Assembly (NCBI GenBank): GCA_010093605.1
Contig: MU004194.1
Coordinates: forward strand, 906,323-970,322
DNA: 64,000 nt
From: Lophium mytilinum
Lineage: Eukaryota
Direction: 5' to 3'
A program made the position numbers and the translations under genes. Each line of letters opens with the position of its first letter. The first letter of the stretch is position 1. Positions 1 through 64,000 of the stretch are shown piece by piece. Under the pieces are notes generated by a model that did no database searches, was not told the origin of the DNA, and saw only the letters and a list, made by a program, of their open reading frames with translations.

Positions 1-1881
1 GACAAACGAGGCCATTGTATTTGGCTACCTGGTCGCCTGGTTCTTAGGAGAGGTATGCGCGTTTAGCAGTGACTATTTTGTTCTAGATTGCTAATCTTTT
101 GCAGTATGTTTTCCACGAGAAGAAAAGGGCCGTCATTGCGCAATTCCACGAATGGTTGGCTGGTGTAGCCCTGCCTCTCTGCAAGAAGCGACGCATCGAT
201 GTCACCACCATTTTTACCACCCACGCCACCTTACTCGGACGCTATCTCTGCGCCGGGTCAGTCGACTTCTACAACAACCTCCAATACTTTGATGTGGACG
301 CTGAAGCCGGCAAGCGTGGTATCTACCACCGATATTGCATCGAACGGGCAGCTGCGCATGCTGCCGATGTTTTCACAACCGTTTCCCATATTACTGCCTA
401 TGAGAGCGAACATCTGCTGAAGAGGAAGCCGGACGGCGTTCTCCCTAACGGTCTCAATGTTAAAAAATTCTCAGCTACTCACGAGTTCCAGAATCTCCAT
501 CAACAGGCTAAAGTCAAGATCAATGACTTTGTACGCGGTCATTTCTACGGGCATAACGACTTCGACCCGGAAAACACGCTATACTTCTTCACTGCAGGAC
601 GCTACGAATACCGGAATAAAGGAGTTGACATGTTCATCGAGTCGCTTGCTCGTCTCAACCATAGGATGAAAAGCTCAGGGTCTAAAATGACCGTGGTCGC
701 TTTCATTATCATGCCCGCGCAAACGCAGTCATTGACTGTCGAGGCTCTGAAAGGCCAGGCAGTCATCAAATCCCTCCACGACACCATTAAGATCATCGAA
801 CAGAATGTTGGCAAGAAGCTGTTTGAAAGGTCTATTGCTTGGCACGAGGGCTCGGAGCTTCCAGAAGACAAAGATCTAATTTCTCCAGCAGACAAGATCA
901 TGCTCCGTCGTCGGTTGTTTGCTATGAAGCGCCATAACCTCCCTCCGATCGTCACACACAACATGGTCAATGACGCAGAAGACCCAGTGCTGAATCAAAT
1001 CCGCCGCTGCCAGCTTTTCAACCACCCGTCGGATAGAGTCAAGGTTGTCTTCCACCCCGAGTTCTTAAACTCGTCCAATCCCGTGTTGCCGATGGATTAC
1101 GACGACTTCGTACGCGGAACGCATCTGGGTGTTTTCTCATCCTACTACGAGCCTTGGGGATACACACCTGCCGAATGTACGGTAATGGGCGTGCCTAGTA
1201 TCACGACGAACCTGTCTGGGTTTGGATGCTATATGGAGGAGTTGATCGAAAACGCGCAGGACTACGGCATCTACATTGTAGACCGGAGAATGAAAGGCGT
1301 TGACGATTCGGTCAATCAGCTGTCGGATTACATGTTCGACTTCACCCAGAAGAGCAAGCGACAACGTATCAATCAGCGCAACAGAACGGAGCGCTTGAGT
1401 GATCTGCTTGACTGGAAGCGTATGGGCATGGAGTATGTCAAGGCGCGGCAATTAGCGCTGAGGAGAGGCAAGTTCTTTGTTTGCTGTCCAGGAGGTCGAC
1501 GCCACTAACTTTAGCAACAGCTTACCCTGCCGCGTTCGAAGAGGGCGAGGAGCCTGATTTCTTCGGCTCGACTGAGGTCAAGATCTCCCGGCCGTTGTCG
1601 GAGCCTGGATCGCCACGTGATCGCTCCGGAATGATGACACCAGGTGACTTCGCGTCAATTCAAGAAGGCCGCGAGGGTCTCAGCACAGAAGATTACATAG
1701 CTTGGAAGCTACCGTAAGTACTGGCATATATATAAAGCTATATTATTAGACTCTAACAATTCTCAGGGAAGAGGAAGACCCCGAGGACTACCCATTCCCG
1801 TTGACGCTCAAGTTGAAGAAGCCAGGGGGGTCTGCCGGAGGGTCTGGCGCTGTGTCGCCAGCGGTCAACGGCACGGGCTGA
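1..1881 (+). CDS. GSY1: Glycogen synthase, 5'-truncated by window edge; exons 1-52, 105-1467, 1521-1713, 1767-1881
   Basis: GT3 motifs [37 protein letters not shown], Arg cluster [19 protein letters not shown]; splice sites and CTAAC-type branch points read directly; stop TGA 1879-1881. Confidence 0.97.
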
Positions 1882-3139
1882 TCAACGAAAGCTTGGTAGC
1901 CCGTATACAAAGGTCCTAAATTGCGTTCTTTGGAGAGACGAGGTAGTACAAAGGTGGTGACAACGGTCACGTGGATCTGAGGTAGTTCTCCTTCGAAGCT
2001 GGTCATTGCTTCTACTATGTATAGTTTGTATGGTGCTGCATCTTGAGTTTCTTGCTTTCCTTTCTTTTCCCTGTATCCTATATTTGCTCGGCATGATCTA
2101 TGCGCGGCACGAGTTCATCTGGATGGAGTTGCATACTTGCTTCAATACCAATCGCTTGCCCGTGTGTCCAATTGGCCCGACTGCGTGAAACGAAACGCGA
2201 AACGCGTTACTGAGACGGAATTGCGCGATCTCGACGGTGATCTGACATGTGACGGGATCGCAAACAAGCAATTCCAGCATTCTCCCGATGGCAGTCCCAC
2301 GTCATGGTTCGAGACACGGTCCTGCCGGATCGGTCCCGCTGGCCGCTGTGGGCTCGACGCCCCTTTTGAACCTCTGACAGCGGGACAGACCGTGTCGCAA
2401 TGTCTCACGAGCATTTGGTGTTTTGGACCCGAGGGGAGAGCGCTGAGATCCGAGCCATCCCTGTGCTACAAGGCTGGCCTGCTGGCCTGCATGTCGCCGG
2501 AAATAGAGCATGGAAAGTTCGAAGCGGCGTCGGCAGCTGGGTGCCCAATCTGGACATCTGGCTACGGCGCTGACGTGTCGGGAATTTGCGGACAGCCATG
2601 CGAGATAGCACGGTGGTTGATGCAGCAGCATAAGCAGCACAGGCAGGGCGATAATAGGAGGTCCAGGAATCAGGAATGTGTGGCTGAGTGGCACTTAGCG
2701 TGATTCGGGCCGCCCGCTGCGATTTGATATGATGCGTGTTCTGGTCCGCTTTTCCTCGACTCTCAGCCCAGGTACTACCTATCCCATCACCGTATTCCCA
2801 ATTCTCCGCCAGCACTCGCCGCCCTCTGCTGCCGTTTTGCTTCTCTCTTCTTTCACCGCGCCCAGAGCATGTACATTCACCAGCACTCGATACCTCGCCA
2901 TAGGGCTTCCGACGCCGTTCGCTGACATTTGGCAATGACCATTTCCCAATAACACCACCTCCACTGCACTCTTGTGCTCGGCACAGCACGGAACCTTTCC
3001 CCGGCCTACACTCTCTTCGCCAGCTTCGATTGTTTTTTACCTTGACTTGATTGCGCCTTCGTGGTCGTTGGATTGCGCTCCGCCCATCCCTCTCGCCACC
3101 TCGACCACCACCACCGCCGAGCTTTCGCGACCCATCACA

Positions 3140-6044
3140 ATGTTCGGGCCATGGATGGCGTTATGGGCGTGGCTCAAGGGGGTCTTCCCCAACCGAAAGT
3201 CCTTTCGGAAACCCCATTTTAACTTTATCACAATTCATTGTAGGTGATTCGAAGCCATAGCCCCATATGAGTAGCTCTAGATGCTAATTGTGCGTGCTCG
3301 TAGACACATACTTGATCTCCCTGTCGCTCATTGGCTCTGTTATGATCTATCCCGCAGGCGGAATGGCTTATGTGGACGCCCTCCTCTTCGCAAGTGGCGC
3401 ATGCACTCAGAGCGGGTTGAACCCGTACGTAGCCCTCTTCAGCCCTCTTCTTCAGAGATCCTGTATTGCGTTGCTAAAGTAGCTTCTAGGATCGACATAA
3501 ACACAATTACTACATATCAACAGGTATGAGCTCCAATCTATAGCCCCGTTCAACTGCGCCCATAAGTCTACATACTGACCTGTTCACAGGTAGTCATCTT
3601 CTTCCTAGCCTGCATCTGCAACCCAATATTCATCAACACATTTGTCGTCTTCGTCCGCCTCTATTGGTTCGAGAAGAGGTTCCAACACGTAGTACACGAG
3701 GCCATGAACTTCCGACACACTCGGACAAAATCGCGGTCCAAAAGCCAGGCAAAGGGGGAACACGATGTTGGTAGGGAAGAAGCTGGAGTTGGAACCCGTG
3801 AAATTAGGGTTCTTCGAGCTTCAGACGGACAAGCTCAAGGCAAAAAGATAGACGAGCAGGTTGATGGATATCGAAAAGTCTTTGACGACGACGACGAGAA
3901 AGGAGAGTCTTCTAATGGAGGATCGTCTAGCAGCGGGCAAGACAATCTAGTGGGATCGGCGGATGAAATTCCACATCCCAAACCGGAGAATGCTTCTACG
4001 CCCGAAGTCGCCTCTCCTTCACCGTTCCACCGCGACATAGTCTTCGCGGACGAGCTCAATCCGAGGGAAAGACCAAGTCATTTCAGATCTCTTTCCGGCT
4101 TGGAGCGGATACCGGAGCAGCGGAGTAAGGAGCAAAACATTGCGTTTGTGGAGAACCAACGGAATCCGAGAGACAAAGGGACACTTCGAATTCCCGGGCC
4201 TCGAGATTTCGACCGAGGAGACCTTCCGCAACACCTCAACGATGAAGAAGCTGCCCTCAACAAACAAATTTCGAACGATCAGCCCCACGGCATGACGCGG
4301 TCTAGATCAATTCCACCGGAGGAGTTGAATGCTGATGACCACCCGGTCAAGCATAACATCACTATCAACGAGCCAGATCACCCACGCCGGCCTGGCACTG
4401 GCATATCTTCGTTAAACTTCAACAAGCGTAGCGCAACCACTGGTGAAGAGAGCACAGTTATGACTCTCCGCCAACGAGCTCGCTCGAGAACATTCGGCAG
4501 CTTCATGTCGAAAACTGAGGAAGAAAGAGATCCAATGCCGTATTTGAGTTGGACCCCAACTCTTGGCCGAAACTCTGCTTTCGTGGACCTGACTGAGGAA
4601 CAAAGAGAGGAGTTGGGTGGCATTGAGTACCGCGCGCTCAAACTCCTGGCTCTCATTCTCGTTGGTGAGTGCCATGCATTTCCTGGTTTTCTCGCCAAGC
4701 TAACATTCACAGTCTACTATGTTGGGTTTCATCTTCTGGGAATGGTCTGTCTCTTGCCATGGGTAGTGCGGGAGAAGTATTACTCCGACCTTATCAATGC
4801 CGATGGACAAAACCCTATCTGGTGGGGCTTCTTTACTCCTGCATCGATGTTTAACGACCTTGGCTTCACCCTCACTCCAGATTCCATGATATCATTCGGC
4901 AAAGCAGTTTTTCCCATGCTACTTGGAACTTTCTTGATCGTAATTGGCAACACCGGATTTCCTTGCATGCTTCGCTTCGTCATCTGGGTCGTTCAGAAGT
5001 GTGTCCCCATGGGTAGTGCGGTATGGGAGGAATTGAGGTTTCTTCTGGACCATCCCAGGCGATGCTTCACCCTCCTGTTCCCCAGCAAGGCGAATTGGTG
5101 GCTGTTCTGGATCCTGGTACTGCTGAATGTTATCGACTTGGTCTTCTTCATCATTCTCGATGTAAGTTCTTTCGAACCCGCCGACTCTTACATGGGCATC
5201 ACTAACCTACTAACAGCTCAATGATCCTACCGTAACTTCGCTCCCAGGGGGCTTTCGGTTCCTTGATGGCCTGTTCCAAGCTGCCTCTACACGTACTGCC
5301 GGATTTTCTGTCGTGAATCTTGCTGATCTGCACCCGGCCATCCAAGTCTCGTACCTCATCATGATGTACATCTCCGTCTTTCCTATCGCCATCAGTATGC
5401 GTCAAACAAACGTCTACGAAGAGAAATCCCTTGGCGTCTGGTCCCAAGCCGACGAAGAAGACGACCAGCCCAACAGCTACCTCAGCGCCCATCTCCGCCG
5501 TCAACTCTCTTTCGATCTCTGGTTCGTCTTCCTCGGCTTCTTTCTCATCGCCATTATTGAAGGCGGTCGTCTCGAAAACACAAACGACTATGCTTTCACC
5601 CTCTTCTCCGTCCTCTTCGAGATCGTCTCTGCCTACGGCACCGTCGGTCTCTCCCTTGGTTACCCGGGCGTCAACACCTCCTTCTGCGCCCAGTTCCGAG
5701 CCCTCTCCAAACTTATCATCATCGCCATGCAGATCCGTGGCCGGCATCGTGGTCTACCCTACGCCCTTGACCGCGCTATCCTACTACCCAGCGAGAGTCT
5801 GCACAAGAAGGAGGACCAGGACGCGATGAAGCGCGCGCGCAGAGGCAGCTATGCTAGCGAGGCGCCGGATCGCGAGGGCCTCTATACTAACGGCCCTACG
5901 CCGACCGCGAGGAGAGGCAGCACATTCTCAGCGCACGACGGGGCCAGTGTGAGCGGAGGCCGAGAGAAGCCGCATGGGCTTAGTCGGCTGCTGAGCCAGG
6001 CGCTGAGTGCCAGCCCGACGATTCAGAGGGAGAAGCATGCTTGA
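3140..6044 (+). CDS. TRK1: Trk-family high-affinity potassium transporter (about 5 introns)
   Basis: Pore-loop motifs ACTQSGLN, FNDLGFTLTPDSM, STRTAGF, VSAYGTVGLSLGYP; LGGIEYRALK and RGRHRGLP; ATG 3140 (MFGPWMALW), stop 6042-6044. Confidence 0.95.
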
Positions 6045-7451
6045 TTGCCCATTATCAGGCTTCATTTTTTTCTAATTCCGTTTTGACGCGTCCTAGCGCG
6101 TTTGAGAAGTGTTCTTTCTGTTTGATTGGAGTGGGATGGGTCGGGGTTACTTCTGGCGTTTTTCTTATACATCTAAAACGGCGGGTTGGTATGCTGTGTT
6201 TTTGATACCTTGTCGACCCACGGTTGTGTTGGTCTGTCTCTTTTTCTGGGAATTGTATATATGGTTTGGGATGGATGGCTTGGTATATATATGTTGGATT
6301 TATGGAATAGAGGTGGTTGTAAAGAGCGTATGTGAAACAAATCACGTGATTATGGTAGAGGACGTTGCTCTGGATTAGTCAGCCGATGATCCTTCGATGT
6401 GGTGGGTATAAAAGAGTTGGCGTCGTCTCTTCTTTGCTTCAAAGGGGAGGAAGACAGGTCTCAGGCCTCTTGATTGGACTACACTAAAAGCACCAATACT
6501 GTATCTACCTCATGGTGTGGTTTGGACCGGGTATAAACAGCAGCCATATTGGCAGACTATGGACCCTGTGCTGGAGGAATCAAATCCCTCCTCGCGTCGA
6601 ACTGATGGGAGTGAGCGGTGTTCCGTCCTCTATGCCATGATGACGATAAGCAGCAGGAGGGAGGTGCCGAACGAGCTCAAGAAGCGTTGCACATACAGAA
6701 GATCAGCACCAGATTTCGGTGCGGAAGCCGCTGGAATGAACAAACAAGGATACAACGTTTGCGTGTAAGGACCTCCTTACACTAATGTTATGTGGCGCAC
6801 TCAAGGATTCGCTGTATCTCATCTCCTAGTCCAGATGATGTGATATGTCTGGGTGAAGAGAAGATTGTACTCATCATCAAACACCAACGACAAGAGCCCT
6901 CCCCAGATCCACGACACCTCCATAGTACGCCAGCGTGGCTCATTTTGCTGCAGCGACTGCAACCCTCCAAACTCCGCCGCCAGGAGAACCATTGGTTCGG
7001 ATAGGTGTGGATTTTGACAGTCCGCTCCATGGACAGGGTTCCCGGCACCCTTTGAACACTTCAACCCACCCAACAGTCAGAACCTCCACATTGGATATCG
7101 GAAGACTTTGCGAGACGAGCTTTTATACCTCATCGAGAGTATTTCCCTCGATTATTAAGCGTTCGATCACGTGAGTGCGAGTGGGACTTTCGTAAACAGA
7201 TATGAGATATCCCAGCAGCAAGCCAGATATTCTTCGCTATCGTAGCTATGCCCTCTTTAATCAACCCACCAGCAAGCCTCTCAAAGGTCCCAAAAATGCA
7301 TTCCTCAAAATTGCCGCCCAGCACCAACGCAATCATCGGTATCATGAATCATATCCATGCATCCCATGCCGTCCAAGAACGAAACCCAATCTCGTCCGCA
7401 GCTTTGATGACCAAAAGAGAAAGCAAACCTTCAAGTTGCCAGAAACTCATG

Positions 7452-10400
7452 CTATGCGCCCCTTCCAACGAAGCCCACAAAAAAGTTCCGCCACCCCTTC
7501 ATCGGATCGCCTTTTTGCCCTTTAGCGGCTGGATTGCTTGGTGCGCTGGCTAATTGTGTCACGTAGACCTCGGCTTCCTGCGCTCCGACGCCCATCCCAC
7601 CGAGCTCTTCGCGGAGACGGTCAAGATAGTTGACGCCGACCTTCTTGTAGATCTCGACTTGCAGCCCGGCGACTTCGAGAAGGACCTGGCGAGCCTGTGG
7701 GTCCTTGGCGCTGAAGCCTGAGCTTGCAGGTATACTCCATGCGAGGGGTGAGAAGCGGGAGACGGCAAAGGTGTCAAAGCCGGGGAGCGGCGAAGCAGTT
7801 GAGATGGGCGAGGTAGGGTCAGTGGTCGCGGCGGCAGGGTTGCCAGCTTCGGGGATCTTGTCCGGTCCGCCCCAAACGGCTGTCATACGGATGAGGACGG
7901 AGATGGACAGACGGCCATTGGGGTAGTCGCTTGTGTCGCGCGCAAAGTGCTCGAGTGTTCCGATGATGGTGTCGAAGGTTGCTTGATTAGCTAGATATCA
8001 TGGGTTAGAAAGGTTAAAGGCACGAATAGGAATCTCGATCCTGCTTACTGTTGCTGACTAGGACGGATCCGAGGTCTTGGTTCAAGAGGATGAGAAGGAA
8101 GTTGAGGTATTCGCGGCGCAGCTCTCCGAGCTGAATAACGTCATCAGTGCCTGCCGTCGGCTCGGCCAGGCTTGCGAAGATGCGTTGAAGGAGTGGTGTA
8201 AGTAGGGTATCTAGAATTCCAAAGATCTCAGATTTGAAGGTGAAAGTGACTTGGCCAAGGACCCGCAAGAATGAAGACATTTCGTCTTTGGTGGAGCTGA
8301 GGGATAACAGCCCGTCGATCCACCGAGGTAGCTGCTGAAGCAGGCGGGAGCCCAAAACGGCGATCATCCGAGAGAAAGCAGATCGGGCGGCCGTCCTAAT
8401 ATCCATCGAAGAGTTCAGAGATTCCAATGCCACAAGAATAGCTTCTGATGCTTTAACAAACTCGTCAGAGAACTCCACTGGCGGAAGAGCCCCTGGGGAG
8501 GCGGAGACCCATTCTGAGAATCCTTTTGACAGAGTGCCTAGAGCCATGATGATATGGTGAATTTGAAGCACAGCTCTTTCGTCGCCATTCTTTGCTGGTC
8601 CTAGAGTCTGTTCCATATCTGCGAACAAAGGGCCCATGACCGATCGAGCGTAAATAATTTTATTCTCAGCAGGTACAGAACCGGTGGAAGCAATAACCCC
8701 AATGGCTTCGAAAAGGTAGAGCTGAGCTGTGAAAACCGCGTCAGCCGACTGATCATCCTCATCCGATGACATATCGTCATCACCGGAATCATCTGGGAGC
8801 TCAGCCTTGATGGTGAGCAGGTCACCGATGGCTTGAATGATGGTCTGAGATACGCCACCGATTTGGGATCGAAGAGGTCGTACAAATCGGAGGAAGAGAT
8901 ACCAGGATCGCGTCCGAACCTTGATGTGGTCGTGGTGGGTTAGGCGGACAAAGTTCTCCAGAGCTCGCGGGACGGAAGCCGAGTTTTGCTCGAAGAATTG
9001 GTAATAGCGGACGCAGATCTCCATGTACTGGAGCTGGATTGAGGGATGTGGATATGTAGCGATTTCTAAAACTCGTCAGGTCATGCTCAAATATTTGGGA
9101 GATCAGGGGAACCATACCAGAATCGACCATGCTCGACATCATCTCTATCAGTCTATTAGATGCAACACTAGAAGGTTCTCGCTTCTGATAGAGACCCTGA
9201 TTTTTGACGGCGAGTTCACCGAAAAGGAACATTTCGTGCAATGCAAGGTCAAGATCTCGCCAATTCAGCGAGGGATCGTTGGAGCCGAGTTTACTGAAAG
9301 TGTTTGCCACTACGCGGCTTAAAGTGTCAATATACAGTGGCTCTTCTGTTGCGGCAACCGTCTGCTGCAGGACGTGGAGTCGCTTGCGGAGCTCCTGAAA
9401 TTCTGCTTCGTCAGTCTGCTCATCCTCCTCCCCCCAGGAGGCAGTCTCGTCGTATTTCATTTTGGATATAATGGCATCCAGAATTGGGCCAATCATAGCA
9501 TAATACTGAGAGGGTAGCTCTCCCTTAGCTTTCTTCAGCTTCCGGAAGAAAGTAAGAAGGTCGGTCAAGGACGGAATGACCGTTGAGCAAATCTCGTCGT
9601 ATTCGTCAGAGAAGAACCGGAGCAGATGGGGGATAAAGAGCTGACACAGCTCATCCGCGAGCTGTCTTGTTCGGTCGTCTACTGAGTCGTTGTCCAGCAC
9701 TTTTACGATGTCGAAGACGGTCATGTTGACAAGCTTTGCCACTGTCTCTGCGAGGTCAGTGTCGTAAGTTGAGGTAGTTCTGAGCTCGGAGAGCGCCGGA
9801 CTACTGATTAACTGCCCAACCACGTTCCCGAGATTGAGGAATAGTATCAGCTCGATCTTGTCGGCAGGTTTCATCTTCTTGCCCACAATCTCGGTGAAGG
9901 TGTCGATTGCTGCGTCTCGGACCTTTCCCTCGGGACTCTCAGGAGAAGATATCCCCTGTTGCCCCGCCATTTCGAGGAAATTGGTGATCATGGCCTCGTT
10001 GACGATGAGAGAGATTTCAGTCCAGCTAACCCACCGGCTGACGGTTCTCAGGCACATCTCGACGATCATCAGGTCAATCTGTCTCCACTTTGCAAGAATC
10101 TCCTGCCACGAGACGGCAATTTTCTGGGCGTCCCTTGCCCGGACTAGATCCTTGAGGTCGGTATTGCGTCTCTGCTCCTCCGAGGATCTCGAGACAAGAA
10201 CATCCGCGATCTCATCATTGACTTGGCTGAGCATCCGCATGTATAGTATGGTTCCAGCAACATTGACACTGCCAATAGCCGTCGAGTCCCCAGCGAGTGC
10301 CCGGAAATCGTCGAAGAAGGTATGCCAGCTAGACGGATACAATGAAGCGAAGAGGTATGTCATGGTCTGCGTGAGCTTGTTTTGGATGTGTGCCGTGTCG

Positions 10401-10801
10401 ACGGTGTCCTGTCGAGAGCCAGGAGTGTACATTTGTCGAATGTAGCCCATGAGGTTGTCCTTGATATAGCCCAGACTCTCGGCGTCCAGCCGGTGCTCCT
10501 GGACGGCATTGTTGACCACCTCCAGGGAGAAGTGACGCACTACTTCAAGAGGCCGAGGGTCGCGGGTGAACAGGACTAAGCAGACCTGCCAGGCGGTGGG
10601 GTCGGCCCGCAGCTGGTTGAGGAATTCGAGGGCTTGGGCGCGGAGGTTTTGGATGTTTGGGTCGGGAGAGGGGTTCCAGGCGATCTCGATGGCATTTTCG
10701 ACCTGCTGTAAAAGCAGTCAAGTCAGCGGATTGACGTTACAGGTGAGGGGGATTCGGAGGGGTGACACGAGAGGTGTCTGAGAGCATACCTGGGCGTCCA
10801 T
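7452..10801 (-). CDS. LOS1: Exportin-T (tRNA nuclear export receptor); 3 introns
   Basis: N-terminus [17 protein letters not shown]-repeat-like body with [45 protein letters not shown]; ORFs 8822-10540, 8014-9024 and 7452-7886 join through GT-AG introns. Confidence 0.93.
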
Positions 10802-11254
10802 GGTACACGACCACGACGAGGACGAAGTTTGCGGAGAGGTCGCTTAGGGAGCTGCGGTACCGTCCCCACGAAGGACACGCAGACGGGAGGTGGGTTGGTG
10901 GTGGTGGTGGAGGCTGGGGTATTTTATTTGCTACCGGGTCATTGGACGGAGGTCCAGCATCGTAATTCTAGCGGAGTAGATCGAGCAGGCGACAATTCAC
11001 CTGCACGAGGCGCTGTCAGTCAGGTGTGCCAGCGGTTCACGTGTCGGATTTAGTTGAACACACGGTTTCCGAGGGCTGCGTTTGGATGGAGTGCGTTCTT
11101 TGTCGTCGAGTCTGGCGGTCAGGGTGTGGTGCAAGTGGGATGTCGAACCGGACCCTCTCGCGTGTCTTAAAAGCTTCTCTGGTGGCTTTTGCCCGACATC
11201 GTCACCCCGTGCTGCCTTGTAATAGGTATGCCTCCTCTCTCGCGATATGGAAGT

Positions 11255-11565
11255 CTAGTAGCAGACACCTTAAGTTCCCACCTATAAAGAAGCTATAAAA
11301 GGACATGTTTCACGGTCTATCAAGAGTATATAATTTTCAACCCTCTTTTATACTGCTACTTAAGACTCCTAAGTACAACTTTAGGGATCAATCTAACTCA
11401 TATAATATAAATGCTGAGACTGTAAAGCAGAGTACCGCTATAGATTAGGATACTTACCTTTAGTTTGCCTTTCTACCCAAACGCTATCAACTTGTAAGAT
11501 GAAGTCACAGTAAGGACCTCGTAGATGGAAATTAAAGGTCGGCTTGATTAATGGGGACAAATCCT
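11255..11565. repeat. AT/TpA-rich degenerate segment, probably RIP-mutated repeat remnant
   Basis: Abrupt compositional shift with many TA dinucleotides (e.g. ttaagactcctaagtacaactttaggg, tataatataa) compared with ~50% GC neighbours; judged by eye only. Confidence 0.45.
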
Positions 11566-13011
11566 TAAGGGAAGGCCTCGTGTGCCGAGCTATGCTCCAG
11601 GTCCTCGATCTGAGCGTAACAAGAATCACCTTGGTCATTCGCCCATTCTTGAGAAAACCATAAGTTCATGTCCATGTCCTGCGCTCTGGGGCTGCTTAGC
11701 CGTAGAACACCCGCGACCATCTCACAAACGTCGTCTCGCGATAAGCCTCTTGCGAACCCAATGTGGAACCTCCTGACGAGTTCGCTAGAGCTAGCATATG
11801 TCGCCAGATCTGCTCGCTGTAGATCTTGCAGCGCCCTGAAGAGCTCTCGGTCGGCCTCTGTAACACCCGCATTTCGTGAGTAGAGGGTTTGAAAGTCTGC
11901 CGTCAATAAAGAGGGCCCAAATGCCTCGCACGCCGGCACGGTTCGAGCAAACTGCCAGTCAATTATACCGACGATGTTGTGTTCCTCGTCCACGAGTAAA
12001 TGGTCGCCTTTGTCGTTAACTTGTTTCAGAAAAAAGGCATTTCCGGACGTGTTTGAGCAGAGCTCGTGGTTATGCTGGCGCAGCAATTGGTAAAATAGAA
12101 ATGCTTCCTTCGGATATGTGTGGTAGAGTTGTCCATCTGCAATAAGATCAAGGTGCTGATCGGCAATAGTTGCGAAATAGTCAGCGTCAGTACGGAAAGG
12201 GCCGTATCGACCCAAGGTGATGAATCGATGACTGGCAACTGCTGCAACTTCGAAGGCCCCGTTTCTGTCTAGTAGCAGCGAGCCAGCTTTTTTAAAAGGG
12301 TGGTTACTGATCTCCACCAGAATGCCGGCAAACTGTCTCAGAACACGATTCCTCTGGTTTCCAGTGGCGATGGACGAATCGTATGGGTTTCCGGGAAGTG
12401 CTTGCATGAGCAAGTAATTGACACCAACATGGTTGGCGGGGTCAGATAAGAAGCCGAAACCGAACGCTCTTGGGGCAGGCACTTTTGTTGTCTCCAAGAA
12501 TTTCAGTGTTGCATACTCGCTGCTGACGAAGTATTCTACCAAAGTTGCCGGGATAGAACTGAAGTCGCTTCTTGGGATCCGAACCAGCCACTTTTCGCCG
12601 TCGTCGAAGTCTATCCAGGCGTGGTAGTTGGGGCAGCCCATAATTGCTCCATCTCCGACATGCTTTCCAGGACGAAAGGTACAGTGCTTCCCTTCATTGA
12701 GTGTGCTTGCGATCTGTACAAGCTCAGACTTGTCGATACGGGATATAAGCTCCTCCACTTCATCGTCATTCGCCTTTTACCAAGCTTGGTCATCTAGCTG
12801 TAGGAGCGATATGTAGTCAGTGCATAGATAACGTAGACAAATAATTAAACGAACTCACCTCAGAGATGGAAGGACACCGATGAAACTGTCGTGACTGATG
12901 TTTGGCGCAAAGATGGCTCTCGCAATGTGCGCAACTGAGTGCACGAACAGCAGGTTTACCGCAGTGTTCAATGGTGCATGTCGCAAAGCGTGGGACTATT
13001 GAGTTCTTCAT
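11565..13011 (-). pseudogene. APH/choline-kinase-like phosphotransferase with N-terminal AN1-like Cys/His zinc finger; premature stop and degenerate catalytic loop
   Basis: Exon 1 C-x4-C...C-x2-C...C-x2-H...H-x-C; phase-0 intron 12858-12798; exon 2 starts LDDQAW-TAA (12779-12777) and continues in frame into WLVRIPR, SEYATLKFL, VPAPR, IVGIIDWQ; catalytic HxD position reads QVN. Confidence 0.75.
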
Positions 13012-13255
13012 AGTGCTAGTATCTTGGTGCTTGAACAATACGTTGTGGGGAGCTGATAGTGTGAAGATTGCGAATAACGAAGGAGTAGCTCACTTAAGCG
13101 AGGCTCGTAAAGGGTTAAGGCGGCGAGTTCAAAGTGTTGATTCCGGTATCCTATATATACATCCTTCCCCTTTCCAATCTATAACTTTTCCTTACTAGTG
13201 GAACTGCTTCTGCACCTGTCAGCCGCCGCAACAGAGCTGCCGGGCGACCGACTTA

Positions 13256-14282
13256 CTAGGCAAACAGATACTTCGCAGCGTGCGCGACGTGATCGTCTGC
13301 AAACGACGCCATGAAAAAGTAGCTGTGGTCGTAATCCGGCTGCATCCGCAGCGTAACTCCGCTATCATTTCCCGCCTCCTTCGCCGCCTCTATGAAGTTT
13401 TCCGGTAGCAGTTGCTTTTGCTTGTAGAAGTTGTCGCCAGTGCCCTAGATAATCGTTAGTTACCAGCCTGGAGTTATGGACACAAAGAAGGTTCGTTGAG
13501 TACGCACCACATCGATGAGCAGATTCAGGGGCCCCTCCCACTTCTTCACCAGCTCTGTCGCGTCGTGGTCCGCCCATTTCGCCTGCTGGTCCTCTCCGAA
13601 GTATCCTTTGAACGCTTTCTGGCCCCACGGGCAGTTGATGGGGTTGGCGATGGGCGCGAATGCCGATACAGACTTGTACATGCCGGGATTCTTCAGGAAC
13701 TGCATGGTCTGCTGTCAGCTAATGCGTTCCAGTTGCGTCCGGGAACACTGACCAGTGTCAAAGCGCCGTGTCCGCCCATACTATGTCCTGTAATGCTGAC
13801 TTTGCTGGAGTCCAGCTGGTCGAAGGAGGAGAACAGCACCTTTGGGAGCTCCTCGGTGATGTAGCTGTACATCTTGTAGCCTTTGCTCCAAGGGTCTTTT
13901 GTTGCGTCTACGTAGAAGCCGGCGCCAGTTCCGAAGTCCCATCCCTCGTCTTCACCTTCAATCTTCAGTCCTCCTGCAACGGTGTTAGCTTGGCCCTTGT
14001 AATGGTTCAGGTAGGCGTGCTTGGGCTAGTGTCTGGGTAGACGACGGCAATACCCTTCTCGCTCGCGCCATGCTGGAAGAACCCCTTTTCTGCGCAATTG
14101 TCTCCGGTGCAGGTCAGACCAGATAAGTAGAACAGTACTGGAACTTTCGTGCCGGACTTCGCAGCTTGAGGAGGCAAGTAGAGGTTAAGAGCCATGTCGC
14201 AGTTCGTGCTAGTGGCTTTGTGTGTCAGTTTCAGCAGCTTGCCGCCGAACGAGGCAATGGTAGCTGTAGTGGTGAACGACAT
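13256..14282 (-). CDS. ESD: S-formylglutathione hydrolase (esterase D)
   Basis: [26 protein letters not shown], nucleophile elbow [20 protein letters not shown]-terminal YDHSYFF; ATG 14282. Confidence 0.96.
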
Positions 14283-14655
14283 GATGAACGTGAGTATAGT
14301 AGAAGAGTAGTGAGAGGTGCGTTGGGTGCAATTGAGCAATTAAGAGAGACTCGAGGTTGTGACGGAGCTTTTGTTACCAGTGGCACCTTTCTGACGTCTC
14401 ATATGCGGGGCATCTTTGCCTACCCCACTTCCTACTTTGTTCACTAAAAGGAGCAATAAATCCCGACGTCGAGTCTGCAAGGGGAAATCTTTCGATATAG
14501 CATAGACAGAGTGAGCTTTCGCTAAGTTTGATATCAGTTGTACAGGAAGTGCCAGTCAGAAATCTGGTACTCCGTTTCAAAACGCCTCCAGGATTATCGC
14601 CTGATCCTATTTTGTCAACCCCCAAAACTCCTTAGATGCAACTAAAGTCGGCGTA

Positions 14656-15394
<739 letters not shown>

Positions 15395-16559
15395 GTTGAG
15401 TGATTGCGAATTGGCTCTAGCTGGAGAGCTGCTTGTGAAAGGGTTTCTAGGAGTAGTGGAGTTGTGGGGTGGTTGTGAGGTGGCCGGGCGCAATGAAAGA
15501 ATGCCGCAACCGCTTCCTCGAGAGCTTGAAAAAGAACGCGCCAAGAGATCGGCGAATGGTTTTACCGGACGCACGGACAAAGGACATTCACTTTTACTCA
15601 CCTCAGTATGCTTATGCCCATTGTTTAAGATATGCTTACCGTCACCGTAGTCAAAACCATCCTCCGGATCTGTATTCCCGCACTCTACGGGAGCGGACAT
15701 AGCGTTGGCAATCAACCAATTCAGTGAAACAACGAGAAGTTGTCTCTGAGCTCGGGACAGTCTAAATTGGAGGATTCTGTTCTGTATGGAAATATTGCTC
15801 ACACGTTGCGCTGTAGTACCGTTTCATGTCGGATTATAAGGTCACATGAAATGATTGCCATGATAAATCCTACTTCGAAAATGTATCACCCTATTCTTTC
15901 AGTCATTCATGAATCCCTGTTATACTACTTGTTTGACGTTCGTCCAACATCAAATAGATAAAAATGTTGCCCATCAAGCTGAAGAATAACGAAGATGCTA
16001 GGGCGAACTTCCAAAAGTGTCCATCCCCCTAGTTTCCATTTCTATCTATCCGACTAGAAGATGTTCCAAGTCAGAGCTCTTAAAAAACATGTTTGTTAAA
16101 TACAAGAGTGTCGAATAGCGGCTTCATGCTCCTTTAGCATAGCAATGCCGTCCCAAGCTAGCAAATCCAATATCCACGGGCCGTAACTCCAGCGTGTACA
16201 TACAAGACGGAAAAAGACATTAACCGTTACAAGGAAATCGATTGCGCAGGGAAGGAGCCTTGCTCGACTCGTTGCTGGTATGAGGATGCCTCAAAAGCTC
16301 TTTCGTTGAAGGGTGGGTGATGAAGGAAAACGCCGGTTCGATGCGAATGCAGTATGCCGATGCGGGGTATGTGCATACGTCTGACAGATAGGGGAACAAA
16401 AGCTGAATCCATCCAAAAGAAAGCTCACAGAGCTAGGTGAATTGAAAATGCGGGTGGGGAACTGAATCGTGTTGAGCTGAAGCTGGTGCCGGTCCAAAAT
16501 CTCTCGTCTCGTCATTTGTTATCTTTCATCTTAATAGTAGGCTGCCGGATACTTGATCT

Positions 16560-18516
16560 CTACCCTGATCGCTTTCTAACCTTCTCCATCTTCGACTCCC
16601 ATAGCACGACGCCTGGTCCACTGCTCACGCGGGAGCGCGTTCGCGAATCTTTGCTGCTGAAGTTCGAGTCTTTCAAAGCGCGAATATTGCGGTTAGGCAC
16701 TCTTTCGAGGTTTGCGCGGCAGCCTGAACATATCCGCAGAGCGCACCATGTGCAAGTCCACCGCTCACTTGGCTCGTCTTTGTAACACAGCATGCATGAC
16801 ACAGGACAGGCAGTATTTTTTCCAGGGTGGAAACGAGCGTGGTTATGGTAGCAGTCTGTGTGCGTAATCGTGATATGTGGGGCGTTGGACGTAGCAGGGC
16901 GGTTGTTGTTCAGAGATGAAAGCATCGATGAGCGCTTCCTCTGTAGCTCCTGCATTTTTGGGGAGAGGGGCGAATAAAGTGGCTCATCTTCGCTCGTCTC
17001 GCGGGACTGTGTTGTTGTGTTCATTACACTCGCGATGGGCGTTGCGATGGGAGAAGGCGTGGGCGAGGGTGTGATGGTGTTCAGATACGCTCGTGCGTTT
17101 TGGAGTCCGGAAGAAGCCTGGAAGTTGATTCGTCAGCGTGCTTGCATGCATAGCTGAATCTCGGGGCAGCCAACAAGAAGAACGAGAACGGGTTGCAGGT
17201 ACGGGGTCTACGGTGCGGGGGTTCACGTACTTTGAAGATGTCGAAGCCCGTGCTGCTTTTCCCCCGGTAGTGCTTGGATACGGGCGGCGGTCCGGCTTTC
17301 GGGCTTGGTGATCGATCGCGGAGGCCGTATTTGGAGGGGGACTCTTCTGGTACAGGACTGGGCGATGGAAGAGATGGAAGCAGAGAAGCCTTTGGTTCTG
17401 GGGTTGGAGGTCCGGTCGTGTCCACGGATGTGCTGCCCGTTCTGCCTGTGGCTCTTGAGGTGCCAGCTCGAGATGTACCAGCTAGCGAGGTGACGTTGGT
17501 TGGCGTCGTCGAAGAGTAGTCGGTGGCATTCGACTGAGTTTGCGCATGTGATGGAAGTGTACTGGGTGACGTGGAAGCTCCAATGCTTCGCTGGTCGATT
17601 GGACTTTGCTGGTCGACTGAACTTCCTTGCTCAACAGGCTTTTTGTGCCTCAAGCCCGTTCTGGAGAGAGTATCACCAAGCGTGGGGTACTTCTTTGCTC
17701 CGGGGCCCTTGGGAGCGGGGACTGGACGTCGCTTGAAGACGCTGCCCTTGGGCGACGTCGCTTTCTCTTCCTTATCATTTGCGAACTTGGAATCCTTGTT
17801 GCCCATCTGAGGCCTGAGCGACGACTTTGCGGGCGGCGGCGGTGGCAGATCTGGTATTCCTGGCAGCGGGCGGTCCTGGAGTTGTGGTGGATGTGCAACA
17901 GTAGTAGATGACGCGTTGGTAAGCTTTGTGGATGATGGTAGGACGGCAGTGGCACCGTTGCTTATGGTGAGCTTGAGGGAGGGGGGAGTTTTGTTTCGTG
18001 TGAGAGAACGAGAGAGGATAATAGTGGGTTCCTGCTGCGTCTGCGGCTTCGTGCTTGCCTCGTCCACTGGCACGTGTCAGCAATCACTCTTGGCCGAACA
18101 ATGGCAAGACTTTATCTTGAGCCACCAGAAGTGCTCAGAGGCCGTGTTTCGGGCGAAGCGGAGCTCCCACCGCTCACAGTCCCCAACCCGACCTCAAGTG
18201 ATCAATCTTTCTGAGTCCTAAAACACGGACGCGTGCAGATACAGGCGAACATAAGACGAAACTGAGACTACGAAATTGGCTATTCACCTCGAAGCTGGAA
18301 GCGCATGAAATATGGCAGCGGCTTGTCGTCTTTGGGGGGAGGCGGCGGAAGGTCTTTGATGGACGGCAGCGGTGGCAGGTCGCGCACGGGAGAGACTGCA
18401 TACGGCGACGAATTTCCGTTCTCCCAGGAGCTGCCGTAGTCGTTCAACAGAGTACTAATTACGTCGTGTCGGGAAGCGGGTGCCAGTCCACCACCCATGG
18501 TCATTACCGCGGTCAT
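16560..18516 (-). CDS. Pro/Ser-rich hypothetical protein with C-terminal Cys/His-rich (putative zinc-binding) module; 2 introns
   Basis: ORFs 18280-18516, 17081-18073 and 16560-17024 join in frame via GT-AG introns; PxxP motifs; C-terminal DCYHNH...CMLC...CTWC...CSGC. Confidence 0.7.
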
Positions 18517-19649
18517 GGCTGCAGTGTGGCGCGTTGGATATATGTAGTCGCAAGAGGTGCCAGAAAGTTCACAATGAGGCAGACAGAAGGAAGTGAAGGG
18601 AATTAGAGATTACTTAGTGCACGCGGCCAGTGTAGTATTCCCATCAGACGGAAGATGCGGGCGTGTGGGATAAAGTGGGATGCCCCTGGGGGTAGGGCTG
18701 AGATGGCGATGCACGGGAGCATGGAGCCAATGAGACGGCTGGTGTTTGACCTCTCCGACGGCCAGCTCGTGTCGCACACCCATGATGGCGCCCGTTGCTA
18801 TCGTGCATCCCTGCGGGTTGCCAGGAACGCCCTCCAAAGCTACGCATGTCGCCCCGTTAGCTGTCAGAGGAAGCCTGCCGCGCCCCAGCAATCTCCGCTC
18901 CGCCGCCGCTCCCGCGCCTTTCTCCAGAGATCGTGGGAGCATCTGATCGATGTGCGAAGGCGCCATGATGAAGATGTGCAGGGCGGCAGCAAACCAGACG
19001 CCTCAGGAGGCATGTCGGAGGTGGTGAGCGCTGAACGGTTTCGGGGGCGCGAAGGGGTTGCTGAACGTTCCGAGGTTTCGTGTCTGATGCAAGGGGATCC
19101 ATCCGAGGGCCCATTCGAGGGCACTCCTTCTCGTGATAAAACTCCACGTGACGGCTGTCTGTTTCATGCCATCCGAACGGGTCACCGACGAGGAAATGCG
19201 CCTATTCTTACCGGCTTGGCACCAACACCCTTGTCTTCTTCAATTTTCCTCGCATTCACGGATGCATGGATGGTGAATAGTGATGAGAAATTAATATATT
19301 ATTGGTGGCTACACCCATAGGCGCATCCATCAGGAAAGTAATGTGGTATCATACGACTTCTAGTAAATCAAAAAGACCAGATCAAAAGTATCCGTGGCAT
19401 GGAATCGGCGGCTGGAGGTGCCCGTTCATATCATCCACACGTCGAAGCTTTTCCCAACGCCGGCCGGGAGGCGCCCCCGGTTGGGCCTCCCAGGCTCCGA
19501 ATTCCATTCATCCACTGTAACCCCTTGCGCCGTCGCTGATGTGTCCTGGATCAGGTGCTGAAAATCAAATGTACAGTGTAAAGCAGAGAGCGTGCCTGGT
19601 GACCGCTTTGTGGAGACCAATGGAGTAAATGCGTAGTTGCGTTGCTATC

Positions 19650-21050
19650 TCACAGCATATATGCGAGAAGCATCATCCAGAGCGCGAGTAGTGGAGTCAG
19701 ACCGCCTCCAATACCGCCTGCACCACCCTTCAGTGGAGCTGCGGTTTGGTTGACGAACGTTGGCCCGCATCCGACGTCGATCTGCTGGGCGGCATCGCCA
19801 TAAGTTTGACTGATCGGCTGCGTCGTGTTACCGGCGAACGATGAGAAGATGGCCATGGTGTCCTGGAGACATGTGCTGCATGTGGGTCGAGAGGAGCCGG
19901 GGAGCGAGACGCCGAGGGGGAGGTAGAACGGATACGAGTCCACTACAGCGGTGGTGTTGGTGATGGCATTGGCGAAGCCTGCAATTCATTAGTCAAGGCC
20001 ATATACAACAACGAAAGACGCCTTACAGTAGTTGCCACGAGTATCTCTCAAGCAACCGGCCTGGTAGAGTGGCTGGTACGCGAGGAAACCGTTGTACGCC
20101 TGTAGCACTAGCGGGCTGTCATTCGCGTAGTCTACCGCGCAATTGCTCTCGTTCTTGATGGCGCGCCCAAACTCATTCATCACCGCCGCGCACTTGTGGA
20201 AGTCGACTTTGCATGTCGCGTCCAGGGTCTGCGTGATACGGACAAAAGACTTGGAGGCATCGAAAAAGGCGCTTGAAGTCTGCAGCTGTCAGCGCTGGCG
20301 TCATGCGTTTCAAGTCACGCAACATACCTGGAGGAGGAGCGAGAACGGATGGCAGTCGGTGAAGGTGGAGTTAGAGAGGAAGGTCTGGAAGAAGTTCTGG
20401 CAAGACGAGGTAAAGTTGTTGCTCAGCACGGCGTCGAATGGCTCCGGCATTGAGGTAAGGGTCGTGGTGGCTTTGGGGTCGGTCGTCAGGGAGCTCGCGC
20501 TCGCGGAGGAGGCAGGCTTCTCCGTTGCGGTGGGCGATTGCGAGTCGGCAGAAGAGGTCGTATGGGCATGGTCCCGCGCGAGCAGATGCATGCGAGGAGG
20601 CGGCTCGCTGCGATCGAGGAAAAGAAGGCCGTCAAAGCTGGAGGGCAAGTCGACACTGGCCACGAGCGCGGATCGATGCCGATCACCATGTGCGTCGCTC
20701 GCGACGACGGGTCCACAGAGCAGGGTCAACGTTACCAGCACGACCAGGAAGAGCAGCGCGCTGGGTCTGAAGGATTGCGTCCACACGGGCCGTCGGCGGT
20801 TGATATAGATGTTCGAGGCGGTCCCAGGTGGAGCGTGTTGTTTCGAAGGTTGCGTCTCTACGCACGGGCAGGCCCGCTCATGGTGCGACACGGGCGTGTC
20901 TTGACCTGCACCTGCAGCCCATGCGGCTCTCTCCTCCCGCCACTTCCTAGGAACACGATATGCTAGCTGTTGTCTCTCCGGCCAAGGGCGGCTTCTTCTG
21001 CACGACGACGAAGCGCGGTTCCGAGAGGTCTTCATTGCACCGACAGGCAT
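19650..21050 (-). CDS. Cys-rich extracellular/membrane-anchored protein (DUF7729-like), hydrophobic N-segment and GPI-like C-tail; 2 introns
   Basis: ALLFLVVLVTLTLLC hydrophobic stretch, Ser/Thr linker, SCQNFF..CHPFSLLLQ..LDATC..AGCLRD..GNYCFANA..YLPLG..CSTCL..CGPTFV, hydrophobic C-terminus; start could be 21050 or 21035. Confidence 0.72.
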
Positions 21051-23775
21051 CCACCGCTGCACCAGAACATGACCGTCTGCAGCTATTTCAACGCGCCCGG
21101 CCTCGCAGGCTGCTGCCGGCGGCGGCGCCTGGTGCTGTGCAATGGTTGCCGGCGGGTGGTGTGGCCCAATTGGCAGATATGTGGTCGAGGCAGCCCCTTG
21201 CAGTACTTCGTACCAAACGGCCCGGCGATGCTGTGGTGCGGGATGTTTGCTGCCGATCCTTTTCGACGGCCAAGGACGCGGGCGCTGGAGAATCGGGAGG
21301 CTTGGAAGACGCGGGAAACAGCAAAAAAGAGAGTGACGAAAGTTGGATGCGGTGTTGAGCAGACGATCTCTTACCGGGGGATGTCTTTTCTTTATTTGCA
21401 GCCGCCGGCGCAGAGGGCATTTCTAGCACTATTGACGGCGAGCACACGCACCAGAAGCAGCGCTCTGGGCCGACTTCAAGCCACCGGCTCGACCTGGCAA
21501 GACGTCCAGCCAGGGCGCCGCCATCGCCAGTTGGGCGTTGTGCCGGCTGCGATACAGCAGTGTGGCCATCGATAGGCTTGCGAAGCAATATAAAACCCCT
21601 GCTCGCGAGTCGCTCTGCGCCCAAACGGGAGGCCTAGCAGCGCCTTCATTTCTGCTATTTCTGCACTGCTGCCATAACAGTTAAAGTGCCCTCCCTCCCT
21701 TCTCCGCATTCCTGAGCACGCGCGTCCAGCGCTCGCTGTGTCTTCAGCAGTTTGCATTCTGGACCGTCTGCCACCCTCCCCCTTACCCTTAGCAGCCCTG
21801 TTGCGCAATCGTAGGGACTAGCGTCGCGCGGGTCAGCATTGCTGCACGGCATTTATCCAAAATCGATAGCAGCTGCCACTATTGCACGTTTTGCCCCTCG
21901 TTTCGATACTGCCAGTTTCCAGCGTGGCCTGATGGCGCAAATGAGGCCGAGAAGCTCTATGGATTGTGTTATGGACCGTGTTCTGCGCAGCCGTTGCACA
22001 GTGTCGTGGTGTTACCAGGTGAGACGGCGGGCGCTGTGAATCAGCAGGAACCACGGCCCGGGTCTGGAGCTGCCGACAGGTTGGAATGCTGCGTTTGTGG
22101 CATCGGCCGTTGAGCTTTGTGATGAGAGTGGTTCAGCAGCAGCTCGTTGGTCGAGTATTGTAATGGTTGATGAGGGGGGAAGCTAGCTCACAACGGACCG
22201 ACAGCCCCTTGACGCATGCTGTGCCGTTGCTGTATCTCGTAAATGCTGCGTAACAAAAGGCATTATAACAATGCAAGAGCCATCTTAGCCAGTGGAAATT
22301 CTCTCATCAGGCTCTATTACCGTAATTTACCCTCGCCGACATCTGCATGCTAACCACAAGAGGCTTTATCTCGTTTTTAGCTGAGTAAGCCAATAGCGAG
22401 GAAGGGGCGGCACACCTGAGTTCCTGCTCGGGATGCACGTCAAAAAGCCGCCAAGCCAATACTCCCGTGGAAAGCCACTCAGCTTGGCCCCTCACACCGT
22501 GCTCCACACCTCGTCTGACGCCTGGATGCTCTCTCACCACTCTCTGACCCCTTTCCGCCGCGGCACCCCTCCGCTGGCTGGGGATCATCGTGAACCATTT
22601 CGACCAGCTTCACGTCGCTCCCGTCCCGTCTACGCTTTCCCCGGCAGCGGATCCTCATTTGCCTGGTTGCACCATCCACCGTTGTCGAGACCCCGGACCA
22701 CTGCGTCCAGCTGGCTTCGAGAAGCTGGGGTGTGCAGAGCATCCTTGTGAATATCAGACTGCTGGTCCTTACGACTCACAGAGCCGCCAGCCCTAGCAAC
22801 TGCCACGATACAGTTCTATACGACCCTGTGACCACCGGCTGAGCCAGCCTCTCGGGATAATTCAAATGTCTAGACATCCATCGAGCATCAATCAAAAGCA
22901 TCAACGCGTCCGCATCCCGCATGCAGTTCCGTGGCTGGCTAGATTGCTAGACATCACTACATCAGTGCAGCTGATAGGGCTATCCAGTCTCTCGACAGCA
23001 GCGCCTTTTACCCTTACGATCGTATTCCTACAGCTCCGTGGAACTCAGTAAGCCCAAATTCAAATGAGTCTTAACATCGATAGCATTAGTCTTCATCCTT
23101 TTGTTTAGCTATATACAATTATCTCAATGAGAGCTCCAACGCAGCGGTCTCTGAACGCTCCCTGTGGTGTCTTTGGGTGTCTGCGTAATTCTGAACAGCC
23201 AGTAGAGTCTTATGTCACCTCAGACAGTGCCAGAGAGATTCACCCCAAGCCAGTTTTCGTCCTCGATATTCACCGCCTCTCGGATATATGCAAGGACAGG
23301 GATCATAGTTGCCCCTTTCGCAGCTTTCAAAGCAGTCACAACTGCCTGAAAGCCTCCGACAAGGTCAGATAATTTCACGTTGATGTCAAATTTTCGATTC
23401 TCGTGAACATATCTACGGTTTCTTTGATGCTCATCCATAATCGGCTGAGGTGCCTCGGCAACCTTGGAAAAGCGGGACGTCATCTCTTTAGGGCTCCTGA
23501 AAATTTTATGGAGTCGCTTCAGACGACAGTTGATTGATGTGCACGGTTCGATGGCGAGCATCATCGGATAACATCGGCAGCTCCGGCACTCACAACAGTA
23601 TGGAGATAAGAATTCATGGAGCTGTTCCAGCCTGTTTGGACCTATCTGCAGCCGTCCTGCCGTCTGAGGTGCCCCGGTAAATTTCTGGATCATCTAACGC
23701 AGGGCTTTCCATCGTATCCCTGTCTTTGAAAAGATATCGAGGCGGCAGACAAATACACCTACCGCTTACCAAAAA

Positions 23776-26004
23776 TCAATGGAACTTATTCTTCTCGGCA
23801 TTCTCGTCATTCTCAAGGAAGATCTCAATCTTGTCCGTCATCTTGTGCCCAATATCATTGCAACAAATGCACGCTGCCAGAGTTGTCAGAACATACGAGG
23901 GCTGATGCGCAGCAACCGATGGAACTCACCAATTATCCCAATGATACCAAAGCTCAGCGAGCTCAGAGCTGTAGTCCGTAGTCCTACCACATAGCTTTGT
24001 TGGAACGCCGCTCCCGCCGCAACGGCGATTTCGGTGGTGATGCCCGGCACCTTTGCGATCGCGGCCGAGCCAAGAGGGATGGCAGCGAGGAGCGCGGAGG
24101 CAGAGGCTGCGGGTAAGCCGGCAGCGATGGCTGCAGCGGGGACAAGCTTTGCTGCGTGCGAAGATTGGACGTTGGAGAGAATGGTGGTGTATACGCTGAT
24201 GGCCACTGATCCGCCCGCGAAGCGTGCAACGCCGCTGAAGGATGCTTTAGTGGTTGATCTTAGAAGTTGAGAGAAAGAGAAAAAGCACGCTTACGCTAGA
24301 CCACCAGAAATACCCAGCTCAACTTGATCGACACCAAATTGAATGAAGGCGATTGATAGGTACTGTGCCCAGCCGAACCCCATCTCGGCGAGGAAAACGA
24401 ACGCGATCATCTATTGATTATGGTCAGTGTCTTCAATACAATGACGAGAAACCGGATTCTCTCACCATGCCCTTCCTATCAGGGGTACCGAGTCCAAGCA
24501 GCGCGCCAAACACTACCATGGTAGTCACCGAAGCAGTGAGCGTCCATTTCCAGTGCCCGATCTTGGTTCCAAAAGTAGTAAGCAGAACAGCACCGAAGGT
24601 CAATCCGAGGTTTTGCGGAAGTCTAGAAGCGGAGTCAGCAAAGCTTCGACCCGATGGATAGTCGTACTCACGTCAGAACGATCGCATATCGGAAGCTGGT
24701 GGTCTCGTTCGTAAAGAATACGGCAATCATCGTTGGGTAAATGACGTTGATTGCGTAGTAGAACATAGTAACGACGAACCCAGCCACAAAGGGAGCGGTG
24801 AGTTCACGTCCGTGGCCCCGTGTGAAGACATGAGTTGGCGTGAGGGGCTGCTTCAACGGCGCGAATGTCTCGTATAGTGCGAACACAACCAGCAGTCCGA
24901 GTCCACTAACAAGAGTGCCGATGACCTTGGGATCGGATGATGGAAGTGTGGTTGTGTACACAATTCCAGTCAATGTCAAGGTCGTGGCAATGATGAAAAG
25001 AATTGCTCCTCCGTAATCGAGCTCGCGAAGCGCCTGCCCGAATGGAATACCTCGTGGATGAGCCGGTGGGAAGTAATAAAAGTAGAGACCCACGAACGAG
25101 AAGCCGACTGCTATAGCTGGGCCGTAGAATAGCCATCTCCAAGCATCGCCGTGCTGTCCAGCAAACCTTCCAGCTACAGGGCCAACGATGACGGCGAAGT
25201 AAACTCCAATGTCCGCAATAACGATGGCTGAATGTCTCCATTTGTTCGGTAGTAGCTCTGGGAGGGCGAATGCGGCGAGTTGTGCATTTCCACCGCCGAA
25301 TCCGATTAGTGCACAAGCGACTAGGACTGCGGTGTTGTTCTTTGCCGTGCCACCTTACACTCTTATCAGTAACAGAAAGAAACCGAGGACACCGCGGCTG
25401 AGTGACTTACCGACTATAAAGCCAATGAACATAATCACATTCCCGCCAATGATGAACCAGCGCCGACCGAAGAGATCTGAATTGGCGCCGCAAACCCTGA
25501 CAGCCAGTCAGTATCCGCTAAAGTGCTACTTGCTCGAAATGCCTACATGAAGGCAATCGTGACGGTCATCTACATGGATTAGCTCAGTGTCATGCTTTTA
25601 CTGATTCACAGAACTTACAGTATATATCGAAATGTAAAATGCCGCTGCGGATGGATCGCCAAGCTGAGTAGCAACTCTGAACGAAATCAGTAAACCGCCA
25701 TTGCAGACTAGACTTGAGGTTACTCACTGAGTCTGGATAGAGCTGAGAGAGGGAACGATCCAAAACGAAATGCCGTACGAGAAGGACAAAATCTATTGGC
25801 ATTAGCAAAAGGCCTGCAGATTACAGCATTTGCGCCTCCGTGTCTTCAACTTACCAACACAACGCACCAGGTTTTCAGAGTGACATTGTATTCAGTATCA
25901 TCTTGGGGAAGATAGCTCTGGACTGCATCCTCCTTGCCCTTAACGCTTCCAGAGGGCCTCTCATCAGCAGAATGGTGCTCAACATCTGCTTTTTCATCAT
26001 TCAT
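23776..26004 (-). CDS. MFS drug:H+ antiporter, fungal trichothecene efflux pump (TRI12)-like; about 9 introns
   Basis: Spliced exons give CGANSDLFGRRWF, AFALPELLPNKWRH, AWRWLFY, YFPPAHPRG, LDYGGAILF, C-terminal MTDKIEIFLEND; ATG 26004, TGA 23778-23776. Confidence 0.88.
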
Positions 26005-27176
26005 GTTGCGGTAGTAGCTCTTCAGCTTCCGAATAGCCTGTCAAGTCCAAATCTGCCCTCAATCGCACGTTCGCCCGGGGGCACGCGCGCCATTATATGC
26101 CTTTCAGCCATAGGAAAGTTTCGGGAAAGCCTATCGTCGGCGGTATTGCCGGGCAGTGTGACTCTGATCAACAAAAACGCGGTGTATTTTCTGCCCTGGT
26201 GAGAAGCGAAGAGGCTCGGGAGAAGTTATCCTGGGGACAGGGTCCGAATGCGGAGAGATTAAGCTCGGGAGCTATGACTGGTCCCCGGCCCCGGCTGCGA
26301 ACCGGCTGGCGGGAAGGCACTAAAGCTCTCCCTTTCAATCGGGACGCTTCGAGGGAATATCATGGAATTTGATCTCCGAAGAGAGGATACGAATCTGAGC
26401 ATGCTATGAAATGCCTGGGTGCTGTTCACTAGCAGGTTGGCAGACTCAAATCATCCTTTAATTTTGACTCTAAGAAGGTAGACTTAATTCAATTCAAAGA
26501 AAATACATTCATAAGGTTCGTGAAATGCACTCACAATCGTTAAAATGCTCAGTGCCCTAGCACTCGTCCCGAACCAGGTCTCTTCTCTAGCCCTGGACCC
26601 AGATGTTCAAGCGAAGACTAGCGTAGGATGTGGAGGTCAGCGGAGAGGATTGAAGCCCCACTCCTCCAAAGTGATCAGAATCCAAGACTCGAAGTCAGTT
26701 CATTGGTCGACGAATCTCTCGGTGCACACGTTCATTGGATGAACACGATCATTTTTCGTCGCTCAGCCCATTCCACGTGTCCTACTAGTGAGAATCGTCA
26801 AGGCAGAGTCGGAAGTCGTGATCTCCGCTTGAATCGCTTCTTGTCGTTCGACCCGGATAACGTACCCGGGCTTGGGGATTTGCACTCACGCCGTGTGATC
26901 TGAATTCATACCATCCAACGCTGATGCTGAGGGGCAAACAGTGAAGTATTCATATGTAGCATGCTGCGCTGAGCTGCCGTGGGCAGTGCTTGAACAACAT
27001 TACAGTGGTATTTAGGTACGTGGAAATTGCAGCTTCTCGAACCTACTCTTTGATGGATGGGTGTAGATACTCATCAGGCCTGTGGTTCATTCCTGTCTTC
27101 CAATTCAGCATTTAGTTTTTCTTTCTATTGCTTGCCTTCCATATACCCGTTCTTGAAGTCCATAAAAGATACTACG

Positions 27177-28295
27177 ATGGATCCCTCGGGCAGAGTCGCG
27201 ATCGTGACGGGGGCAAGCGTATGTATCCCGTCGAATCAAGCTGCCGTTCGCACAACTGAGTTGACTTTACGTCTGAACAGTCCGGCATGGGACAGGGTCT
27301 CAGTCGCGACCTCGTGAGCAAAGGCTGGAGAGTTGCCATGGCTGATATCCAGCCAAATGCGGAACTTTCAAAAGAGCTCGGCGAAGGAGCCGAGTTTTTC
27401 GAGACAAACGTCGCCGACTACGATAGTCAAGCAAGGACTTTCCAGGCCGTCTTCGACAAATATGGAAGAATAGATGCGCTATGCGCAAATGCCGGAATCG
27501 TAGATAGGAGCTCTATCTATATCTTCGACTACCGGGGGTCAGACAAGTATGGAATAGAGTCTTCCCAATGAATGAATAACACTCACATATCTAAGGATCC
27601 CACCAGCGCCGAATACGCTGTGCACCGACGTCGACTACAAAGGTAAGCTCTCACATCCGCATGTGGACTATTGCCGCTCACCAGGATGCTAGGTGTTGTT
27701 TACGGGACACAGCTCGCTATCCATTTCATGAGGAAGAACAAAGTCCCAGGGGGTAAGATCGTGACGACCGTGAGCGCTGCTGCGATATATCCTCATGAGA
27801 CTTATCCTGAATACGACGGCGCAAAGGCCGCTGTGAGTTTTTCATGAAGAAAATGTCAAGAGGAGTTGCTGATGGATGATTAGGTGCTGAACTTTGTCCG
27901 GGCGACGTCCAGAGTGCTCAAGATTGTAAGTAGCTCACACCGTAGCGGTCTTCGAGAGGAATCCTGATTTCGTCTAGAAAGAAAATATCACGACGAACGC
28001 TGTACTTCCCGGCATCGTTCACACGAATATCATTCCTCAGGCAATGGTAGATGCGGTATCTCCCGAGTGTATGACGCCAATCTCCAGCATAATATCCGCT
28101 TACCACTTGTTTCTTGATGACGCTGCGAATGAGGTCACCGGGAAAGCGGTTGAGTGCTCAGCAGACAAGCATTTCTTCCACGAAACACCCGCTTACGCAA
28201 ACGGTGACATTACTAAGAGAACCGTAACGGTCTGGGACCCACTATTCAAGTCGTATCATCATGAGCTTTCTGAGTTGCCGGATGCTATCCCATAA
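27177..28295 (+). CDS. Short-chain dehydrogenase/reductase (15-hydroxyprostaglandin-DH-like fungal clade); about 5 introns
   Basis: TGAS|SGMG Rossmann motif, GRIDALCANAGI, catalytic YDGAK (YxxxK), NAVLPGIVHT. Confidence 0.92.
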
Positions 28296-29030
28296 CAGAT
28301 CACTGTATTATCGGACATGATAATTGACACCAGGCGGTCTTCGAGTGCGTGTAGAATGGTGATGTTAGATCATGTAGAGCTGTCGTCGTGGATGGTTGTG
28401 AAAAGGAGTGGCAATACCACCTCTATGATGACCCTATGATGTTTTGAGAGTGTCTACAAAAGTAGTTGTGGAGCCTGCACCTTTAGAGGCCCTTTGTATA
28501 CTCACGATATCGTTATCGTACTGACGGCGTACACCACTAACCTTGATGGGACCATTCGTTCCCTAGCGAGCCAGCCACACTTCCATCCTATCATATCCCG
28601 TTGTCTTGGAAAGCCGCCTCCGCAATTCGCTTCCGCGATCCTTAGTTCCCCGGGAAACATTGCCCGAAGCCTTGCTCCGATCTGCAAGCAGCTGCAGGTT
28701 CTCCACCAGGCGTCGTACTATTTTTAAGGTGTCATGACGGTTTTAGTGTCCTGTGAATGGTGATTGTTACTTGAGGAGGGGAAGGGCATGTTTGTCCGGA
28801 CGATAGAAGGTGTCGTGACAGTTTTGAGTTGGAGGACGGCAGCCGGAGAGAGAAGAATGGATGAGGTATAAAGGATTGAAAATGTCTGCTGGTAGCTACC
28901 ATGTTATGATATTTGATTGAAACAGATAGACTCATCAATCCTCTTGACCATCTCTTGGGCATTTCTGTGCTCTTGGCTAGTCGTTAATTTCCGGATACAC
29001 AGCTCCCCGGCATATACGTATCTCAAAAAG

Positions 29031-29920
29031 ATGTTCTATCTCTTTGCGAATTGCAATTTTGTCCCTGATAAGTATGATGATGTCAGTTCTTTCTACTAGT
29101 ATTTTCATCCCCTCGCTATTCTCGACACTTCGACATCATCCTGCTTCTATTAGTCCCGATCTAGCTCTTCAAGAACTATATTGGCTCCCAATATGTCCTT
29201 TAAGACAACGGAATACTGACCGACCACCGTATCCCAGTGGCAAGCGGCCTACGACGAACTCGCCAAGTATGTATGGGCCAGTGAGCCGACCACTAAGACA
29301 TACTACTTCGGAATTCCCCTCGATTACGCGCACGACTTCCACAAAACCACGAGTATGTTTGCTTTCGAAGTGTACGGAGCCCGAGAGGTACGTCTCCCCT
29401 GGGCATTCAGACCCATAGTACGCCTGATACTCCCATTGACCCACAACAGGACCTCTACGAAACTCACCTCAACTCCCCGTCCATGCAGAAGTTTCTTACT
29501 TTGATTCCCGCCGCATCTACCACAGGCCTTGACCTCTCGCACTACGCATCTCGCGGCGGTTTTCTTGACCTCTTCGGGGACAGTCGCGAGTGCGGTATCA
29601 TGCAGGACACGCGCATCGTGTGCACTTCACCTTCCGCGCGATCGTCCGTCGTGGCTGCTCTGACCTCGCTCGCTGAAACGGTGGAGAAGACCGAAAAAGC
29701 TGCCGGAGCGGAGGCCGGAGTGTACACGTACCAGGTCTTCGAGTGTCTGGACAATGAGGTGAGTGCGCGGATCTTTGCGCGGTTCAAGGGGAGGGAGGAT
29801 ATGGAGGTGTTCTTACGGAAGAAAGAGGTGATTGGATTTTGGATGGCACAGAAGGAAGGAATGAAGAGTATGGAATGCAGGGGTTTTTTGCCAAATGGAA
29901 AGGGGTGGCTGCATCGATAG
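29031..29920 (+). CDS. Dimeric alpha+beta barrel (ABM monooxygenase-like) two-domain protein; introns 29082-29237 and ~29388-29449
   Basis: Spliced MFYLFANCNF..WQAAYDELAKYVWASEPTTKTYYFG..FAFEVYG..LYETHLNS pattern (EP..T..Y, FEVY, H) typical of ABM barrels; second half repeats a similar layout (GVYTYQVF, RIFARF). Confidence 0.65.
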
Positions 29921-30765
29921 GGTGGGTAGAAGTTTTGAGGGATCCTTTGGTTTACCCGCTTTGAACCGACCTTGTGGCTGTCGCTGCTCCGAAGTCGGGA
30001 ACTGTATATCGAAAGGGGATCCTGTAAACACGTCGGAGTTCTCGAGTGTTAGTGAGCCCCTTGAAAATGACCGAAAAACAGGTGTATCTGATTTATGAGC
30101 TTCAAACTTCTACATCAATGTGATTTCTGTTGGCCTTTTGGCAGAAGTTTTCAGGCAGCAATTACCACCCAGGGAACCGCCGTATCGATTTCGTAAGCCG
30201 GAAACCTTGACACCGGGTCCGCGAAAATTGTCAAAGGGTTTCAGGAGGCACTGACTGTGAGGAAAACACGGCGGGTCACAGACCAATATACGCCTCTATT
30301 CACGAACTCCATAGCTCGTGCGTGGCCCTTTCGTCCTAGACGTAACCAATACACGCTTATCTGCACATGATTAATAAGAAATATGACGCACCTATGAGTA
30401 TCTTGAGGGGTACAAGCATGAGAAATGGTCAAGGAAAAGGTGTGAGGAGTGTACGTAGCTAAGAAGACAAAAATAAGGATTCTACAACCATGACTTTTTA
30501 GACAAGACTCATATGATCGACTTTGAAATTTAATCACTCCGTATCGCGAGGCGTACGTGGGAGACCTTCAAGACTAGAAGCAATGAAACCCTTGAAAGGA
30601 GTTAATTATGTATTAGTATTTCAGACTCCAATCCAGTCGACCGATACAAAATATAGAAAAGACTGGCGTGGCTGACTTGATGTGAATCCAGTATGTACGA
30701 TTCCGAATAGTCGTACGGAGAGCGTTTCTCGTCATACCCAAAGGCTGCCGAGTGACTCCATATCT

Positions 30766-31665
30766 TCAAGAAATGTCCGTACTTTCAAGAAGCTGTGTTC
30801 CGCCTTCGGTACCTCCGCTTGCATCTGCCAAGGCCTCATCTCCCAGGCTCAAGCTTCCCCTTTCCGATAACAAGTTCATCTCCGTCCGCAAAATCGTCCT
30901 TTTTGCTTCTAAGACTCCCTCATACGCAGCCTCGGGGTTTAGACGAAAAACGACGTTGCGGCCGGTATCCGTCTCCCATCTGAGAGGCTCTTCAATACGA
31001 ATGGTGTAAGATCCAAACAACTGATCCCATTCGTCAGATTCCCAAACATAGCTGGCAGGAAGCACGGTACCCAATCCTCTGGTCTTTAGTATATGTGCCT
31101 TAACCACATCTTCAACGGTTGAGGCTATGATAGTGCCGATTTCCTCTTGTTCTATCCGTTCATGGCGCCTTCGTAATTTGTCATCGGTCTTCAGCCGCAG
31201 CTCAACAACTTGCCCGGATAAAAAGCAAGAGTAAAGGTTCCTCATGAAGTAGGGATTGCCCCAATCTGGAGTTGCGAGTGTTCGCAAGAACATACGGTCG
31301 CTTACGAATTTGCATACAGTAAAAGAGGCGGCGCTGAGTTGAAGAACTACATGCTCAATACATATGAGGGAGTAGGATGACAGAGTGCAGAAAAACTGAA
31401 CACACTCGCTGGACGTCAATTGGAGGTTAAAGACGTTTTTGCCGTATAGGAGATCAAGCGCTTCACAGAGGGCCCTGCGGCAGGTTCGTAGAAAGGCGAC
31501 TGGTAGCGTCTGCACAGCTTGCGGACTGCCCCATCCTAAATCGTCGAGTATCCGGTAATTGATCTCGATCTGGCGTTGGCTGCAAAAGAGATGTTGGTAG
31601 ATTTCATCGCGTAATTCCCGCGGAAGGGCGAAGAACGGCCCTTGTTGATGCACGAATAGGGCCAT
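30766..31665 (-). CDS. F-box-like / DUF7730-type fungal protein, intronless
   Basis: N-terminal FFALPRELRDEIYQHLF and LRTCR..EALDLLYGKNVF motifs. Confidence 0.7.
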   Translation of the reverse strand: MALFVHQQGPFFALPRELRDEIYQHLFCSQRQIEINYRILDDLGWGSPQAVQTLPVAFLRTCRRALCEALDLLYGKNVFNLQLTSSECVQFFCTLSSYSLICIEHVVLQLSAASFTVCKFVSDRMFLRTLATPDWGNPYFMRNLYSCFLSGQVVELRLKTDDKLRRRHERIEQEEIGTIIASTVEDVVKAHILKTRGLGTVLPASYVWESDEWDQLFGSYTIRIEEPLRWETDTGRNVVFRLNPEAAYEGVLEAKRTILRTEMNLLSERGSLSLGDEALADASGGTEGGTQLLESTDIS

Positions 31666-33880
31666 ACTGAGGCCCCCAATCCTCTCAGGTGGTTGAATAA
31701 AGCAAAGGCGCTTCTATGATTTGAGTGCCGAGGTGTTTCCGGAGAGTTGCGAGTTGAGTGAGCTGGTAGTCTAGGTAGGCTGCCAAGTGAAGATATCGGC
31801 TGATCCCTGTACTATTCCTAAATGAGAATGTAACTCAAAAACCTCGAATTGGTATGAGGCGAATAACGAACAGGCTATGAAGGATGAAACTGGAGTAAAT
31901 GAGCATGAATGAGAAGCTATAGTGGCTCTGAATGACTTGCGGGTTGTCAAATACAGCGTTTTCGCTGGTTAGTATGTGCATGTCACGTGATCTGCCTCCC
32001 AAGGGACTACCATTATGCATTACTCAATCATCCAAATCGCGTGCACTGCACGCACAAGAACTCGTAGTCCTTGTCTTGAACTGGTCTGTTCTGGAAACCC
32101 GAGGGTTAGCATTTTAGGTAAACAGGAGTGCGCTCATCGTGCTCAAACTTCTGTTGATAGATTTTTATATGTCGTGATCAGAAGCTGTCAAAGAGCAGCA
32201 GAGTAGATCCTAGAGATAGGGCACCCACTGCGCGCTTACGTTTGGAGAGCTGATGCTATATATTTACGTACACACATAGTCACTCGGCTTCAGTTGACAG
32301 GTGTGCAGGCAACGAAGGAAATTTGACAGCTCGTTTCAGCGACGTTGACAAAGCATACAATGAGGTTCCGAGGCTCTTGCTCAGTATGTTGCGCTGCCCA
32401 TGATTACAATATAGGGCAACCTTGACGTTAGAAGCTGACACCGTGATGGCTTCCGCGTTGGAAGCGGCTGTTGATGCGGGCCTCTCCCGTGGGGAAAAGT
32501 ACCCTGTAAACTTACTACACCACAGTGACACTGCTCCATACATAAGTTGATCCACATTTACGTAGTGGATGGCACAAAAAGGAAGTACATTGCAATCTTC
32601 CAAGCAAGGTCCATGTCCAAAGAAGGGAACCGAGGCCCATAGGATATCCCAGCCATATGTTCCTGAGATGGCCGACGTGCAGACTGTCACGTTCAATACA
32701 GCAGGTATCGGCAGTAACCGGTTCATGCCCAAGGATCCAAGGTCCGGGGCTGTGTTCCGAAAGGAGGGGATTGCGATTTGGTCGTGTTCGGGCCTGGCGT
32801 GCAGCACTCAGAGTCTGATGCACGAACGTCGCCTGCTGCAGCTCCCGTCCTCATTCACATGGTCTTATCTAGGATCTCCATGACGCCTACCAACTGACTT
32901 GAATTACAAGCACAGCAAGCACAGACAAAAACCGAGCGGAGGATGTGACGGTGTGCAGGAGCAAAATGGCTCCCGACCCGCCGCAGCGGTTCGCGGCCCT
33001 TTTCTGAGCTTATTCACTCTGACAACTCTCAACCCCTTCGCCCCTTACCTTACCATTGCCTAATCACTGTGACCGCGCAGCCATCAACACCTGCGTCTGG
33101 GATTAAGACAGCAACCACTATGTTAATTGGCTGTCTCTCGAAGTTGGCACGGCATGCCGCGCAGTTTTATCCAAAACTTGACGCAGCTAGACAGGCTCTG
33201 CATCTCCCAGCGCCCAGAATTCTCATCGCTCAGCTGGTCCCGGCACTCTGCGACTCCAGTCAGGGTGTCAGGATCTCCCTTACCAATAGAGACCCACAGC
33301 TGGACGCCGCAGCCACCGCCTTTGCTTTTGAGCACTACGCCGCCCGCCCCGGTGCTTCACCTCACGAGCGGGACGGGCCATAGCTCAAGGACTCGCTCTG
33401 CCCAACTGCGGGAACGTGGACCGGCGTGGCTGCTTGCCAGCCCAGCCTCAGTGACTTGAAACCTGTCACGTCGAATGACCCCGACCTCAGACCTCCCTTG
33501 GGCTGTAGACATGCACGTTCCAGCGTTTCCAAGTGTAGACAGGCCGTTCCTGAAGCCTTGCCGAGAGTCCGGCAATGCGTCAACGGCCAAGGTACTCTCC
33601 GATCACCTCTGCTATAGGTATAGAGGACGTCTGGGGTGCGTACTGCGCATTCAGGGTTATACTCTCGTTCTGGAAGTGTGAACAGCGGTAGGTAGGAGAA
33701 CCTAGCACACAACCATCTTATGCTTCGCTTCATTATTAGAGCATAGCTTCAATTCAAGAGCCACTCTGCTCCGCTTTGATTTATCCCTTCTTCCAGCTCT
33801 AGTCAATCTTTGTATCCTTCTCCCGCAGCTAGTCCAATCCTTCCAGCGGTCATCTCCACTACGTACTACTCAGTAGAGTC

Positions 33881-35445
33881 ATGGCTGGGGCTCAAGAGAT
33901 TCGTCACGATTCTGTCGGACACACAGTCATTGCACTCTGCATAGCGTTCGGTGCGTTGTTTGATCTTCACGATATCGTGACGCCCCTACAAGATGCCATT
34001 ATTGACAGCAAGCGACAGGCGCTATTACCACGGTGGTGATATTTCTGCGACTATTCACTCGGTTTTATATCATCAAAACCATAGGTCCTGATGACGGTAA
34101 GTGCTCGAGCACAACAACTCCAAAATGGCTCCCTCGACTAACGCGAATGCCACAGTTCTCATCACCATTGCATCAGTAAGGATGGCGGGCGTGGAAAGTA
34201 GAAGGTAGACCTAACAGACGCAGATACTATCATGGGCCTTCATAGCCGCGACCATCATGGCCGTCAATCATGGTCTCGGAAGTCACATTGAATTAGTGAT
34301 GCTTCGTGGAACCCAAAACATGATCAGCTATGCTCAGGTGAGGTTTCCCCAACCACCCATCCTTCGAAAGTGACTCACATGTCTAGATCGTGTGGTTGTC
34401 TAGCATATTCTACAACGCATGTTTGGGATTCATCAAAACTTCAGTGCTTGCTCTGTATATGCGGCTCGGCGACCGCAGTCTGCGACGCATGGCGATTGTA
34501 ATGACAGGAGTCGTAGGATGCCAGGCCACTGCCAACGTCTTGACGTGTATCTTCCAGTGCAATCCTGTTTCCGCCGCATGGGATGTCACAATCACAGAAA
34601 AGAAATGTGTCAACATCAACGCCTTCTATCTAGCCAACGCGGCTCTCAACATTGCGACGGACTTGTTGACTTACACTCTGCCGGTCAAGCTCGTCCTGAG
34701 GCTCCAAGTTTCTCGCAACCAAAGGATAGCTTTAGGGGTTATGCTGTGCCTTGGCCTTTTGTAAGTGATCATAACCTCTGGCGATCTGTTGAGTATGCTA
34801 ATTGTCGCTCAGCGCCTGCATATCCTCCATCGTCCGTATCACTTTTATTCCTGAAATGCTGTACGTCAAGGATTGAGATCTTTCCTAATTGGAAGACCCC
34901 TTTGAACTGACAAGTCGTCTTCTAGAGTCTCCCCCGATGCCACTTTCGTAATATCTGGAGCAATGTACTGGAGCGTCATCGAAACCAACATAGGCATCGC
35001 CGCCGCTTCAATACCTTCGTTCAAGGCTCTTGCGAAACGATATGCTCCAGTACTCCTCGGATCTTCCCATAACAATCAAAAGTATGGATCTACCGGTATG
35101 AAGTCCGGGTCGGGACCGTTTCACAAGATCTCCAACTCCACACGAAACACATCGTCTGTAGCCGACAATTCTGTCAAATTGAGGCCACTAAGCCACCGCG
35201 ATGCAGCCAAAGGCGGCATAGACGACAACGTCAAGGAGATTCCACAGTACGCGAAGAACAGTGTAGCCACCAAAATCGAGCAAGACCGAGCCAGCAACGA
35301 CAGCGAGGAGATGCTAAATGTGCCCGATGGCCGCATAGTTGCCAGAACCCAGATCACGACCCACGTGGAAGGGAGCGACGAGGAAACAAACAGTTTCTAT
35401 TCGCATGAGGATAGCGCGAAGGCTCCAGCCGGAAGGGGTTTCTAA
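33881..35445 (+). CDS. PTH11-like fungal rhodopsin-domain integral membrane protein (no CFEM); about 6 introns
   Basis: LRLFTRF, GPDD, HGLGSH, FIKTSVLALYMRL, IFQCNPV..W, NIATD..LP, WSVIETNIGIAAASIP; long hydrophilic C-tail. Confidence 0.88.
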
Positions 35446-36870
35446 GGGCGACTAGTTAACAATAGACCAGCGCATTTGGATCGCTTTGCTGATACCTGCA
35501 CTGGACTAGCCGCGGAACGCCTGGATGATAGCTCGTCTACGAAGGATAGGATGTAACGGAAGCTGTTCCTTTTGTTGCTACGGATATAAATCGGAGTTGC
35601 AGAACTAGGTATATGTACAAATGCAGAAAACAGCGCGCTAGGTCGACGATCTGAGCAAAGACCGCAATCAGGAAATGAATCATGATAAACTTTCAGCAAT
35701 AGGGCCGGTTACTGTTGCACGATCGTCGCCTGTCAACTGCCAGATACAGAGTCGAGCAGCATGAACCAACGCTCTAAACGGCTATCCCCACAAGCTTGGA
35801 TCCCAATCCAATCACTTCACAATACCACCTAGTTCTCGCCTCATTTCTGCCCTGGGCCCACGATGGGGTATTGCAAATAACACACCCAAAATACTACCAC
35901 ATTTGGCATATGCCCGTCGGATTATTGGAGTGATCTGTCAAAGCTAAAATCCACGAGTCAAGCCCACAGTACCCAGCAAAAGATCAACCACACGATCCTC
36001 CTCCTTCATCGGGCATCCCGCATAACGACTTTGCAAACCCACCAACTCTCCACTCTTCCCGCCGCGAGGCCCTGGCCCCCATTCCGTCCCCACCAATCCT
36101 CCCGCAAGGAACCCCTCCGTTCACCTCGAACCTTGCCCAGGCCGCCCCTTCACCCATGCCCACTTTTCTCTCCACGCCAGCAACGCTCCTTGCCGTCCCG
36201 TTGGTTCCATGCGGCCCGTCAGCAAAAAGCCTCACACCTCGCTTGGGATGCTCCCGACACCCGCGGCGCGCTGATCGCTGCGGTGCTGCAACTGCCGAGT
36301 GATTGGCGCTCGTGTCATGGACCATGGAGTGAGATCCTTGAACGCCTCCCGAGCCCGAGGCGGCGGGTCGGCCCACTGGGGTCCCACTTGGGGCAGGGAT
36401 CGACGACGCCGCCGGCGGAGTGGGCGGTGAATGAGGGTCCGTGCGGGTGCGGGTTCCGGGCAACACGAGACGAGATGAGACGGAGCGGGCGGCGGGAGCG
36501 GCAATGGCAACGGCAGCTTGATTGGATTGGGCTGGGGTGGGCGGTTTGGTATGAGGGACGGGACGGGGCATGACTCGGTGGGGCTGGATTCGTGATGAGG
36601 ATGGATGAGAAAGTGAAAAGGACCGAATACGAAGAAGTCAATTCTGCGGGTGCAAGGTGTCGGGGTGACTGTCTAAGCGAAGCATTGGTTCTTCTCCTCG
36701 CGTTTTACGGGGATTCTGAGGTTCAGATGCAGGAGACCCAGGAGACCCGGGAAACAGGAAGGCATGGTTGCAGTGTCTCGCATTAGAGTTCCAGTAAAGT
36801 CTACTCTGGAACAGAGGTTGGCTATTTACATGTAACGAAACAGAATATGAGATGTGAATTCAAGGGAGGC

Positions 36871-38639
36871 CTAAACGACCGGCGCGCGCCTGTCAATGGT
36901 GATCCACATGTCCTAAACAGACGTTAGAAGAGCTCGCGGTGCGGTGCAGATTGCGAGACTCACCTTCCAGAATCCCACTCCGCCCTTGACAACGAATATG
37001 CCCGGTTGCTCCTTGTTGACAATCTCTGGCTTGAAGTTGCGGAAGAACACCAAGGGTGCTTTATACAGTTCCATGAGTGCACTGTGAGAAGGTCAGGTAC
37101 GGTAGATGAGAAATGGTCAGTCGTAGCTCACATGTCTTTCCCAAGGCAGACCCTCGCGCCGTATCCGAAAGCCATGTTGTACCTGTTGTATTCCTTGGTC
37201 TTTTCCTCACTCTCAAGCCATCGCTCTGGTCGAAATTCCGCCGCGTCTGGTCCGTATATATTTTCATCGCGGTGGACGAGCCACGGGTTACATGTAACTT
37301 CCATGCCTTCAGGCACATACTTGCCCTCCAGCTCCATACCACCCTTTCCGACAAGTCTAGGGAAGATGTTCGGCGCGGAGGGACATAGTCGCATACTCTC
37401 CTTCACGCAAGCGACATAGTATGGGCAGTGCTGGATCACTTCGTCGTATTGAGGAGTTGGTGAGAGCTTGCCGGCTCGAGTTGCGGCGTCGAGCTCTGCC
37501 ATGAGCTTAGTGTAGACCTTCTCATTGGACATGATGTAACACATCATCGCTTGGAAGGCAGTTCCAGTAGTGTCTGCTCCGGCAAGAAGAACTAAAAGGA
37601 TCTCGGCTTTGATGTAGTCCATTTCCAGTGGTTTCCCATCTTCTGTTCTCGCATCGAGGAAGGTCTGCAATAGATCAATGCGTCCAACCTTTCCAGCTTC
37701 AATGTCCTGTTGGCGCTGCACAATGAGCTTGTCGCGGAAGCGCATGAGCGTGCCAATGCCGGAGTCGTGCTCTGGTTTCGCAACTAGATACTTTTCGCCA
37801 ACCCAAGTACTCTTTATCCAAGTCGTGAAGGGATATAGGCGAGCCATGATTCCAAATGGCACGAGACCATCGTGGAAGCCTTGAATGAGGCCTTCAACAT
37901 CTGAGCCTGACTCGACAAAACCGATCGGAGCTCCAAAGCCAATCTCTGAGATGATATCATAAGCCCTAGCGCATTGGTCAGCGGAGTTGCAAATATTGGC
38001 TTTGAGATGGCAATTACATGTATACTGCCCACGGAGCAAAATCAAACTTCTTTGGCGATTTGGCGAATAGCTCAGTAAGCTTGCTGATCCAGTCAGCAAT
38101 GCGCATGTCCACCAAAGGCTCCATCTTCTTGATATTTGAGAAGGCATATGGTCCTGCAGCGATCTTCCGGAAATGCGCGTGGACTTTCCAGTCCTGCATA
38201 TTGAACAAGCTCTCCGTTTCCCCGAAACTGCCTGTGATGTAGTGCTTAGACTTGGTTGCTTGTCGGTTATAGATGTCAGGAAGTTTCGTCGCGTCACTAC
38301 ATAAGAGCAGCGTAGGCGTTATGCGGATTACGGGGCCTTGCCGTGGAGGTTAGCTATCTGACACAAGCTCACATGCGATGGGCATTGTATACCATATTTC
38401 TTATGCAAGTCGTATTCTAGTAGGCGCTCGTCCTCCTTGATGTTGTGGTATGCAACCCAGAGTCGCGTCACACTGGCCCAGAATGGACCGGGGAATTTCG
38501 ACAAAGGATGAAAGAAGCGATAGTAGACGATCTGATACAACACTTTGAAAGCAAGATAGGCGCAGAATGCAAGGAAAAGGTTCCCGAAAGTAAGCTTCGA
38601 GAGAACGGAAGGACTCTCCCCCTCGGTGACTGATGCCAT
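36871..38639 (-). CDS. Cytochrome P450 monooxygenase; 4 introns
   Basis: N-terminal TM plus [10 protein letters not shown]-helix AGADTT, ESMR (ExxR), PERW, heme [10 protein letters not shown]; stop TAG 36873-36871. Confidence 0.95.
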
Positions 38640-39844
38640 GATTGCTACCGTAGAAAGTGAGGAAGATTGATAGAGGGGAACGACGAGAAGAAGAGGTCGA
38701 GCAACCGTGCATATAGCTGCCGTCTGTATGTACTACATGGCGAGGAACTTGGCCCGCCCTCAAATCAGGGAGCTCCTAGTCCTTCCAGACAGAGGCCATG
38801 ACGCCGTAGAACGGCAAGGAGCGGGGGTGTTCACACCAGGTGTGGGGTAGTACCTCCAGGGTCCAGCGTTAGCAGACTTTTGATATGGAGACGCGAAAGC
38901 TTTTCCATCACACTATGGCGATGAGCGGCATCCTCGTTTGGGGGGAGGTGCGAAACCCCCCGTTCACCGCGGCTCTTGGTAATTGAGGCACAGCTTCGGC
39001 AAGCCAGTTCGTCGGGCACGCGCCCTGTTTCAGTAACGTGCAGACCGCACGCATCGGAGGAGCAAAGAAGCAAATCAGCGAATCCTTGCTGGTTGTTGTC
39101 GTCTATTGATGGATCAGCATGGGGCACCAAGCAGACGGCGGGCCCACCTGTCCGGCCCTCGATGAGCCGAGTGGTGCGACAGCTGGAACCATCTCGTTCC
39201 CTTACGTCCTGTTCATCTCCTCCACATGCAACACCTTCACACTCCAACGCCGCCCAGAGCATGCGACATGAAGGCCCGAGAACGGTGTCCGCGCGAGGCT
39301 CCCATGTGCTCCACCATGCAGCTCTCGCGTCCATCCCGGAGCCCCGAGCCGTCCCCTGAGCCCTGCCCTGCTCAACGCCCAGTTGGTCGCAGCATAATGC
39401 AATATGCCATGGATCTGATCTAGTATCTCACTCATCACCGTTTTCCATTCGTCAATACCTCAAACATGGCTGGATAAGCCCGTTCGGGGCTTTCTTTCTG
39501 TCAATCACCAGCCCCGTTCTTTCGTCTCCGGAAAGATCCACTGCCAGCGTGCTCGCCGAGCATCACCCTGCATGCACAAGTTCCATTGCCGGGTTCCAAT
39601 TGTCTTGAGCTTCTGGGAAGGCTTGAGGGAGATCCTGACTCAATGAAGCTCGGTTACACGCCGCGGAGCCACCCAGTGCCTGGAATTTCCAACAAGGTGT
39701 CTGTGATGCACATGTGCCTTATGTATACCGTCACCCTTCCGAAGTCTCTTTGCGTGTAGCTGGCCTGAGGTGCTTTCCGTCCGTTTCAAACCTGGTTCCC
39801 TCATTCCATCTTTGCAGCTCCAAACTCTTCCCACGCATGCCAAC

Positions 39845-41786
39845 ATGGTTCTTCACGGGAAGAAGATTTACAACAATGCCCTTCTGGCAGGAGGTCTATC
39901 ATTCATCACTTTCGGGTGGGATGCAGGTGTCCTGGGGGGCATTCTCCTGACCCCAGAGTTCCAGATGGCCATGGGCGTAAGTGACTAGCAATTACTCGCA
40001 TGATCTGTATGCTGATGGTTGCCTGTAGATGCCGAACACCACCACTATATCCATGATAACTTCAGTGTTTCTCTTGGCGTCGTGGTTGGGATGTATCATT
40101 GTGTCATTGTCTGGCCTCTTCTTGGGCCGAAGGACATGGATCATCTTGGGAAGCGCCGTCCAGATACTTGGAACCATCATCTCTGCTAGTAGCTATAGCT
40201 ATGGCCAATTGATCGCTGGTCGAGTTTTGATTGTACGTTGTCCTCTCCAGTCATCAGACTGTATCTAATAGATTACAGGGCATCGGCAATGGCTTCTGTA
40301 CCTCCATGGTGCCCATCTTTGTCGCTGAAATGGCAATCATTACTAGCAAGCGTGGGCAAGGTGTCAACGCCATGCTGGCTTGCGCAAGTCTGGGTACAGC
40401 GTTTGCCTACTGGGTGTGGGTACTGTTCATTGCTCTGTGGAAAATTCACTACTAAACAGAGGACCAGTGACTTCGGAATGGTGTTTGCTCATAACACCCA
40501 GGCCGTATGGAGGTTCCCAGTCGCATTCCAGATTGTGTGGGCATTGTTGACAATTGGGTTCTTGCTAAGAAGCCCAGGTAAGCCAATGCCGAACACGGTA
40601 TTGCCTTCAGATTCTGACCCTTGTGAAAGACACCCCACGATATCTCTATGCACGGGACCGCGATGTTGATGGAGACGCTCTCCTGGAACGCCTTTATGAG
40701 AAGCCCATCAATGACGCCGAAGTCGCTCTCGCAAAGCAGGACATTTTAGCTTCCCTTGAACTCGAGCGCACTACGACTGCAGGCCTCCGCATCAAGGACT
40801 TCTTCTGGGACACCTCCGACCTACAAGCGGCGCGTCGGATTCGAACTGGTATGATCCTCATAGGTGTCGCGTACCTCATGGGCATCGATATGATATTCTA
40901 CTACACGTATGTCCAGACACCATGTTCTCTATAAATTGCCCGGAATCATCTGACAGGCCGCTCAAAGGACTACCATATTCCAAGTATACATAGGTCTGGC
41001 ACCTCTCACTGCTTCAGGTCTGGCTGGTGCAGCAACCTCCGTTTTGGCCATTACCAATTTCGTAGGCGTGGTCTATATGGAGAAGTTCAAAAGGCGCACT
41101 TGGCTCATTTCCGGAGCTATTGGACAGACCGTCTTCCTTGCTGCGTTCACCGGTCTGTTGTCTAGCCCTGGCCATGCAACGGGTGCAGCAGCAGCTGCGA
41201 TGCTCTTCTGCTGGATTGCGATATTTGGGCCAACCTGGTGCCCAGTGACAGTAAGATCACTTCTATCCCCGTAACGTGTGCAAGGTGTACTGATCCGCTC
41301 TTAGTACGTGTATGCTTCTGAAATCATGCCACTCCGTTACCGTCATGTCGGTTTTGCTCTGAGTGTTTCGAGTCAATGGTTGATGGCGTTTGTCACGGTG
41401 TATGCGGGACGTTAGTTACCTATCACCCCCGACTGTCCACAATTCCTGCTAATAAATGCAATAGCTATTGCGATCGCTGACCCTAACGTTGGATGGAAGA
41501 CTTGGATCTGGTTCCTTGTCTTCAATGCTATCGCGGCGCCATATGGTAAGTCGCGAACGCCCGCCACCATACATTTTTGCTAACAAACTCATCAGTCTAC
41601 TTCTGTTGTCCCGAGACCCGCGGCCTCACCCTTGAGGGCATCGATCTTATCTTCATGTCGGCTAGCATGCATGACACGCCTGCTGCGAAGCAACTCGATC
41701 ATGACTTTGCGGCGGAGAGCACTGGGGCCGACACCGATTCCGGAAAGGAGGGAAGCGTTGCTGTTGCTCCGGAGAAGGGGGTTTGA
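39845..41786 (+). CDS. Sugar-porter family MFS transporter; about 8 introns
   Basis: FGWDAGVLGG, LGRR, GRVLIGIGNG, VPIFVAE, WRFPVAFQ, DTPRYL, YASEIMP, PETRGLTLE. Confidence 0.9.
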
Positions 41787-42483
41787 GTAACCTTGGACAC
41801 GCGAACATGGGCTTTGCGGACAGTGTTCAATGATGAAATTCGTCAAAAGTCGAGGTTGCTAGAGAAAATAAATAGACCGTAGAGCAGCTGTTATATCAGC
41901 CAATATCACTGCTTAGCTTTGAGTACGCATATGCTGTGCCGTGTATAGTACCAGAACGTTGTTTTGTGCTCTTAATCTCGCAGTTGATATTTACTGCACT
42001 TCAGGATTCTTAGGAGCTCGGTGAGCCACCCGAACACACTGGTGTAACAGGTCGATCAAAAGCCCTTAGAACCGCTCCAGTCTGCGTTGTTTTCGATGTA
42101 ACGTTTCTCCTAAATTTCTAATACGCAACGAAGGTACATGCATGAGGACACAGACCTTTGTCCCAGCACTGTACTTCAGGTGAAAAGCTGCTATTATTCA
42201 GTAAGAAATATGAATCTCTGATTGGTCTAATCCTAATCACAAAATGAACCTTGAACAGTTCCAAAGTCAGCAGACCATGCTGTCGATAAGATTCACGAAC
42301 AATTCGCCTGATCAGCTGACTTGCGGCTAAGCCCGAACCTCACTTGCCCGCCGCGTCGACCACCTCTCTTTCAACCCCAGTGCTTTCGACGCACCGCAAC
42401 GCACGCGCAAACGGTTCCATTTGTCATATCTCCCCGAGTATGAAATTGCGGCTGCTCAGAGGACCAGACGGGCGCGACGAGCA

Positions 42484-45400
42484 ATGGAGCGAATTGCTAT
42501 AGCAGAGGTGGCACCCACCCTTCCCTCACCCGAGACAAAGGTCATCCACGCCGTAGTCACGCTTCTGTGGCCTTACTCTTCGTCGACAAAACAATGCGCA
42601 CTGCTACTGGCTGACCCGGACTTCCGCCTTCGCCGCCGACAAGGGCAGGTCAGAGTGCGCTTCTCAGGATCCAGTGCGACGGCTATTGCGCAGTCCGGGA
42701 TTGGGATTGGAGATGAAGTTACGCTGAGGCTACAGGGTGCACGGTTTATTGAAGATGTTGGAGACGTCAAGACGCCCGGGAAGAGTGTAGATTGGGAGCT
42801 GGGTTACAGCCGGAGGCTTGTGCTCGAGGTATATCAATGCGGAGACTTACAACGAAGGAGTCAGTGGCTGATCTTGAGGAATAGATTACCCAAGATGGCA
42901 AGGAGCTATCAAACATCGACATTGACGATCGAAACCCGTCGCCAGAACCATCGCTCCCGGACACAATAGTAGAAGCACGAAATATTCCCTCCATGATCAC
43001 ACCCGCCATCGATCGAATCAACACTCAGCACATCAGCTCTCAGATATCTCCAGATCAATGGTCCTCGCCTGTATTCCTCAAACGGACACGTTTATCCGAA
43101 GGATCTCTATTCGGGTCTGAACTGAACACCATGGATACTGCTGAGGATGGAGGCATTACAGGACACCGCCAAAAGAGAAGGAAGAGGAAATCATACAGAG
43201 ATTGGAGCGGCGTATGGACATACTCTGCGAGGACGCCTTCTCCTGAAAAGGAAGAGGCTACATCTGCAGAAGAAGAGGAATCAGAGTCAGCTGAGGAAGA
43301 CGTAGGAGTGACGCCCTCACGTTTCCCGCGTACCCCAATTTCCCCCCCCAAAGGAAAAGAGATTGTTTCAGTTGCAACCCTCCCTCTTGAACAGCCATCG
43401 CCCAGCGAAGTGGCCTCGTACGAGCCACAGCAGTTTGATCAACCTAACTTGGTTCTTCATGAGGTGGAAGAAGTGGTACAATCATCCCATATCTATGATA
43501 GTGGTGCGCCTTTCGTGCAGGAGGGTCTCAGCGATGAGGTGTTCGTTGCAGAGCAAACGGCGCACCATTTTCAGCGCTTTGGAAATGGCGAAACGTTCGT
43601 ACAGGACGATCTCATTGACGACGATGACTTTATCACGACTGAGGAAAGGTTTGATGTCCAAGAGCTGGATAACGACGACCTCTATAGCCAGCCAGAACCG
43701 TATAAGCCTCAGGAGGAGGTAATGTATGAAGGCGACGCGGAGCCGAACACTGAGGATGAAGCCGAACTTGTCCAGGAAGTTGATTCACAGGGCTCACAAA
43801 CTGGTGAACTGGAAATCGAAGAATTGGAGGACTTTCATGGTGACGACCAACACCAGTTTCCCGTAGCGGGCGAAACGTACTGGAGCGAGACAGAAGTAGC
43901 CTCCTCTGAGCTAGACGAAGAGCATGATATGCTCGACCAAGTCGATCAGGAGGACTACGATGAAGAAGAGCAAGAAGAACGGCAAGAAGAACGACAGGAA
44001 CATTATCCTACTGAACCGCCAGAAATTATGGTATTGGGCTCTACAGAAGAAGACAGTTCGGATGAAGACAGTTCGGACGAATCCCTCTCCGATGATGAAT
44101 CGGACGATGAAGAAGAGCCTCATCAGGAACTCCAGAATCGAGAGCGGTCAGGAACGCAAGAGGAACCAATAATTCTTGAAGAGGACTCAGAAGAAGCGAG
44201 CGATACTGAAGAATCGGAGCGTGATCAGGTTTTGAGGCGTCGAGACCGCTCCGGGACCCAGGAAGAACCAATTCAGCTTGGTAGAAGTGTAGCGGTGATG
44301 ATGCCTCCGCCAGATTTGCCGGTTCTTCGCACGAACTTCGCGTCCGCTACCACTTCGCAAGTCCAAACGCCTCTTGGAGATGCACCTACGACTCCGGTTC
44401 TCAAGCCATTGACACCATCTACTCTCCCGATGCCGTCTCCTTTCCCAGGGGAACGAGACGCAAGCTTTGCGTCCTATCTTGATCACCAGCAAGGAGGCTC
44501 TTCGGCTGGAAACGAGGCGAACTCAGAAGATCAGCGCAAAGAGCCTACCCTGGACCCGGATGAGGACGAAACTGACCCGAGCGACTTCTACCATTTGGCG
44601 GTACACAATACACATACTTCTAACTATAGCGACTTACGATTCTCGTTCGGATTTGACGGATCGGCCTCCACTCGTGAGAAGTCCCCGCCGGGGGAGCTTG
44701 CGACTATCTTGCCCGAAGAGGAAGACATAAACCACGTCATTAGTCCAACTATGGGTACTGTCGATAATGCAGGTGAAACGGAGCGACTCTCGCAGATCGA
44801 CGAGCCAGAAGAGGACCTTGTTGGTGAAACTCGCAGCATTGATGCAGATCTAGAAGTCATTGATCCCGCCGAAGGGGCGGACCAACTAGCTCAGGTCGAG
44901 GAGGCCGATGAAGAGACTCTGACCGAAAATCGCGACGACGATATAGACATGGAAAGCCTTGATACGAACGAGAAGGCAGACCAAATTCATGTCGATGAAA
45001 ACGACGAAGATCTTTCGGATGGATCCCACGACGACGACATGGGCGTCCAAGTTATTGGCCACTCCGAGGAGCAGGATGTCGTTTCCGAACAGCAGAGTGG
45101 CCTTTCCAACTCTGATGGAAGTGACGGAGCTCGTCCAGACGATACTTCCAACAGTGATATAGGCGTAGACACTATTGATCATTCCGACCTGGAGAGTAGC
45201 GATCCCAAGTCAGGCGAAAGGCGTGAGGGCTCTCGAGGCGACGATCACGATACGATTACTACGGGCGTAGCCATTTCTCATCAAATTCAAGCAACGCACT
45301 GGCCGCTCGTCGAGGCTGAACAGGCCATGTCTGAAGTCAATTCTTCACGAGAGGTATCCCCTGGTCCTCAAACAGAGCAGAACAGACCTTCCGTGTTCAT

Positions 45401-48400
45401 CGACATTTCGTCCGACGAAGAAGAGGAGGAGTTGGTGGAAGGAGAGGACGAGGGACGAGATGAAATTCACGAACTGCAACAAGAACGGCCTCAAGAACGT
45501 GCTGATCACTGGACTCAGTCTGACGCCCATGATAGCCAAAACCCAACCTCGGAAGATACTATTCAGACGAGTGAAGATCATGGACCTTCTCTTAGCTCTC
45601 CTCATATTACTGAGAAGCCTTATTCGACTAGCCCACCCAATCATCACGAACACGTCCAAAACGATGTGGTAATGATGGACGATCATCAGATAAAGACGTC
45701 AGATATTGATAGCGATAGCGATGGCGAAGAGCTCCCTGACTTCTTTGAGCTCCTGAGCCAGCCAAACCGTTTAGACAAAGACACGCAACAATCCAGCCCT
45801 CCTGATATTCCAGCTCAAGCTGAGGACAACGAGATTGATGGTACACAGGGTCTACCTGTCGCGCTTGAAGTGGAGAACTCTGCTTCTTACCAATCCATAC
45901 ATGAGACACCAGAGGATTACTCTTCTACGATACCCCCAACATCGCAATATGTAGCAGCTGAGCACAAGGAGAGACTTGCTCCTGGATCAGCTGAGATTGG
46001 AGTCCCGCCTTCGTCTAGGCTAACCGAAATCGTGGATCTTGGTGACGGAGAAAGTGACGAAGACGACGACAAAGATGAGGAGACGACCGCCTTCTCAACG
46101 GTTTTGAACGCCTCAAGAAGCGAGTACGACGGTCTTGACAATGTTCCTCAACCTCTTAGCGACGAAGTTAATGATAGCCAGACCGAACTCTTCATTAGTG
46201 CGCCACAATCTTTGATTGTCAAGCTGCGGCTACCGAAGCCCAGTTCAGAGCAAGTCGATGAGGATCCCAAGCTGGACCTGAGCGCGCCCGCAATGAACAC
46301 AAGATCCAAGAAGAATGCCTCGCCTGCTAAAGTTGATCCGCCTCATAGGAACCTGCGTTCCAGGCACCAAGATACGTCGCCCATAAAGAGCAAGAAAGAA
46401 GGTACCAAGGCAGCAAAAGTTGAGCAAGCTCCGAAAATAGAGCCTTCTCCCTTGCCTTCGACATCTCGCTCATCGTCTGTCAAATTCGATGAAAGCCTCT
46501 TCGAGCCTCTAGATTTTCCACTAGACGATATGGATACAGGATCGAAGAGAAAAATTTCGTTGTCTAGATTTCCCCCCGGCACCATCATCAAAGACTCTTT
46601 CGACGATAACTTACACTCTGAGGCATCAATATCCACTGTCCCCTTCTCGGATGACGCGCAGACGGTGACTATGGAGAACTACGATTATCGCTACGGTTTG
46701 GACGATCCTGAGCAACAGCATGTCTCAGAGCCACGGCAGGATCCTAGGGACATGTTACCGCCAGGTGAAGAAGTCCGTCCCCGGCAAGAATCCCATGACA
46801 TAGAGACACAGCGCTCGCCCAGCCCAACCATAGCCTCATCACCACCGGAAGCTCCCTGGGATAATGAAACCACTCCGGGCCAAGTCAGTTATCCGCGTCT
46901 TCCACTCGATAGGTCTAGTCCGCCTGCAACTCAGCCTGAAGCAGATCCGCAAGACATCACCATGCACAACTACTCTCTGGCCGACAGCAACCTTCCGATG
47001 ACACCAGATGCCAGCCAACACCCAGTGACATCGCAATCATTTTCTTTGGGCACGCATATCGATGAGACACTCCAACAAAATACGGACGAGCAGCGCTTCC
47101 AAGAGCCACAGCCTACTTTGGGTACTCACGTTTCAGAGACTTTGCCCGAAACATTGCCACTCTCCCCACAACTTACTCAAGAGACAACTGCAGCGTTTTC
47201 TTCTGCGCCCCCCGAGCGAGTTGAAATGCCTTCGGACTCCGTTCCCCGGTCCTCGGCGACAGGAAAGAAGCCAGTTCCAATTCATGGACAGGAATCTGCT
47301 AGTATAGCTGGGCAAAATCGTGGCCCTGTACACGACCCTTTAGCCAACCTAGACTCTACGCAGCAGAGACCTGTTGAATCACGTAGGCAAAGCAGGTACA
47401 GTCGCGACACTATATGGAACAACCCTCTAGCCAAATCGGAATTCCTGCAGGTAGACGAGATGGTAAATGGTTCAAACTACTCAGCTCCTCGCAAGGGACC
47501 CCGGACTTCCCTAAATACTGGAGACGGTACACCAGAACAACTCCAGAGTTCTTTGACACATTTAGGAGGTAAACCTGCACAACCTCGACATATAAAAAGG
47601 GCGCTCCCATCGCGTGCCAGTGTCGGCGGCACACCTGTTCCTGCGGTCTTGAGTGAGTGGTTTGCGCCACGTTCTAGCCTAGTTGCAAAGGAATCGTCTC
47701 CTGCCACTTCGACGACCAGTCAAGGGGAAGATGGCAGTAGAAGTGCGGTCTTGGAGGAAAAGACTGCACATCTACTTGCACCCACACCAACCGAGCAGGT
47801 CCAGCCTCGCCAAGCTGCGGAAACTCCAAGTCAAGGCTTCCGCACCAATTTGTCTTACTATACGCCCCTATCTAAACTTAACACCTACCTCAACATATCC
47901 TCGCAATCCCTAGACAACTCCCTCGATGTCCTCGTAATTGTTACGCGTGACGCATCACCGGCGGAGCGAGCCAAAAAAGGCCCACGAGATTTCAGCACCG
48001 TTTTTCACATCACTGACGCCTCTATCCATCCGAATGCCATACAGGTACAGATATTCCGTCCTTACCGCGCTGCTGTCCCTACCGCACAGGCGGGAGACGT
48101 GGTGCTCTTGCGCAACTTCGCAGTCAAGTCGCATAAGGGTAAAGAACAGCTACTAAGCTTGGAGGATAGTGCGTGGCGTGTGTGGCGTTTTGGAAAGCCT
48201 TTGTGGGGTATGAAGAAGGGGCAACATGGGGAGATAGAGGCGCGGGAGGAGTGTAGCGGACCGCCAGCTGAAGTGGGCGACGAGGAACGAGGACAGGTGG
48301 AGGTGTTTCGGACGTGGTGGCAGAGCGTAGCTGATATGAATGGGAACAGCATGGGGAACAATGAGGCCGGAGGAAGGCGCGGACATGCTCTGAGGAGCCA

Positions 48401-48407
48401 ACTCTAA
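42484..48407 (+). CDS. Large (~1950 aa) POT1/Cdc13-type OB-fold protein: N-terminal OB-like domain, long acidic disordered linker, C-terminal telomere-binding-type OB; intron 42829-42884
   Basis: N-term VVTLLWPYS..LLADPDFRLRR..GQVRVRF..IGIGDEV; C-term DVLVIVT..P..KGPRDF..FHITD..VQIFRP..P.AQAGDVVLLRNF resembles POT1 OB1; exon 2 from 42885 is in frame with ORF 42993-48407. Confidence 0.8.
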
Positions 48408-48793
48408 GAACATGGTTGATAAGCCTTTATGATGGAGGCGTGGATCACTAAAGCATTATGAAGTAGATTTCGGCAGAAATGTAACATGAATATATTGACA
48501 GTATTACGATGTTTTACTACACGCAAGTTTTGATCTATAGACTTTGATAGCATGGACTCACTGAATAAGATCGTCCGGCAATAAACGGTGAATGATTTGG
48601 GGGCCACAAGAACAGCAATTGAAATCACGTTGGTTGGAGAGAAGGTTTAGAAAAAAATTCATGAAATGTGGACTTAACTAGAAATCATACAGCAGCTGCC
48701 ACCATGGCTATTGGGAAAGCACCATGCGAACAAGTTCACCTAGTCAGCAGTGGGTTCCAGCTACCACGCGAGGGAGTGGAGAAGGGACTCGGC

Positions 48794-49768
48794 CTAATTG
48801 AATGCCCACGAAGCCAATGGCTCCGGCTTGTGGCTCTCGACCCACTCCTTGGAGTACTTGGTGACGAGGCCTGGCAAGTAAAACGAGGATTCTCGCTCGG
48901 CCGAGTCTCGCTTCAGAGTTTTCTTGGTTACCTGGGTTAGCTCTTGGCTGTAAAAGCTCTTGAGCGGAGAGCTCCTCAGGGTATGATCCGGCACCCTCAG
49001 AAGGCGAGCCAAGCAGTGGATGACCAGTCCGAGCTGATAAACATCGGACCGCCTATCGTACTTAGGGCACTCCGGGGGCGAGAAGGCTCTGGCCTGGCGA
49101 CTCACCTGTTCGTTCTTGGCGAGTCCGGTTGTGATATCGCTCATGGAGATACCGCAACCAAAGTCACCGAGAACGCTTCGGGGGTAGAGACCACCGGTGT
49201 CTGTCAAGAAGATGTTTCCAGGTTTGATGTCTCGGTGGAGGATTGAGTCCCAGTCGGGATCAACTTTGTCATCCTCCTTATGAATCCCGTAAACACAGAA
49301 TCGCAGTGCCTTCGCAACATCCAGGAGCACACGCCAGAGGAAGCCTTCAGGCAGGTATACCTGTTTGTTCTCGTACCGATCGATAAGAGTGTCGAGGGCT
49401 CCAAGCTCGTAGAACTCCATGTACATTCGAGGGGTATCACGAGGATCTAGCTCGAAGGCCTTCAGTTGAGCTATGTTGGGATGGCCTCGAAGTTGGCGGA
49501 GGTAGGCAACCTCGCGCTTTGCGTGCAGCTCCCTAACATCCCGTGACGTAAAGCGCTTTTCGATGTATAGCTTGCCGGAGCTCTTGGACTTGACGATGAA
49601 GATCCCGCCATTGAGCGCACCGACGTCGCCGCCTGCTTGCTTCGTTAAGGCTTTTACAAGCTTGAAGTGGGATTCTTCCTTGGCGTGGCTGGGACCCGGG
49701 GCTCGTTCTTTAAGGGAGTGGCCGCGGTGGCCGCGGTGGCCGCCGAAATCGAATCGCGGGAGAGGCAT
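48794..49768 (-). CDS. Divergent NIMA/NEK-like Ser/Thr protein kinase, tandem copy 1 (intronless)
   Basis: IEKR Lys, alphaC REV, HRDIKPGNIFL, LGDFG, FSPPE, SDVYQLG; first ATG at 49768 (MPLPRF). Confidence 0.88.
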   Translation of the reverse strand: MPLPRFDFGGHRGHRGHSLKERAPGPSHAKEESHFKLVKALTKQAGGDVGALNGGIFIVKSKSSGKLYIEKRFTSRDVRELHAKREVAYLRQLRGHPNIAQLKAFELDPRDTPRMYMEFYELGALDTLIDRYENKQVYLPEGFLWRVLLDVAKALRFCVYGIHKEDDKVDPDWDSILHRDIKPGNIFLTDTGGLYPRSVLGDFGCGISMSDITTGLAKNEQVSRQARAFSPPECPKYDRRSDVYQLGLVIHCLARLLRVPDHTLRSSPLKSFYSQELTQVTKKTLKRDSAERESSFYLPGLVTKYSKEWVESHKPEPLASWAFN

Positions 49769-50259
49769 GATTGTTTGGTTCTGAAGCTTTCCTTGAGGTT
49801 TTTGAGACAAGTGGAATCGAAGCGCTGGAACTTTGTGATGTTCTGAAGTTACGATCCAGTTGAATGCTAAAGCTGAAGCTGATGGGGGATTAGAAGGAGA
49901 AGCTGTCAATTTTATATAATGATAACCCAAGTCTAAACAATGTATTGGGTAGCTTTTATTCTTTTACTGACTAGTTTTGTGAGAAAACATACCACGATAA
50001 TCGCGGAACAATGTAACATCGCTCACAATACAGCGCTCACAATGCCACTAGTGTAGTATGAGGCCATAGGTGGAGCACGAGAACAACCGGGAACTGAATG
50101 TAGCAGCATAAGTGTAGGATTACAACCCTTTAAGTAGATGCTTGATATATGCCTAGAAAGGCCTTATAACAATAGCCAACGGATAGAGTTCGCTCAGGAG
50201 GGTGAAGCATGTGCTGTTTTCTCCCGAAGCCTCGACTTGATGTCGTCTAAGCTTTCCGT

Positions 50260-50519
50260 CACAGGGGTCGACAGGAGAGCTGTCACCCCCCCAAATTACC
50301 AGGAGAAATGTTCAAAATACCCAAATTGTTAAATTTAAGTTAAGGGATACCAAAACAAGGTCGCTTTATACAGCTCTGCGTATTTAGATTTTAGAAATTC
50401 TTTCTTACTGCCGAGTTCTTAATATTAGAAGTCTCGTCGCTACCCCATTTCAAAGGATCTGATTGGTTGATCGGCCCGCGGAGGAGGGGGTGGTGACAGT
50501 TCTCCTGTCGACCCCTGTG
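50260..50519. mobile_element. Non-autonomous DNA transposon (MITE), 260 bp, 33-bp TIRs
   Basis: Left 50260-50292 CACAGGGGTCGACAGGAGAGCTGTCACCCCCCC vs reverse complement of 50487-50519 CACAGGGGTCGACAGGAGAACTGTCACCACCCC (31/33 identical); flanked by CCGT at 50256-50259 and 50520-50523; AT-rich non-coding interior. Confidence 0.85.
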
Positions 50520-50612
50520 CCGTTATGGCTCTGATACGTGGATCCAAGAAGCCATTATTGAGACTGACGGACCCCTGGAGATACAGCTTGTCCGTTTAGA
50601 AACCACCTGATA

Positions 50613-51563
50613 CTATTCCCGAAATGCCCATGATTTCAGTGGTCTCGGAGCATTTCGCGCGCAGAATGCTTGGAAATGTTGATCAACTATACCTGGCAAA
50701 TGTAGGGTAGATGGTCGTGAACTTGGATCCGGAAGTAACATTTGTAAAAGGATACCATCGAGGGGGTCACTATAGGGGTTCCCCATTTCCCAGGTCCTGG
50801 AAATTGAGTCATGGTCTGGGACATCAAGATTTTGAATCATGCAATGAATCGTTAAACCCAACTGGAATACATCGCTCCTCCTAGAGTAGGCTGGGGCCTC
50901 GGGTGGTGAAAATTCAGGAGCCTGTCTACTGGTCAGTGCCGATGCAGTACCATTAACGATGTCTATGTCGGAAACTGAGCATCCGAAATCGCCAAGGACA
51001 ATGCGAGGGTAGAGAGCGCGAGGATCGCTTGGGCTGGCGAGGAATACGTTCCCAGGCTTAATATCGCGATGAATGATGGCATTCCAGTTCTCAGGGACCA
51101 TTCCGCCACTCCCAAAGACATAGCCATGCACGCAAAAGCAGAGAGCTTTGCTGAGTTCCAGTAGCGTGTGCCCAACAAAGCCGTGGGGAAGTGTTTCGGA
51201 TCTCCTCCAATAACGCGCTATTAGAGTGTCCAAAGCACCAAGATCATAGAACTCGAGGTAGAGCGCCGGGTGTCTCTGGCGGGGCAGATAACCGAATATG
51301 TGGCAGATGTTAAAGTGGCCTCGTAATTGCTTGAGAGCCTTCATTTCGCGCTCCATATGGCGGGTTTCCATATCCTGCCTCGTGACTCGTTTTTCAACCC
51401 GGAGTTTCCCATGCCGAATAGTTCTCACCAGAAAAATGCCGGCATTGCAAGCTCCACCGTCTCCATCTCCTGGTTGCTTGAGTGTCTTGATAACCACATA
51501 CGGAGACGGTGGCGTGGGCAGCTGGCCTCGACGCGAACCAGAAAATCTAGGTGGTTGTGACAT
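50613..51563 (-). CDS. Divergent NIMA/NEK-like Ser/Thr protein kinase, tandem copy 2 (intronless)
   Basis: VEKR, REM, HRDIKPGNVFL, LGDFG, FSPPE, SDVFQLG. Confidence 0.88.
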   Translation of the reverse strand: MSQPPRFSGSRRGQLPTPPSPYVVIKTLKQPGDGDGGACNAGIFLVRTIRHGKLRVEKRVTRQDMETRHMEREMKALKQLRGHFNICHIFGYLPRQRHPALYLEFYDLGALDTLIARYWRRSETLPHGFVGHTLLELSKALCFCVHGYVFGSGGMVPENWNAIIHRDIKPGNVFLASPSDPRALYPRIVLGDFGCSVSDIDIVNGTASALTSRQAPEFSPPEAPAYSRRSDVFQLGLTIHCMIQNLDVPDHDSISRTWEMGNPYSDPLDGILLQMLLPDPSSRPSTLHLPGIVDQHFQAFCARNAPRPLKSWAFRE

Positions 51564-52766
51564 GGTGGTGTGGAAATGTTAAGAATAGGAAACCAAGATA
51601 GAAGTTCTGTGGATAGCGTGGAAGTAAAGAGACTATCGAACTTGAAGAGAAATTGAATATGTATATTGTAGGAATTTTATAGAGCGTGCAAAAGCCAGTG
51701 AGTGAAGGTATTTAGTTGGTATATGCCAGGTGTCTATGATGGCTGCATACCAGCCACCGTGCCGACAGCGCACGCAAATAACGATGTCGAGTCCAGTCCA
51801 TGATGTCGCAGCCAACTACTAATACTGGCTCAATTCCGTAACACGTGTCCCTTCTCAAAGGAGCTTTGTGTGTTGCGCGAGGTGGGCGACCGCGCTGTTA
51901 TGCAGGTGCGTTGAGACCCGTATACCTACCTTTTGGTGCATATTATATCCGCCATGATGAGTTTATGGTACCCTTAGGACGACGCTGTAGAGGTAGCAAC
52001 TGTCTTCCATGTTCGAGGAGCGAGATTTGGTTGGATTGAATGGATTCATCTACGATAGCGTTCAGATGGTATAAATGACTGTCCGATCCCGGGCCGGGTG
52101 GGTAAAGACTGACGTACTTGCTCAGTCATTTGACTGATGGTACAATTGCGTGTCGGTGTAGCTCAGGTGCCATTTCGTGATAGGGCTGACGAATATGTTC
52201 GTCGTAAAAATGGCATACGGCCCGATGCGCTGCCTTGATTTGGACGAGGCAGAGGTCAGTAGAGTGGCTGCGATTCACATCAAGACAGGCCTGACTACGC
52301 AAGGCGAATGCATAGCAGCTGGGTAATAGGGTGGGTAGCTATCAACGGTATCAAGTTAGTATCTCGATACATGGAACTTGATAGTCTTGGGTACATTACT
52401 GACGTTGTTTGTGAACAAGGGATCTGCAGTTCGGCTGCTTCTACAGAGCTGTTCTACTATGATTCTCTATATCAGTTAGCAAGCTACATGACGTGAAATG
52501 CAATGCTATTAATCTCATTGTGCATCGACAAGCTGTTTTCGATCGACTGGCTCGTTGAGGCGTCGAGTAGGGTTGCGGACTTGAAGGGGATCAGCACAGC
52601 TTCATGATAGTAGGGTTGTCTTATGCTGACACAATGCGCCGAAACCACTCGAGCTTTCAATCTATCGAGTCTCGGAGAGCCTAGCATGAGAGGTTTCGGA
52701 TACTGTTAACAGATCGAAGACGGAAGAGATCGCTGATGTGAAAAGTTGAGCTATAAAAAATTGCAG

Positions 52767-53696
52767 CTAGCGGAAGGCCCATGGCCTCAATGGCTCCTGG
52801 CGGTGTCTCAAAAGCATCGCTTCGGTGCGCCGAGCTACCTTGCCGGGCAGATCCTGAGAAGATGGTCGAAACTTCCGGTCTCGGCGGAGCATTTCGGCAA
52901 CAACGCCTTGCAAGGACTCGGGGTATGAGGTTCCAATCGCCTGGTGGCTTGCAACCAAGTGATAATCTGGAACAGCGATTAGTCGGGCCATACAGTGTAA
53001 GACCAATCCTACTTGGAACACGTCACTGCGCGTGGAGTACGACGGTGCCTCTGGCGGTGCGAATGCTGGAGCCTGCCTGCTCACAAGTGGCGATGCGATA
53101 CCCTCCTTTATGTGTCGTTCCGAGACTGAGCATCCGAAGTCCCCAAGAACGACACGAGGATACAGACCGTCGCCTCGGGTCGAGAGAAAGACATTTCCTG
53201 GTTTTATGTCTCGGTGGACGATAGTGTTCCAGACAACAGGTGCCGCTCCCCCAGGCAGATATCCGTGGACACAAAAGCATAGTGCTTTACTAAGTTCTCC
53301 GAGCGTATGGTAAAGAAAACCTTGAGGCAGCAGCATGGATCTACGCTTATACCGCTCAATAAGTGTATCCAGAGCCCCGAGTTCGTAGTGTTCAAGATAG
53401 ATTCTGGGAATGCATGCTGGTTGGAGCTCCCAATGGATGATCTGGCAGAGATTTTTCTGGCCCCTGAATTGTTTAAGTGCGTGGACTTCACGGCCTGCGT
53501 GGCCGTCGTGAACATCCCTCTGCTTAAGTCGCTTTTCAACGTATATCCGGCCAGATTGGTTTGACTGCACAAGATAAATGCCAGCGTTGCAGGCTCCGTT
53601 GTCGCCACCTTCTATGCTGAGTGCCTTCAGGACCCTGTAGCGATGCTGTTCTTGTGGGTTGACTGGGCAACGCGGTATTCCGAACCAGGACGGCAT
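52767..53696 (-). CDS. Divergent NIMA/NEK-like Ser/Thr protein kinase, tandem copy 3 (intronless)
   Basis: VEKR, REV, HRDIKPGNVFL, LGDFG, FAPPE, SDVFQVG. Confidence 0.88.
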   Translation of the reverse strand: MPSWFGIPRCPVNPQEQHRYRVLKALSIEGGDNGACNAGIYLVQSNQSGRIYVEKRLKQRDVHDGHAGREVHALKQFRGQKNLCQIIHWELQPACIPRIYLEHYELGALDTLIERYKRRSMLLPQGFLYHTLGELSKALCFCVHGYLPGGAAPVVWNTIVHRDIKPGNVFLSTRGDGLYPRVVLGDFGCSVSERHIKEGIASPLVSRQAPAFAPPEAPSYSTRSDVFQVGLVLHCMARLIAVPDYHLVASHQAIGTSYPESLQGVVAEMLRRDRKFRPSSQDLPGKVARRTEAMLLRHRQEPLRPWAFR

Positions 53697-54979
53697 TGTG
53701 AACTTGGTAATGGATGTGGTGTGTAAGATTGTGTGTCCAAGAGTACGATATGGAGGTGTGTAGGGTTGTTCGGTGCTGTGAGAATATACAGAACGAAAAT
53801 ATGAAGGGTATTTTGTATGCAGCGTTGAACGAGTCCCAAGTGAAAGTCAGAGCGTGCGAGCAGTGACTGCATCTAACCTGGAGATATGCGGACATGTGAA
53901 TGTTAAAAGAGAACTAGAATTGCAAGTGATAGTGTCTGGAGTGAAAGTATACATTAAGTGATCCTCTTTGCAAGTTGTAATCATAGCAGCAACGACAGTG
54001 AATGACAACCACGCCAAAGAGGCCGACTGTTAAGTAATGATACCGTCCATCAGCTCAGCGGACAGTATATTGAAGGACAAGGCTGCGTCAAATTAAGACA
54101 CATACAAGACGAAAACAATGAAAATCTTAGATAAAAGGCAGGGTATGTGTGTGTTGGAGGGCCATATCTGAAAGGCTCTTTTTCTGAGGGAGACAAATTG
54201 AAAAAACGCGGATGTCAGACAAACACATGTAGTATGGATTCTGCGCCGCTTTTTATACAAACTGTGTTCTGAATATGTTGAATAATTGCGTTCAGCATGT
54301 ACCGTATTATGCTGGCGGAAACTTTGCTGATGGATGCTGGTTGGCTGTATCAGCTGGAAACGGTTCAGGGCAGATTGCTGTCTGAACTGTATTGTGGCAA
54401 TCCGGGGCATGATTCGATGTGTCAGCTCTATCCTCTTTGCGGATATATGCGTGCCGGCTTGTTTCTGATGATGATGCTGGCAGCATAGGTGGCACTCAAA
54501 TTGATAATTGACGTATAGCCACATAGTAGGCAGGGCTAGGCCGCACAGATACACTTTCCGGTAGGGGACAAAGATATAGCTAGACATGTGAACAGAGCTG
54601 GCTACGAGGCAGATCAAACGTAAGCAATACAGAGGCGATACTGCTCAGATTGCGTTGCATACTGTTTGTTTCACTCGCATAGAAAGGATTAACATCGTTC
54701 ATGCCACACCCACAGAACAAATGCAAGTGAGGTGTAGGAGCTTGTACTTCCCTACATGATCTTCTGGAACTTACTAACAAGCTTGTCTGTAAGGCTCTTC
54801 TTCTCGACTACTATCCTACACCAATGGTGATGCTCTGTTGGTAGGGGAGTAACCTGGAGTTGATGCCAATGACGATGTCGGAGGCTGAGAATTGCTTGGC
54901 ACACCAGATCGCGGTTTGGCTACCCCCGCAAGGGGACGACTATTCCATCCTGGACTACATACCCTCCACCACCGTCAAT

Positions 54980-55975
<996 letters not shown>

Positions 55976-56772
55976 GAAACGATGTCAAAAAGGGTCTCTT
56001 TGGGTGGCATCAGGTCAAGGGTGGGTTTCATAGGTGCTGAATATTAGCGGGAGTTGGGCGTTCTCCTTCTTCAACCGTCAATACTTAGGTTTGACAGAAG
56101 CTTTGGAAACTTAGAAGGGATAGCTCCACAAGCCCAAAAGAACCTGATCTGCACTTTCAACCTACATAGGTGGTGCTTGTTTTCAAGTAAGCTCGAAGCG
56201 GTATGCTTACTTGGTTCCTGAATTAGTAGGCTCCTCTTTAGAATGGTAGACAATGGCCTTCGCTCTTCAGCATCTCCGCTACCTAATCTCTGCGAGTGCG
56301 CCAATGGTACAGATACCGTACGTGTTCTCAGATCCGCTCTCTCATCGTCCAATCGAAAAAAAACGTGAAGCACTCTGCACAATGTTCATCTCACTTTCTT
56401 CTTCTACGAGACTTTTGAGAAGATGCTTGTTGACGAATTCTATTTCACTTTATGATAGCGAAGGGAGTTGATGAGGACCGTAAGCCAACGCCTCGGTAAT
56501 TTCCTGCTAGTAAGACGGAGAGTATACATTGGAAAGACGCAAAACACATTTCACCTCTGAGAGATACACTGCGTTGGTGCTATTTGCTGGCAAAGGCGGT
56601 GATTATGCCGTGGCATTGGGAAGGCGCCAACGCGGCGCAATCTCACGATACCTACCTTCGCACTCGTCAACCGTATCGCGCCACTTCTTCGCCCTCTCCT
56701 GCGTCGACTCGCGCGTTTGTTGTATAATGAGCTGCTAGTTCTAATTGAGCGACACCATCTACCACCGGCACC

Positions 56773-58593
56773 ATGAGCTCAGCCCACAGCTGCATCGACG
56801 ACGGCGCCGCCTTTACCGGGCGTCTTCGACCCGGACACCGTCCCGCGTCACTATACCAAGTTGCGATCAGGAATGCGCACGACCTCAATAATGCCGAACC
56901 AAGCCCAATTACCAAAGTCGACAGATGGGTTCACGCAATCGACGATGGGCCTCTATCTCCGGTAGACAACCGTCCCGGCCGCTCGAAGACTACTCCGAGA
57001 TTTGTCAACAGGAACCTGGGATCGGAGGCAGGTACTGATCTCCTGAGCTATATCGACGACGGCGGAGAGATTATGGCGCAAGACCAGAAGGTACATGCTG
57101 CCCAAGCCACCACTCAAAGACGATACTCCGCTCCACCTCTTGTACGACCCAGTCTCACGGCTCTCCGAATCCCCAAAGTCCAGCCTACTACACCCCAAAT
57201 AAGCAAGGACCAATCGAAATGGACGAGACCCAGAAATGTCTCTCAGGTGCACTATCCTGAAGTTGAGAAGGCAGCGCTGCAAGATATCCGTAGCACAATC
57301 AGGAACATCGAATCGCTCGCCGCCACAGTGGTAGCCGCAAGAGCGCCGAAGAGCATCCGCTCCATACGTACCATCACTCCCCCCAGCTTACCTACCTTCA
57401 TCATCAAGGCCAGTAACCGCGACGCGTCTGTAGTTGTCGACGGGCGCGGTGCGCCGATACGGGAACGATCCTCATCTCGAAGGAGTTCAGGCAGTGATCG
57501 AATGCCGAATGATGAAGCTATCGAGCTACCTGAGTATCCCGTATTCGCCAACAAAGTTCGCCCTGTGCCTAAAGCGGCTAAAATCAAGTCTAGGAAGGAG
57601 CACCAGGAGGGCAATGACTTCGGCTTGGGTGATTGGGATGCCGAGCCGAAGAATGAAGGATACCATGGTGGTAACGATACTGGTCAACGCAACCAGAAGG
57701 AGAACAAAAAAGGGAAGAAGCAGCAGGGGCAAGCAAACCTGAAGCAACAGGCAAGCAAGAAGCCCGCGTCGTCTTCGTGGGCTGAGAAGAAGGACAACGA
57801 CGGAGATGCTTGGGGTGGCAATTTCGAAAACGATGACGATGGTCTTGTCATTTCACCGGATATTTCGCCCCCTCCTTCTGATGCTGATGTGTGGATGAGT
57901 GGCGGTCTGGGAATACCGTCCCCACCGGCATCGGTCACAGGTAAGGAGTCCGCAAAAAAGAAACAGAGCGAGAGCCAGAAAGGCAAAGGAAAGGGTACAC
58001 TGAGTGCGGGAGCAAAGAAAAGCACAGGAGGTGGCAAGAAGGAAAAGAAGGGCAAACAGGGCAAGCAATCGAACCAGAATAGGCTGGACACCATTCTTGA
58101 AGCCGTCGAGAATGATGCCAAGGCCAAAACTGCCGATGACAGTACCCTTTGGGCTAACGCTGGAGCTGCAAGCATGCAGGCTGGCGATACATATATGCCA
58201 TGGCCTACTATTTCTCAGCAACAAACCGGGATGGCTATGCAAATGGCACCCCCGGATGTCCCTCCACAGCCATTCGCATACGGATACGGTTTTCCTGTCC
58301 CTGTTGGAGCGCTGCCGACGGGTATTCCTACTCCAGACGCTAACGCCTCTATCCCAAACCCTGATGCCGAGGATCAGAATCCCAGCCAGTCCAACTACAA
58401 GGCTCCTACTGTCGAGACGGTGTCTTCTAGTCCATCCAAAGGCAAGACAACACCCGTACAAGGTAGCCAAGGTTCGCCACGAACGCCAGGCGGTAGAAGA
58501 AAGAATGGATACGATGACGATGAAGGGTATACGAATGCTGTCTGGGGCGGCATTCCCGTCAGAGTTGCAGAATGGAGGCTCAGCAAGCCGTGA
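56773..58593 (+). CDS. Intronless 606-aa low-complexity/disordered hypothetical protein
   Basis: Long ATG-initiated ORF with Lys/Gln-rich and Pro-rich segments; no recognisable domain. Confidence 0.65.
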   Translation: MSSAHSCIDDGAAFTGRLRPGHRPASLYQVAIRNAHDLNNAEPSPITKVDRWVHAIDDGPLSPVDNRPGRSKTTPRFVNRNLGSEAGTDLLSYIDDGGEIMAQDQKVHAAQATTQRRYSAPPLVRPSLTALRIPKVQPTTPQISKDQSKWTRPRNVSQVHYPEVEKAALQDIRSTIRNIESLAATVVAARAPKSIRSIRTITPPSLPTFIIKASNRDASVVVDGRGAPIRERSSSRRSSGSDRMPNDEAIELPEYPVFANKVRPVPKAAKIKSRKEHQEGNDFGLGDWDAEPKNEGYHGGNDTGQRNQKENKKGKKQQGQANLKQQASKKPASSSWAEKKDNDGDAWGGNFENDDDGLVISPDISPPPSDADVWMSGGLGIPSPPASVTGKESAKKKQSESQKGKGKGTLSAGAKKSTGGGKKEKKGKQGKQSNQNRLDTILEAVENDAKAKTADDSTLWANAGAASMQAGDTYMPWPTISQQQTGMAMQMAPPDVPPQPFAYGYGFPVPVGALPTGIPTPDANASIPNPDAEDQNPSQSNYKAPTVETVSSSPSKGKTTPVQGSQGSPRTPGGRRKNGYDDDEGYTNAVWGGIPVRVAEWRLSKP

Positions 58594-60027
58594 CGGCCTG
58601 AAGTTGCGAGAAAATGCGAGGTCGTTCCACTAGGTGTACCTCATGAACTGGAAGAGATGAACAAAAGGGCAACAAAGGTGCTGTTAAGCGTTGATTGGGA
58701 ACGGGCAGTATGGGAGATTTGGTATCATAATGAGCAGTGCTTTCTGACACATGACAGAAATGGTACAATCTACCTAGGTATTTAGACCATATCACGAGAT
58801 TACGCAGAGGGCAATGCAGGCGGAGTGGAAGAAGCCCCGAGGTCGTACAACAAGATAATTAGGTACCAGATGGTTGCTAAGAGGAATGAAGAATATGTAC
58901 TCCACGCCTTCGTTCTACTCCATGCACGTAGAAACTGGCTACCATCTACCCAGTTATTTCACTTTCCGACTACCTCCTATAACTGTGTAGTCTTCCCTGG
59001 TCATCAGCTTCATATGGCTGTCATCCATGAAGTTATCATAGTTAATAGTCAGGGCCGCGCCTTATTTGTCGTACATACATGAACTTGGTGGGACACAGGC
59101 AATTTGCAAAGAAAAGGGCACAAACGGCATCGGAGTGACGTTTAAAAACCAGCTTAAGCTAGAGGATGATTGCTGGTAGAGGGGATAGCATTCTTACTTA
59201 GATCTAGTTGCATGTTTGCGATTTATTTGCTGTAGTTAATGTACCCCAGGGGGATCGGTACGAGGACAAATACAGGAGGCCGGAACAGTCTCGGCAATTC
59301 GTTAGCCGTTCCCCAAGTTCTCTGATCTAGCTTAAGCAGTCGGCGCCTGTAGATGGACTGGCGTCATCCTGCTTTGCGTGTGGTGCAGAGCAGATGCCTA
59401 TCATACCTAAGATCATTTAGCCTCATTTCACTGGCCATAGAGGTTAAAATTATAGAAGGAAGCAGTTGAACTAGGTATATAAGAGCTCTCATGTGCCGGG
59501 TCAGCGATGACGATGCTTATCGTACTTCTGGCGAATAGAAGATTCGTGTTATTACTACTGCAGGGGCAAGGAGACCAGAGCAGATTCAAAAGAGAGATGG
59601 GACTGAAGCGCTGGCGATGGCATGTTCGAGAATGCTAATTTGAACGAAGGACTTGTTCCTCATAAGACGATGAGATGAAGTCACGCAAGTGATAGGGAGA
59701 CGATGTTTTGGTGTAGTGAATAAGAGGGAGCACGCGGAAATAACCCGAAGTCACGTGATAATCTTGGCGGCGCTTCTTGTGGACCTGTCTGAGCCGCGTC
59801 TGGAGGTGTTCCATATTATCAAAGGCCCGTCGAAATTACTCCCTCACTACGCCCGCCATGAAACTTTGAGGATTCACTGACCGCATTCCTTCCAAGCCCT
59901 GCTCGTGATGAGGACCTCGGCCAACGCTTTCCTCACTTCATCATCGCTGCGTCCGTCCAAGCCTGCACTTCCTACCTCCAACGCCGGCCAGCCTGCCTGT
60001 CGCAACCACCACAGCACCTAGTCCACC

Positions 60028-62146
60028 ATGGAGGGTCAAGTACGAGAGCGGTGGGGCATCACTGAACCTGTGTCAAAATTGATGCCGGACGAGAAGGATC
60101 TGGAGGTCCACCGCCAGCTCATCGAGGAACTCAAACGGCAAAACAACTTTGAGTCGCAGGAAGCGACCGATCGAAGGTAGTGTTGAACATCCCCCCAGTC
60201 TCGTCATTTGCTGACCTATCACAGAGTCAAAGCCTTGAACCTCTTTCAGAAGGTCACCGAAGACTTCGTCCGCATTGTCGGCAAGGCAAAGGGTCTTTCG
60301 CAGTCCGCTGTTGACAGCGCCGGAGGAAAGATATTCACATTTGGGAGCTACCGCCTAGGAGTCTATGGTCCAGGTATGACTATCAACAGCTCAGCATGTC
60401 CAGTTTAAAACGCTCACTAATTTCCCAAATCGTAGGCTCCGACATCGACACTCTTGTCGTTGCGCCTCGGCACGTCACCTTCAAGGACTTTTTCGAGTAC
60501 TTCCCTCCGTGCCTGGAGAAACACTCGAAACCGGGAGACATCGAGGAACTCACCCCAGTCCCCGATGCTCACGTCCCTATCATAAAAATCGAATACTGCG
60601 GTATCAGCATTGACTTGATCTTTGCTGCTCTCCCATCAGCGTCTATCAAGCTATCGTTGGAACTGACGGAAAAGAACATTCTGCGAGGGTTGGACGAGAC
60701 TATGATGCGCAGTGTGAACGGAACCCGGGTTACGGACGAGTTGCTTCAATTGATTCCGCAAGCGAAGACGTTCCGACACGCAACTCGAGCGATCAAGTTA
60801 TGGGCCCAACGTAAGTTGCTTGGCGTTACGTCTTTTGATCGTAGCCTAACTTTTATAGGTCGTGGCATATATGGTAATGTCTTTGGATTTCCCGGTGGTG
60901 TCGCCTGGGCGATGATGGTGGCCCGTATCTGCCAACTGTACCCATACGCTTGCGGAGCTACGATTGCTGTCAAATTCTTTAGCATCTATGCGGAATGGCC
61001 ATGGCCACGCCCGGTATTGCTGAAGGCTGTTGAAGATGGAGCTTTAGGACTCAAAGTCTGGAATCCCCAGATTTATCGCGGGGACAAGCAACATCTCATG
61101 CCAATCATCACGCCTGCCTTCCCTTCGATGTGCGCCACCCACAACGTGACACATTCGACTAAGAGCGTCATCACGAAGGAGTTAGAGCGCGGGCGTTCAC
61201 TGGCCGGCCTCATATACACGGGAAAGAAGAGCTGGCACGACCTGTTCGAACGCCATACGTTCTTCACCAAGGACTACAAATACTACCTGAGTATCATTTC
61301 CGCAAGTACCACGAAGGAAGAGCAAAACATGTGGTCCGGTTGGGTGCAGTCTCGGCTGAGACTCCTTGTCAAGGGAATAGACGAATCTGACTCTGGAGTG
61401 GAAGTAGCGCACCCTTACTACAAGGCCACGGAACGATTTCACCGATGCAAGACTCAAGCAGAGAAAGACCGGGTGCTATCAGGAAGCGTGGAATTCGTTG
61501 TCAAAGAAGACAAGAAGACTACGGATGAAAAGGATCCGTCGAAGCCAACTAATGGAGACGACTCGAACGACGCTGAATCTATCACGATATACACCAACAC
61601 ACATTATATCGGGCTCAAGTTGCGCGAAGGTATGTATTCCTCTATTCCTGCTAGGCGGCTGGCTACTCATAATACTGTTAACACAGAGGGCGCCAAAAAA
61701 CTCGATATCTCCTTCCCAGTCTCAGACTTCAAGCGTCTAGTCACTAGTGGCACTAATTACGATGAGGACAAGAACGCTATTCGTGTAGTCCACACCCGAA
61801 GGCGTGTTTACCCGCCCCATTCACACTGTTTTTACATGCTGACCTCTCGAAGCTACGATCTGCCCCTCGATCTTTTCGAGGAAGGGGAAGTCCGACCAGT
61901 CAAGGTCAAGAAGGTCAAGGCCAAACCCGTGAAGCGGAGTTTTGCCGATACAGGCATAGACGTGCGTACCATTCTGAGAGAAGCCAAGTCACATTTCCCA
62001 ACTTGATTCAACTAACCACAATCGCACATCGAGCGGGTACATTGAGAGTTCATGCTGACCTATTCACTCACGCGTTTTAGGATACTCAGAGTAACTCCTC
62101 CAAGCGTCGATCAACAAACGGGGGGCCGACCCCTACTCCGTCCTGA
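60028..62146 (+). CDS. PAP1: Canonical poly(A) polymerase; 6 introns
   Basis: WGITEP, FGSYRLGVYGPG|SDIDTL nucleotidyltransferase motif, RSVNGTRVTD, AIKLWAQRRGIY, GFPGGVAWAMM, MPIITPAFPSMCATHN; last exon 62081-62146. Confidence 0.96.
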
Positions 62147-63754
62147 ATCACTGAGTAATCTTGTTCGTTCGGTAGTTTTTCCGCATCGCGACACGCGATT
62201 CCTCTCTCGAGCTTCCTGAACCTCTGACGACTAGTGACCACCTAGAGTGTCTCAGCACGCCCTCTCTCTCCGAAGACCCTCCGATTAGAGCTCGAGCTCT
62301 CCCAACTCACCGATACCGAACTTGCAAGATTTGTTGCGCCTCATTGCGTCAGGTTCCGACTCAGACGATGCTCATACCAGAAGGGGACTACCTTTGCAAG
62401 GTTCGTAAACTTGGGTTGAAAACTAACCACAAAAACAGCGAGAAAAAAAAATAGACCTGACTGAAGTATCCCTTCATAGTCAGAGGAGCTTCTCAGTTCA
62501 TTCAGAAAGCTTATTAGCCTATATAGTACGGTAATTTCCCAGCCTCAACGGTTCTACCTTTCTTTGTTGGCGTTAGGCAGTGGGACCAGACCCCGGCGTT
62601 GGTGGAGCGAGCGTACGTGTCTCTCCCGTGTGTTGCTCTGAGGGCGGCTTGGGATGGGGAAGTCGGGATATCGGTGGACTTTTAACAGGGGCGGTTCCCG
62701 ATGGAAAATGGTACCTTCTCTGTAGATATCTATCACAAAAAATTCAATGATTTCAAGGGGCCTACGGGTCTCACCAAAAATTCACATTCCCCGATTGCGT
62801 GTATGGGATGGTGAGGTTAAGGGGAAAAAGGACGCGGTTTGTTTCTAAATTCAGCATGCAAGTATTGTAAGTTTCTTCTCCGTCGCCAGATCCCCGCATG
62901 TATGCCCTTCTGACCCCCGTCCAGGAAGCTTGGCGCGATCTTGCATATTAAAGGAGCCGGGTCCGACGGGTCACGGGCCGAGTCGTGCAATCTCAACTAC
63001 AACTGAACCACAACCCACGGTTAGCGTCTGTCACTCTCTTGGGATGACGCTGGCTACTTTGACCTTTCGAGTCGTGGAGGGCGAGGAAGAGGATACGTCA
63101 TACAAATGAGATAAGGGAGGTATCTCTAGCTTATTGTGACTCGAGTTTCTCTTTGGATTACGATACTAGTGGTAGGATTCATGAATGTCTGGTCTCGTTT
63201 CATTTCATCGATAGGATATATTCCCCCACTACTGTGACCACGGACCCGGAGCAACTACAGAGATCGAACGACTATCGTATTATAAAGGGTCCTACTCTAT
63301 CATATTCCTTTTTTCTCTCAAAATCGTTTCTCCGGGGGTAATTTTGTCCCGTTACTCTTTCCACGTGAAGGCTCCAGGAAGAGGTCGCGGTCAGCCTGCC
63401 AAATAGCCTGGCGCTGGTTTATAGTAATTACCACACCTCCTTGATCCCATCTGAACTGTCCGAGTTCATGTTTTTTGCCTCCAATGAGCACGAAGAGACC
63501 ACAAATGACGCGGGGTTAGCGAGCATGGAGTCCCAAGGGAGAGGGCGAATATCGTGCCGTTAATATATACTTCGGCATTCAGGTGTTGTGAGATACTTGC
63601 TTCCGTGGCTTGCCGGCATGGTGGTATAAATGTACTCGAGCGCTTTCATTATAGATCTAGGTGTTGCATCTATAATCTCTCTCGACTTCCTTAACCTCAG
63701 TCAAGAAAAGAATCTACCTATCCTCTGCCAAGCTTCCCTCCCATCTCACCGACT

Positions 63755-64000
63755 ATGGCATCCCCATCCTATCTTCTCCTCCTCCCAATACTCTCCCACC
63801 TCCCCTCTATAGCCGCCCACGGCCACGTCACCGGCATCGTCGCCAACAACATCTGGTACACCGGCTGGAACGCCGAGATGAAATACCTCACCCCCATCCC
63901 CGCCACAGCCGGCTGGCCCTGCGACAACCTCGACAACGGCTTCATCGCGCCCTCGGCCTTCGCCACCGCCGACATAATCTGTCACAAGTCCGCGACCAAC
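63755..64000 (+). CDS. AA9 lytic polysaccharide monooxygenase, 3'-truncated by window edge (not in ORF track)
   Basis: MASPSYLLLLPILSHLPSIAA signal peptide followed by His-brace N-terminus HGHV, then WYTGW, GW...DNGFIAP, DIICHK; TATAAA at 63625. Confidence 0.92.
   Translation, partial: MASPSYLLLLPILSHLPSIAAHGHVTGIVANNIWYTGWNAEMKYLTPIPATAGWPCDNLDNGFIAPSAFATADIICHKSATN

Follow-up and report, generated by a model that had tools for sequence, protein, structure and literature searches.

The three kinase genes of this locus, which we refer to as K1, K2 and K3, belong to a subfamily of NEK/NIMA-related kinases in Pezizomycotina that has apparently not been described before; they have arisen by two local tandem duplications and have been maintained by purifying selection. 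As an old tandem duplication the trio is nothing unusual, and the apparent novelty lies in the kinase subfamily, not in a system. The window, the whole stretch of DNA that was analysed, covers 64,000 nt of Lophium mytilinum (GCA_010093605.1, contig MU004194.1, positions 906,323-970,322), and the trio occupies positions 48,794-53,696 of the window. K1 (48794-49768, 324 aa) is NEK-related and consists of the kinase domain only, K2 (50613-51563, 316 aa) is a paralogue of K1 and K3 and the fastest-evolving copy, and K3 (52767-53696, 309 aa) is the remaining paralogue; all three lie on the minus strand and each is open from ATG to TAG, in agreement with the preliminary description of three intact, co-oriented reading frames. 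They are the only members of the family in the L. mytilinum genome. The orthologue of K1 in Mytilinidion resinicola is annotated as a “kinase-like protein” and matches it at 72% across the kinase domain; the public gene model of K1 (P0005) is a truncated version of 211 aa.

All three proteins match the Pfam Pkinase profile (53-62 bits, against a cut-off of 31.7), and the AlphaFold2 model of K3 shows both kinase lobes complete (pLDDT 91.9, pTM 0.91). The β3 lysine, the αC glutamate, HRD and DFG are kept in K1, K2 and K3, as had been described, together with the APE glutamate, the αF aspartate, the catalytic-loop asparagine and the αH-αI arginine; since the β3 lysine, the HRD aspartate and the DFG aspartate are all present, the proteins fall outside the sequence-based definition of a pseudokinase. 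A NIMA regulatory tail is indeed absent, with each protein ending about 30 residues past the αI arginine. The motifs first noticed (GDxGA[CL]N[AG]GI, [IV]EKR, LGALDTLI, SRQAxxFxPPE and PLxxWAF) occur in all three, but their peculiarity to the trio has had to be narrowed: the Gly-loop, EKR and C-terminal motifs are clade-wide, and only SRQA and LGALDTLI are found at the level of a subclade. Similarly, K1-K3 are single-exon genes, but this is unremarkable in a genome that had been called intron-rich, as the adjacent ORF of 1804 codons is likewise a single open frame; six other NEK-like kinases of the same genome are also single open frames.

The clade to which the trio belongs is a large one of Pezizomycotina, comprising 169 clusters at E≤1e-30, mostly from Dothideomycetes; its members are mutually 30-45% identical, and two or three copies per species are frequent, within a range of one to at least three. 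At the five related loci that we have read, there is one copy each and no flanking gene shared with the window, while Lophiotrema has three copies on records of different length. Among 101 aligned members, K55, E70, H161, N168 and D186 (the DFG aspartate) are invariant, D163 is present in 100, and the lysine two positions after HRD is present in 79, K1-K3 included. In place of GxGxxG, K1-K3 have a longer loop, G-x-x-N-x-G-I, which is family-wide, as are EKR and a C-terminal LxxWA; in the 101 rows, G34 is kept in 97, N37 in 88 and G39 in 87, and the position of the loop-tip aromatic residue is taken by asparagine in this rebuilt loop. The Gly-Thr of the P+1 loop is replaced by Gln-Ala in K1-K3; the SRQA form, where the P+1 threonine has become alanine, characterises a small subclade (6 of the 101 members), and at the corresponding position, five residues before APE, 91 family rows have threonine in 42, aspartate in 24 and alanine in 12. 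K1-K3 have no match to the fungal kinase family PF17667 (Pkinase_fungal, FunK1) at E≤0.001, and no protein of Neurospora, Fusarium, Aspergillus or Magnaporthe occurs among the named matches. A search from a WW-bearing sister clade has returned proteins of Xylariales and Leotiomycetes, none from model species, and the ESM Atlas has returned only generic ascomycete kinase clusters plus unrelated bacterial ones. No description of the family was found in the main text of the mostly open-access literature searched, though members may be listed as “unclassified” in supplementary kinome tables, and the locus tags of six relatives gave 0 literature matches.

The preliminary description of an old, retained local expansion of an uncharacterised kinase subfamily is borne out by the divergence, the intact frames and the trees. 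The pairwise identities within the trio are 48, 49 and 54% in amino acids and 50, 54 and 59% in nucleotides; synonymous sites are saturated (pS 0.78-0.89), against pN of 0.29-0.38. The earlier duplication separated K1 from the ancestor of K2 and K3, and the later one K2 from K3; the earlier is older than the split from M. resinicola. In the trees, the trio together with Mytilinidion is supported at 100/97-98, K1 with the Mytilinidion protein (P0004) at 100/100 and K2 with K3 at 100/98, while a clade of the trio alone is rejected (p-AU 1.8e-5); the end branch of K2 (0.56-0.62) is longer than that of K3 (0.39-0.40). That the three genes are decaying, functionless duplicates is extremely improbable. 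In favour of decay, a distant member on a metagenome contig (L047) has an in-frame TAA, and a MITE, a 260-bp non-autonomous DNA transposon (50260-50519, TIRs beginning CACAG, 4-bp target duplication CCGT), has inserted between K2 and K1, within the cluster but outside the kinase unit. Against it stand the saturated synonymous sites at the above pN, the intact frames, the absence of a RIP signature in the trio, the RNA contigs over parts of the genes and a neutral control, in which, after 25% of sites had been substituted at random, only 2-3 of 8000 trials per gene still had an uninterrupted frame. Decay, which the preliminary description had named as an outcome that would overturn it, is refuted for the long term, leaving room only for a very recent relaxation.

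Membership of the NEKs has been described as a matter of the kinase domain resembling those of NEKs more than those of other families (PMC8999480), and in our profile search against the PDB the family is closer to them: NEK2 scores 159 bits, NEK7 143 and NEK1 140, while non-NEKs reach at most 113 (next 112.6); the best match of the single-sequence search is also NEK2. In the trees, which include only two non-NEK outgroups, the fungal clade forms a long separate branch (100/99) and NIMA is placed with NEK2-type proteins, although a clade of NIMA and the family is not rejected (p-AU 0.26 and 0.34). The true NIMA of L. mytilinum is a separate, intron-containing gene (G000:C4:1582413) with GTPFYMSPE and a long tail, which groups with NEK2-type proteins; K1-K3 are therefore not one-to-one orthologues of NIMA. 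The NEK-related set of the genome consists of NIMA, the trio and six more kinases in a sister group. The long insert between αE and β6 has a family median of 21 residues, compared with 28 in the NIMA of the same genome, and is absent in a protist NEK2.

The RNA run X3, spliced RNA of the same species, has contigs over parts of K1, K2 and K3. Between K3 and K2, a 546-nt contig of this run corresponds to a spliced RNA on the strand of the kinases (52020-52749, minus), with three GT..AG introns (52580-52630, 52339-52403 and 52050-52117) that are skipped in the contig and retained in the DNA runs X1 and X2; its sequence is single-copy in the genome and apparently non-coding, the longest ATG ORF after splicing being 50 aa. 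On the strength of this single contig, the spacer RNA may belong to K3 as its 3' UTR, precede K2 as a long leader with uORFs or be an RNA of its own. In X3, contig depth is 0-4 in the kinase bins and about 127 and 960 on the flanking genes, but as such depth cannot rank genes, we do not claim low expression of the trio in culture; the uncovered parts of K1 and K3 in X3, and the lack of K2 and K3 cover in X4 (RNA from a related organism), carry no evidential weight, and what X4 shows on K1 is apparently a 35-nt match that derives from a different kinase. TATA box-like sites are located on the minus strand 150 nt upstream of the ATG of K1 (49912-49918) and 118 nt upstream of that of K2 (51675-51681), while the K3 counterpart, CATACAAA at -123, is degenerate; the K1 site is weak on its own, because the background is 0.28 per kb. 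No 7-mer is common to the three upstream regions, and common 6-mers occur at the level of chance, the spacers of the trio have no homology to one another, Rfam gave 0 matches over 48400-55000, and a bacterial promoter scan, irrelevant to a fungal locus, was at chance.

As far as sequence can indicate, K1-K3 are probably active Ser/Thr kinases, given that none of the 101 members departs from the catalytic Lys, Glu, His, Asn and DFG Asp; we predict a narrow, non-standard substrate site, low basal restraint and possibly priming by phosphorylation of the SRQA serine, since the αC and HRD arginines are kept, although this serine is shifted by one residue from the register of the usual phosphosite. 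Altered substrate recognition, arising from the lost P+1 threonine, is plausible. The same changes could instead mean weak or pseudo-catalytic scaffolds or decoys that, like kinase-only NEK7, may bind ATP and partners; the loss of the Gly loop and of the P+1 threonine would leave phosphotransfer marginal. This alternative, which we regard as unlikely, draws on the absent GxGxxG, the alanine at P+1 in all three proteins and the low Pkinase scores; efficient Ser/Thr catalysis is said to depend on the hydrogen bond between the threonine and the catalytic aspartate, the loss of the GT threonine usually cripples Ser/Thr kinases and its mutation to alanine strongly reduces the activity of Bub1, but the same source describes Haspin as active without the GT motif (PMC3513839). 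The class-wide conservation of the catalytic set, with the catalytic aspartate in 100 members and the HRD+2 lysine in 79, is what catalysis would be expected to leave. It is very unlikely that the changes of the Gly loop (asparagine-tipped) and of the P+1 threonine (to aspartate or alanine) represent, across the class-wide family, a new nucleotide-binding mode with shifted, maybe WEE1-like, dual or tyrosine specificity, and that the trio of this lineage is a coupled unit where spliced read-through RNA from K3 times K2.

With regard to their role, we tentatively favour K1-K3 being functional paralogues that would serve as expression-gated, stand-alone kinases of a particular developmental stage; the gating and the developmental stage, as parts of this explanation, are proposed with no less reserve. 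Lacking a regulatory domain, the kinases would be gated mainly through expression, by their own TATA-type promoters and by the spliced spacer RNA, which would dampen K3 through NMD or K2 through uORFs; in Neurospora, NMD is triggered by 3'-UTR introns and uORFs (PMC7746235, citing Zhang and Sachs 2015). They would be sub-specialised regulators, most likely of fruiting-body or spore formation, redeploying the control that NIMA-type kinases exert over nuclear division and septa, and would not need to work jointly. The developmental role is suggested by the NEK/NIMA ancestry and by analogy only, i.e. with PUK1, a perithecium-specific kinase of filamentous fungi (PMC4817773), and with Plasmodium Nek-2 and Nek-4, which serve sexual development (PMC2742851, PMC13376596). 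Against it counts the absence of the above fruiting model fungi from the named matches, by which, if real, the family would not be generally required for sex; the variable copy number fits accessory roles equally. Signalling kinases induced by nutrient, stress or substrate cues during vegetative growth, with the same enzymology and diversified inputs or targets, are a somewhat unlikely alternative, to which the TATA-type promoters and single-exon structure, typical of inducible genes, lend support. Lineage-restricted unclassified kinases of Fusarium oxysporum are reported as heat-induced (PMC6001611), and saprobic Dothideomycetes as having more kinases than pathogens (PMC7082219); the lack of a common upstream 7-mer, with common 6-mers at chance, speaks against such induction.

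The preliminary description had also suggested a module or undescribed system, possibly in defence or non-self recognition, and neither suggestion is supported. Joint action of the three kinases in non-self recognition, e.g. by relaying NLR- or HET-type cell death, is unlikely: it would suit their fast, birth-and-death-like evolution, the tandem co-oriented layout, the RNA contig cover that runs across the K3-K2 spacer and a HET-rich genome with at least 152 matches, but none of the 150 HET matches listed falls inside the window, and none of 71 longer relatives has an NLR, HET, ankyrin or NACHT domain (WW alone was seen, in a targeted search that covered proteins up to 880 aa). Among the 49 window ORFs scanned, housekeeping genes surround the trio, including those for poly(A) polymerase, exportin-T and glycogen synthase as well as genes with a POT1 and a NUDIX_2 domain. 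The multi-copy state is common in the family, the five related loci have single copies, the three of Lophiotrema are on different records, and the trio shares no upstream 7-mer, all of which count against a module.

Fungal kinome studies of model species report one NEK, i.e. NIMA; many Pezizomycotina have further, fast-evolving NEK-related kinases beyond it, and the family has seemingly gone unstudied because none of its members has come to light in the usual model fungi. It constitutes a natural experiment on the GxGxxG loop and the P+1 threonine, both thought near-essential and both changed here, with every catalytic residue kept. The proteins are small, soluble and well modelled, which gives direct biochemical access.

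Among known kinases, WEE1/MYT1 ranks first in the fold search (Z 26.8, rmsd 2.3 over 244 residues), in a tie with CDK2 (within 1 Z) that is uninformative on function. Both WEE1/MYT1 and the trio lack the P+1 threonine: the trio has alanine there, while WEE1/MYT1 carry aspartate, like 24 of 91 family members. However, WEE1/MYT1 do not occur within the first 60 profile matches, and a regulatory N-terminal region is missing from the trio. Compared by description, FfkA-K of A. nidulans and PUK1/STK-21 of F. graminearum and N. crassa are likewise restricted to filamentous ascomycetes, where they are described as patchily gained and lost (PMC3591445, PMC4817773), but several Ffks have ankyrin repeats, and the kinase domain of PUK1 contains a UAG that must be edited, a requirement that does not arise in K1-K3, which are free of internal stops. 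Stop read-through or A-to-I editing has been dropped for the trio: the stops are TAG in K1-K3 and in the relatives L045 and L048 but TGA in L046, L047 and L049, no shared coding is seen by eye past them, and the accessible text of an editing review makes no mention of Dothideomycetes (PMC11156358). NEK6/NEK7 resemble the trio, without implied orthology, in their catalytic domain of about 300 aa with short ends, and NEK7 is the second-best profile match. The β4 tyrosine (Y97 in NEK7, where it is autoinhibitory, and Y70 in NEK2) is present in 8 of 11 human NEKs, and its Y97A mutation makes NEK7 about 5-fold more active, with loss of cell-cycle control (PMC2807034); the position is Leu, Ile and Ile in K1, K2 and K3, tyrosine in the NIMA of the same genome and tyrosine in 23 of 101 family rows, and the trio shows no sign of a NEK9-like partner. 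Compared with NIMA, KIN3, Fin1 and human NEK2, the trio is 26-29% identical, has a rebuilt Gly loop and lacks the coiled-coil/PEST tail, the GT motif and the β4 tyrosine; these are nevertheless the kinases that it resembles in the best profile match, the αD-αE pattern and HRDxKPxN, sharing the αE insert with fungal NIMA.

The three NEK/NIMA-related genes K1 (window positions 48794-49768, 324 aa), K2 (50613-51563, 316 aa) and K3 (52767-53696, 309 aa), all on the minus strand, are real, old and selected kinase-only paralogues in which the ATP loop and the substrate loop are rebuilt, and their arrangement is an ordinary tandem expansion. The three co-oriented, intact frames of the preliminary description are present, each uninterrupted and each matching Pfam Pkinase above the cut-off; the public K1 gene model (P0005) is a 211-aa fragment without both ends. 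The proteins are 48-54% identical, and third codon positions are 29-38% identical; the RIP indices of the trio are close to the window average, without a RIP signal. That the copies are decaying, the outcome for which a dN/dS-type check had been proposed, is very improbable: pairwise pS is saturated (0.78-0.89) against a pN of 0.29-0.38, the frames are open, and in a neutral simulation with 25% of sites randomly substituted such a frame was still open in 2-3 of 8000 trials. K1-K3 are old genes kept by purifying selection.

The trio belongs to a family of Pezizomycotina kinases with a G-x-x-N-x-G-I loop, whose proposed NEK/NIMA relationship agrees with the ranking of solved structures by the family profile (NEK2 159 bits, NEK7 143, NEK1 140, best non-NEK 113). 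The insert between αE and the catalytic loop has a median of 21 residues in the family, 28 in the NIMA of this genome and about 6 in protist NEK2, a long insert being common to the family and fungal NIMA. In addition to a quick tree of 114 rows, careful trees were built under two models from 42 rows chosen from these. The 35 fungal NEK-like rows all fall on a single long branch (100/99), to which neither NIMA nor NEK2 belongs, and the AU test does not reject a clade of NIMA and the family (p-AU 0.26 and 0.34), so that descent of the family from fungal NIMA is plausible. Both models pair K1 with a Mytilinidion resinicola protein (100/100) and K2 with K3 (100/98); the trio and the Mytilinidion protein group together (100/97-98), with a mainly Pleosporales group as sister. 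A trio-only clade is rejected (p-AU 1.8e-5), and therefore the first duplication predates the split from Mytilinidion, as the suggestion of an old local expansion would have it; the sole family protein found in M. resinicola is K1-type.

A profile search with the trio has returned 169 clusters (50% identity) at E<=1e-30 among 1.84 billion representatives. The named members are chiefly Dothideomycetes (Mytilinidion, Zopfia, Clohesyomyces, Lophiotrema, Bipolaris, Parastagonospora, Elasticomyces, Patellaria and others), with further members in Arachnomyces and in lichen-forming or related lineages (Pseudocyphellaria, Lobaria, Candelaria, Peltula, Geoglossum); among the named matches listed, a minority of the rows, with 8000 candidates scored per search, there is no protein from Neurospora, Fusarium, Aspergillus or Magnaporthe. 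Lophiotrema has three members, and Setomelanomma, Kalmusia, Massariosphaeria, Karstenula, Melanomma and Stemphylium have two each. In Xylariales and Leotiomycetes, the proteins of a sister branch (P0046, P0250, P0307-P0327) carry an N-terminal WW-like module ahead of the G-x-x-N-x-G kinase, possibly a substrate-targeting domain; the only added Pfam domain found in 71 longer members was one WW, next to a coronavirus match below threshold. Public annotation labels the relatives automatically as "kinase-like protein" or "NIMA-related kinase". The best five of 80 metagenome loci are fungal relatives, single-copy at each and sharing flanking genes with the window at none of the five; the gene is single-exon at three, and at the other two, which are nearly identical to each other, an intron lies at the DFG codons. 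Of these two, one contains an in-frame TAA (L047:10256-10258) and the other (L046) is intact.

Every motif listed in the preliminary description occurs in K1, K2 and K3, and their rarity differs. In an alignment of 101 members of kinase-only length, hand-picked from about 220 matches and including the trio, the β3 Lys, αC Glu, HRD His, catalytic Asn and DFG Asp show no variation, and 100 members keep the catalytic Asp. SRQAxxFxPPE in its exact form is limited to six (the trio, Mytilinidion, Zopfia, Clohesyomyces), SRQA occurring in the same six of a wider 176-member set, and LGALDTLI is also found in six of the 101; the Gly-loop (G 97, N 88, G 87), [IV]EKR (63) and the C-terminal LxxW[A/V/C/S/T] (46) are widespread. 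Compared with GxGxxG, the loop is extended by a few residues; in the PKA-type register, counted back from the conserved β2 Ile, its Asn takes the position of the loop-tip aromatic. At the P+1 Thr position the choice of residue is unusually loose, with Thr in 42, Asp in 24 and Ala in 12 of 91 rows.

AlphaFold2, given the 101-row alignment, confidently predicts a complete kinase (pLDDT 91.9, pTM 0.91); WEE1 tops the fold searches, level with CDK2 and numerous other structures (Z 25-27), a ranking that tells only that the predicted structure is a kinase fold. Since the aligned range in CDK2 superpositions extends to residue 308, the model suggests that the PLxxWAF tail packs back onto the domain as a structural cap. 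The trio has Leu or Ile, and the NIMA of this genome has Tyr, at the β4 position that is autoinhibitory in NEK7, where removal of the residue is described as giving about 5-fold activation (PMC2807034). The αC and HRD arginines that bind the activation-loop phosphate are kept, which makes the SRQA Ser a candidate phosphosite, one residue off the usual register. Efficient catalysis is described as requiring the GT Thr, Haspin being an exception that is active (PMC3513839); in NEK10 it is the P+1 loop that determines which phospho-acceptor is used (PMC6570481). With the catalytic residues kept, K1-K3 are probably active kinases.

The RNA run X3 is from the same species, with at least 99% likeness in 26 of 30 contigs; it skips flanking-gene GT..AG introns that the DNA runs X1 and X2 retain. 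Its contigs cover parts of each frame (bins 49208-49608, 50812-51212 and 52817-53217), strandless and possibly including DNA carry-over. Sequence scanning places TATA boxes at -150 of K1 and -118 of K2, on the genes' minus strand. The K2-K1 spacer holds a 260-bp MITE (50260-50519) with a 4-bp target duplication, perfect in four of the six copies found in the genome; its inverted repeats begin CACAG/CATAG, termini that, with the duplication, resemble those of the CMC/Chapaev superfamily. One 546-nt X3 contig begins 18 nt past the K3 stop and has three introns removed, GT..AG on the kinases' strand; its longest ATG frame does not exceed 50 aa, it has no Rfam match and it is unique in the genome. 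If it is the 3' UTR of K3, it would expose that transcript to NMD; if it is the leader of K2, it would bring in several uORFs (PMC7746235).

The trio lies mid-contig (C14, about 955-960 kb), between an 1804-aa acidic, largely low-complexity frame (42993-48407; C-terminal POT1/CDC13 OB domain) and a NUDIX_2 gene. In the former, an RNA-supported 58-nt GT..AG splice (46124-46181) would change the reading frame, and loose DNA matches at 48068-48280 suggest that its OB part has another copy elsewhere; a basic low-complexity frame of 606 aa (56773-58593) has no Pfam match. When this genome was searched with K3 and two distant relatives, the only close matches were K1-K3, the next best for K3 having E ~1e-14. 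The real NIMA, with GTPFYMSPE and a long tail, is a separate intron-containing gene (C4:1582413). Six more NEK-like kinases, each a single frame, make up a sister group of their own, so that the intronless state, correctly reported for the trio, is not special to it; two of the six stand in tandem (C4:1617138-1619517; L004, L030), with the deviant motifs HFD/DFS and HCD.

A role of the three as a jointly acting defence or non-self module is unlikely and finds no support in the neighbourhood: the domain scan of 49 window frames gave housekeeping and metabolic families and neither NLR nor HET domains, and the genome has 152 HET matches, of which the 150 listed all lie outside the window. Service as a scaffold is doubtful to a similar degree, and stress signalling, somewhat better placed, is still improbable.

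Within the literature searched, chiefly the main text of open-access papers, no description of the clade was found: in the available parts of fungal kinome papers NEK stands for NIMA only or NEKs are unmentioned (PMC3591445, PMC3245316, PMC2838846, PMC6001611), and the members treated in the accessible text of a NIMA-family review are confined to those of Aspergillus, yeast and mammals (PMC8999480). The clade is thus an apparently undescribed kinase subfamily with interesting enzymology. We tentatively favour a stage-specific developmental role, the setting being its weakest step, in which predicted active kinases with little built-in restraint would be controlled through the timing of their production, each perhaps tuned to its own targets; this reading draws on the presumed ancestry from cell-division kinases and on the analogy with PUK1 (PMC4817773) and with Plasmodium Nek-2 and Nek-4.
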